From a virus, in the IMG/VR virus record IMGVR_UViG_3300010401_000002, positions 1 through 64,000 of that record: 64,000 nt of DNA; one strand, given 5' to 3'. A model generated the notes under the pieces. The model saw only the letters and a program-made list of their open reading frames with translations, made no database searches and had not been told where the DNA came from. Position numbers and translations under genes: made by a program. This document shows, piece after piece, positions 1 to 64,000 of this stretch; the first letter of the stretch is position 1, and every line of letters begins with the position of its first letter.

Positions 1-2
1 AA

Positions 3-113
3 CTTTCACCAGAGCAAATTGAACGTAAGGCAGAGGTTGAGCGTGTCGGTGGCATATACTACGAAGCAAAAGATATAAATAGTTTTATAACATTTTACGA
101 TGGCATCAAATAA
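3..113 (+). CDS. C-terminal fragment of a VRR-NUC-like nuclease (cut by window edge)
   Basis: Hand translation LSPEQIERKAEVERVGGIYYEAKDINSF...; LSxxQ...GGxY is typical of VRR-NUC C-termini. Confidence 0.55.
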   Translation, partial: LSPEQIERKAEVERVGGIYYEAKDINSFITFYDGIK

Positions 114-285
114 ACCACAATTCATTCGTCCGAAACACAAGATGGGAGAATCTGTTATGGTCAAGCAAACAGGCGCACTTGGAGCAATTATAAAGATTGA
201 ACCGTCTAATGGCAGCTATATTTACATGATGGAAAATGTTGATGGGGCTTGGTATGAACATGAGATTGAATCATGGAAACGATGA
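100..285 (+). CDS. small hypothetical protein (SH3/KOW-like pattern)
   Basis: 61-aa ORF, PKHKMGESVMVKQTGALGAI pattern, overlaps upstream stop. Confidence 0.55.
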   Translation: MASNKPQFIRPKHKMGESVMVKQTGALGAIIKIEPSNGSYIYMMENVDGAWYEHEIESWKR

Positions 286-335
286 TTGAACATGGTAGTT
301 ACATTTATTGGAATCAAATTATACAAACAAGCAAA

Positions 336-533
336 ATGAAAAAAGAAAAAGTAAGCAAGTTGTTGTTCTCAAAGAACAGTAAAAATCAATGGTCGTGGAG
401 ATTGATTTCTCCGAACGGCAAGAAAATCGCTTGGTCAGGAGAGGAATATTTGACCCGCGCAGGTTGTAAGAAAGGATGGCAGGCTTTGTTTGCGGCAGTT
501 GAATCGGGACGATATAAGGTTGAGGGGGCATGA
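336..533 (+). CDS. DUF1508/YegP-family protein
   Basis: KNSKNQWSWRLISPNGKKIAWSGEEY.TRAGC matches the family pattern; ATG 336 follows an A-rich tract. Confidence 0.8.
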   Translation: MKKEKVSKLLFSKNSKNQWSWRLISPNGKKIAWSGEEYLTRAGCKKGWQALFAAVESGRYKVEGA

Positions 534-928
534 CCAAGCACAAGCCCTACAACTTCCTAATCAAAGGAACAGTCTATCCATTCGACATACTTGTAAGCGT
601 TGACGAACCCGATATAAAAATCATTGAAACATTACTGCTACTTGGCGTTCCTAAAGAATCATTTGACGATGAATTAAAACGAAAGTTATTAATGAAAGAT
701 ACAGTTGGCGCAAGGTGTGTGATGTTAGAAACAAATCAAACTGTTATAAGAGTAAGGTCACAAAACAGCAGGGACAGGACGATACAAAAGTTGGTTCACG
801 AATTATTTCATCACATGGCATTTTTATTTGACAGGATAGGAATAAAGTTAGTTGCTGAAACAAGTGACGAAGCCTTTGCATATTATTTGGAATGGGTTAC
901 GAGAGAGGCGTTATTGAAATTAAAATAA
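530..928 (+). CDS. HExxH metallopeptidase-like phage protein
   Basis: LVHELFH and downstream DEAFAY; ATGA overlap with the previous gene. Confidence 0.65.
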   Translation: MTKHKPYNFLIKGTVYPFDILVSVDEPDIKIIETLLLLGVPKESFDDELKRKLLMKDTVGARCVMLETNQTVIRVRSQNSRDRTIQKLVHELFHHMAFLFDRIGIKLVAETSDEAFAYYLEWVTREALLKLK

Positions 929-934
929 AAATAT

Positions 935-1258
935 ATGAAATTACATCACAGCAAACCCGTTATTAAGCAAATGAAGTCCGTAGGCGAACTTCTCGAATAC
1001 CATTACCAGCTTGAAGCAAAACGAAAATCATTGAGTTATGAGTATTGGAAAGATATTGCATGGATTCGCAATTTCTATTCGCTCTATCAAAAACACATTG
1101 ATAAGCTGCTAACTAAAATAAGTGAACTAAACACAAAATATTATATATCGGTTGACGGTGTTATAACAAACCCAGAAACACTTTTGCCCGGCATGAAAGA
1201 AGAAGATTATAATGCGGAATTGAAACCTTTTTTAAACGAAATGGTGGAGGTGAGATAG
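935..1258 (+). CDS. hypothetical protein
   Basis: 107-aa ORF with A-rich leader in the same operon. Confidence 0.6.
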   Translation: MKLHHSKPVIKQMKSVGELLEYHYQLEAKRKSLSYEYWKDIAWIRNFYSLYQKHIDKLLTKISELNTKYYISVDGVITNPETLLPGMKEEDYNAELKPFLNEMVEVR

Positions 1259-1260
1259 CA

Positions 1261-1713
1261 TCACCATTCGATTACCTGCAATGAAGTAGATTCTGATGTG
1301 CCCATAAAGCTGCACAATAAAGTCACGGCATCGTAACTACGGCTATACTCGTAATATTTGCGGGTCGGGGCGTGAACCAATTTGAAATCGCACACAGGCT
1401 TAATTGTCAACGAATAAGATTCAATAGGGGAACAAAATATAACGAAGCGCAACTTTTCGTAGATGTCGTTTGATTCATTTACTAAACAAAACCTCCCTTG
1501 ATACTTGCACCTGCAAAGATTGTATTTCTCACCCGGCTTTAAAATACTTGATGGCGTAGTTGTACTCACAGCGCAGGATTCAATCGCGCAATATGACATG
1601 ATGTGCTGCCAATTATGGTAGAGGCTTAAAATACTCCAATCATTTCTCCATAACCCTCTTTGTAAAACCAACCCGCTTTTTTGCCCCGCCCAATTATCTG
1701 CTAAACTTTTCAT
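1261..1713 (-). CDS. divergent DUF5675-like (L,D-transpeptidase-fold) protein
   Basis: LVLQR...SILSLY...CAIE...LKPGEKYNL...SRSYDAV follows the recalled DUF5675 layout; own minus-strand promoter box. Confidence 0.4.
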   Translation of the reverse strand: MKSLADNWAGQKSGLVLQRGLWRNDWSILSLYHNWQHIMSYCAIESCAVSTTTPSSILKPGEKYNLCRCKYQGRFCLVNESNDIYEKLRFVIFCSPIESYSLTIKPVCDFKLVHAPTRKYYEYSRSYDAVTLLCSFMGTSESTSLQVIEW

Positions 1714-1738
1714 TGAGATATACTCTTTTCTAAAAACA

Positions 1739-1786
1739 CAAATTTAACAAATATTTGCAAAAGAGAATTATAATGTTTTATCTTTG
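1739..1786. promoter_or_regulatory. divergent Bacteroidota sigma-A promoters
   Basis: + strand TTTG(1754-57)-N21-TATCTTTG(1779-86); - strand TAAATTTG (1739-46). Confidence 0.75.
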
Positions 1787-1827
1787 TCAAAATAAGCGAC
1801 AACAAACGGCTACATACCCATACAAAA

Positions 1828-2178
1828 ATGAAACAAGACTTCACCGCATCAGAATATCGCGCACAGCCTGAAAATAAATTCACCGAAATCGAATCCACTT
1901 GCAGGTTAGAAGCAGAAAAGTATTTTCAGAAGCACGAAGATAAGCATGAGATGCTCTCAAAAACGATTGAGGCAGGCGATTGTACCATAGAATTTAGTGC
2001 AAATCGTACAGGAATACTTCATAGTAGCGTGCCCCATTGGACACTGTTTGACTTGTGTATTGAAAACATAACAGCAACAGTTCCTGACCCGCCAAAGAAA
2101 ACTAAAGTGGTTGAAGTAGAAGACGAAATTGATGAACCAGAAGTAGAGCCAATCGCAAAACCAAAAGGAAAGAAATAA
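1828..2178 (+). CDS. hypothetical protein, first gene of the head operon
   Basis: 116-aa ORF downstream of the promoter. Confidence 0.65.
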   Translation: MKQDFTASEYRAQPENKFTEIESTCRLEAEKYFQKHEDKHEMLSKTIEAGDCTIEFSANRTGILHSSVPHWTLFDLCIENITATVPDPPKKTKVVEVEDEIDEPEVEPIAKPKGKK

Positions 2179-2203
2179 TAATTTCAACTAAATAAAGTCT
2201 ATT

Positions 2204-3280
2204 ATGGCAGATATAATTTTATCAAAAGAAGATGTCGCAGGAATGATTGACAGGGGAGAAATCAACCCCGAAGATTACAAGCAATCTGATAAACCTGCGC
2301 CTAAAGCAGAAGAAAAGGCCGACCTCGATGATGATACGCCAATAGAGAAACCTACGCCAGAACCAAAAAAAGAAAAGAAAGTAAAAGCTGCTGCTGCACC
2401 CGCAAAGGTAGCCGACCCTGTTACAGAACTTCCAGACCCAACAGTAGTTGAAAATGAAGATGTTGTGACAGGTGATGCGGACAAGCCTTTTTGGGAGAAA
2501 GACCCCGAACCAGCAAAAGTTGACTTTGAAAAAGAATTAAAGGCAACTAAAGCCGAATTAGAATTAGCAAAAAAATCAATTGATAGCGACCCCGTTTTAA
2601 AGGCGTGGTTAAAAGCTAAAAAAGAAGGAAAAGACCCGGTTCAGGCAGTAAAAAATCTGTTACTACAAGACCCATCAAATATATCGGATGACGAACTTAT
2701 CGCAGCAGACTTAATGCAGGAAGAAAAGTTGAGTAAAGAAGAAGCGATTGAAAGAGTTGAAGGCATGGATGCTTATTTAAAGAAAAGATTAGCCAAGCCG
2801 CTAAAGGACGCTTTAATTTCGCAACACCAAAGCCAATTTAAAGAATTTGGATTCAACGATTATCTTGAATCCCAAAAAGTACCCGAAGAATTAGAAACTT
2901 TCGCCAACGACCTTACCTCGCAGATAGAGGGTGGCACAGGCAAAAAGTTATTTAATATATTGACACAGGACGAGAAGGTAACAAAAACAATGTTATCTAA
3001 CCTTTCTAAGTCAGACTGTTTCTCGCCAACAGACGAAAATGGCAAATTTGATGCTGATACAGCCAAACTAATTATGATTGTGAAAGACAAAAACCTCCGC
3101 AAGCAATTTTTGGGTGAAATCGCAAAAACATATCAAGATAAAGGTATGCGTGAAGGATTAGCTACAACAAAGGCAGACAGACCTATTGTTTCAGGCGGAC
3201 AGGGATTGGCAGCGTCCAAAACCTCAGCCGATGATATGATAAAGAGTTCTGAAACTGTTTACACTGTATCTAATAAGTAA
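2204..3280 (+). CDS. putative capsid scaffolding protein
   Basis: Acidic, P/K/E-rich disordered N-half plus helical C-half, directly upstream of the capsid gene. Confidence 0.6.
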   Translation: MADIILSKEDVAGMIDRGEINPEDYKQSDKPAPKAEEKADLDDDTPIEKPTPEPKKEKKVKAAAAPAKVADPVTELPDPTVVENEDVVTGDADKPFWEKDPEPAKVDFEKELKATKAELELAKKSIDSDPVLKAWLKAKKEGKDPVQAVKNLLLQDPSNISDDELIAADLMQEEKLSKEEAIERVEGMDAYLKKRLAKPLKDALISQHQSQFKEFGFNDYLESQKVPEELETFANDLTSQIEGGTGKKLFNILTQDEKVTKTMLSNLSKSDCFSPTDENGKFDADTAKLIMIVKDKNLRKQFLGEIAKTYQDKGMREGLATTKADRPIVSGGQGLAASKTSADDMIKSSETVYTVSNK

Positions 3281-3370
3281 ACGCTCATCCATAGCCAGAT
3301 TGATTACTCCTACAGGGAGTGACAGCAAGTGCCGCATTGTTTAATTTCCAAAATTTTAATTTAACAAACA

Positions 3371-4762
3371 ATGTCATATACATCACAAAATTTAAGAGCA
3401 GCACCGAATTTTTTCCAAAATGGATTCTATGCGGTACAAAGTGATGCCCCATTTATACAGATGGGCTTCAATAATGAGTACAGGGACATGCAGTTTTTAA
3501 AGATGCTTAATACAGGCAGCGTAAAATCAGTATTTACCGAACGACCAAATGGTGTTTATGAGCGCCAAAGAGTTGACAGTCCATACCGTAACGCAACAGT
3601 ATTAACGAGAACTGTATCAGGTAACAATTTAATATTAACCTTCACTGAACCCGATATTGATTACATCAGGGATACAGAGGTTTTATGCGACCCTGCAAGC
3701 GCAACAAACGCAATTGTACAGTTCGCTACAAAGGGAACGGTAACAATTGAGCCGCTTGATGCACCTGCATTTCCTGCAAGCGTATTTGCAGTAGGCGCAA
3801 TCATAAACGTTGTCGGAGGTTTGGCAACGATTCATCGTAGCGGTGGATTAACAAACCTTACACGCGATAGCCGTCCTGAAACATTTCTTTCGGCAATATT
3901 CCGTGACAGCGCAAACACATCTTCACGTGCAAACATTCAACTCCAATACATCTACGGTGAATTGGGAGGCCAGAAAAACAAATTGTATTCATACACAGAC
4001 GACCAAGCGCAAGCTGCAATCCGTCTTATGATTGCAAAAGTTTATATGGGATGGCGCGGCAAGAACGTAATCACTCAAACATCAAGAGGCGCAGTAGCGC
4101 AGCCATGCGGCATTGATTATGCGATTCAGAAAGACGGTGAAATTATTGATATTACATCGCCTCCAACAGCAGCTTACTTACGCCAGTTGGTGCAGCAATC
4201 GTTGTCAATTTCATCACAAGGAAATCAGGACATTCTTATTGCAGGAGGCCGTTTGGCAATTGAGAATATTCGCCAGTTGATTGCACCCGCAGTAATTGCA
4301 TCCGGTGATAGAAACACCTACAACGTTGGGCCGGGCGAAGGTATCCGTTCAATGGGTTGGAGAGAATCAGATGCTAATATTCAGTTGTCGGTAGTTCCAT
4401 TCCTTGCAAATCAGGAAGTTGGTTCACCCGCAACAGGACTTGCAAATCTACCGGGCACAATGGCGCAAAACACATTCTACATCTTTAACCGCACACCAAT
4501 ACCAACAGTAGGTGGTGGAACGGTTGGCCGTGTTCAGGATTTGTATTGGAAAGGCGAAGATGCAATGGAAGAAGGTAAACTTTGGATTAAAGGAATACCG
4601 GGTATGCGTGGCGACACAGGTCAGGCATGGGACAGCGCAATGGGCGCAGGGGCACAAATGACAGCATCACCAATAGACGCAGCGATGAGCGAACTTCTTT
4701 GGGATGGTGGACACGTAATGAACATGACAGGTTGTATTAAAGTTCAACCCTACGTAGCATAA
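3371..4762 (+). CDS. major capsid protein (crAss-like/Bacteroidota podovirus type)
   Basis: 463 aa after scaffold; strongly biased codons; ETFLSAIFRDS, GIDYAIQ and IAGGRLA segments resemble HK97-fold capsid proteins. Confidence 0.7.
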   Translation: MSYTSQNLRAAPNFFQNGFYAVQSDAPFIQMGFNNEYRDMQFLKMLNTGSVKSVFTERPNGVYERQRVDSPYRNATVLTRTVSGNNLILTFTEPDIDYIRDTEVLCDPASATNAIVQFATKGTVTIEPLDAPAFPASVFAVGAIINVVGGLATIHRSGGLTNLTRDSRPETFLSAIFRDSANTSSRANIQLQYIYGELGGQKNKLYSYTDDQAQAAIRLMIAKVYMGWRGKNVITQTSRGAVAQPCGIDYAIQKDGEIIDITSPPTAAYLRQLVQQSLSISSQGNQDILIAGGRLAIENIRQLIAPAVIASGDRNTYNVGPGEGIRSMGWRESDANIQLSVVPFLANQEVGSPATGLANLPGTMAQNTFYIFNRTPIPTVGGGTVGRVQDLYWKGEDAMEEGKLWIKGIPGMRGDTGQAWDSAMGAGAQMTASPIDAAMSELLWDGGHVMNMTGCIKVQPYVA

Positions 4763-4790
4763 TAATATAACAATTTAATACATAAAGAAA

Positions 4791-5663
4791 ATGTTACAAG
4801 CAAAAGAAGACCAGTTTATTGTTATATATCCTTCCACTCCTTATGTGGGTGCAACTGATATTTCTATTACTACCAATGGGGCGTTAAAGTTAAACATCCC
4901 TCCGGCAGCAACGGCAGCAGCAAAATGGACTACGGTAGGTCAGATTAATGACGTAGTTCCAAATACGATTACGAAAATTGGCTATGCAGACGAAGTGGCA
5001 TCGGCAATGACTATTGTATTTCCAACATCATCATCAGGCACACAGCCTGTTGCAGGAAATACTTATGGCATACAGATTAACCCATCGTACCCTGCATTTA
5101 GCTCACCATCGTCAACAGTTCCTGTTCCGCCAGCAGGCGCACCTAACTATGCGCAGCCCTACATCATCAATTACACAGCATCATCGGCAGATACCACATG
5201 GTCAATCCTTGCGGGAAACATGAAGCTGTTAATTGACAAAATGGGTGCACGTTACGGAACGTTTTCGTGTGGCACAGCAGGTACTACCACGATAACGCTT
5301 ACCATTACAGGTATTACAGGTGTAAATGCAGGTCTATTGAGAATTGTAAAGATAAGCGACCCAACAGGTTCACTTACAGTTGCAACTACAGTGGCAGGTA
5401 ACTTACAGCGTTACAGTGGTGCACAGTTGAACGCAAAGCAGATCATCAGCACAACTAACAACATTAATGTTACGTTCACTGAAAGCTATTACGATTTGGT
5501 TTACTTCCAGATTAAAGTTCCTGCGGGAAGTGATTTGGGCGGCGAATTAAAGACAGTACGCGATGTGTACCTGTATGTGAGTAACCCCGGTAAAACATCA
5601 GGGGGCACAACATTTACAGGATTGTTATACTCGTCAATCTTGGCAGGTGTGACTTATCCTTAA
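4791..5663 (+). CDS. auxiliary capsid/decoration protein
   Basis: T/G/S-rich beta-type protein between the capsid gene and a terminator. Confidence 0.5.
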   Translation: MLQAKEDQFIVIYPSTPYVGATDISITTNGALKLNIPPAATAAAKWTTVGQINDVVPNTITKIGYADEVASAMTIVFPTSSSGTQPVAGNTYGIQINPSYPAFSSPSSTVPVPPAGAPNYAQPYIINYTASSADTTWSILAGNMKLLIDKMGARYGTFSCGTAGTTTITLTITGITGVNAGLLRIVKISDPTGSLTVATTVAGNLQRYSGAQLNAKQIISTTNNINVTFTESYYDLVYFQIKVPAGSDLGGELKTVRDVYLYVSNPGKTSGGTTFTGLLYSSILAGVTYP

Positions 5664-5686
5664 TGGATTTAAAAGTTTGAACAAAA

Positions 5687-5724
5687 AAGCGGTGGCGAAA
5701 ACTATAGATTCGTCACCGTTTCTT
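5687..5724 (+). terminator. intrinsic terminator after the capsid genes
   Basis: AAGCGGTGGCGAA / TTCGTCACCGTTT stem, A-tract before and T-rich after. Confidence 0.7.
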
Positions 5725-5786
5725 AAAAATTTCTATACAATAAAAAGTTCATAGTAGCATATTTTAATATATAAACAGCAAAGCAA

Positions 5787-6815
5787 ATGGCAAAAAACAC
5801 ATTATCATTAACAGTACCCGAATTTAGAATGTCGGACAGCCCAACATATCTTGATTTATGGACAATGCACAAAGACAACGGTAAAGAAATATACCGATAC
5901 ATAGACAACTTTGGAGAGTACCACGAAGGAACAGACAAAGGGGTTTTTAAAACTATTTCAATTGCAAGATTACAGCCCTACGTGCTGAATTTTGACAGTA
6001 ACAACAAAAAGGATGTGACCTTTGCAAAGTTTGTAATGTCAATCCCAAGAGTAAGAGATGCAGACGGGATTACCCGTAAAAAAGTTGGAAGCATTTCAAC
6101 AGCAATGCCAATTATGGGCAGGCTTACACTTGACAGGGCAACAGAAAATTGCCATGTTATACAAACAAGAAGTCAGGTAACAAGCCATTTCCTTCCGCTA
6201 TCGTTGAAGGATAAGGTTATGGTTGCATTAAAATACGGACAAAACATTGAAGGGTTATCGCACACAAGAATCATAGAACTGATGTGTGACCCCGGCTACG
6301 ATTTAGTATTTCCACCAAAGAGCAGGGAGAATGATGGCATCGTAGAAAAACCTATCATGGTTGCAAGAGGTATATTTTGGCAGGGCGCAAACGCTGTTGA
6401 GTACATCAGGATTATGAAAGCAGGACTTAAAACTTTTGAAAAGGAAATTACCATTCAAAAAGGAATTATTTCAGGGGATATTGAATACAAAGCATCAACA
6501 GGCTATTCATTTGGTGGCCAATATGTAGGAAACGACCATTTGGCATTAAACAAAAGTTTTGCCGACCATCCTGAATTATTTATGCTATTGCAGAATCAGG
6601 TTGCCAATAAGAATTTTCAGAACGAAGATGATTTAAAGGATGTGGATGCAGTTGGGTTTGAGGAAATAAAGCCTACGGTAGCAGAGAAGACTGAACCAAT
6701 ACAAGAAGCAAAAGTGCCTGAATTTAATTTATCAAATAATAGTAACGATACGGGGTTTGAAGAAATTATGACACCAAAGTCAAAAAGTAACAAGGCAAAA
6801 GAAACAGTAGTTTAA
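5787..6815 (+). CDS. virion-module protein of unknown function
   Basis: 342-aa ORF inside the structural block. Confidence 0.6.
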   Translation: MAKNTLSLTVPEFRMSDSPTYLDLWTMHKDNGKEIYRYIDNFGEYHEGTDKGVFKTISIARLQPYVLNFDSNNKKDVTFAKFVMSIPRVRDADGITRKKVGSISTAMPIMGRLTLDRATENCHVIQTRSQVTSHFLPLSLKDKVMVALKYGQNIEGLSHTRIIELMCDPGYDLVFPPKSRENDGIVEKPIMVARGIFWQGANAVEYIRIMKAGLKTFEKEITIQKGIISGDIEYKASTGYSFGGQYVGNDHLALNKSFADHPELFMLLQNQVANKNFQNEDDLKDVDAVGFEEIKPTVAEKTEPIQEAKVPEFNLSNNSNDTGFEEIMTPKSKSNKAKETVV

Positions 6816-6946
6816 TGCGATACCACTACACACAATCAGGCAATAAGCAACCTCAAATAAACTTTTGGGTTATATTTCCACCTGCATTTTATGTAGTTCA
6901 TACAGGTTCAGAAAGTCTATTCACGTATAAAACAAATCTTGCTTAA
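6815..6946 (+). CDS. 43-aa protein missed by the ORF track
   Basis: MRYHYTQSGNKQPQINFWVIFPPAFYVVHTGSESLFTYKTNLA; TAATG overlap at the start, stop abuts the next ATG. Confidence 0.6.
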   Translation: MRYHYTQSGNKQPQINFWVIFPPAFYVVHTGSESLFTYKTNLA

Positions 6947-7681
6947 ATGGATTTCACGGACACTTTTACTAATGTTGGTTTATCAAAAGTGGTAGCCAGA
7001 GCAAAGATAGAGTTGGGTCTTGGAAATGATTCAACAGTAAACTTTGTATTAGAAAAGATTGCCGAAGAGGCCGCAACACATCTTGATAACCAAGAATCTG
7101 ATATTTATAGAGCCGTTTGCCTTGATTTGGTTTGTGGTGTAGCAGACGTTCCATGCGGGTACAGAACATTTGTAAGTGCTTGTGTGGATGGAATAGAATA
7201 CATCTATGTAAACGATGATTGGTTCAGGGCAAATAACTGTGACTGCGATGTACCGCCAGACATGCGATACTTTGGTACAGTAAGGCGAAACTACAACAAG
7301 TTAGATTTTGGCAGTGACCTAAACACACAAGCGTATCTTATTTATCAGGGGTTAAATGTTGACAGTGAAGGTAATTTAGTGATAGAACCAGAAGCAGTAG
7401 AAGTTTTAGCGTACTCAACGGTAGCAAGTTATTACCGCAGGCGACAGAACCTTGTAATGGCAAGAGAATATCAGTCAATGTACATTGCAGCAAAAAAGAA
7501 CCTTCGCGGAGTTATTGCAATCAGGCGGTCTAAGGAAGACAGACCTTCGATACAGGCAATGATGGCAGGAAGAAGTACAGCAAGTCAATGGCGGGATGCG
7601 TTTAAGGCTTTGGCTATAAGCGGAAATCCGTTTTGGAATTATAGAGGTACGGGAATTGGATTAGGCGGGATATGGGTGTAG
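6947..7681 (+). CDS. putative tail ring/adaptor protein
   Basis: Size, position and YLIYQGLNVDSEGNLVI motif resemble crAss-like ring proteins. Confidence 0.5.
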   Translation: MDFTDTFTNVGLSKVVARAKIELGLGNDSTVNFVLEKIAEEAATHLDNQESDIYRAVCLDLVCGVADVPCGYRTFVSACVDGIEYIYVNDDWFRANNCDCDVPPDMRYFGTVRRNYNKLDFGSDLNTQAYLIYQGLNVDSEGNLVIEPEAVEVLAYSTVASYYRRRQNLVMAREYQSMYIAAKKNLRGVIAIRRSKEDRPSIQAMMAGRSTASQWRDAFKALAISGNPFWNYRGTGIGLGGIWV

Positions 7682-7890
7682 CGGCATGTTATACAGAAAG
7701 GAGTAATGAGGTAATAAAGATTAGGCTGCTCAAAGAAATGGTCAATCTGAATACCCTCAAAAAAACTTTAAATAATACAGCCGAATATGATAAGCAGATA
7801 AAAATACTGCAAAAGAAAATAGAGAATATCACCATTCAGATTGAATTAGAACGCGCAGCACACGCAATAGAAGATATTGAAAGAAGATAA
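7672..7890 (+). CDS. small coiled-coil protein
   Basis: 72-aa ORF overlapping the upstream stop. Confidence 0.5.
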   Translation: MGVAACYTERSNEVIKIRLLKEMVNLNTLKKTLNNTAEYDKQIKILQKKIENITIQIELERAAHAIEDIERR

Positions 7891-7902
7891 TAACAAATAG
7901 CA

Positions 7903-8733
7903 ATGACAGGGGCTGGTTTCGATAAAATAGTTTCACGCAAGTTAAGCGCAGCCTATACAGGCTTTTATGATAGCGTGGTACGAAAACCTGATGTTTATAA
8001 AGAAGCGTTAGTACAGGCAATAAAAAATGCTTATGAAAGAGATGACGAGCAGCGCGACACCGATAAACTTTTAAATCTTATAGGTCAAACGGTATTAACA
8101 CTTACCTTAAGCGCATATCAAATGTCACTTATAACCGACTACTATCATTTGCTTACTATAAAGTGCTTGTGTCAGGATTATAATTTTGATTTTTCAGATG
8201 CAACACTGCAAAGCAACATCAGCCCGAATCAACTGTCATTCACGTATAGTAATCAGTTAAGGGATAAAGAAATTGTGCAAATTAACGGCACTAATTATTA
8301 TGCAAAAATGATTAGGCCAAAAGTATATACACTATATACCGATGCGGGATTGATAACACCAACAGCAGCAGATAACAAGACTTTTACAACGCCCAAGCGA
8401 TACGTTTATTATTACGCAAAGCAACAATACCCCGACCAATTGATAGGACTATATGGCCAAGCAACAATATATCTTCCAAGGTGGCTGTTCTATGATAGCA
8501 AAATACAGATACTCCCCGATGCAGCAGAAGCAACGATGTATTATGTAAAGAATCCGCCTGTTGCAATTGACCCATTAGATGTTTCAACCGATTTAGAATT
8601 GACCTATCCATACGATTTGCTGATTGATGCAGCCAACGAAGCGTGTCAGATTATAGCAAAAGAAAAACGTGCATGGAATCTATACGGTGCGCAGAAATCG
8701 GATAATCAACAATCACAAACGGTTTTGATGTAA
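7903..8733 (+). CDS. putative tail ring/adaptor protein
   Basis: MYYVKNP...DLEL...LLIDAA C-terminal pattern typical of podovirus ring proteins. Confidence 0.5.
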   Translation: MTGAGFDKIVSRKLSAAYTGFYDSVVRKPDVYKEALVQAIKNAYERDDEQRDTDKLLNLIGQTVLTLTLSAYQMSLITDYYHLLTIKCLCQDYNFDFSDATLQSNISPNQLSFTYSNQLRDKEIVQINGTNYYAKMIRPKVYTLYTDAGLITPTAADNKTFTTPKRYVYYYAKQQYPDQLIGLYGQATIYLPRWLFYDSKIQILPDAAEATMYYVKNPPVAIDPLDVSTDLELTYPYDLLIDAANEACQIIAKEKRAWNLYGAQKSDNQQSQTVLM

Positions 8734-8749
8734 TACCTTATAGAATGAA

Positions 8750-11700
8750 ATGGGATTCATCGGAAACTTTACTACAGGCACAGCAGGAAACTACAAGATC
8801 CAAATATCCATGTTGGCGGGTAGTGATTTTGACAGGCGAACACTCTCTACCCTATGGCTTTTCGGAACACATGGATTATTCTTTAAATATCCTTATTTAA
8901 TATTCACAACCAATACAGGCAACAACCAATACGAGTGCCTGCTTGATGGCTATATAGAAAAAGATTATTGGTACTTTGAATACAACCCTTCGCAGCTTGC
9001 ACCAAGAGTAGTTACGGTTATACATGATGTTAGTAACCAAAAGATAAAGTTCTATGTAGATAGTTATTTGTTAGGAATAGTGGATTGCATGGATGCAGAC
9101 CATGTGCCACTGCCTGATTTTAGTGGAACGTACCCATTAAATACCAATAGCAGCTACTTACCCTATTCATTTGACGGCACATTAGGAACGCCTGTATTTA
9201 CAGCCAACAACACCCCTCCAAGTGTAAACACGCCAAGAACACCTGTATATAGAAGTTTGGTTGCACCTGTTGGTTATATAATGGGTAGCGGAAATTGGAG
9301 TGGCGTAGATACTATACAACAACAGTATCCCGACTTTCAACTACCCAATTGGCCAGCAGGGATAGCAAACAGTTATGCAACAGGGAGGCAGATTGACTTA
9401 AAAAGAGTTGTAGGATACCCCGGTAGCGGAACGATAACGCAGCAGGTTATTGATGATACAATTTGGCTAATGGATTTGTTGGCTAACTTTTGGGGGTGGG
9501 TATATAACATAACCGATGGATATATATTCGAGTTTTACGAAGGCAAAGATGACCCACTTTCAATATGCAATCAGCAAATCGATTGGGTGTTAGCAAATCC
9601 GCCCGCAACAGGTGTTTATGAAGCAACTACGGTTGTGAACGGTGGTTATAGTATTGCGCCTTACACATGGAAAGATTTTCAATCAATAGTATATACTGAC
9701 CCGCTATCTTCTATAAACGGTAACAGGCAGATTTATCAGCTAATGATGCAGGCACTATTCGCAAAGGCAGGTGATTTACCGATGCGAATATTTGAAGATG
9801 GTGAAGTGCTGATTGATACTACATTTAATGCGGCAGGTCAGCCACAGGGAACACAGAAGTATGCAGATTTTTATAACTACCTGCGTTCACTAAGCGACCA
9901 AGTATTTTCAAACACCGATAGTATCTTATACAGGATTTACGATAACAGAACATTTAATCTTTCGGGGTTACAATTTGTCCCATTGGTATCTGTAAACGGA
10001 AAGCCAACAAATTCAGCCCCTTATGCGCACACAGGTGGAATAGGAACTATTCAGCAATACATATTATCACCTTGGAATTGGCGGTCGCTAACAGGAAATA
10101 ATAATGGATTTGAATTTTATTATGTAGATAAGCGGTATGAATTAGGTTACGGCTATCCACTAAATATACCACAAATAGGATTAGGGGCAATCAGTACATC
10201 GTATGAAAACCAAGTGCTTTGCGCACAGGGATTGGCATTGTGTGTCCTACTGAAAGTAATGGGTGCAAAGGGTTTTTATGCAAACAATTATTCGCTCACA
10301 GACCCGCGCAGTTATTTCTATATGCTATTTGTTGCTCCTTATGTGCAATCAGCCTGTAATGCTTACGAGGCTTTTTTAGATAGCGGAGTTCTATTAAACG
10401 GAGATACATTTTCAGATACAGCGCAAACCGTACCTGCTTATGTTTATTGGACGGGAACAAAATCAGTACCATGTGTTGCAAGAAAATTAGGCACAGACAG
10501 GTACATGATAGGTTTTGCGTATATGCTGCTTAATAACTATGATGACCAAGCAGACACCTATGATTTCACCGTAACAATAGACGGAATTACGCACGACTTT
10601 TCAGGAGCGAGAGCAGCAAGGCATTGCGGTGATATTTATATTTACAATTCAACAACAGATACCTATACACAGATTACCGATTTCTTTGAAACAACACACT
10701 TTCAATATTGGACTTCGGGTAGCACACCCGACACTACACCGCCCGTATGGAATCAGGCTTACGGAACAGCAGATGTTGTTTTAGCGTGTAGCAATGCAGC
10801 AGGATTAACCACAGCATTAGCGTTTGCGCCAACAGCAACAGACCCAGATAGCCCACCTGCAACAGTAGTTAATACGGGAAATACAGGCAGCATAGCATGT
10901 GGAGCAACTTACACAAGAACATGGAGGGCAACGGACGCATTAGGTAATCATACAGGCACAGCACCCGATTTTGACTTCGTGCAGGTTATACAGATTCTTT
11001 CGGCAGTTGACACTACAGCACCCGTTATACACAATCCCGCAGGAAGTCTTAACGCAACGTTGGAGTGCAATGACGCGGATGGATTAACGTTAGCCCTATC
11101 ATTATTCCCCAATGATGTTACAGATGACTTTGACCCCGCACCACTTCTAAACGAAGTTAGTGATACAATAGTTTTCGGAACGGGAACGCTACTATATACC
11201 CGTACAAGAATTTGGAACTATTCTGATGTTAGTGGCAATATTAGTAGTAACTTTACACAAGTAATAACAGTACAGGATACAATTGCCCCGACATGGACAA
11301 CGGTAGCAGGAGCGTTAGACGGAACATTTCTATACACCGACACCGCAGGAATAAATGCAGCATTGGCAGAAGTTCCATCAGCAACAGATGAATGTGCAGG
11401 GGTTACCGTGAATCCTGTATCGGATTCGGGGCCGGGAATAGTGCCATATACGCGAATAAGAACTTGGGAAGCGGTTGATGACGTAGGAAACATTAGTGAA
11501 ATATTTACTCAAACATTATTTATAACAGCATTAGGAATGGCTTTAGAAATAAAATACGGCACAAGCGAGATTTGCACAGACGAATTGACGCTGCATGAAA
11601 CAACGGGTATTTATGACGACCCTCTTAATCCCGGTGGGTACGGCAACCCGCCAGACAATCCTAACAGTGTTGGATTAGATTATGCGTGGTTGTTTTTTCC

Positions 11701-12139
11701 TGATAGCAACTTTCAGGTTACAACATCAGACCCGATAGACATAACCGTACAAGTTGGCGCATTGGGTTTTCCAACGGACAATTGGGCAAGTACAGGTATT
11801 ATTACGCCAGCAGATGTTGGTTTAACTGAATTTCCGCAAGGTTGGTATCAAATACAGTTTCATTTCAGCACTAACGCGGATGATTATTATATTAACGTTG
11901 ATATGTACAACAACTGCCAAGCGGTTATTGATATGGCAACGTATAACGAATCAATCACAGCGAAAATATTGGCAGGAACTTGTAATTGTAATGATGGCAT
12001 ACCAAACTCAAACTGTCTGTTAGCGTTTATGTACCTGCAAGTTCAAACGCTTTGGGCACAGGAACAATTTGCACAGGCAATGGTGATGTTGAAACTATTA
12101 CAAGATACGTTGGATAACCTTTTAAACACTGATTGCTAA
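8750..12139 (+). CDS. tail-associated protein: enzyme-like N-terminal region, three HYR-like repeats, C-terminal structural domain
   Basis: DTTPPVW/DTTAPVI/DTIAPTW...TRTW.A.D..GN repeats; N-terminal ~650 aa similar to 53970..56075; C-terminal ETTGIYD...NPGGYG segment with Cys-rich end. Confidence 0.65.
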   Translation: MGFIGNFTTGTAGNYKIQISMLAGSDFDRRTLSTLWLFGTHGLFFKYPYLIFTTNTGNNQYECLLDGYIEKDYWYFEYNPSQLAPRVVTVIHDVSNQKIKFYVDSYLLGIVDCMDADHVPLPDFSGTYPLNTNSSYLPYSFDGTLGTPVFTANNTPPSVNTPRTPVYRSLVAPVGYIMGSGNWSGVDTIQQQYPDFQLPNWPAGIANSYATGRQIDLKRVVGYPGSGTITQQVIDDTIWLMDLLANFWGWVYNITDGYIFEFYEGKDDPLSICNQQIDWVLANPPATGVYEATTVVNGGYSIAPYTWKDFQSIVYTDPLSSINGNRQIYQLMMQALFAKAGDLPMRIFEDGEVLIDTTFNAAGQPQGTQKYADFYNYLRSLSDQVFSNTDSILYRIYDNRTFNLSGLQFVPLVSVNGKPTNSAPYAHTGGIGTIQQYILSPWNWRSLTGNNNGFEFYYVDKRYELGYGYPLNIPQIGLGAISTSYENQVLCAQGLALCVLLKVMGAKGFYANNYSLTDPRSYFYMLFVAPYVQSACNAYEAFLDSGVLLNGDTFSDTAQTVPAYVYWTGTKSVPCVARKLGTDRYMIGFAYMLLNNYDDQADTYDFTVTIDGITHDFSGARAARHCGDIYIYNSTTDTYTQITDFFETTHFQYWTSGSTPDTTPPVWNQAYGTADVVLACSNAAGLTTALAFAPTATDPDSPPATVVNTGNTGSIACGATYTRTWRATDALGNHTGTAPDFDFVQVIQILSAVDTTAPVIHNPAGSLNATLECNDADGLTLALSLFPNDVTDDFDPAPLLNEVSDTIVFGTGTLLYTRTRIWNYSDVSGNISSNFTQVITVQDTIAPTWTTVAGALDGTFLYTDTAGINAALAEVPSATDECAGVTVNPVSDSGPGIVPYTRIRTWEAVDDVGNISEIFTQTLFITALGMALEIKYGTSEICTDELTLHETTGIYDDPLNPGGYGNPPDNPNSVGLDYAWLFFPDSNFQVTTSDPIDITVQVGALGFPTDNWASTGIITPADVGLTEFPQGWYQIQFHFSTNADDYYINVDMYNNCQAVIDMATYNESITAKILAGTCNCNDGIPNSNCLLAFMYLQVQTLWAQEQFAQAMVMLKLLQDTLDNLLNTDC

Positions 12140-13074
12140 TGACAATAACAATTGATTATTCAATACAATTAGCAGCAGCAAAATTAGCTTACGTTGCCGC
12201 ATTAAGACAGAAGGCAGGTGATATAGAAGGTAGTGCAAAACTGTATCAGAAAGCGATTACGGTTTACTTTTACTACAACTCCAACGGTGGTGATAATACT
12301 ACAGCCGAAAAGCAAGCATTAGAGGCACAATATCTTCAATGGGCAAAGCAGGTGCAATCGGAGTATGAAACAGTACCGCAACAAGGATTACCCCCAATAT
12401 TACCACAGGATTTTCAGGCAAGTGAAACAGTTGCAGGAATAGCAAAAATATCTACTCAAACATTGGTTGAAGACACCAACGCATCAGATGATAGCACTAT
12501 TATATCACCACAAAAGCATTGGCAGGGATTCAGGTATGCACTGACACAATCATGGGTTTGGCAGTTGTTACAGGAGTTTGCAACAGCCCCGAAGTTTTCA
12601 TCTCTAACGGCATCAAAATACCTAAAGTTAGACGGAAGCCAAAATGTAATATCGCAGGATATACCCGCAGCAGATATAGTTACAAGTGCAAGTCAAACAT
12701 TTGTAAGCAACAGCCAAATAGCATCATGGACAGCAAAAGTTTCTGATTACGTGTGGTCAACCGTAACAGCAGCAACACAAGCGTTAATAGTTGGAAGCGG
12801 ATATATAATGAATCGCGGCACACTTATAACGGCAACACTACCCGCAACAGCAGCAGTAGGACAAAAGATTTATTGCGTAGGATTAGGCGCAGGGTTCTTT
12901 CAGATTGCTCAAAACGCAGGACAATCAATACAGCATGGCGCAGCAACTACAACCGTAGGAGTTGGCGGCAGTTTAACTTCAACAGGCGCAAGAGATGTAG
13001 TTGAATTATTGTGCGTGACAGCAAACACAACATTCAGAGTGATTAATTCGATTGGAACGTTTACAGTTGTTTAA
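12139..13074 (+). CDS. tail fibre-like protein
   Basis: ASETVAGIAKIST fibre motif; C-terminal ITATLPATAAVG...QIAQNAGQSI domain; TAATG coupling at 12137-12141. Confidence 0.6.
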   Translation: MTITIDYSIQLAAAKLAYVAALRQKAGDIEGSAKLYQKAITVYFYYNSNGGDNTTAEKQALEAQYLQWAKQVQSEYETVPQQGLPPILPQDFQASETVAGIAKISTQTLVEDTNASDDSTIISPQKHWQGFRYALTQSWVWQLLQEFATAPKFSSLTASKYLKLDGSQNVISQDIPAADIVTSASQTFVSNSQIASWTAKVSDYVWSTVTAATQALIVGSGYIMNRGTLITATLPATAAVGQKIYCVGLGAGFFQIAQNAGQSIQHGAATTTVGVGGSLTSTGARDVVELLCVTANTTFRVINSIGTFTVV

Positions 13075-13098
13075 AAAGAAAAGCCCCTTACAAGGGCT
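13074..13098. terminator. hairpin after the fibre gene; U-tract on the minus strand
   Basis: AGCCC...GGGCT stem preceded by an A-rich tract. Confidence 0.5.
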
Positions 13099-13132
13099 GC
13101 AAGGGGATATAAAAGAATGGAAACATTCAAAT

Positions 13133-13202
13133 AAAAAAAGAGGCAATTACCCAAAGCCTCTTTTAATTAAATCTTCAAACTGCTCAAGGTTTTCAGATTA
13201 AC
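13133..13202 (-). ncRNA. candidate ~70-nt small RNA
   Basis: Full minus-strand promoter upstream, 5-prime hairpin, terminator AAAAGAGGC/GCCTCTTTTTTT, no ORF. Confidence 0.5.
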
Positions 13203-13206
13203 ACCA

Positions 13207-13239
13207 CAAAGATAAGTGAAATAATTTTAACTTTGCAAA
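13207..13239. promoter_or_regulatory. overlapping back-to-back promoters
   Basis: - strand TTTG-N21-TATCTTTG; + strand TAACTTTG (13228-35) 5 nt before ATG 13241. Confidence 0.7.
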
Positions 13240-13240
13240 C

Positions 13241-13840
13241 ATGGCAGCTTTCCATTCCGCAGAATCTTCAATCAGAACCGTATCGGCAGCAACTCGAACA
13301 GACGAGGATAGATGGCCTATTGATTGGGTGCTTGATGAATGGGAATCGTCTTATGGGCGAATGATGGAGGTTTGGTATCAGCAGCACAAGGGAAATGTAA
13401 TTCCTACATCATGGTGGAGGCCAACGACAATAAGAGGATTTAAGAATAAATTTCCTATTGCCCCACTTGCAACAGTGAACGGGGTAAACCATATTTCAGT
13501 TCGAGGTACAAAAGGTTGCAATATTAAATATGTGTTTACAAGCGAGGCTGAATTTTGTAATGCCTGTGAATATGATTGCAATGTGAAAGAAAATAGTGTG
13601 GTAGTAAACGGCAGTCAAATTGAATACAAGGGCAGCATTGTACTTGACCGGATGGAGGTTTCCGCAGTATGGGCACAGCCAAGCGCACTTGCAGAGTTTA
13701 ATCCAATGTGGGATGATTTTCCAATGGACACAGCATTGGAAAGCATGGTAAAAGACGATGTAATTAAAAAACTTTTAATAGCGGCTAAAGGCAAGCCAGA
13801 TGTGGTAAGCGATGGCAGAGAAACAACGATAATGAGATAA
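13241..13840 (+). CDS. putative tail ring protein
   Basis: VSAVWAQP...DDFPM...KPDVVSDG pattern, directly before the muzzle-like gene. Confidence 0.5.
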   Translation: MAAFHSAESSIRTVSAATRTDEDRWPIDWVLDEWESSYGRMMEVWYQQHKGNVIPTSWWRPTTIRGFKNKFPIAPLATVNGVNHISVRGTKGCNIKYVFTSEAEFCNACEYDCNVKENSVVVNGSQIEYKGSIVLDRMEVSAVWAQPSALAEFNPMWDDFPMDTALESMVKDDVIKKLLIAAKGKPDVVSDGRETTIMR

Positions 13841-13886
13841 CAAATTCAGAAGGCGCATTACGCAACAATCAGCGTTACGGGATAAT

Positions 13887-16800
13887 ATGGCACAGGACGA
13901 AATTAAGAATGAAAATCAGTTTGCTTTCGGGAGTATGGATTTAACCAACTCTCCCGATTCGATTGATAAGCCTAATTATATTTCAGCGCAGAATGTTGAT
14001 TTTGACCCGCAGATAGGTACAGGTGCGTTTCAAACAGTAGGTAGTGGTAAAACGGTTTCTCCTTTTTTGGGTAACAGGCAATTATTTACACCCGAAGACC
14101 CTGTACATCAGAATAAGAAAATAAGATTAGACAACCTTGACCCATCAGGCTCAGCCTATACAATTGATGGTGTATTCGACCAGAACGGCCACGCAATGAT
14201 ACCTTCTGGTACAACTACGGGAACATTTGATGCAATGGTAGCGTTTCTTGATACTGCATTTGCAACAGCAAATATAGTTGTGATAAAAACAAACTTCACA
14301 ACCAATGTATCTGTAACCTATGAGATAACTACTATTCACACATCATTCGCAGTTCCGTATATAGATTGGAGTATACCCGCATCGGGGTCGCTTACTTCAA
14401 CTACAATACAAGAACCAATTGACGATAGCATTGCTAAAAGATTACAGCCTGTACGCGGGCAAGAAACACTTGGTAAAATCTACACGCTTTATGCACCTGT
14501 ATTTTACGACCCATTTTCATGGGATTTAACAGGTAATAGCAGCAATGAAGGCGGCTTAATGGGATTAACTACTTTACAGTCACACGGAATAATAGGGCAA
14601 GAAAAAATACACATCACTTCGACAAATTCAACTATAAACGGTGATTGGATTGCAGAAAAAGTTGATGGATTTACATTCAAGATATTAGGACTTGCGTATG
14701 CTGCAATATCACCTGTTCCCGCAGGTTCAATTGTGATAACTAAGGTTTCAACATATCTTGAAATATGGAGATACCGCGAATCGGACGAAGTGGCTTATAG
14801 GATGTTATCAACTACAAAAGTTCCTGTAAGATTAAAAAACCTTGTTGACTTAAATGCGCAGCCGATTGACAGCAGCACCGATTTAATAAAGTGGGTGGAT
14901 TGGGAAGATTACCCACGCTACTTTGAATTTAAAAATTCCTATGTAACAGACGGGGCTTTAGTGATTAACGGTGGTATATACTATTATGATACACTTGGCG
15001 AAGAAAGTTTATTAATTCTTGCTAATAATGCAACGATAACTTATACCACGCAGTTACAATCAGGCGGAAACTTACAAGGTGCATCATGGGATTACAGTGC
15101 ATGGGGCAGCGTTGACGGAACGAACCAAATCAAGATAACAGGATGGACAGGGCAGCATCCAATATATGCAGGGAACGATAACAGCACAACAAGTATTGTG
15201 GGAGTTGACCCATTATTGTTACAATCAACAGGCAAGATTGATGTAGTGCAGGTTGATAATATTACCCCCGGTATATGGAAATATATTTATCTAAAAGGTG
15301 TTCAATATTTTAATGGTGGTATAGTTGGCTATAGTATTACAAGGGTAATAATCAACGAAACTCAAACATCGGTATCAATACAGCATACAGGTAATGAGAA
15401 CGACACTCAAGTTCAGGATATTGGAACATTACAATATGTGCCGCCTATATTTAAGACAGGCAGAAATATAAACACTACGAGAAACCGTAATGTAATTACC
15501 AATCTTAAATTAAAAACTATTCCTGATTTATCTGCATGGGCACTAACCTTTAAGCATAACATATGCAAGCGCAGGATTGATGCAATACAGAACAACTTTG
15601 ATGGCAATGGTGGCGTAACGGGTACAGCACAGGAATTTCAGAAGATACTCAACTACGATTTGGTTGGGTATATGATTAACGAGGTGCAAAGATTCGGCCT
15701 CATTGCAAGAGATAAAAAAACAGGCGAATACTTCTTTGCAGGGTTTATAGTTGATGATATAAAGATTGATGCAGCATTAACTAACGCCGCTTCAATCAAC
15801 GACCCTACACGCAGGAATAATCCAAACACTTGCCCCGTAACTGCTGACACTTCACCTTTCTTAGACAACAATCTTACAAGTAGCACATTTCCTATAACCG
15901 ATGTATGTATACCTTATGTTCAGTTTACGGATATTGATTGGAACTTTCAGATTGGAAATACAATAGTTTCAGAACTGATTGACCAGATACAGATTGTAAG
16001 GGCTGAAACGATTGCGGAGGTTTTGGGTAGCGGATTGGGCATACCTGCCGATGTTGCAATAGCAACAGGCGTAGATAACCTTACAGGAGTTGAAGCACCT
16101 GACACAACAACATTCGCACCGTTCTTTGCGTTCCCATACATAAGCGCAGACCCTATAAATGGAGTATCTGCACCCGCAGCAGCAGTAACTAATATCACTC
16201 CAAGCGTAAATAGGAAAACTATATCAATATACTGCTCCGATTTTTATGTAACAGGAAATTACCCCGCAGTTGATACAGCAGCAGATAATATTTTAATCAA
16301 CGGTAAGATTTTAGTTGATGATGGTCTATTTGCTATTAATGCACCTTCACCAGATGATTCAGCCGATGATAATTCATTAAATTATACTTCATTATTCGAC
16401 CCCGATTTGGTTGCCAATGACATTGCCTTATCATTCGATATTGACGAACATGCACAAGTTGGAACAGGTCAAAGCATTGAGGTTGCAGGTGGCGATGTTT
16501 TTACTAATGTAGTTATGAGAACCCCGACAAACGATAAATGGGGTTGGGTATTTGAATCTTTATTTATACGGACTACAGCAGGACTGCCCGAAATAGACCC
16601 CGGAGCGAACGCAAACCAAATTGCCTATGCAGTTCAATATTATCGCGCATTAACAAATAAGTATGGTAACGCTGAAAACACAAACTATATTGATACACAG
16701 GCGTTTTGCAATAGCGGGGCATCTACAGTAGATGTATTTGGTGGCGATACATTCACAATAAGCCATTACCTTAAATTCAGGGGAAATGATATGCTGCACA

Positions 16801-18683
16801 CCTACGGACAGGAGCAGGGGTTTGCAGGTGGATTAAATATTTATACACAATCAAGGGTAAACGTTCAGTTAAGAGCAACGGAGTTGAATAGTGTAGGTGG
16901 AACACAGTATTACTATCCCTATAATGCAACTATCTTCCAATGGCTTACACAGCAGACTTTAGAAAATTTCTCATACAACAAAGGCTATTCTATATTCGGC
17001 CAAACACAATTTCAAACTTACAGAGGATTTGATGCAACACAAGAGCAGCAGCAAGATTTAATAACAGGTGAGGTATGGTCGCTGCAAGAAGTTGTAAATT
17101 CACTATCGCGCAACTTGCGTGTATTCCCAGCGTTAAACATAAAGATTGAGGATTTGCAGTACGGTGGCATTACACATCATGCAACTATGAATGGGGAATT
17201 GGTATCATGGCAACCGCGAATGTTTAAGCGGCAATTCTTTGACACCAACAATATGCTGCAAGATGTTGAAGGCAGCACATTGGTTGTAGGTGACGGAACG
17301 GTGTTAAAGCAAAGAAGTGTTGACATAACACAATTTGGATGCTGTAATAAATTTGCAATAGTAAGCGGGCAATCAGCAGGCGGTGACGACATAAAACTAT
17401 GGCCAAGTGCGTATAGTAAAACTATGTGTCGGTTTGGGCGTGACGGATTGGTAGATATTTCTCAAAGAGCAAACTTTGATGGGTATATTAAAGAGATGGT
17501 AACGCCTTATAACATAGCCAATAATGGTATTTACTACAATGTTGATAACCACGTATATTTATCTGTGTTTAAAACAGGGGGATTATCAAGCCTTATTAAC
17601 TATGACAACTCGCTCATAGGCAACGGCATAACAAGTACATGGGATGCAAGAAGAAAAGTGGCTATTTGGAGCGCAAGGTTATTACAAGGCATAATTCCTT
17701 ATGATGCAACGGTGCACTACAGAATGGGAACGTTTGTTTTATTCGAGGGTGTATTATACCTATCACTTGTAGATAACATTATAAACATCATTCCTTACGA
17801 TACCGATAATTGGATGAAGGTAACGACTCTTGACTTTAATTATCAGGGATTAGCAACATATTTTACACCAGCAGGATGTACAGCAGGCAATTACTATTAT
17901 TATAAAGACGTTATATACTTATGTGATAACAATTCGCCTGCTCAAACATTGCCAACAGATACCGCTTATTTTACGCCTGTGTCTAACTATATTACAGAAC
18001 CGTTAGACATAATCAGCTTTGCATGGCATGAAAAGAGAAATGGTTTCAGCGCATTTATAACGCCAACACCAAAGTTGTATATACAAGGTTCATATTATTA
18101 CTATTCATTCAGCCCAAGAATTAATGCGGATGGAACATTGCCAAAACCGTATATGTTTCAGGAGCAGGTATCATCAGCAGGATTACTCAATTGGTATAAT
18201 AGAAATCAAAAGCCAAATGTGACTTTAGAAGATTATCCACTCACCGCCAAAGGGTATATTAAAATAGTAAAAAACTCTTACAGACAGATTCTTAAAGAAT
18301 TTACTAATATATTTGTGCAATACAGACAAATCGGAACTGTTCTATCAGATGAAAAAGAAGCGCCCTATAAAGTAATTGTTGAAACGAATTATGGAACAGG
18401 GCAGCGAACAACGGTGTCACGCGAAGATTGGGATTATGATACACTTGCAAGATTTATATTCAAGGCGTTTATAAAGAATGATGAACTAACATCCGATGGT
18501 GGCAACAATCCCGATAGTGATACTTCGCAAATGTATGGTACGTGGTGTAGTTTAACGATAATATTTAATGATGACGATAATAGTTACCCTTACTTTGGAA
18601 CGAGATTATTAGTTACAAGTTCAGGAGGCCAACTATCATCGGTTACAGCGAAAGCGGAATTAATGGAAGTGATTACGGTATAA
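13887..18683 (+). CDS. tail muzzle/stabilisation protein (P22 gp10/crAss-like)
   Basis: 1598 aa; N-terminal GSMDL...PNYISAQNV; VGYMINEVQRFG; YGGIT...QFGCCNKFAI...DISQRAN motifs. Confidence 0.7.
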   Translation: MAQDEIKNENQFAFGSMDLTNSPDSIDKPNYISAQNVDFDPQIGTGAFQTVGSGKTVSPFLGNRQLFTPEDPVHQNKKIRLDNLDPSGSAYTIDGVFDQNGHAMIPSGTTTGTFDAMVAFLDTAFATANIVVIKTNFTTNVSVTYEITTIHTSFAVPYIDWSIPASGSLTSTTIQEPIDDSIAKRLQPVRGQETLGKIYTLYAPVFYDPFSWDLTGNSSNEGGLMGLTTLQSHGIIGQEKIHITSTNSTINGDWIAEKVDGFTFKILGLAYAAISPVPAGSIVITKVSTYLEIWRYRESDEVAYRMLSTTKVPVRLKNLVDLNAQPIDSSTDLIKWVDWEDYPRYFEFKNSYVTDGALVINGGIYYYDTLGEESLLILANNATITYTTQLQSGGNLQGASWDYSAWGSVDGTNQIKITGWTGQHPIYAGNDNSTTSIVGVDPLLLQSTGKIDVVQVDNITPGIWKYIYLKGVQYFNGGIVGYSITRVIINETQTSVSIQHTGNENDTQVQDIGTLQYVPPIFKTGRNINTTRNRNVITNLKLKTIPDLSAWALTFKHNICKRRIDAIQNNFDGNGGVTGTAQEFQKILNYDLVGYMINEVQRFGLIARDKKTGEYFFAGFIVDDIKIDAALTNAASINDPTRRNNPNTCPVTADTSPFLDNNLTSSTFPITDVCIPYVQFTDIDWNFQIGNTIVSELIDQIQIVRAETIAEVLGSGLGIPADVAIATGVDNLTGVEAPDTTTFAPFFAFPYISADPINGVSAPAAAVTNITPSVNRKTISIYCSDFYVTGNYPAVDTAADNILINGKILVDDGLFAINAPSPDDSADDNSLNYTSLFDPDLVANDIALSFDIDEHAQVGTGQSIEVAGGDVFTNVVMRTPTNDKWGWVFESLFIRTTAGLPEIDPGANANQIAYAVQYYRALTNKYGNAENTNYIDTQAFCNSGASTVDVFGGDTFTISHYLKFRGNDMLHTYGQEQGFAGGLNIYTQSRVNVQLRATELNSVGGTQYYYPYNATIFQWLTQQTLENFSYNKGYSIFGQTQFQTYRGFDATQEQQQDLITGEVWSLQEVVNSLSRNLRVFPALNIKIEDLQYGGITHHATMNGELVSWQPRMFKRQFFDTNNMLQDVEGSTLVVGDGTVLKQRSVDITQFGCCNKFAIVSGQSAGGDDIKLWPSAYSKTMCRFGRDGLVDISQRANFDGYIKEMVTPYNIANNGIYYNVDNHVYLSVFKTGGLSSLINYDNSLIGNGITSTWDARRKVAIWSARLLQGIIPYDATVHYRMGTFVLFEGVLYLSLVDNIINIIPYDTDNWMKVTTLDFNYQGLATYFTPAGCTAGNYYYYKDVIYLCDNNSPAQTLPTDTAYFTPVSNYITEPLDIISFAWHEKRNGFSAFITPTPKLYIQGSYYYYSFSPRINADGTLPKPYMFQEQVSSAGLLNWYNRNQKPNVTLEDYPLTAKGYIKIVKNSYRQILKEFTNIFVQYRQIGTVLSDEKEAPYKVIVETNYGTGQRTTVSREDWDYDTLARFIFKAFIKNDELTSDGGNNPDSDTSQMYGTWCSLTIIFNDDDNSYPYFGTRLLVTSSGGQLSSVTAKAELMEVITV

Positions 18684-18732
18684 AAGCTATATGCTAAAAA
18701 TAAATTCTTCAACACTTTAATACAACAAATCA

Positions 18733-19410
18733 ATGCCGGGGGAGGTTTCATTAGCAATAGGAGCAATTCAGACAGGAGTTGCATTAGCGAATCTTTTAAA
18801 GAAGCGCAACAGGCCTGAGTATAATGCCGCGCCACAGTTAGAAGCGGCTTACAGTGATGCTTTGGGGCGTACTAAATATGGCTATACAGGCAATCAAGTC
18901 TTAGGATTTAAGCAAGACCTGCAAAGGAATAATAATCAGCAATTCAGCAAAGCGACAAGTCAGTTTGGAAATCAATTAGGAGGAGTTGCAACGGCGGGAA
19001 TAAATTTTGGGAACATATCAGCATTAAATAACTTCTACAAGAATGATGCTACCCTGATGGGCGAACACGTTAGAAATGCTTATGGCATAGCTGATAAATT
19101 CCAACGCATTGCAGACATGAACACTACGGCAGCAATTCAGAATTACAATCAGAATCAACAGGCATGGGGACATGCACTGGAATCGGGAATTTACAACACG
19201 GCATACGGAGTTAATTCGCAGTTGATGAAAAACAATCCGGCAGACCCTAATGTGGTGGTTAATCCTGTAACGGGACAGCCAGCAGCAGTAACAACAGGTG
19301 CACCTTCAAACGTTCCGCAATATGACAACACTTTTGATAACACAGATACGACATTGTTCGACCCTACATTTGCGCCTTCAACCTCTCACTTTAAAAAAGG
19401 AGTAATGTAA
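18733..19410 (+). CDS. putative ejection/pilot protein
   Basis: Hydrophobic G/A N-terminus, Q/N-rich helical body, follows the muzzle gene. Confidence 0.5.
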   Translation: MPGEVSLAIGAIQTGVALANLLKKRNRPEYNAAPQLEAAYSDALGRTKYGYTGNQVLGFKQDLQRNNNQQFSKATSQFGNQLGGVATAGINFGNISALNNFYKNDATLMGEHVRNAYGIADKFQRIADMNTTAAIQNYNQNQQAWGHALESGIYNTAYGVNSQLMKNNPADPNVVVNPVTGQPAAVTTGAPSNVPQYDNTFDNTDTTLFDPTFAPSTSHFKKGVM

Positions 19411-20867
19411 TGGCCGATTATGGACTTGGGATTGGATTAAGTGGCAAACTCACCAACGTTGAGCGTCAAGATGAGGCGCAGCGCAACCGTGACTATAAGG
19501 CACTCGCAGCGCAGGGAGCAGCAGCAGCAAAGCAAAAAGAGGCCGCACAAAAAAATTATGACGATTGGAGTAAGCTGATTGCCAATAACAATCCGAATAT
19601 ACTGCCTGTTTATACAAAGCCAACAAGCGATATTTCTATTAAGTTAATATCAGATATGACAAGTGGTGTGCAGAAAAATCCTATGTACACACAATCACCT
19701 GAATTTTTAGCGAAGATTGCAGATTGGAGGGCTAAGACGAATTTATATGAGCAGGTGTCGGAGGGAGCGAAGAAAGCAATAGATTACGCAAGTCAACATC
19801 CTGACGATGCTGAATTAGACCCAAAGATAGCAGCAGCAATAAATGATGTTAATTATGACGGGCTTGTTAGCGCAATAGGGGATAGGGTAAAACAACTTGA
19901 CCCTAACGCGGTTGGGGTTAATACAGATATGCTAAGTCCCGATATACTGTTAGTTCACAAAGCTAATCCAATAAAACTAAAAGCTGCTATCGAAAATGCA
20001 GGCGACCCTACTGCGGTATATGCAGAGAAATCATTGGGTTCAGGTACAGATGCAACAGGGACGTTTCAACGCTATCAGCCTATATACCAAAGAGATGCGC
20101 GTAAGATGGCTGAAACAAGCGAGTACCTAAGAGAGTTGAATAACAGCGACAAGCGAAACAAACAATATGACAAAGCAGGGTGGGAAGTATTGCACGGTGC
20201 TGAATCTGCTAAATTATTGACACCCACTACAAGGTATGCGCCACAGGGTAAAGGCGGGTTAAATATACGCAACGGTGTCGCCACGAACGACAAAGGTAAT
20301 GTTATATTTACAGTAACCGACCCAAATGAAAGTGGCGAACGCAAGTTTATAGGAACATTTAAAAATGTACCGTATGAGGATAATAAACTTAAATTCACGC
20401 AACAAGAGAAAGGTAGCGATGGTAAATACCATGATGCAACTTACTACGTGCATAAACCTGTTCCTATAACCGATGGGAAGGGGAATATAAGATTTGAAGG
20501 AGATTATTTTGACGATACCGATAAAGACCCTGTTGATTCAAAACAGCACTCGTTCGTGAATAACGGTTGGGTAAAAGTGAATAGTGAAGCAGGAAAGAAG
20601 TTATTATCTCAATACGTTGCGCTGACAAACAACACAGTTGAAATAGACCCATCGGATAAGGCAAATCCAATAAAGTTTGTTTCAGACCCCAACGGACAAT
20701 TGAATAATGTTACAGGGAATTTAGAAGGGTTGGTAAAAGGCGTTAATAGCAGCATATCGCCTGCAAAGGGGACTTCGATTAATGCACCGAAGAAAGGTAA
20801 GACCACAGTACCAAAGGCAGATAAATCGAAATTAACGAATACTGTAAAAAGCATATTTGGAAAATAA
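19410..20867 (+). CDS. putative ejection protein
   Basis: TAATG-coupled; helical N-half; precedes the giant protein. Confidence 0.5.
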   Translation: MADYGLGIGLSGKLTNVERQDEAQRNRDYKALAAQGAAAAKQKEAAQKNYDDWSKLIANNNPNILPVYTKPTSDISIKLISDMTSGVQKNPMYTQSPEFLAKIADWRAKTNLYEQVSEGAKKAIDYASQHPDDAELDPKIAAAINDVNYDGLVSAIGDRVKQLDPNAVGVNTDMLSPDILLVHKANPIKLKAAIENAGDPTAVYAEKSLGSGTDATGTFQRYQPIYQRDARKMAETSEYLRELNNSDKRNKQYDKAGWEVLHGAESAKLLTPTTRYAPQGKGGLNIRNGVATNDKGNVIFTVTDPNESGERKFIGTFKNVPYEDNKLKFTQQEKGSDGKYHDATYYVHKPVPITDGKGNIRFEGDYFDDTDKDPVDSKQHSFVNNGWVKVNSEAGKKLLSQYVALTNNTVEIDPSDKANPIKFVSDPNGQLNNVTGNLEGLVKGVNSSISPAKGTSINAPKKGKTTVPKADKSKLTNTVKSIFGK

Positions 20868-20870
20868 ATA

Positions 20871-23800
20871 ATGGCAGAAGTATTAGATGCACCTGTACAA
20901 GAAGCACCTCAAACCGATAAGTTGGGGCAACTATATTCTGCATTAAAATCAGACCCTACATATACCAATGTTTTGCCGGACGAAAAAGCGTTTCGTGAAA
21001 CAATGAACAATCCCGAAAAAGCATCTGCATTGCACGATGTTTTGTTGCAGGATGAGACTTATAAAAGCGTAGTGCCAAAAGATTTCGCTGATTTTGCAGG
21101 AACGTTGGAGTTGGGGAAGAAGGAGCAGCCCGCTACACCGCAAGAGCCGCAACAACAACCTCTAATTCAAAAAATAAACTCCCCCAAAATAGGTGTAGAA
21201 AAAAATCCATTTCTAAAGCCGTCCGATAATAACGGTATGGCAGCAGACATGAAGCAAATGACGGCTACAGGAAATCCAATGCCTGAAATCAAAAATGCTT
21301 TACAAGGAGCAATTATAAATCATAGTGCAGCAGGATTAAAAGATTTGGGAGTGGAATTACCCGACTTGAATCCGAAAGATATAAACCCCGAAAAGCAAGG
21401 ATTTGAGAAATCATATTCAGACAAATTAGTAAAATCATTCACCGATTCGCAGCAGTTAAAAGATGAAATATTAGACAGCCCGAATTATCAGCAAAAGATT
21501 GCTAATGAGGTGTCAAAGAAATATTCAGTACCGCAACAAGATGTACTGAATTATATTTCTAAAGTAAACGATACCAAAAAAGACATTCGCTCAAACTTAG
21601 CCGACATAGCACTTAATCCACAAAACGATAAGGCTTATGGTGAATTGGGGAATAACTATTACGGTATAGGTGAATATGACAACGCTGAAAAGGCTTACAT
21701 GGCTGCATTGAGCGTTGACCCTAATAGCGAAGGTGCAAAAAATGGATTAGGCAGCGTTGCATTACAGAAAAAAGATTATCCAACAGCTGTGCAAATGTTT
21801 AGAGAATTGGCATCGGTCAATCCAAATACAGATAACATTTCGAAACTTGCAACAGCCGTATATGGCACAGGGGACTTTGCTAAAGCGCATGAATTAGCCG
21901 ATGCTGCGGTTAATGCAGGCGGTGATATGCCAGATGCTTATGCACTAAAGATAAGGGCTGTAACAAATGCAGTATTAGGCGATAACAAGCAGTCAATAGC
22001 GGACACAAAAGCAAGTGCTGAAATTGAAGGAATGAATGAGCAGCAAGGCGGTGGATATAAAGATGAAAATGGCGTTCCAATTAATGAACATCAATTTACT
22101 CCAGATGAAATAAAGCAAAACAACTACGCAAGAGCATTAGAACAATTTGTTGATGTAGCACACGCTGTAATTGAAGGCGGATTTAATTTAATTCCTGAAA
22201 CTATTGCCGCTAAAGCAATCATTCAAATCGGAACTGAATTATCGCACTACAACGACATTAAGGGTGACATGGCCGCGAAAGGATTTAATGAACGGCTTTC
22301 CGAAGATGTTGCGCGTGATGTTCGCATTGGTTTTGCAGCAGCAACGGTATTTAGCCCCGGTATCTTAAAATTCGCCCAACAAATGCAGGTGGCGGATATG
22401 GTATTGCCAAGTCAAGTGTTAGCAGGAGTAATGCAGCCTATTTCATCTTTAACCAACGAAGGCGCAAGTAACGCTGCAAAGAATTGGGCACAGGTTGGAG
22501 ATGTAATTGCATCGCTATTAATATTTCATGGTGCAAATGAATTAGGTAGTAAGGGTTATAATCGCGCTATTGAATTGGGTGAAAAGATTAAGGGCAACAT
22601 CGCTTTGACTAAGCAAGATGTTGCTGATATTGCAGATGGATTTAACGGAATTACACCCGCTACGGTATTTGCTATTGACAAGAATATTGCGGAGAATGGG
22701 GGGATTAATATAGATAAGAAGGCGGTGGATAAGTCTTTGATAAGCAATGACCAATTAGAACCAGAAAGCAAACAGGCCACAATACCGCCTGCCGACCAAA
22801 AAGAGCTATCTGATTTTGCAAAAGAAAAAGCGAGAATTAATGCGGAATACGAAAAAGATTGGGATGGCTTATCTGACGAAGAAGTTAAAAAGCATCAAGA
22901 CGACAATGAGGCAGTAATTGAAAAACGAAATGAGATTTTCGACAAATATGCTACGGACGCTGAAAAAAAACAACTTGCCAAATTAGGCAAGCAAACTATA
23001 ATTGAAAAATTAAAGAAACGAAAAGCAGATGCCTATTTCAGAAAAGATAACTATATAGAAGATGTTGTTGATAGAATCGTAAAAGAAAATGTTGGCGAAG
23101 ATATTGGTGCAGAGGAATCAAAGCCAGAAAACACTATTGAAAATAAGGTTGATGATGCAGTTGAAGCACGCATAGAAAGAAGATTAAAAAATAGAAATCT
23201 TACCGAGGCTAAAGGAAGCACGTTTTATGAGGACACAAATCTTAAAAACGCAAAAGTTGGAGATGAAATTCACTTTAGCCAACGCGAGAACGGGGAATGG
23301 AAAGATTATAAAACAAAGGTAAAGAGTATAGTTGATGGCAAGATTATATTTGAAAACGGCAAAACAGAAGATGATGTTTCGTCTTACATGAATATAACAG
23401 CAGAGGACGCATGGTTTGCTAAAAATCATCCGGAATTAACGCTTGATAAATCCTCGCAGTCCGAAAGCAAAGTTGAACCCGCCACCCAAGAACCCATACC
23501 CGAAACAGCATCAGCCGAACCCGAAAAGAAAAGTCTTGCAGGGGTTAAGCAAGAGGGTGAGGGTAAGGCAATGAATAGTGATTTAGAGAACAGGGTTTTT
23601 GAACACGATGGGGATATTAAATCTGAAATAAAAGCCATTGATAAAGCGCAGCATGAAAGGGGAAACGTATATTATTTAGATTCCACTACACTAAAAAATG
23701 CGCCTAAAGAAACACTTGATGAAATAAAGGCTGCTTATAAACCAGTAATTGATAAAATTAAATCAGAACACGGGTCAGATGAAATAAGTTTATATCGCTC

Positions 23801-26800
23801 ACAAGAAACATTTCCATCTGGCCTAATTCATAATGGAGAGTTTTTATCATTTACAACAAGGCCATCATTCGCTAAATATTGGAATAAAGAAAAAATGTAT
23901 AGAGATTTTCCTCTATGGTCATTTATTGCGGAAGTTAAAGTTCCCTTTGATGATATTGTGCTTCCCAAAACAAATTTAGGGCAATACGAGTTTGTCGTTG
24001 AGAACAAAGGCAAGACGAAAGAATATTTTGAAAAGCAGATTGAAATAAAAAAACAAGAGTTAGCGGCTGTTGGGTTAAATCAGAAATCAGATTCAGGGCA
24101 TTTAGAGTTAGCGATTAAAGAAGGGCGTTTTCAGAAGGCTATTTCAGAAGGTAAAATGAAACAAAGTGACGCTATCGAATTGATAGAAGGCGCAGGTTTA
24201 GAAGTTCCCGAAGATATTAAACCTGCCGCTAACAAAGAATCAGCGCAGGTGGCCGAAGAAACACCGCTAAAGAGTGACGTTACTGAACCCGTAAGTTCAA
24301 GTAGCACTTCGGAGAAACCCACCCCAGATGAATCCCGCCAATTTGCAATAGACTTTGTAAATCACGATTTGGTTGAAGTGCAAAAAGCACCAACTAAAAC
24401 TAAAGGCGAAAATAACCGTCCAAGCGGCACAAATACAGCAGCGCGATTAGATTTAGGCATGAGTAACGAAGAAAAGATTAGTGCTATAAAACAAATCAAA
24501 TCGGGTAAATACGATGGAGTTGCGGCAAAAAAGTTGCTGGATAAACTTATTGATATGCACCAGAGGGATGATTTTGCATTTATTCAGGGTACAGGTGGTA
24601 ATACTGAAATGGTGCAGGACAGACCTACAAGACAGAATCTACATGAAGCAATTGAGATTGCGAAACTTACGGATAGCGAATATGATAAGCAGGCAGAATT
24701 AGATAATAAAATTGCAGACCACATTGCCGAACATGGGATTACAACAGTTGAAGATGTTACGGCATTAGAAGGTTTTCCATTAAGCCATGAAGATGCTGAA
24801 TTAATTAAAGAATATTTAAAATCAAAAACAGATGGAACAGACAAAGAAAGCACCAACACAGAATCAGTTGAAAGTAGCAGCAAAAGCAAAGATACTTCTG
24901 CAAAAAGCAAAGAAGTGGAAGATGACCCAAACAGGCGAAAAGCCGAAGCAGATTATGAATCAGAATTAGCCGACAAGCAAAAAGCGGTTGATGATGCCAA
25001 ATCGGATTACGATAAGGCACTAAAGAAAATAAATAAGAGTGGTAACGTGTTGTTTGAAAATGTTATGGGGGTTGAGGCTGATGTACAGCACAATCCAGAA
25101 GCAGCAATAAAACCGTTTAAAGAAAAACTTGACAAAGCGAAAGGTCTATTATCTGAATTTGAAAATAATAAAGATAAGTATATAGATGAACGTTATAAGA
25201 ATCAACAGGATTTATTTAATCAAAAACAATTAAAAGAAACGGAGGCCACAAATGCCATTCAAGAGCAAAGCACAACAAAGGTATCTGGAAGCGAACCACC
25301 CAAAGGGAGTGAATCTAAAGGAGTGGGAGAAAGCAACAAACTTCAAGAAGTTGCCGGAGAAGGTGAAGCCGGGAAAGAAAAAGTAACCCCACCAAAGCCC
25401 AAACTCAAATTCAAGCGCAACACCGAAAAGATTAGCAACCTCGATGATGAAATAAAATCGCTTATCACAAAGTCAAGAGGCGAAACTAACACCTTAGTAA
25501 ACTTTGGTGATGCAGTAAAAGTGGTTGCAAAGCTAATTGAGCGCGGCATCTATAAGGCAGAAGATATTGCAAAGTATCTAATTGAACGCGGTTACAATGA
25601 CGTTGTGCCCCATATAAAAGATGCACTAAAGCACATTAAAGAAAACTTTGAGTTAGACCCCGAAGTTAAAACAGCATTGAATAATGATGCTTTACAACAA
25701 GGTCAGACAGGAGTACGTCACGCAGATGTTGATGTAGATGCTGAATTAATGGGAATGAACCCTGTTGAGAAAATGCAGGCTATACCACGTATTGAATCAG
25801 AACAGTCGGCAAGAAAGATTTATGAAAGTCAAAACATGGCCGCAAAGGTTATTGATTTGAACGAAAAGCCGCGACCAATTAATAATGACGAACAAGGCGC
25901 ATTGCAATTATACATTGCAGAACTAAAGAGAAAATCTGCGGCAATATTTGACCAATGGCAGCAGGCAAAACTTGCGGATAATACCGAACTTGCAGATGAA
26001 CTGAAAATACAGTTAGATGATATTCGTGACGGACAACTTACCCCTGCATGGCAGGCATTAAAAAACACCCGTAGCCAAGCCGCAAGAACATTAGGTAATT
26101 GGGAACGTGCAGTAGGCGGTGAAATGCAGTTTGAAGATTTGCGCATGGATTATATGCGGGCTAAGAACGTTACAGAAGTGCCGCCAGAAATTGAGGCGCA
26201 ACTCAAAAAGGCAGCAGATGAATATGCTGAACTTGAAAAGAAATATAATGATGCTTTAGCCGAAGACCAAGCAAAGGCAGCGAAGATTGCAGCACAGGAA
26301 AAGTTACTTGCCGAAAAGCGTGAACAGGAACGCGAATATGTAAAGCAAAAAATAAAGTCACGTCACGTTGAGAAAGCGCAACAGGTAAAAGAAATTGACG
26401 AGCGCATTGATAAACTCAAAGAACGTGCAAGGGTTGTACTGAAAAAATCATTAGGCCAGATGCACGATTTAGGCGGTGCATTAAAAACTTCATTGGAGTT
26501 TGCAGATGTTGTAAAAGATATTGTGAACGAGCATATCAAAAAAGGATTGATTGAGGGTAAGGTTAAGTTTGAAGATATAATTGACAAAGCGCACCAAGAC
26601 CTGCATGAAATATTTGAGGATATAACCACCCGCGATATTCACGAAATTTATTCTGATTATGGTGTAGTAAAGAAACCGCGTGTAGATGATTTGGCAAAAG
26701 CAAAGCGTGAAATCAAGGCAGAGGCTTTTTACGCATCAGCAACAGCAGAAGCCAAAGAAGGAACGCCACCATTTAAAAGAGTAAACCCCGGCAAAGAATC

Positions 26801-29294
26801 ACCCAACGTTCGTGCGGCAAGGCAGGAAATGGAAGAAGCGATGAAGAATAGCGGCATCGAATGGGACAAACGACCACTTGCCGACAGGAGAAAATCTGCA
26901 TTGGATAAGACTAAGCAAACGTTACAAAATCAGATTAACGATTTAACTAAGGCGGTTGAAGACGATAAGATTATTCGCAGAGAAAGAAATAATGTTACGC
27001 TTGATGAAGCCGCAGACAATTTGGTTAAACTACGTGACGAAGCAAAAGAAATCTACAAGGAACATTTTGGCGATGAACTGAAAGCGATTGATGATGCACG
27101 TAAAATTAAAACCGTACAGCAGGCATTAGATAAACTTAATAAGCGTATTGAGAAAGGTGACTTTACAGATAAGGTTACAGAAAAGACAACCAACGCAGAT
27201 TTGATTGCTATACGTGAACAGTTAAAAGATGCACATAAAAAGTTTGCTGAACTACGTGAGATTGCCGACCCCGAATACAACAATCGTAAATACAATGAAC
27301 GATTAGAAAACGCCTATAACAAACTTGCAAAGAAATATGCAGAGCGTGACGAGAATCAGCAATATGCCAATAAAGCAAAAACCACGCAGGTTATAAGCGA
27401 TAAAACATTTGCAGCATGGAAAGCAAAAGAGGCGGCAAAACGAGCATTTGAGCGAAATAAATTAAGGTGGGAACGCGATAACCAAACGCGGCCAATGAAG
27501 ATTGCTACAAGGGTATTGAGGTATATTCGGCAAGGCGCAATTTCCCGCCCAAGTGCAATATTAAAGTTAGGTGCATTTGCCTTACAAGAAGTTGCTTTTA
27601 AACCGTTAATTGACAGAGGTATTGCAAGAGGCATAACCAAAACAATATTTCCAAAATTAGCGAAATCGGTTTGGGAAGGTCAGCATATACCTATTTCAGA
27701 AGAAGTAAAAACCATGAAAGCAACATGGGATAAATTTGGTGAAGAAGCAGTAAAGATTTGGAAAACAGGTGAAGGCAGCATTGATGTTGCAGGCAAGAAA
27801 GTTCACTTAGAACCATCGCTTATTGAAACGTTTGGTATAATACACACGATAGAAAAGTCTTTGATTAAAAATACCACATTTGGATTATCATTTCAAACAA
27901 GACTTGAAATGGCAAGACGCAATGGCGAACCTGTTGATAATGAAGCCTATCAGTTTGCTATATGGAAGGATGCCTTAAAAGATGCAAACCGTTCAATATT
28001 ATTAGGTGATAATTATGCAATGAATATGTATAAGCGGGCTTTTCAGATTACAGGAAAAGAAAACCCTACTGAATACGCTGCAAAATTCTTAGCCAATTTC
28101 TTAATGCCTGTTGTAAAGGTTGGAACTAATTTTACACTACAATCTTATGAAAGAAGTTTTGGAACATATACAGGTACAGCGAAATACATTATTCATAAAG
28201 CCCTTGCAGAAACAGGACAAACGGCATTAGAGAAAATGACACCCGCACAGCGCGAAAGAACCTATCGTATGATTAATAACGGTATGATGGGCACTGCATT
28301 GGGCTTAATCGGTTGGTACGGCTATAAAAACATTGGCGGTTATTATATACCTAACCAAAAGAAAAAGGATAGTGATGTAAAAGAAGGTGATATTAAATTA
28401 ACCGATAGCATGACTATCCCACACCTGCTACTTCATAATCCACGTCTTGCACCTTTACTTATCGGGGCAACAGCGCATAAGATTTTGGATTATCAATTAA
28501 AGAAGGGTAAAATAAAAGATGCTGATTATAAAGATGTTCTTAGCGGTTTGTATGCTGCAAGTTTAGGTATATACGAAGAAAACCCTTTTGCGGTAAGCGG
28601 GGAACATCTATCAAAACTTACTGATATGAGCAATATCGGAACCAATGCCACTGATTTATTAGTTAAGCCTTTTATACCGGGAGTGATTCAGGAACTTGCC
28701 GTACAGCATGACAATTATATTAACGGCAAAGGTACATGGGCAAATCTGAAAACAGGTAATTTAATGGAACGTAAAGCACATTCGCCTACAGAAGATTTAG
28801 AACTTGCAATACCTTATTTAAGAGAAAATGTAACGGCAGGGAGTTCTTATCCTATTAGTGATACCGCAAAGAAAATGTTTGAAGATAATGATGTGCCATT
28901 ACCTACCCGTTTCAAACCCACCAAAGACCCCGAAACAAACGAGCCGTCCGCAACAATTCAAGGTGTGCATATACCTATTAATGAGGAGCAGGCTAAAGCG
29001 GTGGATAAGGAGATGGAGCAGATTATAACGAAAGAGGTTGAGGCAAGGACGAAAGGCGCAGGTAAATTTCCCGAAATAAATTCATCACATAAAGAGCATG
29101 AAGTAAAGAAGGCTATGCTGAAAGGATTGTCTGCAAAAACTTTAAAAGATGAAATCGCTGACATAAAGGAACGAGCGAAAGAAGTTGCGCTGGTAAGATT
29201 AGGTTATGCTACCAAAGAAGCAATCAAAGCTGGCATCAAAGAAAATAAGGCAGAAGCGAAAAATAAAGCTGATGAATTAAAGCATAATAAATGA
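20871..29294 (+). CDS. giant ejection/polyvalent protein with TPR repeats and an ADP-ribosyltransferase-like domain
   Basis: 2807 aa; TPRs ~21620-22030; LYR...FLSFTT...QYEFVV ~23790-24000; long coiled coils; hydrophobic C-terminal region. Confidence 0.75.
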   Translation: MAEVLDAPVQEAPQTDKLGQLYSALKSDPTYTNVLPDEKAFRETMNNPEKASALHDVLLQDETYKSVVPKDFADFAGTLELGKKEQPATPQEPQQQPLIQKINSPKIGVEKNPFLKPSDNNGMAADMKQMTATGNPMPEIKNALQGAIINHSAAGLKDLGVELPDLNPKDINPEKQGFEKSYSDKLVKSFTDSQQLKDEILDSPNYQQKIANEVSKKYSVPQQDVLNYISKVNDTKKDIRSNLADIALNPQNDKAYGELGNNYYGIGEYDNAEKAYMAALSVDPNSEGAKNGLGSVALQKKDYPTAVQMFRELASVNPNTDNISKLATAVYGTGDFAKAHELADAAVNAGGDMPDAYALKIRAVTNAVLGDNKQSIADTKASAEIEGMNEQQGGGYKDENGVPINEHQFTPDEIKQNNYARALEQFVDVAHAVIEGGFNLIPETIAAKAIIQIGTELSHYNDIKGDMAAKGFNERLSEDVARDVRIGFAAATVFSPGILKFAQQMQVADMVLPSQVLAGVMQPISSLTNEGASNAAKNWAQVGDVIASLLIFHGANELGSKGYNRAIELGEKIKGNIALTKQDVADIADGFNGITPATVFAIDKNIAENGGINIDKKAVDKSLISNDQLEPESKQATIPPADQKELSDFAKEKARINAEYEKDWDGLSDEEVKKHQDDNEAVIEKRNEIFDKYATDAEKKQLAKLGKQTIIEKLKKRKADAYFRKDNYIEDVVDRIVKENVGEDIGAEESKPENTIENKVDDAVEARIERRLKNRNLTEAKGSTFYEDTNLKNAKVGDEIHFSQRENGEWKDYKTKVKSIVDGKIIFENGKTEDDVSSYMNITAEDAWFAKNHPELTLDKSSQSESKVEPATQEPIPETASAEPEKKSLAGVKQEGEGKAMNSDLENRVFEHDGDIKSEIKAIDKAQHERGNVYYLDSTTLKNAPKETLDEIKAAYKPVIDKIKSEHGSDEISLYRSQETFPSGLIHNGEFLSFTTRPSFAKYWNKEKMYRDFPLWSFIAEVKVPFDDIVLPKTNLGQYEFVVENKGKTKEYFEKQIEIKKQELAAVGLNQKSDSGHLELAIKEGRFQKAISEGKMKQSDAIELIEGAGLEVPEDIKPAANKESAQVAEETPLKSDVTEPVSSSSTSEKPTPDESRQFAIDFVNHDLVEVQKAPTKTKGENNRPSGTNTAARLDLGMSNEEKISAIKQIKSGKYDGVAAKKLLDKLIDMHQRDDFAFIQGTGGNTEMVQDRPTRQNLHEAIEIAKLTDSEYDKQAELDNKIADHIAEHGITTVEDVTALEGFPLSHEDAELIKEYLKSKTDGTDKESTNTESVESSSKSKDTSAKSKEVEDDPNRRKAEADYESELADKQKAVDDAKSDYDKALKKINKSGNVLFENVMGVEADVQHNPEAAIKPFKEKLDKAKGLLSEFENNKDKYIDERYKNQQDLFNQKQLKETEATNAIQEQSTTKVSGSEPPKGSESKGVGESNKLQEVAGEGEAGKEKVTPPKPKLKFKRNTEKISNLDDEIKSLITKSRGETNTLVNFGDAVKVVAKLIERGIYKAEDIAKYLIERGYNDVVPHIKDALKHIKENFELDPEVKTALNNDALQQGQTGVRHADVDVDAELMGMNPVEKMQAIPRIESEQSARKIYESQNMAAKVIDLNEKPRPINNDEQGALQLYIAELKRKSAAIFDQWQQAKLADNTELADELKIQLDDIRDGQLTPAWQALKNTRSQAARTLGNWERAVGGEMQFEDLRMDYMRAKNVTEVPPEIEAQLKKAADEYAELEKKYNDALAEDQAKAAKIAAQEKLLAEKREQEREYVKQKIKSRHVEKAQQVKEIDERIDKLKERARVVLKKSLGQMHDLGGALKTSLEFADVVKDIVNEHIKKGLIEGKVKFEDIIDKAHQDLHEIFEDITTRDIHEIYSDYGVVKKPRVDDLAKAKREIKAEAFYASATAEAKEGTPPFKRVNPGKESPNVRAARQEMEEAMKNSGIEWDKRPLADRRKSALDKTKQTLQNQINDLTKAVEDDKIIRRERNNVTLDEAADNLVKLRDEAKEIYKEHFGDELKAIDDARKIKTVQQALDKLNKRIEKGDFTDKVTEKTTNADLIAIREQLKDAHKKFAELREIADPEYNNRKYNERLENAYNKLAKKYAERDENQQYANKAKTTQVISDKTFAAWKAKEAAKRAFERNKLRWERDNQTRPMKIATRVLRYIRQGAISRPSAILKLGAFALQEVAFKPLIDRGIARGITKTIFPKLAKSVWEGQHIPISEEVKTMKATWDKFGEEAVKIWKTGEGSIDVAGKKVHLEPSLIETFGIIHTIEKSLIKNTTFGLSFQTRLEMARRNGEPVDNEAYQFAIWKDALKDANRSILLGDNYAMNMYKRAFQITGKENPTEYAAKFLANFLMPVVKVGTNFTLQSYERSFGTYTGTAKYIIHKALAETGQTALEKMTPAQRERTYRMINNGMMGTALGLIGWYGYKNIGGYYIPNQKKKDSDVKEGDIKLTDSMTIPHLLLHNPRLAPLLIGATAHKILDYQLKKGKIKDADYKDVLSGLYAASLGIYEENPFAVSGEHLSKLTDMSNIGTNATDLLVKPFIPGVIQELAVQHDNYINGKGTWANLKTGNLMERKAHSPTEDLELAIPYLRENVTAGSSYPISDTAKKMFEDNDVPLPTRFKPTKDPETNEPSATIQGVHIPINEEQAKAVDKEMEQIITKEVEARTKGAGKFPEINSSHKEHEVKKAMLKGLSAKTLKDEIADIKERAKEVALVRLGYATKEAIKAGIKENKAEAKNKADELKHNK
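24832..24969 (+). CDS. candidate nested +1-frame basic peptide (45 aa)
   Basis: MEQTKKAPTQNQLKVAAKAKILLQKAKKWKMTQTGEKPKQIMNQN after an A-rich tract. Confidence 0.35.
   Translation: MEQTKKAPTQNQLKVAAKAKILLQKAKKWKMTQTGEKPKQIMNQN
25252..25386 (+). CDS. nested +1-frame small basic protein (MPFKSKAQ type, 44 aa)
   Basis: MPFKSKAQQRYLEANHPKGVNLKEWEKATNFKKLPEKVKPGKKK; GGAGG at 25241-45. Confidence 0.65.
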   Translation: MPFKSKAQQRYLEANHPKGVNLKEWEKATNFKKLPEKVKPGKKK

Positions 29295-29635
29295 TAACAA
29301 AATCAGAATTAAAAGAACTCAAAGCATTAGGCGAACAGCACGATGTTGTAAAGAAGTTGGTGGATATGTTCGGTAGTCCAACAGTTGACGGATATTTAGC
29401 AGCGAGGGCTTTTTTTGATATGATGAATAAGCAGATTACCGAAAAGGCTGAAAACGGTGGGGAGTATTCAGCAAGCGATAAAGATAACAAGGAATACGAA
29501 CGCCACTTAGCTTACATCAAACAGCGACCGCAACTTGCAAAAGATTTGGAGGCTGATTTAAGCACGATTATAAAATCAGAAGATTTGAAGGCCGAAGCAA
29601 AATCGAAGTCAACAAGTAGTGCAGTGCATTTTTAA
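29291..29635 (+). CDS. possible terminase small subunit
   Basis: 114-aa helical ORF directly before the large subunit; position only. Confidence 0.35.
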   Translation: MITKSELKELKALGEQHDVVKKLVDMFGSPTVDGYLAARAFFDMMNKQITEKAENGGEYSASDKDNKEYERHLAYIKQRPQLAKDLEADLSTIIKSEDLKAEAKSKSTSSAVHF

Positions 29636-29658
29636 CGGGCATCGTCCCAATATCCTAT

Positions 29659-31569
29659 ATGGAACAAATTCAGAAAGAAGGCCATTTTAAAAACGGCAAA
29701 AAAGCACCTCCACGATTATTAGAGCGAACGGTTAAGCCCGACTTTTCAAAATCAAATCATCCATTATTAGAGAAAGAAAAGTTCTGGACAAATCAAAAGC
29801 AACGTTGGATTGAAGGAACTTATGTAGAGAATGATTACGGTGCGTGGCGTGTGCCGGGGTTAAGTATCTTCAACTACGACCAAGTAATAATCAAGAACAG
29901 AAATTCAGGTAAGCGCGAACCGTATGATTTAAGGGATGGAAGTTTACTTTTACATCAAACAATAGAAAAAAACTTCCAAGACCATTTAGGGACGGCTGTA
30001 CTTAAAGCACGTTTGGTAGGATTTAGCACAGACCTTTATGGTGGATTCCCGTTTTGGCTTTGGAAAACAAACCCCGGTGCGTCAATTTCGGCAACGGCAA
30101 AAAACAAGGAGCTACTTGCAGAACTTTTTAAGGACAAAACCATATTTGCAGGGGAGCGATTAGATAAAGATATTATTGATTTCAGAAAAAGAAAGACGGG
30201 TAAAACTGCGGATGATAACTATGGCGATATACTTTTAAAAAATCAAACCAAAGACAGTGCTTATGTGCAGGTTGAACTAAAGTACAAAAATGAATTAGGC
30301 GACCCCGAAGAAATTTCAAGCCAAATGAGTTTCGTAGACACCAACCAATCATTAGAAAAGGCATCAGGGTTTTCAGGAACAGGGGCATTAGCTTTATTGT
30401 TTGATGAATTTTTCCTGCATAAATTTCCTGCGCAAACAATTCAGTCAGCAATCAACACACTATTAGACCCTAACAGCAAGAAACTTAATGCTTACATGGT
30501 ATGTGGTGGAACCTGCGAAAATACGGTAAGCGCAGAAAACTTAGCAATACTTTATACCCTTTGGACAAAATTAGAATCGCTATCATTAAGGCCGTTGTTT
30601 ATTCCTGCCCATTACGGATACGAGTGCGTTAATGGATGGAGTGATGTTGAGGCTTATAAAGAGTTTGACGAACAGGAGCGAGAAAAGTTCACACGACTAA
30701 AAGACCAAGAGGGGTTAATAGCACATTGTAAGAATCATTGTCTTACCCAAGATGATGTTTGGCAATTCGCAAAGTCAGCAGTGTTTGAAGAAGATGTTGC
30801 AAAACTTATTGAGAACCAAATAAAAGTAGCGCAACTATCAACTGAATATCAGGCAAGGAAAATAACTCTTAATAATGTTGGCGGCAATATCGAATTAACC
30901 AACAGCAAAGAGTTTCTGGATATGTACGAAATGATTGAACCTGTACGCCCCGGTGCTTTATACTACGCAACATTAGACGGAACAGCAACAGGCTTTAAGT
31001 CAGGCGCGCCCGAAGGCAGCAAGGCAGCAGCGATGATTATAAAGGGTAAAGACCAATCGAGCAAAATAGAATGTTGCCCTGTAATGTGGTGGATACACAG
31101 ACCGCAAAGAGTGATGGATAGTTACAGGGCACTTGTCAACATGGTTCGTTACTATGATAAATTTGGCGGGTTCAGATTAATTTCAGCAGAAGCCAACGCA
31201 GCAACGGCAGAACACCTTACAGAGTTTCTCTTGAATGAAGCATTAGGGAAATTTATTTTATACAAGGCTAACGGAAAACCATTTTATAGCAGGCTTACGG
31301 AACTAAAAATATCACAGTTCCTTTGGGCTAATCCGTTTTTAAGAAAATATATTCAGCATTTTTTTTGTTTACCACTGCTACATGATTTAGCAAGTAAAGA
31401 CGGCAAAGGCGATGCAATGGATAGCTTCTTAATGGGACAGCCGCTATTTCCAATAGGTTTTGATGAAGTTGCGCCAAAGAAAGAAAAACGTGTTATAGAA
31501 AAATCGGTTCTTAAACGTGTTCGTGGTAGAATGATGTGGGTTATAGAAAGAAGGACGGTTAATGCGTGA
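29659..31569 (+). CDS. terL: terminase large subunit
   Basis: Walker A-like LKARLVGFS, Walker B LLFDE, GGT motif, LFIPA, nuclease acids TLDG, AEAN, DAMD. Confidence 0.88.
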   Translation: MEQIQKEGHFKNGKKAPPRLLERTVKPDFSKSNHPLLEKEKFWTNQKQRWIEGTYVENDYGAWRVPGLSIFNYDQVIIKNRNSGKREPYDLRDGSLLLHQTIEKNFQDHLGTAVLKARLVGFSTDLYGGFPFWLWKTNPGASISATAKNKELLAELFKDKTIFAGERLDKDIIDFRKRKTGKTADDNYGDILLKNQTKDSAYVQVELKYKNELGDPEEISSQMSFVDTNQSLEKASGFSGTGALALLFDEFFLHKFPAQTIQSAINTLLDPNSKKLNAYMVCGGTCENTVSAENLAILYTLWTKLESLSLRPLFIPAHYGYECVNGWSDVEAYKEFDEQEREKFTRLKDQEGLIAHCKNHCLTQDDVWQFAKSAVFEEDVAKLIENQIKVAQLSTEYQARKITLNNVGGNIELTNSKEFLDMYEMIEPVRPGALYYATLDGTATGFKSGAPEGSKAAAMIIKGKDQSSKIECCPVMWWIHRPQRVMDSYRALVNMVRYYDKFGGFRLISAEANAATAEHLTEFLLNEALGKFILYKANGKPFYSRLTELKISQFLWANPFLRKYIQHFFCLPLLHDLASKDGKGDAMDSFLMGQPLFPIGFDEVAPKKEKRVIEKSVLKRVRGRMMWVIERRTVNA

Positions 31570-31697
31570 AAACTAAAAGGCTAAGCAGTACCGAACGTCA
31601 ATACTGTTTAGCCTTACGTTGAGAGGTAGTGTCTCTTCATCTCCCAAATTTGTTTGTACAAACTATGCGCAAACATTCACCATGTTTACCATATAGC
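31570..31697 (-). ncRNA. candidate ~125-nt small RNA
   Basis: Minus-strand TACCTTTG box, hairpin GTAAACAT/ATGTTTGC, terminator AAGGCTAAACAGTA/TACTGCTTAGCCTT plus T-tract. Confidence 0.5.
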
Positions 31698-31701
31698 GGT
31701 G

Positions 31702-31729
31702 CAAAGGTAAGAACTTTTCAATACCTTTG
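31702..31729. promoter_or_regulatory. back-to-back promoters forming an inverted repeat
   Basis: CAAAGGTA-N12-TACCTTTG. Confidence 0.7.
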
Positions 31730-31801
31730 TATCTAATTGCCAACGTGCAGGGCGGTCTGTCCCAAAGAAAAGAATCTTTTATTAAAACATTATTCTCTTA
31801 G

Positions 31802-34207
31802 ATGGACGCACAGAATTACGCCACCGCAACGGTACGCACAGCACTCCCATACGCCACAGACGTAAAAAATTTAGAATTTATCGAATGTAAGCGTCAACCG
31901 CTATACGTTACCGAAGCGTATAAGTTTGCTAAAAACTGTTACGGGCAAAGTCAATATTTTTTAAACGTTGCCCGCAATCAGGTAAAAGACTGCTACAATA
32001 TTCGCGTTGATGTAAATACTATTGAATCGTCTGTAACGGAAGGTATTAACAGGGGCATTGTCAGAACCCGCATACACGAAGAAGTAAAAGAGAACAGGGA
32101 TTTTTATTATGGATTGCAGAATGACAACCTCATGGCGTGGAGTGCGAACAATCTTTCCATCAGCGTACCGGGTCAAGACTTAAAGAAGTACATTAATCAC
32201 ATGGACGGTGTTCAAACCGCAATGATTAAGCCTATTAAAAAAGGAATAAACACCACCATACTTGACAGTAGTTCCATTGAAAAAAAGAAAGGATTCTTAA
32301 CCCTATGCCACTTGATTATTGACAACAGGGATTTGTTTAAAGAAATGGAGGCAAAAGGTGTTGTTATACGAAACCCGTTTGCTGAAATAATTCCCAATAT
32401 AACCGATATTGAAATTGAAGATATAAAAGATATTGAGGATGCTTGGCGTGATGAATACGAAATTGAATCTGAAATATTCCTTAACAACCTGTATCAGTTT
32501 TATGATATGGAGGAATGTTTTTTAAGGCAGTCAAAAACAAATCTAATTGAGGGTGTTTCAACAATCATTTTGGAAGATGATGGATTGTATTACAAGCCTG
32601 TACAGGTAAATGCTATACAGGCAATGATTGATATTGATTGCAACGACCAATATGGCCGCGACATGATGCGGTGGGGATATGTTGACTATTTGACTTACGA
32701 AGATGTGTGTGCCTTAGTTCCTGATATGGACAAGGATATGAAAGCCGATATTTATAACCTATGTTATACCAACGACCAGCAAACAACAGATTGCTTAAAC
32801 TATCTTCAAGCAGGCTTTGACAATATAAAATGGATAAACCCTGATAATAAACGAATAGCTGTTGTGAAAGGATGGTTTATTGCGCCACGTAATAAGCGTT
32901 ATAAGGAGCGTGAAACAAAATTTGGTGATAGTTACATTGATATAATTGAAAACGAAAGAAAATACACCAACAGGTTTTTAGATGTTCCGCAACCCGATGG
33001 TGTATTAGGCGCTGATATACGCGGTGATTTTGACGAGTGGGATATTCATAAGTATATGATGATACTTAATAAGTATGTGTTTAATTATGGTTATGAAAGA
33101 ATTGTTTATCGCACTACACAGGAAAAATGGAAGCCACAGCCTAATGCAATTCAATTTATACACGACCGTTCACAGGCAATGTTTCGTTCACCTGCTGGAC
33201 GTTTAAAATGGAATCAATTAGAAAAAGACAGGCTAAAGAAAAAGATTGTTCAACTTACTGCAAAAGATAAGGGTCGCAATCTTATGGTTTATGCTGATGA
33301 ACTCACAGATGGATTAAAAGGTCTGATTGAAGATTTTGATGCACAAGGTATATCATTGAAGTTATCACCCAAAGTTGACCATAATCCGCAGGGGAATAAC
33401 AATCAGATTAATACTGTTTCGGAGGTGGTGGATTTATCGCTCTCAAACACTGTGTTGTCTTACTTAGAGCTTATCCGTTCGGAGAAACAGGAGATGAATG
33501 AAATTGCAGGGATTTCAGAGATTCAGCTTGGTCAGGATTCACAGACTATGGGCAAAGGCGTGAGGGAGGCAAGAGTAGCGGCAAGTCAGCAAGGATTAGT
33601 GTCGCAGTATGAATCGTTTGGGAAGTTCTGTACTATTACATTGCAGAGGTTTTTTGATTATAATAAGTTATGCCTTCCTCAAATCAAAAATGAGGAGAAT
33701 CTTTTCATAAGCAAAAGAGGAGAGAATTTATTTGAGTTTACGAAGGAGTTAAGTACGGCACAAATCACCTTGCATATTGATAGTGTGACTGAAATTGACC
33801 CCAAAGAAAAGGATGGTATAATCATGGCTGCGGGCGCAATGGCGCAGCAATCACAGTACTTACAGGACGTAGGTGTATCTCCTATGTTACCATTTCGGCT
33901 AATGCGGGCAACTAACACCGACATTGCGCTTGCGGAAGCAGAACGTTCCATTAGAAAATCACAAAAGAAATTTGCTGCAACACAAGCTGCTAAATTTAAG
34001 TCTGAACAAGATAATGCTGCACAAGCTAATCAAGTGCCTATACTTTTAGAAAAAATGAAACAGGACAATGAAAATTGGCGCACCACCCAAACGAACGAGG
34101 TCAAAGCGATGACAGCGAAAATGGATAAGACTATGGAGTTTTTACAATTGCTTATGCAGCAACCGGAACCGGGGGATGGACAGCCTACGCAATCTCAACC
34201 CGCGTAG
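31802..34207 (+). CDS. portal protein
   Basis: 801 aa after terL; VVDLSLS...EIAGISEIQLGQ motif and Q-rich coiled C-terminus as in crAss-like portals. Confidence 0.82.
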   Translation: MDAQNYATATVRTALPYATDVKNLEFIECKRQPLYVTEAYKFAKNCYGQSQYFLNVARNQVKDCYNIRVDVNTIESSVTEGINRGIVRTRIHEEVKENRDFYYGLQNDNLMAWSANNLSISVPGQDLKKYINHMDGVQTAMIKPIKKGINTTILDSSSIEKKKGFLTLCHLIIDNRDLFKEMEAKGVVIRNPFAEIIPNITDIEIEDIKDIEDAWRDEYEIESEIFLNNLYQFYDMEECFLRQSKTNLIEGVSTIILEDDGLYYKPVQVNAIQAMIDIDCNDQYGRDMMRWGYVDYLTYEDVCALVPDMDKDMKADIYNLCYTNDQQTTDCLNYLQAGFDNIKWINPDNKRIAVVKGWFIAPRNKRYKERETKFGDSYIDIIENERKYTNRFLDVPQPDGVLGADIRGDFDEWDIHKYMMILNKYVFNYGYERIVYRTTQEKWKPQPNAIQFIHDRSQAMFRSPAGRLKWNQLEKDRLKKKIVQLTAKDKGRNLMVYADELTDGLKGLIEDFDAQGISLKLSPKVDHNPQGNNNQINTVSEVVDLSLSNTVLSYLELIRSEKQEMNEIAGISEIQLGQDSQTMGKGVREARVAASQQGLVSQYESFGKFCTITLQRFFDYNKLCLPQIKNEENLFISKRGENLFEFTKELSTAQITLHIDSVTEIDPKEKDGIIMAAGAMAQQSQYLQDVGVSPMLPFRLMRATNTDIALAEAERSIRKSQKKFAATQAAKFKSEQDNAAQANQVPILLEKMKQDNENWRTTQTNEVKAMTAKMDKTMEFLQLLMQQPEPGDGQPTQSQPA

Positions 34208-34428
34208 TAAACTCCTTCAAATTTAGTCTTACTCCATTTATACAAAATGAAATTGCGTTCACTGTATTTCATGTAGCGAAAAAATTCGTGGTCTTGTTGC
34301 GCGGATTCAAGCTCCATATCCTTTGTGAATTGTTCTTTAACAGCCCAATTCTTACCATCAAAGAAAAGAACACCGCAATCGGGTGGAAGTAGTTCGGCTA
34401 ATGTCGCTATGTAATATTTGGATTTCAT
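34195..34428 (-). CDS. hypothetical protein
   Basis: Last gene of the minus-strand operon, ATGA-coupled. Confidence 0.55.
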   Translation of the reverse strand: MKSKYYIATLAELLPPDCGVLFFDGKNWAVKEQFTKDMELESAQQDHEFFRYMKYSERNFILYKWSKTKFEGVYYAG

Positions 34429-34901
34429 GCAGCAGAATCAGGCGGTGTAATCTCAATATTCCCCATTAAAATTTTCAAAGCATTATTAGCCTTACGGTAC
34501 TGTTCCAAATAATCAATCAATGTGTCATAGTTGATTTCTAATTCAGATGATGTTTCTTTAAGTATTATAACTGATTTAGACTTGCAAACAAGTTGCGTTA
34601 TTTTGTGGCGAATTTTATCACATTCGTGGTGCGCCATTCGTATATCATCAATATTAGTCAATGGAATTGTCTTATCTTCTGCATCATCTAATTCAATGAA
34701 TTTATCCGAACCAGCAACTCCCATTCGGGTATTGCCTTTCTTGTAACCGCAATAAGGCTGTTCAGTATTGAACAATGGATAAATTTCATCTGTAATAACC
34801 CTCGCTAAGTGTGCAATTCCACCCGTAACGTTGAATCCAATAATGTTAGTCAATTTAGTTTCTAATTCAATCTTTGTTAATGGTATCATATTATTTTTCA
34901 A
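34425..34901 (-). CDS. hypothetical protein
   Basis: 158-aa ORF in the operon. Confidence 0.6.
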   Translation of the reverse strand: MKNNMIPLTKIELETKLTNIIGFNVTGGIAHLARVITDEIYPLFNTEQPYCGYKKGNTRMGVAGSDKFIELDDAEDKTIPLTNIDDIRMAHHECDKIRHKITQLVCKSKSVIILKETSSELEINYDTLIDYLEQYRKANNALKILMGNIEITPPDSAA

Positions 34902-35175
34902 TTATTGGGACTACTCCAAAGAAGTCGGTTAGTGATTGTATTTTATTTGCAAAATCTTTCTCTAAAACTATCTCACAGGATTGAACGCCAACTATGCCGT
35001 CCTTCTTATACATGACGCACACTCCATATTTACCTTTATCGTAAGCGCAGGAAATTAAATAATATCTGTCGCTATGTTTAATAAGCGTTTTGTCAGGCAA
35101 CGGGTTTACAATATTAGATTGCGCCTCTAATCTTTCTCTTACGGTTTCGCTAAAATATAATTCGTTATTTTTCAT
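34891..35175 (-). CDS. hypothetical protein
   Basis: 94-aa ORF overlapping the recombinase stop. Confidence 0.6.
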   Translation of the reverse strand: MKNNELYFSETVRERLEAQSNIVNPLPDKTLIKHSDRYYLISCAYDKGKYGVCVMYKKDGIVGVQSCEIVLEKDFANKIQSLTDFFGVVPIIEK

Positions 35176-36008
35176 TTCTTATTCCTCCAAACATCATTAA
35201 TCATAGTTGCGTGTTTAACCTGCGATGACCTAACATAGCGTAAAAAACTACTAACGTCCTTATGTCCCGTAACTGCCATTATTGTAACAGGGTCAACTTT
35301 TCTTTCGTATAGGTTCGTGCTAAATGACCTTCGACCTCCATGACTGCTAACCTTCATCGCCTTATCTCCAATGCCAGCAGCGACACAACTCATTTTAATC
35401 CACTTGTCGAAAAAACTAATGCTTACTACGGGCATTTCACCGTTATATTTCTTTAATATCTTCTTAGCATAATCATGGATTGGCAGATACACGGATGTTT
35501 TCGTCTTAGTCTGTGTAACGCTGCAAACATTCTCACCATCCTTATACTTAATTTTAGTATAGTCGCTGAAACGACATCCGGTATAACTTAGCAGTATAAA
35601 TATATCAGCACATTTCTGCTGACGTTCATCAAAGTATTTATGCTTGCGAAGCATATCAAGTTCTTTTTCGTTGAGGTGAAATGCTTGAGTTATGATAGAT
35701 TTAACTCTCACCCCGGCAGTGTTGAGTTCTATCTTAGCCAACTTACATAATTGTTTAAGCGATATTGATAACTGCACTATCGTATTCGGTGCATACTTCA
35801 ATTTAGCAGCCCTTACAAACGCAGGATAACCAAACTCCCCTTCAAGCGAATAAAGAAATTTAAGCATACTCCTGTGGGCGTTGTAGTTCGACTTTGTAAA
35901 CTCATTAGATGCAAAGACTTTCGCTAAAGTTGTTGCAATATCTTTGAATGAAGCAGTTGACTGTTCTACGGCTTCGGGGAGGGAGTATGTGGAGGTGGTG
36001 GTGAACAT
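35172..36008 (-). CDS. tyrosine recombinase/integrase
   Basis: Catalytic set TGCRFSD, KTK, SSHGGRRSF, TGH, FLRY. Confidence 0.92.
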   Translation of the reverse strand: MFTTTSTYSLPEAVEQSTASFKDIATTLAKVFASNEFTKSNYNAHRSMLKFLYSLEGEFGYPAFVRAAKLKYAPNTIVQLSISLKQLCKLAKIELNTAGVRVKSIITQAFHLNEKELDMLRKHKYFDERQQKCADIFILLSYTGCRFSDYTKIKYKDGENVCSVTQTKTKTSVYLPIHDYAKKILKKYNGEMPVVSISFFDKWIKMSCVAAGIGDKAMKVSSHGGRRSFSTNLYERKVDPVTIMAVTGHKDVSSFLRYVRSSQVKHATMINDVWRNKK

Positions 36009-36009
36009 A

Positions 36010-36375
36010 TTAGAATCTAAAATATTTTTTCCAAAACCAATCTTCTTTTTCCGTGTGCTTTACGCCCTGCTGCTTTTCTTTAACAAACCTTTTATAATCC
36101 TCTAATACATTTTCAACCCTTCCAGAAATAGCGTCAATATCTCTTTTTAATCCCTCGTTTATAAGTTCCAACCCTTTTTTAAAGTGCGGAATTGATAGAT
36201 ACAATTCTCTAATATATGGCATACGAGAACTGTATCGCATAGATTCGCCTCTCCAATCAATCATCACAACGTTTGACGAATCTTTTAGCGTGTCAATTAA
36301 CTCCTGCTGTTTTTTTGCAAAGTCAAGCATATTTATATATTCATCATAATCAATTGTTACTTTCTTTTCGTTCAT
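36010..36375 (-). CDS. hypothetical protein
   Basis: 121-aa ORF abutting the recombinase start. Confidence 0.6.
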   Translation of the reverse strand: MNEKKVTIDYDEYINMLDFAKKQQELIDTLKDSSNVVMIDWRGESMRYSSRMPYIRELYLSIPHFKKGLELINEGLKRDIDAISGRVENVLEDYKRFVKEKQQGVKHTEKEDWFWKKYFRF

Positions 36376-36381
36376 ATTATT

Positions 36382-36609
36382 TTATTTTAAATCAAACCAT
36401 GTAGGATTTTGTTCTATAAACTTGCGCATATCTTTTTTCGCAACAAAGTAACCTTTACCAACGTAAATCAGTTCGTTGTTTAATTCATCATGCGTAAGAG
36501 GCGTGAAACGGTCTTCCCACAAAGCAATATTAGCAGCACGATTTTCTTCGGGCGTTGGCGGTATTATAAAGCCATCCTTTATTTTGTATCTTAGCGATTT
36601 GTTGTTCAT
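36382..36609 (-). CDS. hypothetical protein
   Basis: 75-aa ORF in the operon. Confidence 0.55.
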   Translation of the reverse strand: MNNKSLRYKIKDGFIIPPTPEENRAANIALWEDRFTPLTHDELNNELIYVGKGYFVAKKDMRKFIEQNPTWFDLK

Positions 36610-36615
36610 TTGTTA

Positions 36616-36789
36616 TTAAACCTTATCAATCCCTTTTTCAATTGCCAATGCACAAACTTCTGCAATGGTTTTTTGTTTATCGAACTTTTGTATTTGTTTT
36701 AGCAGCACTTTTGTATGAACCGCCTTTTCTACAAACACGGTCACACCTACCGCATCTGTTCCGCATTTTGTGTTGTCTGATTTTTTCAT
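36616..36789 (-). CDS. 57-aa ribbon-helix-helix-like regulator (not in ORF track)
   Basis: MKKSDNTKCGTDAVGVTVFVEKAVHTKVLLKQIQKFDKQKTIAEVCALAIEKGIDKV; strand-helix-helix pattern; first gene after the promoter. Confidence 0.55.
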   Translation of the reverse strand: MKKSDNTKCGTDAVGVTVFVEKAVHTKVLLKQIQKFDKQKTIAEVCALAIEKGIDKV

Positions 36790-36794
36790 GGGGA

Positions 36795-36888
36795 CAAATA
36801 TAAATAGTAATTACTATACGAAACAACAATATTTTAAACTTTAACATTTACCCCGCCCTTGCAACTTAAACAATATTCATTACTTTTG
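36795..36888. promoter_or_regulatory. divergent promoters with a palindromic operator
   Basis: - strand TATATTTG (36795-802); palindrome ATAGTAATTACTAT (36804-17); + strand TACTTTTG (36881-88). Confidence 0.7.
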
Positions 36889-36959
36889 CTGAACATACTA
36901 TATGTATTGCCTACGTGCATCCGAATTATTCTTAGTTATCCCAATTTAACTTTAATTCA

Positions 36960-38042
36960 ATGAGCAACATAAAAGGCAAATTAGAACAATCATTACGAGC
37001 AATCCCACCAAACCTATCAGACGAACAAACCGTAGCGTGGTTTAGAAGTATGCTTGCTACTATAGCGCAGGAGGTTGATGCGGTGTTATCATCAGCAGGT
37101 GTATCGTCTTTCAATACACGAACAGGGGCTGTAACACTTACAAGTGGCGATGTATCAGGAGCAAGCGGACTGCTTACTACGGGGGCAAACGCGGGTTCAA
37201 CAGCAGCACCAACCGATTTTGGGGGAACTTTCGGAATAAAAGTTGACGCAATTGATTCTTCAGGAACAAGCATGATTTCGTTCGCTAAGATGATTGGCGT
37301 CAAGGAATACACATCAGCACAAGAGGCGTTGCTTGTACCCGGTTCAGGTGCGGTTATTATAAACACTGATATTGTTACGGGTGGTGCGGTAAGACGCTAT
37401 ACGGGGTCGGCTTGGGTAACGGTTGGTGGCGGCGGCCTCTCCCCCACAGGCAGCGATGTAGGGGCGACAAGTCAGGCGCAGGTGTTTACGAATGGATTAA
37501 TCTCTAATGTGTTACAGGCTAATACAGGAGGACGAACTTTATTAAAAAATAATGCTGGTGATGCTTTTTTGAAAACGAGCGTTGGCGGTTTTGACGTTGA
37601 AGTGGGTGATTCTAATGCGGCAGCTAATGGCACATTATTAACTGTTTCGGATTCCGCTGAAACCATTTCATTAAAAGCTGATAATGGTGTTCTTTTGCCT
37701 GACGACCAAATAATTGGTGCAGGTGCAAATGCTAAAATGGCTTTCAACCAATCAGCCCAAACAGCCACGATAACGGCTGCTAATGGGGTGAGTACGAGTG
37801 CGGGGTTTACGGTTGGAACAGACCTACTAACCAATTCCATTAAAAATAACGGAGGCAACGCAATTGTTATTACACAGACTACAACAAACCCTATCACGAT
37901 AAATTCTGGGACAGGGATATTAGAACTTAATCTGCCTGTAGATGGATTGTCTATGAACGGCGGCACAGGGTACACAGGCACATTAGCCCAAGCTATAAGT
38001 GACGGTGCAACTATTGAAAACGGAATAATTAAAAACCCTTAA
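36960..38042 (+). CDS. tail fibre/spike-like protein
   Basis: VSSFNTRTGAVTL and RYTGSAWV fibre motifs; G/T/S-rich. Confidence 0.6.
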   Translation: MSNIKGKLEQSLRAIPPNLSDEQTVAWFRSMLATIAQEVDAVLSSAGVSSFNTRTGAVTLTSGDVSGASGLLTTGANAGSTAAPTDFGGTFGIKVDAIDSSGTSMISFAKMIGVKEYTSAQEALLVPGSGAVIINTDIVTGGAVRRYTGSAWVTVGGGGLSPTGSDVGATSQAQVFTNGLISNVLQANTGGRTLLKNNAGDAFLKTSVGGFDVEVGDSNAAANGTLLTVSDSAETISLKADNGVLLPDDQIIGAGANAKMAFNQSAQTATITAANGVSTSAGFTVGTDLLTNSIKNNGGNAIVITQTTTNPITINSGTGILELNLPVDGLSMNGGTGYTGTLAQAISDGATIENGIIKNP

Positions 38043-38055
38043 ACAATAATAGATT

Positions 38056-38265
38056 ATGAAAACAGAACAACAATTAAACGAACAGATTGAAATTATCAAT
38101 GAACAAATCGCTAAATGTGAAACAGAGTTAGCATCAATACTTCCAGAAGGAACTGAACCAGAACAGTACGATGAAATAATTAAATCAGAATCATACAATA
38201 CTGTTATGAGAAATAAATCTAATTGGGAGGGACAGAAAACAGGTATCGAATTTACTTTAAATTAA
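38056..38265 (+). CDS. small acidic coiled-coil protein (possible fibre chaperone)
   Basis: 69 aa directly after the fibre gene. Confidence 0.45.
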   Translation: MKTEQQLNEQIEIINEQIAKCETELASILPEGTEPEQYDEIIKSESYNTVMRNKSNWEGQKTGIEFTLN

Positions 38266-38280
38266 AAAAAAAATAAAGAA

Positions 38281-39831
38281 ATGAAAAAACTTACAACCAT
38301 CCTATTAATTCTGACTGCTGTTTTAAGCGGCAAATTCGGGAAAGTAGCGTTCGCTACAGCAACATTTGTTTCACTAAAATATGAAGCAGGGCACTCACAA
38401 AACAAGCGATTAACATTTCAAAGTCCCGCGTGTTCAATATCTGCCATTGGTGATACAGGATTTTACTTTGCTGCTTATACATCAACACTGCCAACAACCT
38501 GCAATCCTGCAAATATTGCTATGTGGGGAGTGGGCAAAAGAACTATGTACAACAGCTTCGACACTACCACGTTTATGAAGGGTGTGTGGCTAAAAGAATC
38601 CGACAGCACAAACCACAACAGCATGGCAAGTGTAACAGGCATTACCATGAGTAACAATGCAGGGCGGATATTGCGTATTCCTATGGATAGCGTACTAACG
38701 GTATTCCCCAACAAAACATTTGTTGCGGCAAATTACTATCCGTTAAGCAGCAATCCAAGTGGCTATATTACAGCAAGCGCATTAAGCCCATACTATTTAG
38801 CATCAAATCCATCGGGCTATATTACCTCATCTGCATTATCACCATATCTTACAGCAAGCACAGCCGCTTCGACCTATTATCTACAAACTAATCCTGCAAA
38901 TTACATTGCTTCGATTAACAGTAGCATGGTTACAACAGCATTAGGATTTACACCTTACAACAATACCAATCCGAATAATTATATATCATCTGTTTCGAGT
39001 AGCGATATAACTACTGCATTGGGTTATACCCCTTATAATAGCTCTAATCCATCAGGTTATATTAGTAGTATAAGTAGCGGGAATATTACAACAGCATTAG
39101 GTTACACGCCCTACAATGCTGCAAATCCATCTAACTATATCAGCAGCATAACAAGCGGCAATGTAACTACGGCTTTAGGATATACTCCCGTTACCAATGC
39201 AAGAACAGTTACAATCAACGGCACAGCACAGGATTTAAGCAGCAACAGAACGTGGAGTGTAGGCACATTGGTTGCGGCAGATACAAATTCGTTAAGTAGC
39301 CGTATAAACTTAAAATTAAACAGTACCGATACAGCCACTTTCAGAACTGCATCGAATAATGCCTATGCGTCATTAACCGGAAGTTATTCAAATCCTTCAT
39401 GGATAACATCGTTAGCACAGTCAAAAGTAACATACACAGGAACCACAGCGCAGTATATCAGGGGTGACGGCACATTAGCAACATTGCCAACCGTAAGCGG
39501 GGCTACAGGAACATTCGGGGTAGTTACTACGGCAAATGGCGTTGTATCGGCAGGTAAAAGAATTGAAGTTTATTCAGGCACAACAAATGCAAGTGGTGTA
39601 TATACCGTAACGTTCGGGACGGCTTATTCAGTTGCTCCAAATATTCAGGCAAGCATTACCAATCAGTCCAGCACTAATCAATATGTTAGAATAGCATCTG
39701 TTAGCACAACAGGTTTTACAATTAACGCCTATTCGTTCAGCACAAACACCCTGCTTGGAATAGTCAACTTAATAGCAACAACAGTAAATGTAACAGGTGC
39801 AACTGTTGACGTTCTTTGCACAGAGAAATAA
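38281..39831 (+). CDS. fibre-like repeat protein with an N-terminal signal peptide
   Basis: MKKLTTILLILTAVL...AFA; TTALGYTPYN..NP..YI repeats; YIRGDG; C-terminal YTVTFGTAYSVAP domain. Confidence 0.65.
   Translation: MKKLTTILLILTAVLSGKFGKVAFATATFVSLKYEAGHSQNKRLTFQSPACSISAIGDTGFYFAAYTSTLPTTCNPANIAMWGVGKRTMYNSFDTTTFMKGVWLKESDSTNHNSMASVTGITMSNNAGRILRIPMDSVLTVFPNKTFVAANYYPLSSNPSGYITASALSPYYLASNPSGYITSSALSPYLTASTAASTYYLQTNPANYIASINSSMVTTALGFTPYNNTNPNNYISSVSSSDITTALGYTPYNSSNPSGYISSISSGNITTALGYTPYNAANPSNYISSITSGNVTTALGYTPVTNARTVTINGTAQDLSSNRTWSVGTLVAADTNSLSSRINLKLNSTDTATFRTASNNAYASLTGSYSNPSWITSLAQSKVTYTGTTAQYIRGDGTLATLPTVSGATGTFGVVTTANGVVSAGKRIEVYSGTTNASGVYTVTFGTAYSVAPNIQASITNQSSTNQYVRIASVSTTGFTINAYSFSTNTLLGIVNLIATTVNVTGATVDVLCTEK
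38917..39189 (+). repeat. ~3.5 copies of a 78-nt (26-aa) coding repeat
   Basis: S..(I/V)TTALG(F/Y)TPYN..NP..YISS(V/I) units. Confidence 0.8.
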
Positions 39832-39853
39832 ACTTTAAAACCCATATAACAAC

Positions 39854-40105
39854 ATGAACTACTACAAATTAATTGACGGTGACATAGAAAATTACTATGC
39901 AGAAGGTGAATCTAATGTTACTTCAATTACACTAACCTACAAGGATTCTGTATTAGACAGCGCGGATTACGACCCAACGATAGAGGACGTTCCTATGGAA
40001 GCCATTTCATCCGACTTCGATGAATTTGTACAGGCAAGGTCTGTTGCAGAGGGGTTACACGATGATGGTTTTGCGTTTGTTGGCACAAGTCCAATCCACC
40101 ACTAA
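39854..40105 (+). CDS. acidic hypothetical protein
   Basis: 83-aa ORF. Confidence 0.6.
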   Translation: MNYYKLIDGDIENYYAEGESNVTSITLTYKDSVLDSADYDPTIEDVPMEAISSDFDEFVQARSVAEGLHDDGFAFVGTSPIHH

Positions 40106-40108
40106 TAC

Positions 40109-40504
40109 ATGTTTAAAAACCTTACTACCATTGAGGTTGCAAACGTGCTTAAATATGGCATATTAATCGTACTTATACTTAATTTAGTTGGGTATGATTG
40201 CTTTGGCATAATTCATTCACTAAATGACACCTCCGACCCCACTAAAAGGTATTTAAGCGATACGGTATTCTTTTGCTGTACTTCGCTTAGTTGGGTTGTT
40301 ATGGCACACACATTAGGAATAGTTAGAAGCAATTTATTTCAACCATTCAAGTGGCTTGCTGTGCTTACAACTATCCTGATAGCATATACTTGGAACGCCT
40401 TCTTAGACGAAGCATTTTTTGACCCTCAAAAATTAGGATGGAACGAGTTGGTTTTCGGCATTTTAACACCTATATTTGCAGTAAGAAAATATATTAAGAA
40501 ATGA
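40109..40504 (+). CDS. multi-pass membrane protein
   Basis: About four hydrophobic segments. Confidence 0.65.
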   Translation: MFKNLTTIEVANVLKYGILIVLILNLVGYDCFGIIHSLNDTSDPTKRYLSDTVFFCCTSLSWVVMAHTLGIVRSNLFQPFKWLAVLTTILIAYTWNAFLDEAFFDPQKLGWNELVFGILTPIFAVRKYIKK

Positions 40505-40878
40505 TGCTATTGCAGGCGGACAAAATAATAGACAGCATGAGTGACGGCCTGAAAGAGGCTGTTCTTAAATCAGATGCAAATGATACATCGGTAATAGTAT
40601 TTTTCTTAGGATTACTCTTTCTTGTAGGAGCTGTTATAATCGTAGCGGTTATGTACCGACAAATGCGGGCTGACAGGAAAGAAATTATACAAATTCAGAA
40701 AGACCATGCTGAAAAAATGGAAGATATTATTACCGTCCGAAATGAAACGATGGAGCGTGTAAATGAATCTTTAAGAAGTGTAGCAGCAGCATCGGCAGGG
40801 ATAATAGCAACAGTAGAAGGACATTCACAATTATTAAAATCAGTACAGGACTTAATTATAACCAAACTCTTGAAATAA
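40501..40878 (+). CDS. single-TM plus coiled-coil protein (holin/antiholin-like)
   Basis: VIVFFLGLLFLVGAVIIVAVMY followed by a coiled coil. Confidence 0.5.
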   Translation: MMLLQADKIIDSMSDGLKEAVLKSDANDTSVIVFFLGLLFLVGAVIIVAVMYRQMRADRKEIIQIQKDHAEKMEDIITVRNETMERVNESLRSVAAASAGIIATVEGHSQLLKSVQDLIITKLLK

Positions 40879-40885
40879 ACCCAAA

Positions 40886-41209
40886 GTGATAAAACTACTC
40901 CCTATAGCGTTTTTAGACCTGATGATGTTAGGGGTAACTTTTAGCGGGGCTGTATTCACTTTGATTAAGTTTGTGAAAAACAAATTACAACTTACAAGAC
41001 GCGATTGGGTTCTACTTGGTATGTATTGGAGTTACACGCTTTTTATAATGTTGACGTTTTTATTGGAATACATCGTTTACATTCAATGCGATATTGAATT
41101 TAATCAATCAATTTATAGTTGGATATTGATTACTCGCGGGGTTGGGTGCATCTTTACTTGGCTTGCAATAACGTGGTCAAGTGGATATAAGTTTGGGGGT
41201 GAAAATTGA
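40886..41209 (+). CDS. three-TM membrane protein
   Basis: Three hydrophobic segments; GTG start. Confidence 0.55.
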   Translation: MIKLLPIAFLDLMMLGVTFSGAVFTLIKFVKNKLQLTRRDWVLLGMYWSYTLFIMLTFLLEYIVYIQCDIEFNQSIYSWILITRGVGCIFTWLAITWSSGYKFGGEN

Positions 41210-41532
41210 GTGCATCCTCCGAAAATGGCAATGGTATAACGTGGTCGCGTTACATAGTAGCATTTGCCTTTTTCTTAACGGTACAAGCTGCGGTTTTGGG
41301 GCCTGTTTTGTCAAGGCTTGGTGATATTCAAACACAGATTGATAAGCACGAAGCGTTGCCCCATCACTACGGGACTGCGGAGAAGTTGTCTGCTACGGAA
41401 GTTAAGTTTACTGAGGTGGAAACCCAGCTACGTTCGCAAAAAGAAGTTTCGGAAATAAGAATTGCGGCACTTCAAAAACAGATTGATGAACTGAAATTTG
41501 AAATACAGAAAATTAAAGATGGAAGAAAGTAA
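41206..41532 (+). CDS. single-TM plus coiled-coil protein
   Basis: YIVAFAFFLTVQAAVLGPVL followed by a coiled coil; TTG start overlapping the upstream stop. Confidence 0.5.
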   Translation: MSASSENGNGITWSRYIVAFAFFLTVQAAVLGPVLSRLGDIQTQIDKHEALPHHYGTAEKLSATEVKFTEVETQLRSQKEVSEIRIAALQKQIDELKFEIQKIKDGRK

Positions 41533-41620
41533 GTCTAACATCAACACCACCATTCTATCAATAGCACTCGCTTTATTCTGTGCGGGCTGCATCTACCTCT
41601 ACTACTGCTATACACACTAA
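41519..41620 (+). CDS. 33-aa membrane peptide
   Basis: MEESKSNINTTILSIALALFCAGCIYLYYCYTH. Confidence 0.45.
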   Translation: MEESKSNINTTILSIALALFCAGCIYLYYCYTH

Positions 41621-41624
41621 GACT

Positions 41625-41723
41625 ATGCGCATTTCCCGTTTCACCCGCGACTTGATTATTATTGGAGTGATGATTGGCGCTGCGATGGTGAGCGTGGTGT
41701 GGAGGGCGAAGTTTTCAGGGTGA
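41625..41723 (+). CDS. 32-aa membrane peptide
   Basis: MRISRFTRDLIIIGVMIGAAMVSVVWRAKFSG. Confidence 0.45.
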   Translation: MRISRFTRDLIIIGVMIGAAMVSVVWRAKFSG

Positions 41724-41769
41724 TAATCAATGCTTTAATTATACTGCATTAAAAAATAATTAAAAACGC

Positions 41770-41799
41770 TTGACAATTGATTTTTCGTTATTATCTTTA
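41770..41799 (+). promoter_or_regulatory. probable promoter of the accessory operon
   Basis: TTGACA (41770-75) and TATCTTTA (41792-99, one mismatch to TAnnTTTG), 8 nt before ATG. Confidence 0.55.
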
Positions 41800-41807
41800 C
41801 GCCCGAA

Positions 41808-41966
41808 ATGAAACAGAAATCTACAAAGGGTCGAAAAAAGCTATCTCCATTAGAGAAGAAAATTGAAGTTAGATTTTTTCTTGAAAATAAAATAATATTG
41901 GCTAATGGCGGTAAAGAAAAATACATTGAGAAATGTAAATCATTAGCGGCAAAGGTTAAGAACTAA
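41808..41966 (+). CDS. 52-aa basic, probably DNA-binding protein (not in ORF track)
   Basis: MKQKSTKGRKKLSPLEKKIEVRFFLENKIILANGGKEKYIEKCKSLAAKVKN. Confidence 0.6.
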   Translation: MKQKSTKGRKKLSPLEKKIEVRFFLENKIILANGGKEKYIEKCKSLAAKVKN

Positions 41967-42042
41967 TCGGGTTTCGGAGTGTTTCTCGATAAATCCCCTG
42001 TATATCGCAGGGGTGGCTAATAGGAACAGACTATTCCCCGAT
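41966..42042 (+). ncRNA. cloverleaf-shaped structured element, not a canonical tRNA
   Basis: Closing stem ATCGGG/CCCGAT; CCCCTG-7nt-CAGGGG; AATAG-7nt-CTATT. Confidence 0.4.
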
Positions 42043-42080
42043 GGGGGTAACTAAGCAGTAAACTATAAACAAATAAAACT

Positions 42081-42929
42081 ATGCTAAACATTTTCAAAAG
42101 GTCTATCAAAGGCGAAAACGTAACTGCCGATATAAAGGTTGCGGAGAAAAAATATCCAAAAGAAGTTATTGAAATACACAATCATTTTAATGGTGCTGGT
42201 GAAGCACTTTTAGCGGAAGCACAGCGAACTTTGTCTTTTTGTAGGGAGCGTGATAAAGAAAAAGGTAAGCTACTTAATAGTATTGGGTTCGTAAACACAC
42301 CACAGGCTAAAGAGGTAAAGGAGCTTGAAGTAAGGGAATATGATGCAGAGAAAACCGCTAACTTGGTTGAGTATTACAGAATAAATTATCCCAACAATAA
42401 ATTCATTACAGAAAGAATCGTAAAATGGATTTGCGAAAAATACAACCTTGTGTGTGGTGACGTGTCTTTGTACAAAGGGTTTGTGCCAACGGAAAAACTT
42501 AAACAAATACAATCGTTTAAAGTTAATAAAAATGACAGAGGTTACGCAGAAATAAGAAACCGAGAAACAAAAGAATTGATAGCATGCTTATCTAAATCAG
42601 ACCTTGCAGATAAAAACCTTGATTGGTGCAGGGAATGTATTGACGACAACAAAGAGTTTTACACCACAAGTTGTTCATCGTTCAGAACTAAATTTGCATC
42701 TTACAATTTAAATGACCACTTAAAAGTTTACCCTGTTGGACAAACATTAAAGATTTGCGCCCCAATAAAAGACATGGATACCACAGGGATGAAACTAAGC
42801 GGCTACAAATTAGAAAAGCACATTCCCGACCCTGTTGTATTGCAACCTGTAAATGGCGGCTACCTTATCGTAACCGCGTGGGGTGACGAGGCATCGGATG
42901 AATTAGTTGTAAATCAGAAAATGAATTAA
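42081..42929 (+). CDS. Bacteroidota-phage hypothetical protein
   Basis: C-terminal PDPVVLQPVNGGYLIVTAWGDEASD, recalled as a recurrent family motif. Confidence 0.7.
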   Translation: MLNIFKRSIKGENVTADIKVAEKKYPKEVIEIHNHFNGAGEALLAEAQRTLSFCRERDKEKGKLLNSIGFVNTPQAKEVKELEVREYDAEKTANLVEYYRINYPNNKFITERIVKWICEKYNLVCGDVSLYKGFVPTEKLKQIQSFKVNKNDRGYAEIRNRETKELIACLSKSDLADKNLDWCRECIDDNKEFYTTSCSSFRTKFASYNLNDHLKVYPVGQTLKICAPIKDMDTTGMKLSGYKLEKHIPDPVVLQPVNGGYLIVTAWGDEASDELVVNQKMN

Positions 42930-42940
42930 TAAATAAAATA

Positions 42941-43492
42941 ATGGCAAAACAGAAACTTTTAAAACCGATTCATTTGGCTTGCAGCGATGATGATATGCGA
43001 CCAATATTACAGCACATTTATATTGATAAGGGATGTGCAATTGCGACCAATGGAAATATAATGGTTAAGTCTGACCTTATGGAAAACTCTTTGATTAATG
43101 ACCAACAGATTGTTGATAGCCTTGAAGGGAAACTGATTCACAAAGATGTTTGGAAAGACTTAATAAAAGCTGCGCGAATTACGGTTTCGGAAGATAAGAT
43201 TAATGCTTATACAAGCGGAGGAGTGATTGAGTATCCGTTTGCGGAACCTATGGGTGAAGATGGTAAGCCATTGCGTTACCCTAATTACAATACAATTATC
43301 CCTCCTGATTCTGCTAAACAGGAAGTGGCTGAATTTGGATTGAGCAGCGAACTTTTTGCTATTATAGGAAAGGCATTAAAAACAGACAGGCTTAAATGTG
43401 TTCTGAATGGTCGTAATAAAGCGATTTGTGTTACACCTATTGATACTTATGAGGAGTTTGCTATCATTATGCCTATTGATGTTAGTTTGTAA
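42941..43492 (+). CDS. truncated DNA polymerase III beta-clamp-like protein
   Basis: ACSDDDMRPILQHI...IATNG...RYPNYNTIIP...AIIMPI match DnaN middle and C-terminal motifs. Confidence 0.65.
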   Translation: MAKQKLLKPIHLACSDDDMRPILQHIYIDKGCAIATNGNIMVKSDLMENSLINDQQIVDSLEGKLIHKDVWKDLIKAARITVSEDKINAYTSGGVIEYPFAEPMGEDGKPLRYPNYNTIIPPDSAKQEVAEFGLSSELFAIIGKALKTDRLKCVLNGRNKAICVTPIDTYEEFAIIMPIDVSL

Positions 43493-43513
43493 AAACTTGG
43501 TTGGTTTAGGTTA

Positions 43514-43554
43514 AGGGCAAGCGGTCTGGTTAACGTAAGACTTGCCCTATTTTT
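43514..43554 (+). terminator. intrinsic terminator
   Basis: AGGGCAAG / CTTGCCCT followed by ATTTTT. Confidence 0.65.
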
Positions 43555-43578
43555 AAAGAGTAATTAAACAAAAGCAAA

Positions 43579-43920
43579 ATGAACGATAACACAACAAAAC
43601 TTTTAGAACAGTTAGCAAATAAGTTAGGCACAACAAGCGGATACCTATGGGGTGTGTTAGTAAAACAAGCACCCGTAAGCGCGACTATAACATTAATGTA
43701 TCTGCTGCTAACAATTGCTTACGGCTTTGTCTTATATAAGACATATAAGAAAGCGTTTTCAGTATATGCAATGCCGAGGTTCTTTTGGATTGGTGCTGCT
43801 GTGTTATTTGGAATTATATTTATAATATTATTCTTTTCCTTAGATAATATTATCAACGGTTATTTTAATCCTGAATATTGGGCTTTAAATAAAATTCTTG
43901 AATCTATAAAATCATATTAA
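43579..43920 (+). CDS. two-TM phage membrane protein
   Basis: LEQLANKLGTT..YLWGVLVKQA...NPEYWAL. Confidence 0.65.
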   Translation: MNDNTTKLLEQLANKLGTTSGYLWGVLVKQAPVSATITLMYLLLTIAYGFVLYKTYKKAFSVYAMPRFFWIGAAVLFGIIFIILFFSLDNIINGYFNPEYWALNKILESIKSY

Positions 43921-43921
43921 C

Positions 43922-44035
43922 ATGGTAATCTACATCGCATACTTATTAATAGCAGCAGCATTTATCTACGGTGGTAGGTTGATATACATTGGAATTAAGA
44001 ATGGGGAACATAATGAGTTATTCAAATGGGTATAG
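43922..44035 (+). CDS. 37-aa membrane peptide
   Basis: MVIYIAYLLIAAAFIYGGRLIYIGIKNGEHNELFKWV fills the gap between genes. Confidence 0.5.
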   Translation: MVIYIAYLLIAAAFIYGGRLIYIGIKNGEHNELFKWV

Positions 44036-44232
44036 AAAGCACAAAGACAGTAAGGAGAAGTAGCGCAACGTATATGCTTGGATTAAAGGGCGTTGTTTTA
44101 TACGGGCACGAAAGCAATGAAAAACTTGCTGAATTATTGTACCGCGAAAGGGAGAGTATCTTTGAGAATTACGATGTGGTGGATGACGCTTACGAAGGTG
44201 ACGAATCAGATAACTTTAAAGCGGGATGGTGA
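44026..44232 (+). CDS. hypothetical protein
   Basis: 68-aa ORF. Confidence 0.55.
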   Translation: MGIESTKTVRRSSATYMLGLKGVVLYGHESNEKLAELLYRERESIFENYDVVDDAYEGDESDNFKAGW

Positions 44233-44477
44233 TGGAAAACGATTGGGTAGATATAAAAGATAGATTGCCAGAAACAAAAAAAGCTGCGGGAAAAACTCTT
44301 TGTACGCACAGGTCAGATGTTGTGGAAACGTATTCTCCTAAAAGCGACGAGACAATCGAATTTGTTGAGTTAAATTATTTTGCAAGATATACCTACAACA
44401 CAAAGGGCAGTTGGTTTCGTGACGACAGTTTAATTACCCATTGGAGGCCGTTCACCCCACCTACTACCACCCCATAA
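44226..44477 (+). CDS. DUF551-like protein
   Basis: WVDIKDRLPE...ITHWRP. Confidence 0.6.
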   Translation: MVMENDWVDIKDRLPETKKAAGKTLCTHRSDVVETYSPKSDETIEFVELNYFARYTYNTKGSWFRDDSLITHWRPFTPPTTTP

Positions 44478-44498
44478 GGAAAAATAATTTAAAAAATA

Positions 44499-44708
44499 AT
44501 GCACTACAAAATAGTAAAATACATATTTAAAAGCGGTCGTGTTGAGTATAGCCCGTTTGTTAAGAAGTGGTTTGGGTGGGTTGCTATAACACGCAACGGT
44601 GGGACATTTATAGAAAGGGTGGTGTGTGATGAACTTGAAAGGGCTGAACGGCTGATTGAGTTGCATAAATCGGGGAATACTAAGTTGGTTAAAAGGGAGG
44701 TGGTATAA
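44499..44708 (+). CDS. hypothetical protein
   Basis: 69-aa ORF, TAATG-coupled to the next gene. Confidence 0.55.
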   Translation: MHYKIVKYIFKSGRVEYSPFVKKWFGWVAITRNGGTFIERVVCDELERAERLIELHKSGNTKLVKREVV

Positions 44709-44974
44709 TGGAAGAAGAAAAAATATTCACATTCACAGAGTACAGTGCTGACAGGCCACCAAAAGCAATCAGGAAAAAAGAATCTGAATTGAGTGCTGCT
44801 GATAAGGCTTATCTGTTAGGAGAGTTGATACATAGGTTTAATCACAATACTCGCGAAAATCAAGATAAGTTTTTAAGAATGATTGTTGAGGATTATGAGG
44901 AAAAGCATTATAACAAAGAGGCGTTGCATGATTTTGAAACGTTTGGGGATAGGAATAAATTGAAAAAACTATAA
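44708..44974 (+). CDS. hypothetical protein
   Basis: 88-aa ORF. Confidence 0.55.
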   Translation: MEEEKIFTFTEYSADRPPKAIRKKESELSAADKAYLLGELIHRFNHNTRENQDKFLRMIVEDYEEKHYNKEALHDFETFGDRNKLKKL

Positions 44975-44986
44975 ATAAAAAACAAT

Positions 44987-45493
44987 ATGCCAAATTACAG
45001 AGCAGTTTACAAGTCAGACCACTTAGGCGTTATAGACTTGGAGGAATGGGTTGAACAGAGCAAATCGTTAGTGTTCACGATTAAAGAAGTTAAACAGGAA
45101 ATAGGTGTAACTGTTGCAGGTAACAAAGGCAACTATAACATAGCTTATTTTGTTGAACCTATAAAGCCATTAGTTCTCAACGCAACTAACGCCAACACTG
45201 TACGCAAGTTGGGTCGTTTCGGAACAGACGTTGATACATGGAAAAATATTCCTGTTGAGTTATACATTGATAACACCGTAAAAATGAAAGGTCAGGTTGT
45301 TGGTGGGGTAAGGATAAAGACGGTTAGCCCTACTCCGCGACCTGTAATTAATCCTGATAATGCTATTAAGATATTATCTGCATCAACTACACTTGCTGAA
45401 TTGCAAACAAATTGGGGTAAGTTAAGCAAGGATGAACAGGCGTTACCGATAGTAATAAATAAGAAAGATTCACTTAAAGCAACCCTGAAATGA
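44987..45493 (+). CDS. recombination-module protein (possible ssDNA-binding/annealing partner of YqaJ)
   Basis: KPLVLNATN...W.N..VELY...GGVRIK; ATGA-coupled to YqaJ. Confidence 0.5.
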   Translation: MPNYRAVYKSDHLGVIDLEEWVEQSKSLVFTIKEVKQEIGVTVAGNKGNYNIAYFVEPIKPLVLNATNANTVRKLGRFGTDVDTWKNIPVELYIDNTVKMKGQVVGGVRIKTVSPTPRPVINPDNAIKILSASTTLAELQTNWGKLSKDEQALPIVINKKDSLKATLK

Positions 45494-46140
45494 TAGCAAT
45501 GTTTGATGTGGTTCAGGGAGAACAGCAATGGTTTGAGATTCGATGGGGTAAAGTAGGTGGCACACTTGCAAAAGGTTTGTTTGTTGATAGCGATACCCTT
45601 ATGATAAAAATGCTTGCAGATAAATTAGAGGAATTTGAATTGAGTGAAGATGATTTTCAAAGTGCCGCAATGGAAAATGGGACTATGCTTGAACCCGAAG
45701 CAAGGGCGCAACTGTCAGACTATACAAATCTTAAATTTTTACCCTGCGGTTGGCTGCAATCTGAATCAATCCCAATATTGGGTATAAGCCCAGATGGTAT
45801 AACAGAGGACTTAAAAACAACTTGTGAATTAAAGTGTCCTGAAAGAGCAAAGCACACAAGCACAGTTTACAATAAAGAAATACCATTAGATAATATTCAT
45901 CAATGCGTACACTACTTTACGGTAAACTCAAAACTCGAAAAACATTATTTTGTTTCATTCAGGCCGCAAAGTAAAGTGCCATTGTTTGTAAAAGAGTTGA
46001 CAAGGGATAGTTTGGTGAACTTAGGAACAGCAAGTAAACCACAAATAAAAACAGTTGGCGAATGGTCACAACTTGCAAGGGCAAATGCAATTGTTTTACA
46101 AGCAAAAATAAACGAAGGGGAAATCAAGGTAACATTTTAA
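45490..46140 (+). CDS. YqaJ/lambda-exonuclease family nuclease
   Basis: QGEQQWFEIRWGKV, G..LEPEAR, GISPDG, ELKCP. Confidence 0.88.
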   Translation: MIAMFDVVQGEQQWFEIRWGKVGGTLAKGLFVDSDTLMIKMLADKLEEFELSEDDFQSAAMENGTMLEPEARAQLSDYTNLKFLPCGWLQSESIPILGISPDGITEDLKTTCELKCPERAKHTSTVYNKEIPLDNIHQCVHYFTVNSKLEKHYFVSFRPQSKVPLFVKELTRDSLVNLGTASKPQIKTVGEWSQLARANAIVLQAKINEGEIKVTF

Positions 46141-46155
46141 ATATAATCAATCATT

Positions 46156-47319
46156 ATGGAAGTAACACAAATCGAAACAGTAAGCGAACAGGCATTAGAA
46201 AAAGTAATCACAGACAGTGGGTTACAATTAAGTGACGCGGAGGCAATTAAGCAATCCTATCTGCCATTCTTTAATCAGTTAGCCGGAATCAAAGCGGAAG
46301 CTGAAAAAATAAACTTTGATAACCCTACTACAACGGATGAAATGATTGCGCGGGAATTAAGATTGCGCACAGTAAAAATTCGCACAGGGTCGGAATTGGT
46401 TAAAGATGAAAGAAAGAAGATTCATTCGCTTAAAGCCAACTTGGAGCAATCTGCATGGAACTTAATCAAATCAACTTGTCAATTAGACGAAGAACGATTT
46501 AATCAAGTTGAAAAGCGTAGAGAGATTTTGGAGAAACAGCGTAAGGCAGACCTCAAAAAAGAGCGCACCGAAAAGCTGTTACTGTATTGTGAAATCGCTG
46601 AACAATTGCCTTTGGGTGAAATGAGTGAAGTTGATTTTGAGAATATGTTTAACGGATATAAGGCTACCTATGACGCTAAGGTCGAAGCAGAACGTAAGGC
46701 AGAAGAAGAAAGGTTGCTTAAAGCGGAACAGGAACGTTTAGAAAATGAGCGCATCAGGGTTGAGAATGAAAGGTTGCGTGTTGAGGCGGAACAAAAAGAA
46801 AAGGCGTTGGCTGCTGAACGTGCTGAACAGGAACGTATATTGGCAGAGCAACAAGCAAAACTTGAAGAAGAACGTAAAATGGCTGCTGCTAAATTGGAGC
46901 AGGAAAGAAAGGAAGCAGAAGAAAAGTTAAGAATTGAGCGTGAATCACAGGCAAAACAATTGGCAGAAGCAGAGAAAAAAGCGCAAGAAGTTGCCGCCAA
47001 ATTAAAGGCTGAACAGGATGCTATATTAGAGCAAGAGCGTGCCGCCAAAGCAAAACTTGAAGCCGAATTAAAAGCAAAGGCTGATGCTGAATTGAAATTA
47101 AAACAGGAGGCTGAACAGAATGAAAAAGACCGTATCGCTGCTGAAAAGGCTGCGGCAAAAGCACCGGATAAGGTTAAATTAAAGGCGTGGATTGAATCAA
47201 TTAAAATGAATGATATTCCAACGGGATTAAGCAACGAATCGGGAACGGTTGGCATGTTGATTTCAAACAAGTTTGATGGCTTTAAAACATGGGCTTTACA
47301 ACAAATTGAATTACTTTAA
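46156..47319 (+). CDS. long coiled-coil protein of the recombination module
   Basis: ARELRL..VKIRT N-terminal domain then E/K/A/R-rich coil. Confidence 0.65.
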   Translation: MEVTQIETVSEQALEKVITDSGLQLSDAEAIKQSYLPFFNQLAGIKAEAEKINFDNPTTTDEMIARELRLRTVKIRTGSELVKDERKKIHSLKANLEQSAWNLIKSTCQLDEERFNQVEKRREILEKQRKADLKKERTEKLLLYCEIAEQLPLGEMSEVDFENMFNGYKATYDAKVEAERKAEEERLLKAEQERLENERIRVENERLRVEAEQKEKALAAERAEQERILAEQQAKLEEERKMAAAKLEQERKEAEEKLRIERESQAKQLAEAEKKAQEVAAKLKAEQDAILEQERAAKAKLEAELKAKADAELKLKQEAEQNEKDRIAAEKAAAKAPDKVKLKAWIESIKMNDIPTGLSNESGTVGMLISNKFDGFKTWALQQIELL

Positions 47320-47324
47320 TCAAA

Positions 47325-47690
47325 ATGACAAAATATTACAAGGTGGTTGAGGTTGAGAAGGAGTTGCCGGAATGTGGAATTGACTTTATAACAATACACA
47401 GGGATGGACACGTACATATATGGCACAGAGGTTATAACGGCAAAAACGAGAATGACCAACAGTACAGAAATTTGTTAGTACATTCTGGTATAACCCATTG
47501 GCTCAAAGAAATTACCCCGTCCGACCTACCCCCTGCCTCGGATGATAAAGAGATTGAAAGGTTAGGGGCTATTGCATTAGAAGAAACGAACAACATTTCA
47601 GTTCTGACAATTAACGATGACGAAGAAAATATCTTTAGAGTTGGCTTTGTCTTAGGCTATAAAAATGCGCTCAATACACTATTCAAATGA
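47325..47690 (+). CDS. hypothetical protein (DUF551-like ITHWL)
   Basis: VEKELPE...ITHWLKE. Confidence 0.55.
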   Translation: MTKYYKVVEVEKELPECGIDFITIHRDGHVHIWHRGYNGKNENDQQYRNLLVHSGITHWLKEITPSDLPPASDDKEIERLGAIALEETNNISVLTINDDEENIFRVGFVLGYKNALNTLFK

Positions 47691-47851
47691 TTCCAAACCT
47701 CCTCTTCATCCTTTACATCGAAACCCGCGAACGCTTCCTGTCTGCGCTTCATTGGGCTAAACATAATTATTACGAAATAATCGTGATGGTGGGGCTGATT
47801 GCTATAGGAATAGTGTTTGTGTGGATAGGGATAAAGTTTGGAGGGAGGTAA
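47687..47851 (+). CDS. 54-aa membrane peptide
   Basis: MIPNLLFILYIETRERFLSALHWAKHNYYEIIVMVGLIAIGIVFVWIGIKFGGR; ATGA-coupled. Confidence 0.55.
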   Translation: MIPNLLFILYIETRERFLSALHWAKHNYYEIIVMVGLIAIGIVFVWIGIKFGGR

Positions 47852-47852
47852 G

Positions 47853-48197
47853 ATGAAACAGAACGAAATAATAGAGGGCAACAAAGTTATCGCTGATTTT
47901 GCTGCATTAAAAAGCGAATCTGGTTATTGGCTATTGATTGTCAAATCGGATAGCGGGTGGTTCAATTTCCTCGAATTGAAATATAATGAATCATGGGACT
48001 GGCTAATGCCCGTTGTCGAAAAGATTGAATCATTAGGCTATTACTTTATGATTAACAAATGGACGAGTGCATATACAAACGGAGCTGATGGAGATAGAAT
48101 ATCTATAACAACGGTAGAGGGCAAAACAAAGATTCTTAACACATGGAAAGCCGTAGTTGAGTTCATAAAATGGCACAATCAAAACAATTCAAAATGA
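47853..48197 (+). CDS. Bacteroidota-phage hypothetical protein
   Basis: LKYNESWDWLMPVVEKIE motif. Confidence 0.7.
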   Translation: MKQNEIIEGNKVIADFAALKSESGYWLLIVKSDSGWFNFLELKYNESWDWLMPVVEKIESLGYYFMINKWTSAYTNGADGDRISITTVEGKTKILNTWKAVVEFIKWHNQNNSK

Positions 48198-48307
48198 TAC
48201 CCCGCATCCTCGCCTTCATCGAAACATCTCGTTGGACACCGCGAATACTTATTATCGTTGTGTTGGGGCTGATTTGGTTGATGGCGAGGGTGGAGAATAT
48301 AATATGA
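48194..48307 (+). CDS. 37-aa membrane peptide
   Basis: MIPRILAFIETSRWTPRILIIVVLGLIWLMARVENII; ATGA overlaps at both ends. Confidence 0.55.
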   Translation: MIPRILAFIETSRWTPRILIIVVLGLIWLMARVENII

Positions 48308-48660
48308 TGGAAAGAAAAATAAACGAAAACGATTTGGTTGATTCTGAAATGCTAAAAACATACGGAGAAATTGATGGACTGAAAGTCATTGAGGAATTAT
48401 TGTTGTTCAAAGGCGTACAGGTTGCGGGGGCAACAAAGATTGTTCACAAAAAACACTTAGACGATATTGCATTGGTGGTTTATGGACTAAAGGCAAACGC
48501 AACCAATAGACTATACGTAGGGATGCAATTGGATAAGTTTTATAACCGTGCAGGGCTGGTGTGCGATAGTGGGAGAGTAAAAGTTCCTGTTAGTATTTAT
48601 AACAGAGTTAAAGAATTAAACGATAGTTACAAAACTAAAGATAATCAAACATATGAATAA
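48304..48660 (+). CDS. hypothetical protein
   Basis: ATG start within track ORF 48232..48660. Confidence 0.55.
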   Translation: MMERKINENDLVDSEMLKTYGEIDGLKVIEELLLFKGVQVAGATKIVHKKHLDDIALVVYGLKANATNRLYVGMQLDKFYNRAGLVCDSGRVKVPVSIYNRVKELNDSYKTKDNQTYE

Positions 48661-49759
48661 ACACCTACTCTTATTTTTATTGTTGTGCAGCGTTTCGGCA
48701 GGGGCGCAAATGAAACAACCTCCACCTTGCAAAGTCCTGTACCCGCCACCAACAGCAAGATTCGCGCTAATGAACCTCCCGTTCGTTGCAGGTCAAATGT
48801 CAGCGCACGTTTCAATAGACTTTGATTGTGACAGCATCCTTACCCATGACAAAGGTGCAAACTTAGAAAAGTATGTGCGCGATACTTTATTTAAGCAGGT
48901 AAAGAAATGGTTTGGTATAGACAGCATAAACGTAGATTATCATTCAACACATGGTTGGCTAACTACCGACCCTGAAACAGCAGCAGGAATAACTTCATCT
49001 GCTATGTGGCTATCATCGTTCAGAGATAGAATGATTGTAAGCCACCCTGCAAGTGATTATCATGTATATCTATCAGGTAGCGGGGTGAACATGGGTGGGT
49101 CGGCATATCTCGGAACATTAGGAACTAATTATAATGTAGCGTTCTGCAACCTGCATACTTATGACCATGACGAATTAGATTCGGTATATGATTGGAACGT
49201 TGAGTGTGTGGCGCACGAAATAGCACATGGGTTTTTTGCCTCGCACACACATGGATGCTGCTGGAACGGCAATAATACCGCGATAGATTCATTGCCTGGA
49301 TATACGGAAGGTGGCTGTATAGTTGGTGGCGGCAACATCGCAATACCTACTATTGGCGGTACAATCGAAAGCTATGGACACATAACTCAATACGGTATTA
49401 AGTTTTACTTGGGTTGGGGAGAGCAGCCACGCGATACTATGAGGGGCTTTATTCAGACTGCTAATATAGCGGGCAAACTACTCTACCCCAACGGCTACAA
49501 TCCCTGCTCCCCACCATCAGTAACATCAATCTCTCCCGATACGTTATCGTGCTATGTAAGTTGGACGGCAAATTCATTTAAGTATCGTTACAGATACCGT
49601 AAGATTGGGCAGATATGGAACGCTGCTATACCGAGAACTACGAACAGCGCAACCATAACAGGATTGAGCAGCAAGACTTCGTATAGCGTACAAGTGCGAG
49701 CGTATTGTAATGGAGCGTTTGGTAATTGGGGTGTATTGAAAACTTTTAAGACGAAATAG
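48653..49759 (+). CDS. secreted reprolysin-like (M12) metallopeptidase with a C-terminal FN3 domain
   Basis: Signal peptide; GGSAYLG; HEIAHGFFASH; FN3 YVSW...YRYR...TITGL...YSVQVRAYC. Confidence 0.8.
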   Translation: MNKHLLLFLLLCSVSAGAQMKQPPPCKVLYPPPTARFALMNLPFVAGQMSAHVSIDFDCDSILTHDKGANLEKYVRDTLFKQVKKWFGIDSINVDYHSTHGWLTTDPETAAGITSSAMWLSSFRDRMIVSHPASDYHVYLSGSGVNMGGSAYLGTLGTNYNVAFCNLHTYDHDELDSVYDWNVECVAHEIAHGFFASHTHGCCWNGNNTAIDSLPGYTEGGCIVGGGNIAIPTIGGTIESYGHITQYGIKFYLGWGEQPRDTMRGFIQTANIAGKLLYPNGYNPCSPPSVTSISPDTLSCYVSWTANSFKYRYRYRKIGQIWNAAIPRTTNSATITGLSSKTSYSVQVRAYCNGAFGNWGVLKTFKTK

Positions 49760-49761
49760 AT

Positions 49762-50187
49762 ATGGTAGCATCAGAATTAAGAATAGGTAATTTGGTAAAC
49801 AGGAAGTATTTAAACCCCAACCCGCGTAATACAGGATATGAATATGAACCTGCTGAAATTACACTGATAAGAGAAAACTCCTGTAATATAAAGTTAAAGG
49901 ATGGAAATAAGTTAGACATTGCATTTAAGCATGGTTCTATAAGCCCTATTGCGATTACAGAAAGATGGTTGTTAGATTTTGATTTTGAGAAGGAGTTTAA
50001 TAATACAAATTCGAGGTGGGAATATTTTATATCGCGTCATGGCAGCAATGTAATTATTGAGCCGTTTAACAGTCAATGGATATTTATTTGGGAATTAAAT
50101 TTTGTTGGCAGACCAATTGATTCTGTTCACCAACTCCAAAACTTATATTTCGCGCTCACAGGTCAGGAATTAACAATAAAAGATTAA
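49762..50187 (+). CDS. Bacteroidota-phage hypothetical protein
   Basis: ELRIGNLV...VHQLQNLYFALTGQEL motif. Confidence 0.7.
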   Translation: MVASELRIGNLVNRKYLNPNPRNTGYEYEPAEITLIRENSCNIKLKDGNKLDIAFKHGSISPIAITERWLLDFDFEKEFNNTNSRWEYFISRHGSNVIIEPFNSQWIFIWELNFVGRPIDSVHQLQNLYFALTGQELTIKD

Positions 50188-50192
50188 GGACA

Positions 50193-50411
50193 ATGATAGC
50201 CGCAAAAGAATTAGCCCAATACGGCAAAGTTGAACAATGTGAAGATTCTGGAGAAATGTTCCATGTAAAAATCACAAAAGGTTTTAGCATGAATATGCGA
50301 AACACATTTGAGTTATTGGATAAAATAAGAAAATCAGTTAGTGGCAAGTACAATACAATTCACGAACTTAAAACAGATAAAGATATATTTCACTTAATTT
50401 TAAAACGATAA
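50193..50411 (+). CDS. hypothetical protein
   Basis: 72-aa ORF. Confidence 0.55.
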   Translation: MIAAKELAQYGKVEQCEDSGEMFHVKITKGFSMNMRNTFELLDKIRKSVSGKYNTIHELKTDKDIFHLILKR

Positions 50412-50415
50412 CATC

Positions 50416-50859
50416 ATGACAAAATTTGACGAATACTCCGAAATCCAAAAACATAAAGTCCAGTTAATGTCACTTTGGTTTAATCAGGGAGAGCGCCACA
50501 ACGCGCCCTGTACCTTCATTAACGGGGTAACAAATACAGAAGGAACTAAAACATCTACGGAACTGCGGATGCTTTTATTCAACGGCTTAGATTATCCTGT
50601 TAAGTTCTTCTTAGAAGATGTGTACACCGAAAAGATGGCACTATACTTTTATAACACCTTTGAGCGATTGGATGGCGCACCTGTACCGCGACCGGAACCA
50701 ATTGAGGCAACTAATGGCCAGCGTGAATCAGAACTACTTCGCGTAAACACCCGCTTCAATCATGGGGATATGGTGGAGGCTGCTTACGTGAGGTTGGAGT
50801 TTATGTTTGGGGTGGATTTGGAGAGTTGGGGTGCGTCTTACTATAATGGAGGGGTGTGA
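50416..50859 (+). CDS. hypothetical protein
   Basis: 147-aa ORF. Confidence 0.6.
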   Translation: MTKFDEYSEIQKHKVQLMSLWFNQGERHNAPCTFINGVTNTEGTKTSTELRMLLFNGLDYPVKFFLEDVYTEKMALYFYNTFERLDGAPVPRPEPIEATNGQRESELLRVNTRFNHGDMVEAAYVRLEFMFGVDLESWGASYYNGGV

Positions 50860-50889
50860 GATGGATGACAAACAAATTATAATATCGGG

Positions 50890-51120
50890 ATGCTGCTTTA
50901 TAATAGGGTATTTAATGGGAAGGTTAAAACAATGGCTAAAAAAGAATTAGAAAAAGTAAGGTGTAGTGTATGCGGTAGAATATATACTGCAAGAATACCT
51001 AAAGGCGGGGATGGTACATTTTTATATCCACGAAGGCATCAGAGTTTAATAGGCAATCCATGCAAAGGTAATCTTCAAGAGGCGGAATATCTTAACCCCT
51101 ACCCCACGCGGGAACAATAA
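50890..51120 (+). CDS. small Zn-finger-like protein
   Basis: CSVCG...H...C; start uncertain. Confidence 0.5.
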   Translation: MLLYNRVFNGKVKTMAKKELEKVRCSVCGRIYTARIPKGGDGTFLYPRRHQSLIGNPCKGNLQEAEYLNPYPTREQ

Positions 51121-51147
51121 TATTAAGAAAAATAAAAACAATAAATT

Positions 51148-51363
51148 ATGGAAAACGAACAAACAAAAAATGGAGTTAAATCAGACTGCGGAATGTATTC
51201 TGATAAGCAGGGTTTTCAAATAGGTAAGTTTGAAATTTCAATTATGGATGAAGGCGAAAGGCAAACCGTGTGGATAACTGACACTTCAATTGGCGATGGT
51301 GGTGAATTTCCGCTAAAGGATATTGAGGGGATTATCGAAGAATATTATAATAAAAACGTTTAA
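51148..51363 (+). CDS. hypothetical protein
   Basis: 71-aa ORF with A-rich leader. Confidence 0.55.
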   Translation: MENEQTKNGVKSDCGMYSDKQGFQIGKFEISIMDEGERQTVWITDTSIGDGGEFPLKDIEGIIEEYYNKNV

Positions 51364-51408
51364 CCCCAACGCGGCACTAACAAGAAAAATAAAAGGAGGA
51401 AATAAAAG

Positions 51409-51903
51409 ATGGAAAATTATGAACAAGAGGGTTCAACAATATGGTGGCGAAGTATTTCGTGGGATGAGCAAAATAGGCTATCAAAGAAATACCCTGATTT
51501 TAACGGAGTATATGCTATACATAACATTTGGGTTTACGAAAAAAAACCAAGTCCAATTAATCTTAACCCCATGCACACAAAAAACGATAACAAAGAGCCG
51601 CATGAGTTCTGGAATGAATTGCAGCAACTTCTTAATAAGCACTCAAAAGAAAACGGCAGCAATACGCCTGACTTTATTTTGGCTGATTATTTAAAAGAGT
51701 CGCTGCATCTGTTTAATCAGAGTGTTAATCGCAGGGAGGAGTGGCATGGGAAGAATAAGGTGATACAGAATGATGCTATTGAATTTGCAGAATGGTTAGA
51801 CTTATACGGATGGAAAAGAGTCCCTGTAACTAACAGGCAATGGAAAGACGGACCGCATACAAAGACTATTGATGAACTTTATAAATCATTTAAATCAAAA
51901 TAA
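51409..51903 (+). CDS. mosaic hypothetical protein
   Basis: ENGSNTPDFILADYL and AIEFAEW segments. Confidence 0.6.
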   Translation: MENYEQEGSTIWWRSISWDEQNRLSKKYPDFNGVYAIHNIWVYEKKPSPINLNPMHTKNDNKEPHEFWNELQQLLNKHSKENGSNTPDFILADYLKESLHLFNQSVNRREEWHGKNKVIQNDAIEFAEWLDLYGWKRVPVTNRQWKDGPHTKTIDELYKSFKSK

Positions 51904-51952
51904 TTTGAACCTGTTCGAGCATCCTGATTTGATAAAATAATATTAAAGAAAA

Positions 51953-53945
51953 ATGAAACTCACAAAGAAAGCACTCAACGAATTTATTGGATGGACAACA
52001 AGCCGTTACAATAATTATTTGGGATATGGCACTAAAAAAGAAGCGGTTGATTTAGCATTTAATTCTATAAAGAACGGTTACTATACTTTGATTTGGCTTA
52101 AAAGAGATAAGACACAGGTTGTTAAAGAAGATAAAGAAAAAACAGTTTTTGAAATTCGCTGTGCAAGCTCTGTTGGAGAATCGGGAACAGGCAAATATTG
52201 GAAAGTAAAACAGTCGGGCGATGATTATATTGTTGACTGCATTAATAAAACTATCACAGCAATACGTTCAAATCGGTTAATTAGATTTGATTGATTACCT
52301 TGCACATTCACTTTAATACTTGTACTATGAATAACTACACTATAGGCGCTGACGGACTACACGATAGTAAGCCAATTGTATTTAAAGATAACGCGGTTGT
52401 CAGCCCTGTCCGCAACGAAGAAGATTTTATGGAACAGGTTTTGAAAATTAAATCTTACTATGATAATCCACGTCCAAAACTTCGCTATAAATCTGACCTA
52501 TATTGCTCTTTTATGATGATTCTTAATTCACTTTAATACCTCTAATATGGACAATAAGCAAAAACTCGAACAATCATTAATCGCACTGCTAACAGAAGTT
52601 GATGTTTCAATAGTAGCCGACATAAGAAATAAAGTTGCAGCAGCAATACACGAAAGCATTGTTGATGTGTGCCACAGAATGCTTAAACTTTCAGAACAAT
52701 GCGAAGAGTTTGGAGAAGAAAAAGTAAAGGCTATACGGAAAATATTGTTGGATAATTTAATTGAGGAATTAAAACCGGAGTAATGAGAAAATATTGCTAC
52801 TACATATTTTTTGAACTTGCACATAAGGACGGAAAGACCTATGTAAATTCAAGGACGTGGGTTTGGTTAATTTTTTTTCCTTTGCTTCTGTGTGGTGTTT
52901 TTCTTGTAAAAATAGTAAGTGGGGTTATAACAGGTTTAATAGAGTTTATTTTTGAGGCGTTTAATATGGGTGAGCCAACCAAGTATAGAAAAGAGGATAT
53001 TGATTCATATAAATCACGGTCTTTAAAAAGCAAATTAAACATGATAAAAAATCTAATAGAATTATAAATAAATAAAAACATGGAAAGTTTAATAGGCAAA
53101 AAAATAAAAGTAAAGTACGATTTTCCTCTCGATAATGAGGTGTTTGAAATTATAGGAGAGCGCAAAAATCAGATAGAAATTCAGGGCGATTTTTCGGCAG
53201 GAACTCACAATGTTCTTCAATCGTCATGGATTGATAAGAATAGTATTAAGGAAATTTTACAAACAAATTAAATAACAACATGGAATTAGCATTAGTAAAA
53301 TCCACATTAAAAGGAATGAAGCCCAACACACCGTTAAAAATTAACGGATGGGACTTTCAGTTTTTAAAACTTTCCCCTAACGGAAAATATGTAATGAGTG
53401 TTGACGGCAAATCGCTGTATTACTCAAAAATACATGCAATAGAAATTTTACAAACAAATTAAACAACATGAAAATAAAAACATTCAAAAACGGCTATAAA
53501 CACGGATGGGAAATTAATTTCATCATCAGCGTTTTCAATTTAAGAATTGCAAGGTATCAATTGGCTTTGTGGTGTAATTATAATGCTATATTTAACTTTG
53601 CACTATGATTAAAGCGGTTTTAATATACCTTGCACTATTACCAATAGACTACCTGATAAGTATATTTACAAATAAGACTTTTAATGATGCTCATAAGGAA
53701 ACAATGAACGCTATAAAAAACTCTTTGAAATGAAAGAATTGAAAGACGGCACAAAAGTGTCATCGCGAAGCTATTACTTTCTATTAGACTGGAATGAGCA
53801 AGATGAACACAAAACTATTTATAATTCATGCGGCAAAATGAGCTTGTCGGAATTAAACGCTTTGGAATATTCGTTGTTGTTTCAATATGCAACAGCGAAG
53901 GAGATTGAATCGTTGAGGGTTAAAACAAACGAAATGGCTAATTAA
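51953..53945 (+). other. run of ~9 small hypothetical genes
   Basis: Tightly packed ORFs 51953, ~52291, 52547, 52783, 53080, 53280, 53468, 53605, 53730. Confidence 0.6.
53251..53463 (+). repeat. 22-bp direct repeat bracketing one small gene
   Basis: GAAATTTTACAAACAAATTAAA at 53251-72 and 53442-63. Confidence 0.85.
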
Positions 53946-53969
53946 TATTTTAATAATAATCTCTAACAA

Positions 53970-56075
53970 ATGAAACTAACAAACTTATCCCCAATTCAAA
54001 CTTGGGTAATCGGGCTAATCATCGCATCAATAATGCGGCTTTGCGCTATCGGGGTGGCTGGGGCGCAGACGTTTACCCTAACGAACGCATCAAAGCCTGT
54101 AATATGGAACACTGTATCAACCTCAAAGGAATACACGTTCTCATTCTATTTTAAATCAGATACAGGAACCCATGAATTAAGAAGTGTGCCGCTATGGAGT
54201 TGTGCTAATCAGGGTGGCAGCTTATCATGGCAGTATCTTAACTACAATTCGTTTGAGATTCAGCTAAATCAAAAGATAGGCTACCAAACTATTTGTGATG
54301 GCAACTTCCATAAATTAACTTTCAGGATAGGCAAAGGAGTACAGGAGGTTCTTATAGATTCAATTCTGTTAGCAAGTCAGCCGTATGGTGAAGTTTCGTT
54401 TAGCGGACAGGCTATGTTTAGCAGTACAAGCGATTATGATAGGGTGAGCGGTACAATAAAAGACCCGATGTTTGTTGACAGGTATGTATCTTCAAGCAAT
54501 GAACGACCGATGCCAAAGGGCACGTTATTTAAACGGAATCTACCAGTTGGCTTAGTGTGGAACGATGAAATAGGGCAATGGGATTGGAGTAATGTAAAGC
54601 CTCTTTATATTCAACTTTCAGAATGTCAGCGATTAGCATTCCCTACAGGCGCCCCCAAGATTCACCTATACTTCGATTTCTTTCAATTGGGCGGTCAGTT
54701 AGATTCTACGGTATCAAAAGATTCAGCGATAAAAGCGGGTGTGATGATTGCTAAGTACATGGCTGATTATAATAATTGTGATGTTCGGGCTATTTCTAAT
54801 TCACAAAACTATTGGGACTATAAAGACCAAGCAACTTCTGAATATGGAAAGTTTAATGCGGCAATGCTTACGCTTGCAAACAGTAATGCAGCATATCAGG
54901 TAAGGGTTGATTGTTCCTTGTCGCAACTAGATGATTTGCCGCCATTCAAAACAATTACTACAGAACAGTTCGCGGCCATGTATCCAAATGAACCATTATC
55001 AACCTTTGATGGTATGGCTGGAATACTTGAAACACAGTACAGGGATATACAGGGAAAATTAAATAAACCTATTTTATTTGTAGTTGCCGACAATGAATAT
55101 GCAAACAAATGGCTTGACACCGCTAAGTATGAATTGAATCCCGCTTGTAAGGCCGATAAAGAAGCATCACATTTAAGTTGGTGGGGTTACTGTTCACAGC
55201 AATACACTAATGCAATGAACAGGATTTATGCAGGTATTAAACGTGCTTGTCCTTCTGCTGAAATCGTTGAATATGATGTAAACTGTCTTAATGAGTGTAA
55301 CTATTACTACGACCCTAAGTTTCAATATAGGATTGCATTAAACACAAACAGACAGGGCACAGACCAATTATATCCACGCAACATTAATGCAATGCTAATG
55401 GGGTACGGGGACTATAGAGGATTGTTGAATTACGAGCAGGTGTCTAAACGCGGTCAAACTAAATCGGGCTACAACTTAAATACTCCGTTCGTTGGTGTCG
55501 GTTATTTAGGCGACCCTAATTTTGATATTGATGCAACACATATAATCGGATTGGAAACATTTTTAGTTGCAACAGGGTCAGCATCTTTATATCCTGCATT
55601 ATTCATTCAGGGTGGAAACAATCCTAATCCTAAATCATTGGCGACACAGTTAATGGCGGCATCAATAGCACAGGCGGCTTGCAAAAATATATGGGACGTT
55701 GTTTTAGCAGGAAGCACATTACCCGGTGATAGGAGCAACGCATGGAGTTGTTACAACGGGACTAATTATACATTTTGGTTTGGCGACTTTGAGTGCATTG
55801 CAGGTGTTAGGCAAATACCGAATACAACAAAATATGCTATATCAACCTTTCATGGTGCTGCTACACTGCTTAAAACCGATTATCCTTATAAAAAAGCAGG
55901 TGGTATCTGGTTGAACGGGAAATACATTCCATTAGAAGCAGGGGCGCAAACTTTTGTATATACCTATGATAGTTCAAAGCCTTATGAGAAAGGTAAAAAT
56001 CCGAAAAGGGTTAATAGTTGGGTGAAGTTAGGAAGTATGGATAATTGGCCTAAAGCGGTTGCGACGGAAGAATAA
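53970..56075 (+). CDS. secreted enzyme-like protein (LamG-like N-terminus plus possible TIM barrel); paralogue of 8750..12139
   Basis: Signal peptide ending AGA-Q; DGNFHKLTF; VVADNEY; colinear motifs shared with the tail protein. Confidence 0.7.
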   Translation: MKLTNLSPIQTWVIGLIIASIMRLCAIGVAGAQTFTLTNASKPVIWNTVSTSKEYTFSFYFKSDTGTHELRSVPLWSCANQGGSLSWQYLNYNSFEIQLNQKIGYQTICDGNFHKLTFRIGKGVQEVLIDSILLASQPYGEVSFSGQAMFSSTSDYDRVSGTIKDPMFVDRYVSSSNERPMPKGTLFKRNLPVGLVWNDEIGQWDWSNVKPLYIQLSECQRLAFPTGAPKIHLYFDFFQLGGQLDSTVSKDSAIKAGVMIAKYMADYNNCDVRAISNSQNYWDYKDQATSEYGKFNAAMLTLANSNAAYQVRVDCSLSQLDDLPPFKTITTEQFAAMYPNEPLSTFDGMAGILETQYRDIQGKLNKPILFVVADNEYANKWLDTAKYELNPACKADKEASHLSWWGYCSQQYTNAMNRIYAGIKRACPSAEIVEYDVNCLNECNYYYDPKFQYRIALNTNRQGTDQLYPRNINAMLMGYGDYRGLLNYEQVSKRGQTKSGYNLNTPFVGVGYLGDPNFDIDATHIIGLETFLVATGSASLYPALFIQGGNNPNPKSLATQLMAASIAQAACKNIWDVVLAGSTLPGDRSNAWSCYNGTNYTFWFGDFECIAGVRQIPNTTKYAISTFHGAATLLKTDYPYKKAGGIWLNGKYIPLEAGAQTFVYTYDSSKPYEKGKNPKRVNSWVKLGSMDNWPKAVATEE

Positions 56076-56076
56076 C

Positions 56077-57056
56077 ATGGGAGTACACTTAATAATATAT
56101 AAAATAAAAGGCAAGTCTATGGAAGAAACATGGGGCGGTAAAACTGTTCCATATTATGAAGCAGAAAATGTAGATTGGTGGGACACATTGCGACATAGCG
56201 GTGATAGAGATTTTATTTTGAGCACAGAATTTAACTGTGTTGATAATGATAACGAAGTTGAGGAACAAGAATATTTCAGACCAAAGGATTTTGCAAAAAC
56301 AAGGCAGTGGGTAAGGGATAATGTTGTTGGAATGAATCAGCCGCGTTTATTGGAGGCTTTAGTTAAAATGGAATTAGATGAATCGTTGGCCTTTCATTGG
56401 TCGTGGTAAGAGCATGAAAATACTTATAGCAGAAGAAGACAATGTTATACGCGAAGTGATAGAAAATAAATCACATTCGCCCCATCTGATTATAACTCCA
56501 TCGGGGCAAGATGGTATTGATGTTTTTAACGGAACATTTTCTGATATAGTTTTTGTTCCGGGCTATATACCCGCCAAACCCAAACCACGCGGCACTAATA
56601 TGATTCCAAAAAAGAAGAAAAGAAAATGACAACACAAGACGAACACGAATTAGCTTATTTCAAAATGCAGATGCTACAAGCTGAAATAGAAATGAACGCA
56701 ATGATAGCGGAAAATAAAAACTGTGAATTAAAGGGGCAGCCTATGAAATTTGCCGAAAACCATTTTATGAATTTGATTGATAGACACAGGATTCATCATA
56801 ATGCGTTTCCGTCTTATACAGGCAGATAAAACAATAACAGGCTTGGTCGCCTTCATAAAAACCGTATAGAAAAATGGAAGATAAAATTAACTACGGGACA
56901 TTGGTTGACCCCGAAAAAGAATATCCTGTAACATACACAATTGCACAGGATGGAACAAAAACAATTCAGAACACCTTTTTAAAAGGAAAAGATTTAACCG
57001 AAAATCAGATTAAGGAGCTGGTTGAATCGAGGGGTGTTGTTATGCAGGTGGTATAA
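56077..57056 (+). other. four small hypothetical genes ending the + strand operon
   Basis: ORFs near 56077, 56413, 56626, 56874. Confidence 0.6.
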
Positions 57057-57084
57057 GTTTTTAAGTTTTTTCATAATGGTTGTT

Positions 57085-57124
57085 CAATCCGTGTAGCGTG
57101 GTAACTATGCGGATTGCTTTTTTT
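57085..57124 (+). terminator. terminator at the convergence point
   Basis: CAATCCGTGTAG / CTATGCGGATTG followed by CTTTTTTT. Confidence 0.8.
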
Positions 57125-57234
57125 AATTAAGCCCCAACCAACACACCCGCCCCCAACCAACAACATAAATCTTATTGCAGTGAAAGTTGCCGCATTGCTG
57201 GGGTGTGAGGGAGAGTTTATAGTGCAAAGTATAT

Positions 57235-57741
57235 TTAATGTGGGTTCGTTGCATGGGAAAGGGTGTTAATGTCAATAGCAAGACCTTGTTCGATAAGATT
57301 GAATACATCAAAATGCCATTCATAAAGTTTTTGAAACAATTCAAGTTGATTATCAACGTGGCGGTCGTCCTTAGTTGCATAATCATGCGCAAGTCCGCTG
57401 TCATAAAATGTGGTTTTGAACGACTTGTTTTCATCATCATATTCAAAACACCTTGACTCCCATTTACTCAAATCTCTGTTTGCTCCACCCTGCAATCCGC
57501 TTATTTCTGATAACACATCAATCGGTACAAGTTGTTCGCCATTAATCTCAATCGTTTTTGTTAAATCCGATAATGGCCGTAGAATTGGCTTAAAATAGCC
57601 TTTGTGAGTTAGCCAATTATAATCAGAAGGCGTTAATATCGTTTCTTTTTTAATATTCCCCGGCCTTTCAGCCCAACGCACTTTCAACCCATACGGCAAG
57701 TAAGCCGATAAATGTTTTAGTTCTAATTTTTTCTTTTCCAT
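57235..57741 (-). CDS. Bacteroidota-phage hypothetical protein
   Basis: LELKHLSAYLPYGLK...KPILRPLSDLTK...WHFDVFNLIEQGLAIDIN. Confidence 0.7.
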   Translation of the reverse strand: MEKKKLELKHLSAYLPYGLKVRWAERPGNIKKETILTPSDYNWLTHKGYFKPILRPLSDLTKTIEINGEQLVPIDVLSEISGLQGGANRDLSKWESRCFEYDDENKSFKTTFYDSGLAHDYATKDDRHVDNQLELFQKLYEWHFDVFNLIEQGLAIDINTLSHATNPH

Positions 57742-57757
57742 TTTATTTATTTTATCC

Positions 57758-58973
57758 TCAACTCCAAAACACCACCCACCGACCCAATATCGTCACTGCC
57801 GTCTGCCTAATATAACAGACGCGATTCTGTTGGAAGTGGAAAGTAAGGGTTGTCATTTGATGTTTGATAAGGGGTAGGAATTAATAATAATGCCACATTC
57901 AATCTCTACCTTGTTGTCTAATGTATCATAGCCGTGTAACTCTTTAAAGTGGTTCGCGTTCTTTCTTATCTGGCTATGCTTATATGACGCTTCTTTCAAT
58001 GCCGAACCAACTTCATCAACACACTTAGCCCTTATATTAATTATCAATTGATTTCTAACCCTATCGGTTAATTTAAAATCAATAACGCTTTCTAACCACC
58101 TTACTATTCCTTCGCTTGTCTGTATCATTTCAAATTATATTTCTTTTTAATTATATCCATCGGTATTCTGTCCAACTCTTCTTTAAATTTAATCTGCCCA
58201 TTCAAGGCCTCCTGCATTTGTTCAGCCAATTCATCGCCAAACTCTTGCCGTATTTCTTCAATGGTCATTTCTTTGACAACGGGGTTGTTTCCACCAAAAT
58301 AATCATAATCTTGGTTTAAGCAGATGCAGTCTAAGAAATAGAATCCGCATTTATCGCAACGTAGTTCTTCTGCTGTGTCCATTACTTTTCCTCCAATAGT
58401 TTAATAAGTTTTAATACCCAATCTAAAGTTACGTTTTCTCTGACTTGTACTTGTTCCAAACTGTAATCAGAAATAGTTATTACCCACATATCTGATTCCT
58501 TATATGCTGTCACAACCGTGTCCGGGGCAATGTGTTTATAATAATCTATGCCATCTGGCGTAAATCCGTGTTGTAGTAGTTCGTTCACTTATTCAACTCC
58601 TTTACATATTCAATTATATCCTTAGTAGAACTTAGTTTTGATGGATGATTGCCTAACAATCTTTTTGCTATCACCTTTATTTCATTAAGTATGGCTACTT
58701 CTTCATCCTCTGTAATACCACAATCTTCATCGAACATAAAGAAGTCTGCTTCCGCTAAATGTATTGCCGAATGTATTGTGGCTATTTGTTTTATTTCTAA
58801 AGTTTTCATTTCTCTAAATGCCTATAATTTATCCTGTTATTCTCCGCCAACATTTCATACAGCCTTTCTAACAATCGGTTAGACTGTAGTGCCTTGAAGT
58901 ATATCCGTTCGTTTCGGGCCTGCTGGCCGAGGCGTTTGACGCGAAGGATTCTGTTGTTTATGTTGTTGTTCAT
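57758..58973 (-). other. run of small hypothetical genes
   Basis: Coupled ORFs 57758-57856, 57853-58128, 58125-58382, 58382-58588, 58585-58809, 58806-58973. Confidence 0.6.
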
Positions 58974-58979
58974 TGGGTA

Positions 58980-59522
58980 TTACAAATTAATCTTTTCCTT
59001 TAAAATAAAATCTCTAACCATAATATACCGCTCTTTAAAATCTGCATTTTTAATAGTTAGCTTTTCAGCCTTTCTTGTTGCTACTGATACTGCGCTATGA
59101 GAAATGTCGCTGTACTTTGCTAAATTCATGCAGCCCCTTTGATAGTTGCTTTCCTTTGCTTTTGGATAAACAAATTCAGATACCAAAAGAAAAATTAAAT
59201 AACGAACGTGGAGGTGTTCGTAGCACCTGCTTTTAGAAAATACAGATTCTTTTTTTACTTTCAGATACTCATAAACAGCATCTGCAATTTTCTCAATTGT
59301 TAATCCCTGTAAATCTTCGGGTTCTGTGTCCATTATTATTTTTTGCCTGAAAACAAGATAATCTTCAACCGAAAATCCGTTTACATGAAACTGAAACCAT
59401 CCGTAACTATCAGTGTATAGGCGACCTTCTTTACCATCCCAATAATAATCTTTTTGCGATACTTTTATTCGCTTTAGTTGTGGCATCTTTTCATCGTGCC
59501 CGTTTGTTGGGGATAGGTTCAT
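58980..59522 (-). CDS. protein with a DnaA C-terminal-like HTH
   Basis: IADAVYEYLKV...FSKSR...VRYLIFLL...SHSAVSVATRK resembles DnaA domain IV. Confidence 0.55.
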   Translation of the reverse strand: MNLSPTNGHDEKMPQLKRIKVSQKDYYWDGKEGRLYTDSYGWFQFHVNGFSVEDYLVFRQKIIMDTEPEDLQGLTIEKIADAVYEYLKVKKESVFSKSRCYEHLHVRYLIFLLVSEFVYPKAKESNYQRGCMNLAKYSDISHSAVSVATRKAEKLTIKNADFKERYIMVRDFILKEKINL

Positions 59523-60046
59523 AGCGTTGTTATTTCCCTCTGAACATACAAAACAACAACCTCACAAGCGGCCAATACAGATGCGCTTGCCAATGCTTTT
59601 AGTATCGCTTCGGGGTTGTCAAAGTATAGGATTTCCTTTTCCATGCCATCATCTATACGTACTTGGCTAAATCCTTTGCCGTTCCAATAATCACCGTATA
59701 TGTTGCGGATTGCGCTGCGTTGGGTCATTATAACAGTTTTTACTGTTTTTGTTGAACATAATTTACAAACGAATCTATGCTTATTGCCTAAGAAATGATT
59801 TCCACAACGGCTACATATGTTTTCATAGTTGCCGTTTTCTTTCTCGTAATCCTCTGGCCAATTGCCTTTGTATTGGAATAGGTCAGCAACCGATTGGTGA
59901 GGCGCAAGTGCGTAATCTGGGTGTGAACGTTGCCTTTCTTCTTTGTCCATACCTAACTCATTCGGATTGAACATTGCTTTGTGTATAGTTTCAAATACGC
60001 CTTTAATATACTCATTGTGAGCTTTGGCCTGTTCTTTATTTTCCAT
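59519..60046 (-). CDS. Zn-finger-containing hypothetical protein
   Basis: WPED...ENGNYENICSRC...VCKLC. Confidence 0.6.
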   Translation of the reverse strand: MENKEQAKAHNEYIKGVFETIHKAMFNPNELGMDKEERQRSHPDYALAPHQSVADLFQYKGNWPEDYEKENGNYENICSRCGNHFLGNKHRFVCKLCSTKTVKTVIMTQRSAIRNIYGDYWNGKGFSQVRIDDGMEKEILYFDNPEAILKALASASVLAACEVVVLYVQREITTL

Positions 60047-60048
60047 TG

Positions 60049-62947
60049 TTATTTATTTAACGTTTTTATCATTTCCTTAATTTCATCATCAACCGCGTCT
60101 GAATCAACCAATGCCCCAATACTTTCAGTGGCGCAATGGAAGCAAAATTCAATACTTACATAGTAGCTTTTTGCTATATTAGTTCCATCGTGCGTATCTG
60201 CCGAAGTGTAGTTTTTTAATTCAACTTTCTTTCCCTCCTTCAACCCTATTTCAAGTAGTTGCAGGAATCGTTTAATGTCAGCTTTTGTTACTAAATTCAT
60301 TTTGTTTCTGTTTATAAATTTCAATTATTTCCTTAAAACTCTCTTTAGAAATTCGTTTAATGTCATAGATTTTACACCACCTCATACAATCATCATAGTA
60401 GAAAGTTCCCCTATTCCCCTCCACCCTAACCTGTACCGTCTTTTGGGTGTAGCGGTTGTCGAGGCGGATTCGGGCGGAAACCACAAAGGAGAAATTCATT
60501 TTACTATCTTTAAATAATCCGTTTTATCCTTTGGATTGAAGTTGCCGTTTACTAATATGTTGCAGCAGATGTTGGCTAACATTGCGTTGGTTGAATGTTG
60601 GTGTGGCATACCTGCATTTTCCCACCCCATGTAAATATCTTCCATTATCTTAAAGTCATCGGTATTAAAGCCCTTTATGTTTTTATAATTACCGTCACAG
60701 TAATCACCATCTTTTCTTGGGTCAATACTATTACCTAATCTTATTTGAGATAACATTAACCCGCCACGCTGACAAACCTCGCAACCTTTAGGGAGGTTGT
60801 TTAGCCTTTGCTGAAAGATTTTCGCGTTTTTTGCATTGTCTGCAAATACCTCTATTGCGCCATCCCAATAGTTACGGCCTGCGCTAATCATTCCCCTTAC
60901 CACCAACTGCAAACAATCCCATGCAATCTCTAACCGCTTTCCTTCATCGGTTAATTCGTGAAATGCTTTGTTTCTTTTTTCTAAATTGCGTATCTTTTGA
61001 AGTACGCTTGTAAATTTGATTTGTGGAATGATTTTCATTTTGTGATGTTTTTATTTGTTATCTAATATTGCTTTAATTGCTCTTGCTTGTTGTAATGTAA
61101 TACCTAATGAACCGTAAGATGTTAAAACGTCTTTTATTTCTTTTTCGAGTGTGCGCTTTTCCTGCATATCCAATATGTGCTGCTTAGTTAAATATAATTG
61201 ATAGTTCCATTGGCTGTACTCTTTGTTTTCATACCTTAGATTTTCAAGAGTTATTTTATTTTGCCGCCAACTCACACTTTCTCCCTCAACCTCAAAATAC
61301 TTTCTCCCTACTTTAATAACCGTTACCTCTTTAATTTGCGGGGGTTCGTTTCTGCTGAACACTTCTCGGTATAATTTCTGCCCTACTTCTATTTTCATCT
61401 CAATGCCCTCACAATTAAATTCTTTCCCCCTACGTGCGTGTTAAGGTGTTCTTTCATTTCAACCGCTTTACTATAACTCCTTAGCGGGTTGCCGTTTAAA
61501 TCGCGTGATTTATATAATTCATCCGCGCCTGTTTCTGTTATCTGGAAGATAGCGAATAGGGCTTTCGTTTGGGTGTGGTGGCGTTTCATGCTGATTCCTC
61601 GCTTTCTTCTTCTTCTTCTTCATCGCCAAAGTCCCCTATAATATCCTTGCACAGTTTAAGGAGCTTTACTTTATACTTCTCTTCCGTTTCAGAAAGTTTA
61701 TTGTTATCTGCCATTGCGGTATAGTAATCTTGTAAATCGCGGTAGGTGTTTTCAAACCTACAATAACCCATGTTTGCCATTTTGTTTCTGATTTAATTGT
61801 TACCTGTTTATTTTTCTTGCTTTTCTCCCCGCCTTACTCTTTGCCCGATTCTTTCTTTGCTTCGGGGTTAATGGTGTCTTTGGGCGTTCCTGTTTGAAAC
61901 GGGGTGCAGGTGCGTTCATCATCGCTTCACCCAATGCTGCGAAGGCTGATAATTCTAAAAGTTTTGATTTGATGCTCATGCTGTTTTTGAATTTTGTTTA
62001 TTAATTATTTTAATCACATTGTTTACTTCTTTTTGGGACACCTTCATTATCCCGCTTCTCCTTACAGATGTTGGTACAAAATAGTAGTATCCTCTATCAT
62101 CCTTTTTAAAGGAGTTGCTTTTTATTAAATCAATTATATCTTTTTGTTTGCTGCTTAGTTTCATAGCGACCTGTCCCCTTCCCCTTTTTTGTCGGAATCT
62201 GATTTAACGTTGTCAAGATACGCAACCGTATTGGCATAGCTGAATCTTTCTATTTCTAAATCCATTACAGGCGCATCCATTTCTTCTGCCTCGTCAATAT
62301 TATTCCTGCGGCAATATGCTGCCGCTTCTTTTTGTGCTGTTTCCCGATTGTCGCACATTAGGTTTAATGTTCCTGCGCCTGTTGTTCCTTTCCATAATTG
62401 AAAGATGTAGTTATTCATGGTCGCCTCCTTCTGTTATATCGAGTTCCATATCGGGGAGTTCATTCTGCCTGTCAAGAAGTGCCAACTCTAACATTTCATA
62501 AAGCATTGGCGTTGCTCCGTATTTGTTGTAATGTTTTTCGAGCTGCCCATAGGGCATATCGTAATCCTTTGCGGTTTGGCTGATGAAAGGGCTTTTGTGT
62601 TCCATAATGTTTGAGCATTAAAGTGTTTGAGTTAAATTTTCCTTTGTCTTATTAATCAGTTTGCCACATTCTCTAAGTAACTCTGGCGTTAGTTCTACGG
62701 ATGAATCAATGGCGTTGTATAGCTTTTTGAGGGCGGTTAACAGTTCCCTATTCTGCTCCATCAACTCCACCGGGCTTAGACCTGTTTCATTAGCTACGTT
62801 GAAGGCTTCCGCGATTAGGGTGGCGTTGGCTATATCTTCCTGCTGTGAAAGTTCTTTTTCTTCATAGCCTGTATCATTGGTGTAGATAGAATATTGACCA
62901 TCTCCGTAGCTTCTTACTTTTACCGCTCCTTTTGTGTGATGCTTCAT
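60049..62947 (-). other. run of ~11 small early-type genes
   Basis: Coupled ORFs including 60496-61038, 61051-61398, 61586-61780, 61800-61979, 62618-62947. Confidence 0.6.
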
Positions 62948-62951
62948 GTCG

Positions 62952-63725
62952 TTATTTAGTTTTTAAATTTCTTTGATATTCCATAAGCCCCATAAATTCT
63001 TCCACCCATTCAACCGTTAATTTTACAACTCCGCTATTCTCTGGGGTCTTACCTTTTGATATTTGCATAAACCATCTTTCGGCAGGGCGTGAACCATCGG
63101 GAATTAATCCATTTAGTTTTTCTGATTCTTTGTAATAACAACCTTTACTTTTTGCAATTGTCCCGACTAAACAGCAACATTCACCTTCATAAACAGAACC
63201 ATCTACGCGGCCTTCTTTTAGTGCTTTTAATAAAAATGCGGTTTCGTTTGAGCGTAAAAGTATAGCCCAAATATCGTTTTTAAATGCAGTTAAATCCGCA
63301 TCAGTTAAATTCGCACGAGTTAAATTCGCACGAGTTAAATCCGCACGAGTTAAATTCGCATCAGTTAAATCCGCATCAGTTAAATCCGCACGAGTTAAAT
63401 CCGCACGAGTTAAATTCGCACGAGTTAAATTCGCATCAGTTAAATTCGCACGAGTTAAATCCGCATCAGTTAAATCCGCATCAGTTAAATTCGCATCAGT
63501 TAAATTCGCATCAGTTAAATTCGCATCAGTTAAATTCGCACGAGTTAAATTCGCACGAGTTAAATCCGCACGAGTTAAATTCGCCCTCCATTTTTCTTTT
63601 ACTTCAATCTCTTGTCTGATATACTCTTTTACGGTTTCGGCAATTGTGTTATTTTCTTTTTCGTATTCAAAGATTATACTGCCCGTCCAACGGTTTTTAA
63701 TACTAAGTTTAATTTTCTTTTCCAT
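62952..63725 (-). CDS. pentapeptide-repeat protein
   Basis: 20 A(N/D)LT(R/D) repeats between an IKNRWTG N-terminus and a GRVDGSVYEGECCCLVGTIA C-terminal domain. Confidence 0.92.
   Translation of the reverse strand: MEKKIKLSIKNRWTGSIIFEYEKENNTIAETVKEYIRQEIEVKEKWRANLTRADLTRANLTRANLTDANLTDANLTDANLTDADLTDADLTRANLTDANLTRANLTRADLTRADLTDADLTDANLTRADLTRANLTRANLTDADLTAFKNDIWAILLRSNETAFLLKALKEGRVDGSVYEGECCCLVGTIAKSKGCYYKESEKLNGLIPDGSRPAERWFMQISKGKTPENSGVVKLTVEWVEEFMGLMEYQRNLKTK
63286..63584 (-). repeat. 20 x 15-bp coding tandem repeat
   Basis: (TC/CG)AGTTAAAT(T/C)CGCA units on the + strand. Confidence 0.95.
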
Positions 63726-64000
63726 TTTATTTATTTTGTTTTTGAGTGTGAAATTTTACAATTCAATATTATATTCTTTTGCAATCTCCGTTGCCTGTTT
63801 CCATAACTTTCTTTTCTTTTTAAGCTGATACCATTTGCAGTTAATGTACTGACGGCAAATGATGGCTATTTTTATTGTTGCTGTGTTACGTGTCATGTGT
63901 GAACCTTAAACCCTAATTTTGTTAGTGTTTCTATTGCTGTATTGTAATCCTCCAATGTATCGTATTCGATTACATTATTGCTGCCATACGCGGCTTTTTC

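Follow-up and report, generated by a model that had tools for sequence, protein, structure and literature searches.

A probable nested gene in the +1 frame of a giant phage gene and the recurrent dual coding of its small-protein family

Does a 44-codon reading frame that starts deep inside a giant phage gene encode a protein of its own and, if so, which of the two overlapping readings does selection maintain? The question is raised by a window of 64,000 nucleotides (positions 1 to 64,000 of IMG/VR virus record IMGVR_UViG_3300010401_000002), taken from a virus record of 79,364 bp that is complete and has terminal repeats. An earlier note, made from the letters alone, had described the frame as a hidden gene overprinted on a 'giant ejection gene', and its sequence details (ATG, stop, peptide, GGAGG and frame) were all found to be correct on re-check (Table 1).

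The nested frame and the giant gene around it

Relative to the giant ORF, the nested ORF is in the +1 frame (25252-20871 = 4381 = 1 mod 3), and its product, P0001, reads MPFKSKAQQRYLEANHPKGVNLKEWEKATNFKKLPEKVKPGKKK. The host frame over the nested gene reads NAIQEQSTTKVSGSEPPKGSESKGVGES..., from residue 1461, and the overlap forms a Gly/Ser/Glu-rich linker (aa 1461-1506) of the host protein; the GGAGG bases upstream of the nested ATG are read in the host frame as part of T-E-A. By its length the nested ORF would be unremarkable, because other out-of-frame ORFs of 45-62 aa are present elsewhere in the giant gene, and it is homology that lifts it above chance.

P0001 combines an N-terminal MPFKSKAQQR, two predicted helices, an FKKLPEKVK motif and a Lys-rich tail. 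Its residues 1-10 agree fully with the invariant columns of the family described below, the C-terminal (F)K.LPEKV motif and basic tail are present as FKKLPEKVKPGKKK, and L34 and P35 are almost invariant across the MPFKSKAQ family. A model built with AlphaFold (AF2) and the family alignment contains two short helices, at residues 6-15 and 22-28, with a mean pLDDT of 83.5.

Table 1. Positions of features in the window and of selected loci (L numbers) with related genes
Feature	Position	Strand	Remarks
Host giant gene, 2807 aa	window 20871..29294	+	TPR repeats at aa 254-360; otherwise no known family
GGAGG Shine-Dalgarno-like core	window 25241..25245	+	6 nt ahead of nested ATG
Dual-coded stretch	window 25251..25388	+	host codons N1461-T1506, stop-free
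Nested gene, 44 aa + stop (P0001)	window 25252..25386	+	ATG at 25252, TAA at 25384-25386
Portal gene	window 31802..34207	+	phrog_6547, E 5.7e-18 in the window
Divergent free copy, Synechococcus phage S-CBS2 (NC_015463)	L082:6001-6111		MPFKSPEQRKYLYAAKP...
Divergent free copy, Prochlorococcus phage P-RSP2 (HQ332139)	L083 about 6001-6123		MPFVSEKQKKYLYANKP...
Bacterial subfamily, example	L176:6001-6192		
Bacterial subfamily, example	L210:6001-6261		
N-terminal-module fusion	L104:10001-11674		
N-terminal-module fusion	L089:169-1827		
N-terminal-module fusion	L028:10001-11086		
Giant host, 3170 aa	L017:7753-17265		
Giant host, 1190 aa	L025:7402-10974		
Neighbouring ORF, 1025 aa	L025:10877-13954		

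The label 'giant ejection gene' goes further than the evidence for the host gene, which consists of its TPR repeats and its location upstream of the portal gene. The portal family of the window, phrog_6547, is also that of the portal found beside nested copies of a second group of hosts, the scaffold-position group described below (E 7.4e-148 in L022). A search of IMG/VR for relatives of the giant gene found none, and the one relative of the giant protein in the 5.8-billion-protein set is P0033, a distant one whose alignment flanks the overlap, covering aa 168-334 (the TPR end of the protein) and aa 1498-1606. The latter segment, directly past the overlap, aligns to P0033 aa 1765-1875, and the signature of the nested gene, looked for in P0033 at the matching site, is absent. 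Since P0033 aligns on both sides of the overlap and lacks the nested signature, the giant is to be regarded as a single gene in which the nested copy was not present ancestrally.

P0033 itself (2530 aa) carries TPR repeats together with precomputed Pfam matches to PF13872, PF00176 (SNF2) and PF18763, which suggests a multidomain, 'polyvalent' nature for the giant proteins; in the window's own giant protein, TPR is the sole recognised domain. Among 10 large window proteins that were searched, almost none has any PHROG match, and blastn of the nested region against phages gave no match. The GC content of the genome (0.39, with A/T-rich upstream regions), its SD-poor starts and its phrog_6547 portal suggest a Bacteroidota host for this phage, and two related nested loci derive from Bacteroidota bins.

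A large family of small proteins and its layouts

Against 5.8 billion proteins, a phmmer search with the peptide yielded 30 matches of 41-77 aa, each with MPFKSKAQQR at its start and FKKLPEKVK ahead of a basic tail; P0003 is the best of them, at 81% identity (E 2e-10). The peptide has no self-match in that search and the giant protein, in its own search, does match itself, so annotation had not called the nested gene, in line with the earlier claim that it is invisible to standard annotation. Scans identified at least 236 relatives in IMG/VR and 283 in metagenomes, and a profile search of 1.84 billion representatives gave 4330 clusters at E<=1e-3, 730 of them at E<=1e-10, with the conserved module standing nearly always at residue 1, in proteins of 45-980 aa.

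In PHROGs v4 the module is shared with phrog_1375, an entry for which no function is given and nesting is not mentioned: of 68 aligned family members, 51 match this entry across the MPFKSKAQ...LPEKV module, as do in-frame fused forms. In hmmscan, P0001 had no match to PHROGs at E<=10 and so did not reach phrog_1375, to which it is tied through phmmer and through a family profile built from the relatives. That profile, searched against the 79,364-bp genome, finds a single family copy, the nested one (E 7.5e-23). A Pfam search with P0001 gave no match, and tblastn of the peptide against GenBank phages gave chance matches only (E about 6). The earlier note had named a widespread family of small phage proteins and had staked its reading on homologues of the peptide being found; the phmmer, IMG/VR, PHROG and profile matches establish that such a family exists and that P0001 has homologues in it.

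Family members occur as free genes, as abutting neighbours of other genes, directly 3' of a giant gene, as in-frame N-terminal fusions and embedded in the +1 frame of a longer gene. For example, the small gene directly follows a giant gene in L003 and L060, and the giants of these two loci have domains in common with the giant of L079, where the copy is internal. In Synechococcus phage S-CBS2, the ATG of the small gene overlaps the upstream stop. The free copies of S-CBS2 and of Prochlorococcus phage P-RSP2, both cultured cyanophages, are divergent and lie, in both phages, in unannotated gaps that separate annotated genes.

There is also a bacterial chromosomal subfamily (61 loci, L165-L242) in which MPFKSKAQRRKFAELLVKGEIS.ETFEEWNRETG..LPERVKPK is followed by a long tail of Lys/Arg/Thr/Ala. 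It is carried on Mb-sized contigs of metagenome-binned genomes from Gemmatimonadota, Acidobacteriota, Chloroflexota, Verrucomicrobiota, Gammaproteobacteria and other phyla, and a conserved gene neighbourhood, sought across this subfamily, was not found.

The 40-residue module is, in addition, found precisely at the N-terminus of many longer proteins, which reach 980 aa (for example P0039, P0053, P0065 and P0096; Table 1). It occupies this position in 18 of the 112 distinct copies, and 77 of the best 149 representatives are proteins of more than 80 aa. The C-terminal parts fused to it form several groups that are unrelated to one another; Gly/Ala-rich stretches occur in some, and none is annotated. 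Comparison of these extensions and of the neighbours of fused forms with Pfam, PHROG and PDB produced no annotation except one DUF5661.

Nested copies, start signals and selection by frame

Every copy in the fetched loci was located and the other frames were checked for openness across each, using a motif search that demanded a start codon, so that decayed nested copies would escape it. The 112 distinct peptides comprise 94 small ones (80 aa or less) and the 18 in-frame N-terminal modules of longer proteins. Twenty-four of the 94 small copies lie wholly within ORFs of at least 300 codons, always in the +1 frame, with the host codons beginning one base ahead of the small ATG in all 24; none of the 94 is nested in such an ORF in the other same-strand frame. 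The dual-coding arrangement proposed for the window is therefore recurrent, and in the same relative frame. Across the conserved start the host reads [D/N]-A-[I/V]-Q-x-[Q/E]-[S/G], so the (N/D)AIQ.QS motif that the earlier note had placed in giant virion proteins exists as the host reading over nested starts.

Hosts are of two main kinds. One consists of giant genes: besides the window (2807 aa), these are L079 (>4377), L017 (3170), L194 (>2611), L018 (2426), L213 (>2360), L054 (2006), L168 (1746 codons), L093 (1655) and L025 (1190). The other consists of acidic genes of 390-440 aa that occupy the scaffold position (L021-L024, L035, L062-L078, L111-L163), with a terminase large subunit and a portal to one side of them and a capsid-like structural gene to the other. 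Hosts, of whichever kind, are mostly unrelated to one another, so the arrangement is not tied to one cargo gene as had been suggested. Within the giant genes, the 3170-aa host of L017 corresponds to two adjoining genes of L025 (1190 and 1025 aa) joined together, an example of gene fusion.

Open-frame cases at high GC (HNH and TerL hosts, L241 and L242) were left out of these counts because long open frames arise there by chance. In such GC-rich phages, the small ORF stands at the 5' end of a frame, again +1, that runs into an HNH endonuclease (L009, L011, L042-L045) or a terminase large subunit (L036, L037); this frame may be either an N-terminal extension or a chance frame with a GTGA or ATGA start-stop overlap.

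A start signal of its own was found for the nested gene, in the form of its ATG with GGAGG 6 nt upstream and of an enrichment of such cores among giant-nested copies. Of the 10 giant-nested copies, 6 are preceded at a distance of 5-17 nt by an SD-like core, defined as GGAG, GAGG or AGGA (GGAGG in the window and L213, AGGAG in L168, L093 and L017, GGAG in L194), compared with 8.5% of other ATG triplets in the same ORFs (binomial P about 6e-5). The remaining 4 of 10 are without one, as is the AT-rich scaffold-position group. In the window, an SD-like core precedes 2 of 33 + strand genes and the GGAGG of the nested gene stands out; the genome rarely uses SD sequences, and this one may not act as in E. 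coli. Scans for promoters, terminators and RNA structure near the nested start gave no signal, and the RNA around it is no more structured than shuffled controls.

Selection was measured over nested copies in giant and scaffold-position hosts, the window's included; close relatives of the window phage were not found. When differences are sorted by codon position of the small frame, they peak at position 3 both in the scaffold-position overlap (0.211/0.229/0.297) and in the giant-gene overlap (0.375/0.353/0.521), and in the host flanks they peak at position 3 of the host codons (0.333/0.223/0.486). Nei-Gojobori counting gave pN/pS of 0.43-0.57 for the small frame, 0.9-1.3 for the host frame in the overlap and 0.46-0.70 for the host flanks. 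By the position-3 peak and the lower pN/pS of the small frame, conservation tracks +1 and not the main frame, the outcome that the earlier note needed. In addition, the Ser5 codon alternates between AGC and TCN, which changes the host reading from Q-E to Q-V, and the residue remains Ser; this codon switching around a constant Ser shows that selection acts on the protein. By these patterns, the embedded frame is under purifying selection across the nested copies.

The host frame bears a different kind of mark. In loci with GC of 0.52 or less, to which stop and codon counts were restricted, the -1 frame of free copies contains a mean of 5.06 stops and is open in 0 of 51, and all 25 nested copies have 0 stops. 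The Phe3 codon is TTC in 25 of 25 nested copies and is TTT in 31 and TTC in 20 free copies; nested copies use TTC because TTT-AAR would make TAA in the host frame. Given the window peptide and the window's codon usage, the probability of an open host frame is 0.0024. The substitution and stop counts together indicate that both frames are maintained, the small protein for its sequence and the host frame only in being held open, and the coding is thus truly dual.

This pattern also bears on which partner came first. The word 'overprinted' implies a new gene inside an older one, and here the order is reversed: of the two partners, the small gene is the older and has the wider distribution, and it is the linker of the host that is unconstrained. 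Hosts that share a domain carry the nested copy on differing sides of it (L093 compared with the window, L079 compared with L003). In a tree of 130 peptides (48 columns), nesting needs 7-10 state changes, and no well-supported branch excludes a single origin.

A codon-level account of this layout can be proposed. Ribosomes would start at the nested ATG within the giant-gene mRNA, aided by GGAGG, and would produce a small basic protein that has two helices and ends in a Lys-rich tail, and the host protein reads a disordered acidic linker from the small gene's -1 frame. AAR Lys codons read one base earlier become GAA, CAA or AAA, giving a Glu/Gln/Gly-rich, stop-free sequence, on the condition that T is avoided at third positions before A or G. 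Such a Glu-rich reading suits the disordered acidic linkers that scaffold-like and giant virion proteins tolerate, and the complementarity of the Lys-rich and Glu-rich frames explains why the same relative frame is always used.

The joint reading, that the nested 44-codon ORF is a genuine, separately translated and older gene and that the host linker is its -1 frame, is held with good confidence from sequence comparison. It has to be weighed against the improbable alternative that a small gene, formerly free, came to lie within the giant ORF through engulfment or recombination and is now a silent, untranslated relic kept only via the open linker of its host. Such a history would accommodate P0033, which is without the nested gene at the matching site, so that the gene is dispensable for that protein family. 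However, a host frame with a pN/pS of about 1 in the overlap cannot be preserving the residues of the small protein, yet the family-invariant residues, the ATG and the stop are all intact; the enrichment of SD-like cores upstream of nested copies and the status of the nested copy as the sole one in a complete genome also argue against a relic.

Somewhat less probable again is a frameshift product, for which translation starts at the nested ATG and slips by -1 near the Lys-rich end (G-AAA-AAG-TAA), fusing the module to the C-terminal 1300 aa of the giant protein. The existence of many longer proteins with the module at their N-terminus (18/112 copies; 77 of the best 149 representatives) is what this would predict, and the window tail, AAG AAA AAG TAA, is similar to an A-AAA-AAG slippery site, but the heptamer is imperfect, with G in place of the first A, the ends of other nested copies have neither a slippery motif nor a conserved site, and the short protein works by itself, as is shown by the free copies of 41-60 aa. 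A chance ORF in a low-complexity linker, for which the further out-of-frame ORFs of the giant gene might be adduced, has next to no probability left: it is refuted by the homology results (E 2e-10 among 5.8 billion proteins and E 7.5e-23 to the family profile), and stops have been purged from the host frame. An older, separately translated gene is thus the reading carried forward here.

Possible function and comparison with known systems

Phage copies lie in the head or packaging module, beside portal, terminase or scaffold-position genes. Given a small, very basic, helical protein whose N-terminus is invariant and whose gene has this location, a tentative guess is that it might be a late head- or packaging-module protein whose basic tail binds nucleic acid or an acidic virion partner. 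It is also possible that the invariant N-terminal module anchors or targets C-terminal cargo that varies from protein to protein. A PDB profile search returned designed repeat proteins without a matched stretch, which were taken as spurious, and no solved relative; Foldseek against viral models matched uncharacterised small phage proteins only.

In the ESM Atlas, the nearest named neighbour is DUF3008 (PF11450), at 0.87 and 0.82-0.84 for a phage and a bacterial member. Weak matches to DUF3008 occur in 2 of 68 members (E 0.016, under the Pfam gathering cut-off). Membership was rejected, as P0001 has no match and none was over the cut-off in 5 bacterial genomes carrying a member, so DUF3008 is at best a distant relative of the family.

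A broader proposal, offered as speculation, is that the Lys-rich gene could be a portable dual-coding cassette, started internally and repeatedly lodged in unrelated virion-module genes (scaffold-position, giant multidomain and possibly terminase/HNH), with its invariant N-terminal module acting as a general anchoring or targeting domain that brings a basic tail or other cargo to capsid or nucleic acid.

If the favoured reading of an older, separately translated gene is right, the nested gene would be a conserved hidden gene and one case of recurrent dual coding, in a setting where embedded genes such as Rz1 are already known. A very large family hides in long genes of many uncultured phages, unannotated even when free in two cultured cyanophages, and systematically missed by gene callers that forbid nested genes. 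The usual story of overprinting would be reversed, with the embedded gene as the ancient constrained partner and the host reading as the unconstrained one. The Lys-rich/Glu-rich codon rule would predict further hidden genes in the acidic linkers of scaffold and giant virion proteins, and the family would offer a clean natural system for analysing dual-coding constraints and internal initiation.

To our knowledge, embedded phage genes are known as a few textbook cases only. No description of the recurrent dual-coding arrangement was found in the literature searched (on the motif, DUF3008, phrog_1375 and embedded virion genes). In the spanin genes of phage lambda and its relatives, Rz1, which encodes a lipoprotein of the lysis system, is wholly embedded in the +1 frame of Rz, and phages differ in whether the layout is embedded, overlapped or separate. 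The MPFKSKAQ family resembles this system in that a larger phage gene wholly encloses a small one in its +1 frame and in that layouts vary. The proteins, however, are unrelated, and the products of Rz and Rz1 are partners encoded within one host family, whereas the hosts here are many and mostly unrelated. Phage phiX174 likewise has same-strand nested genes, and its J protein, which is small and very basic, accompanies DNA into the capsid; by analogy, this is the kind of role guessed for the nested protein. There is no sequence relation between the two systems, and phiX174 is under genome-size pressure, unlike the 79-kb dsDNA phage in which this nested gene is found.
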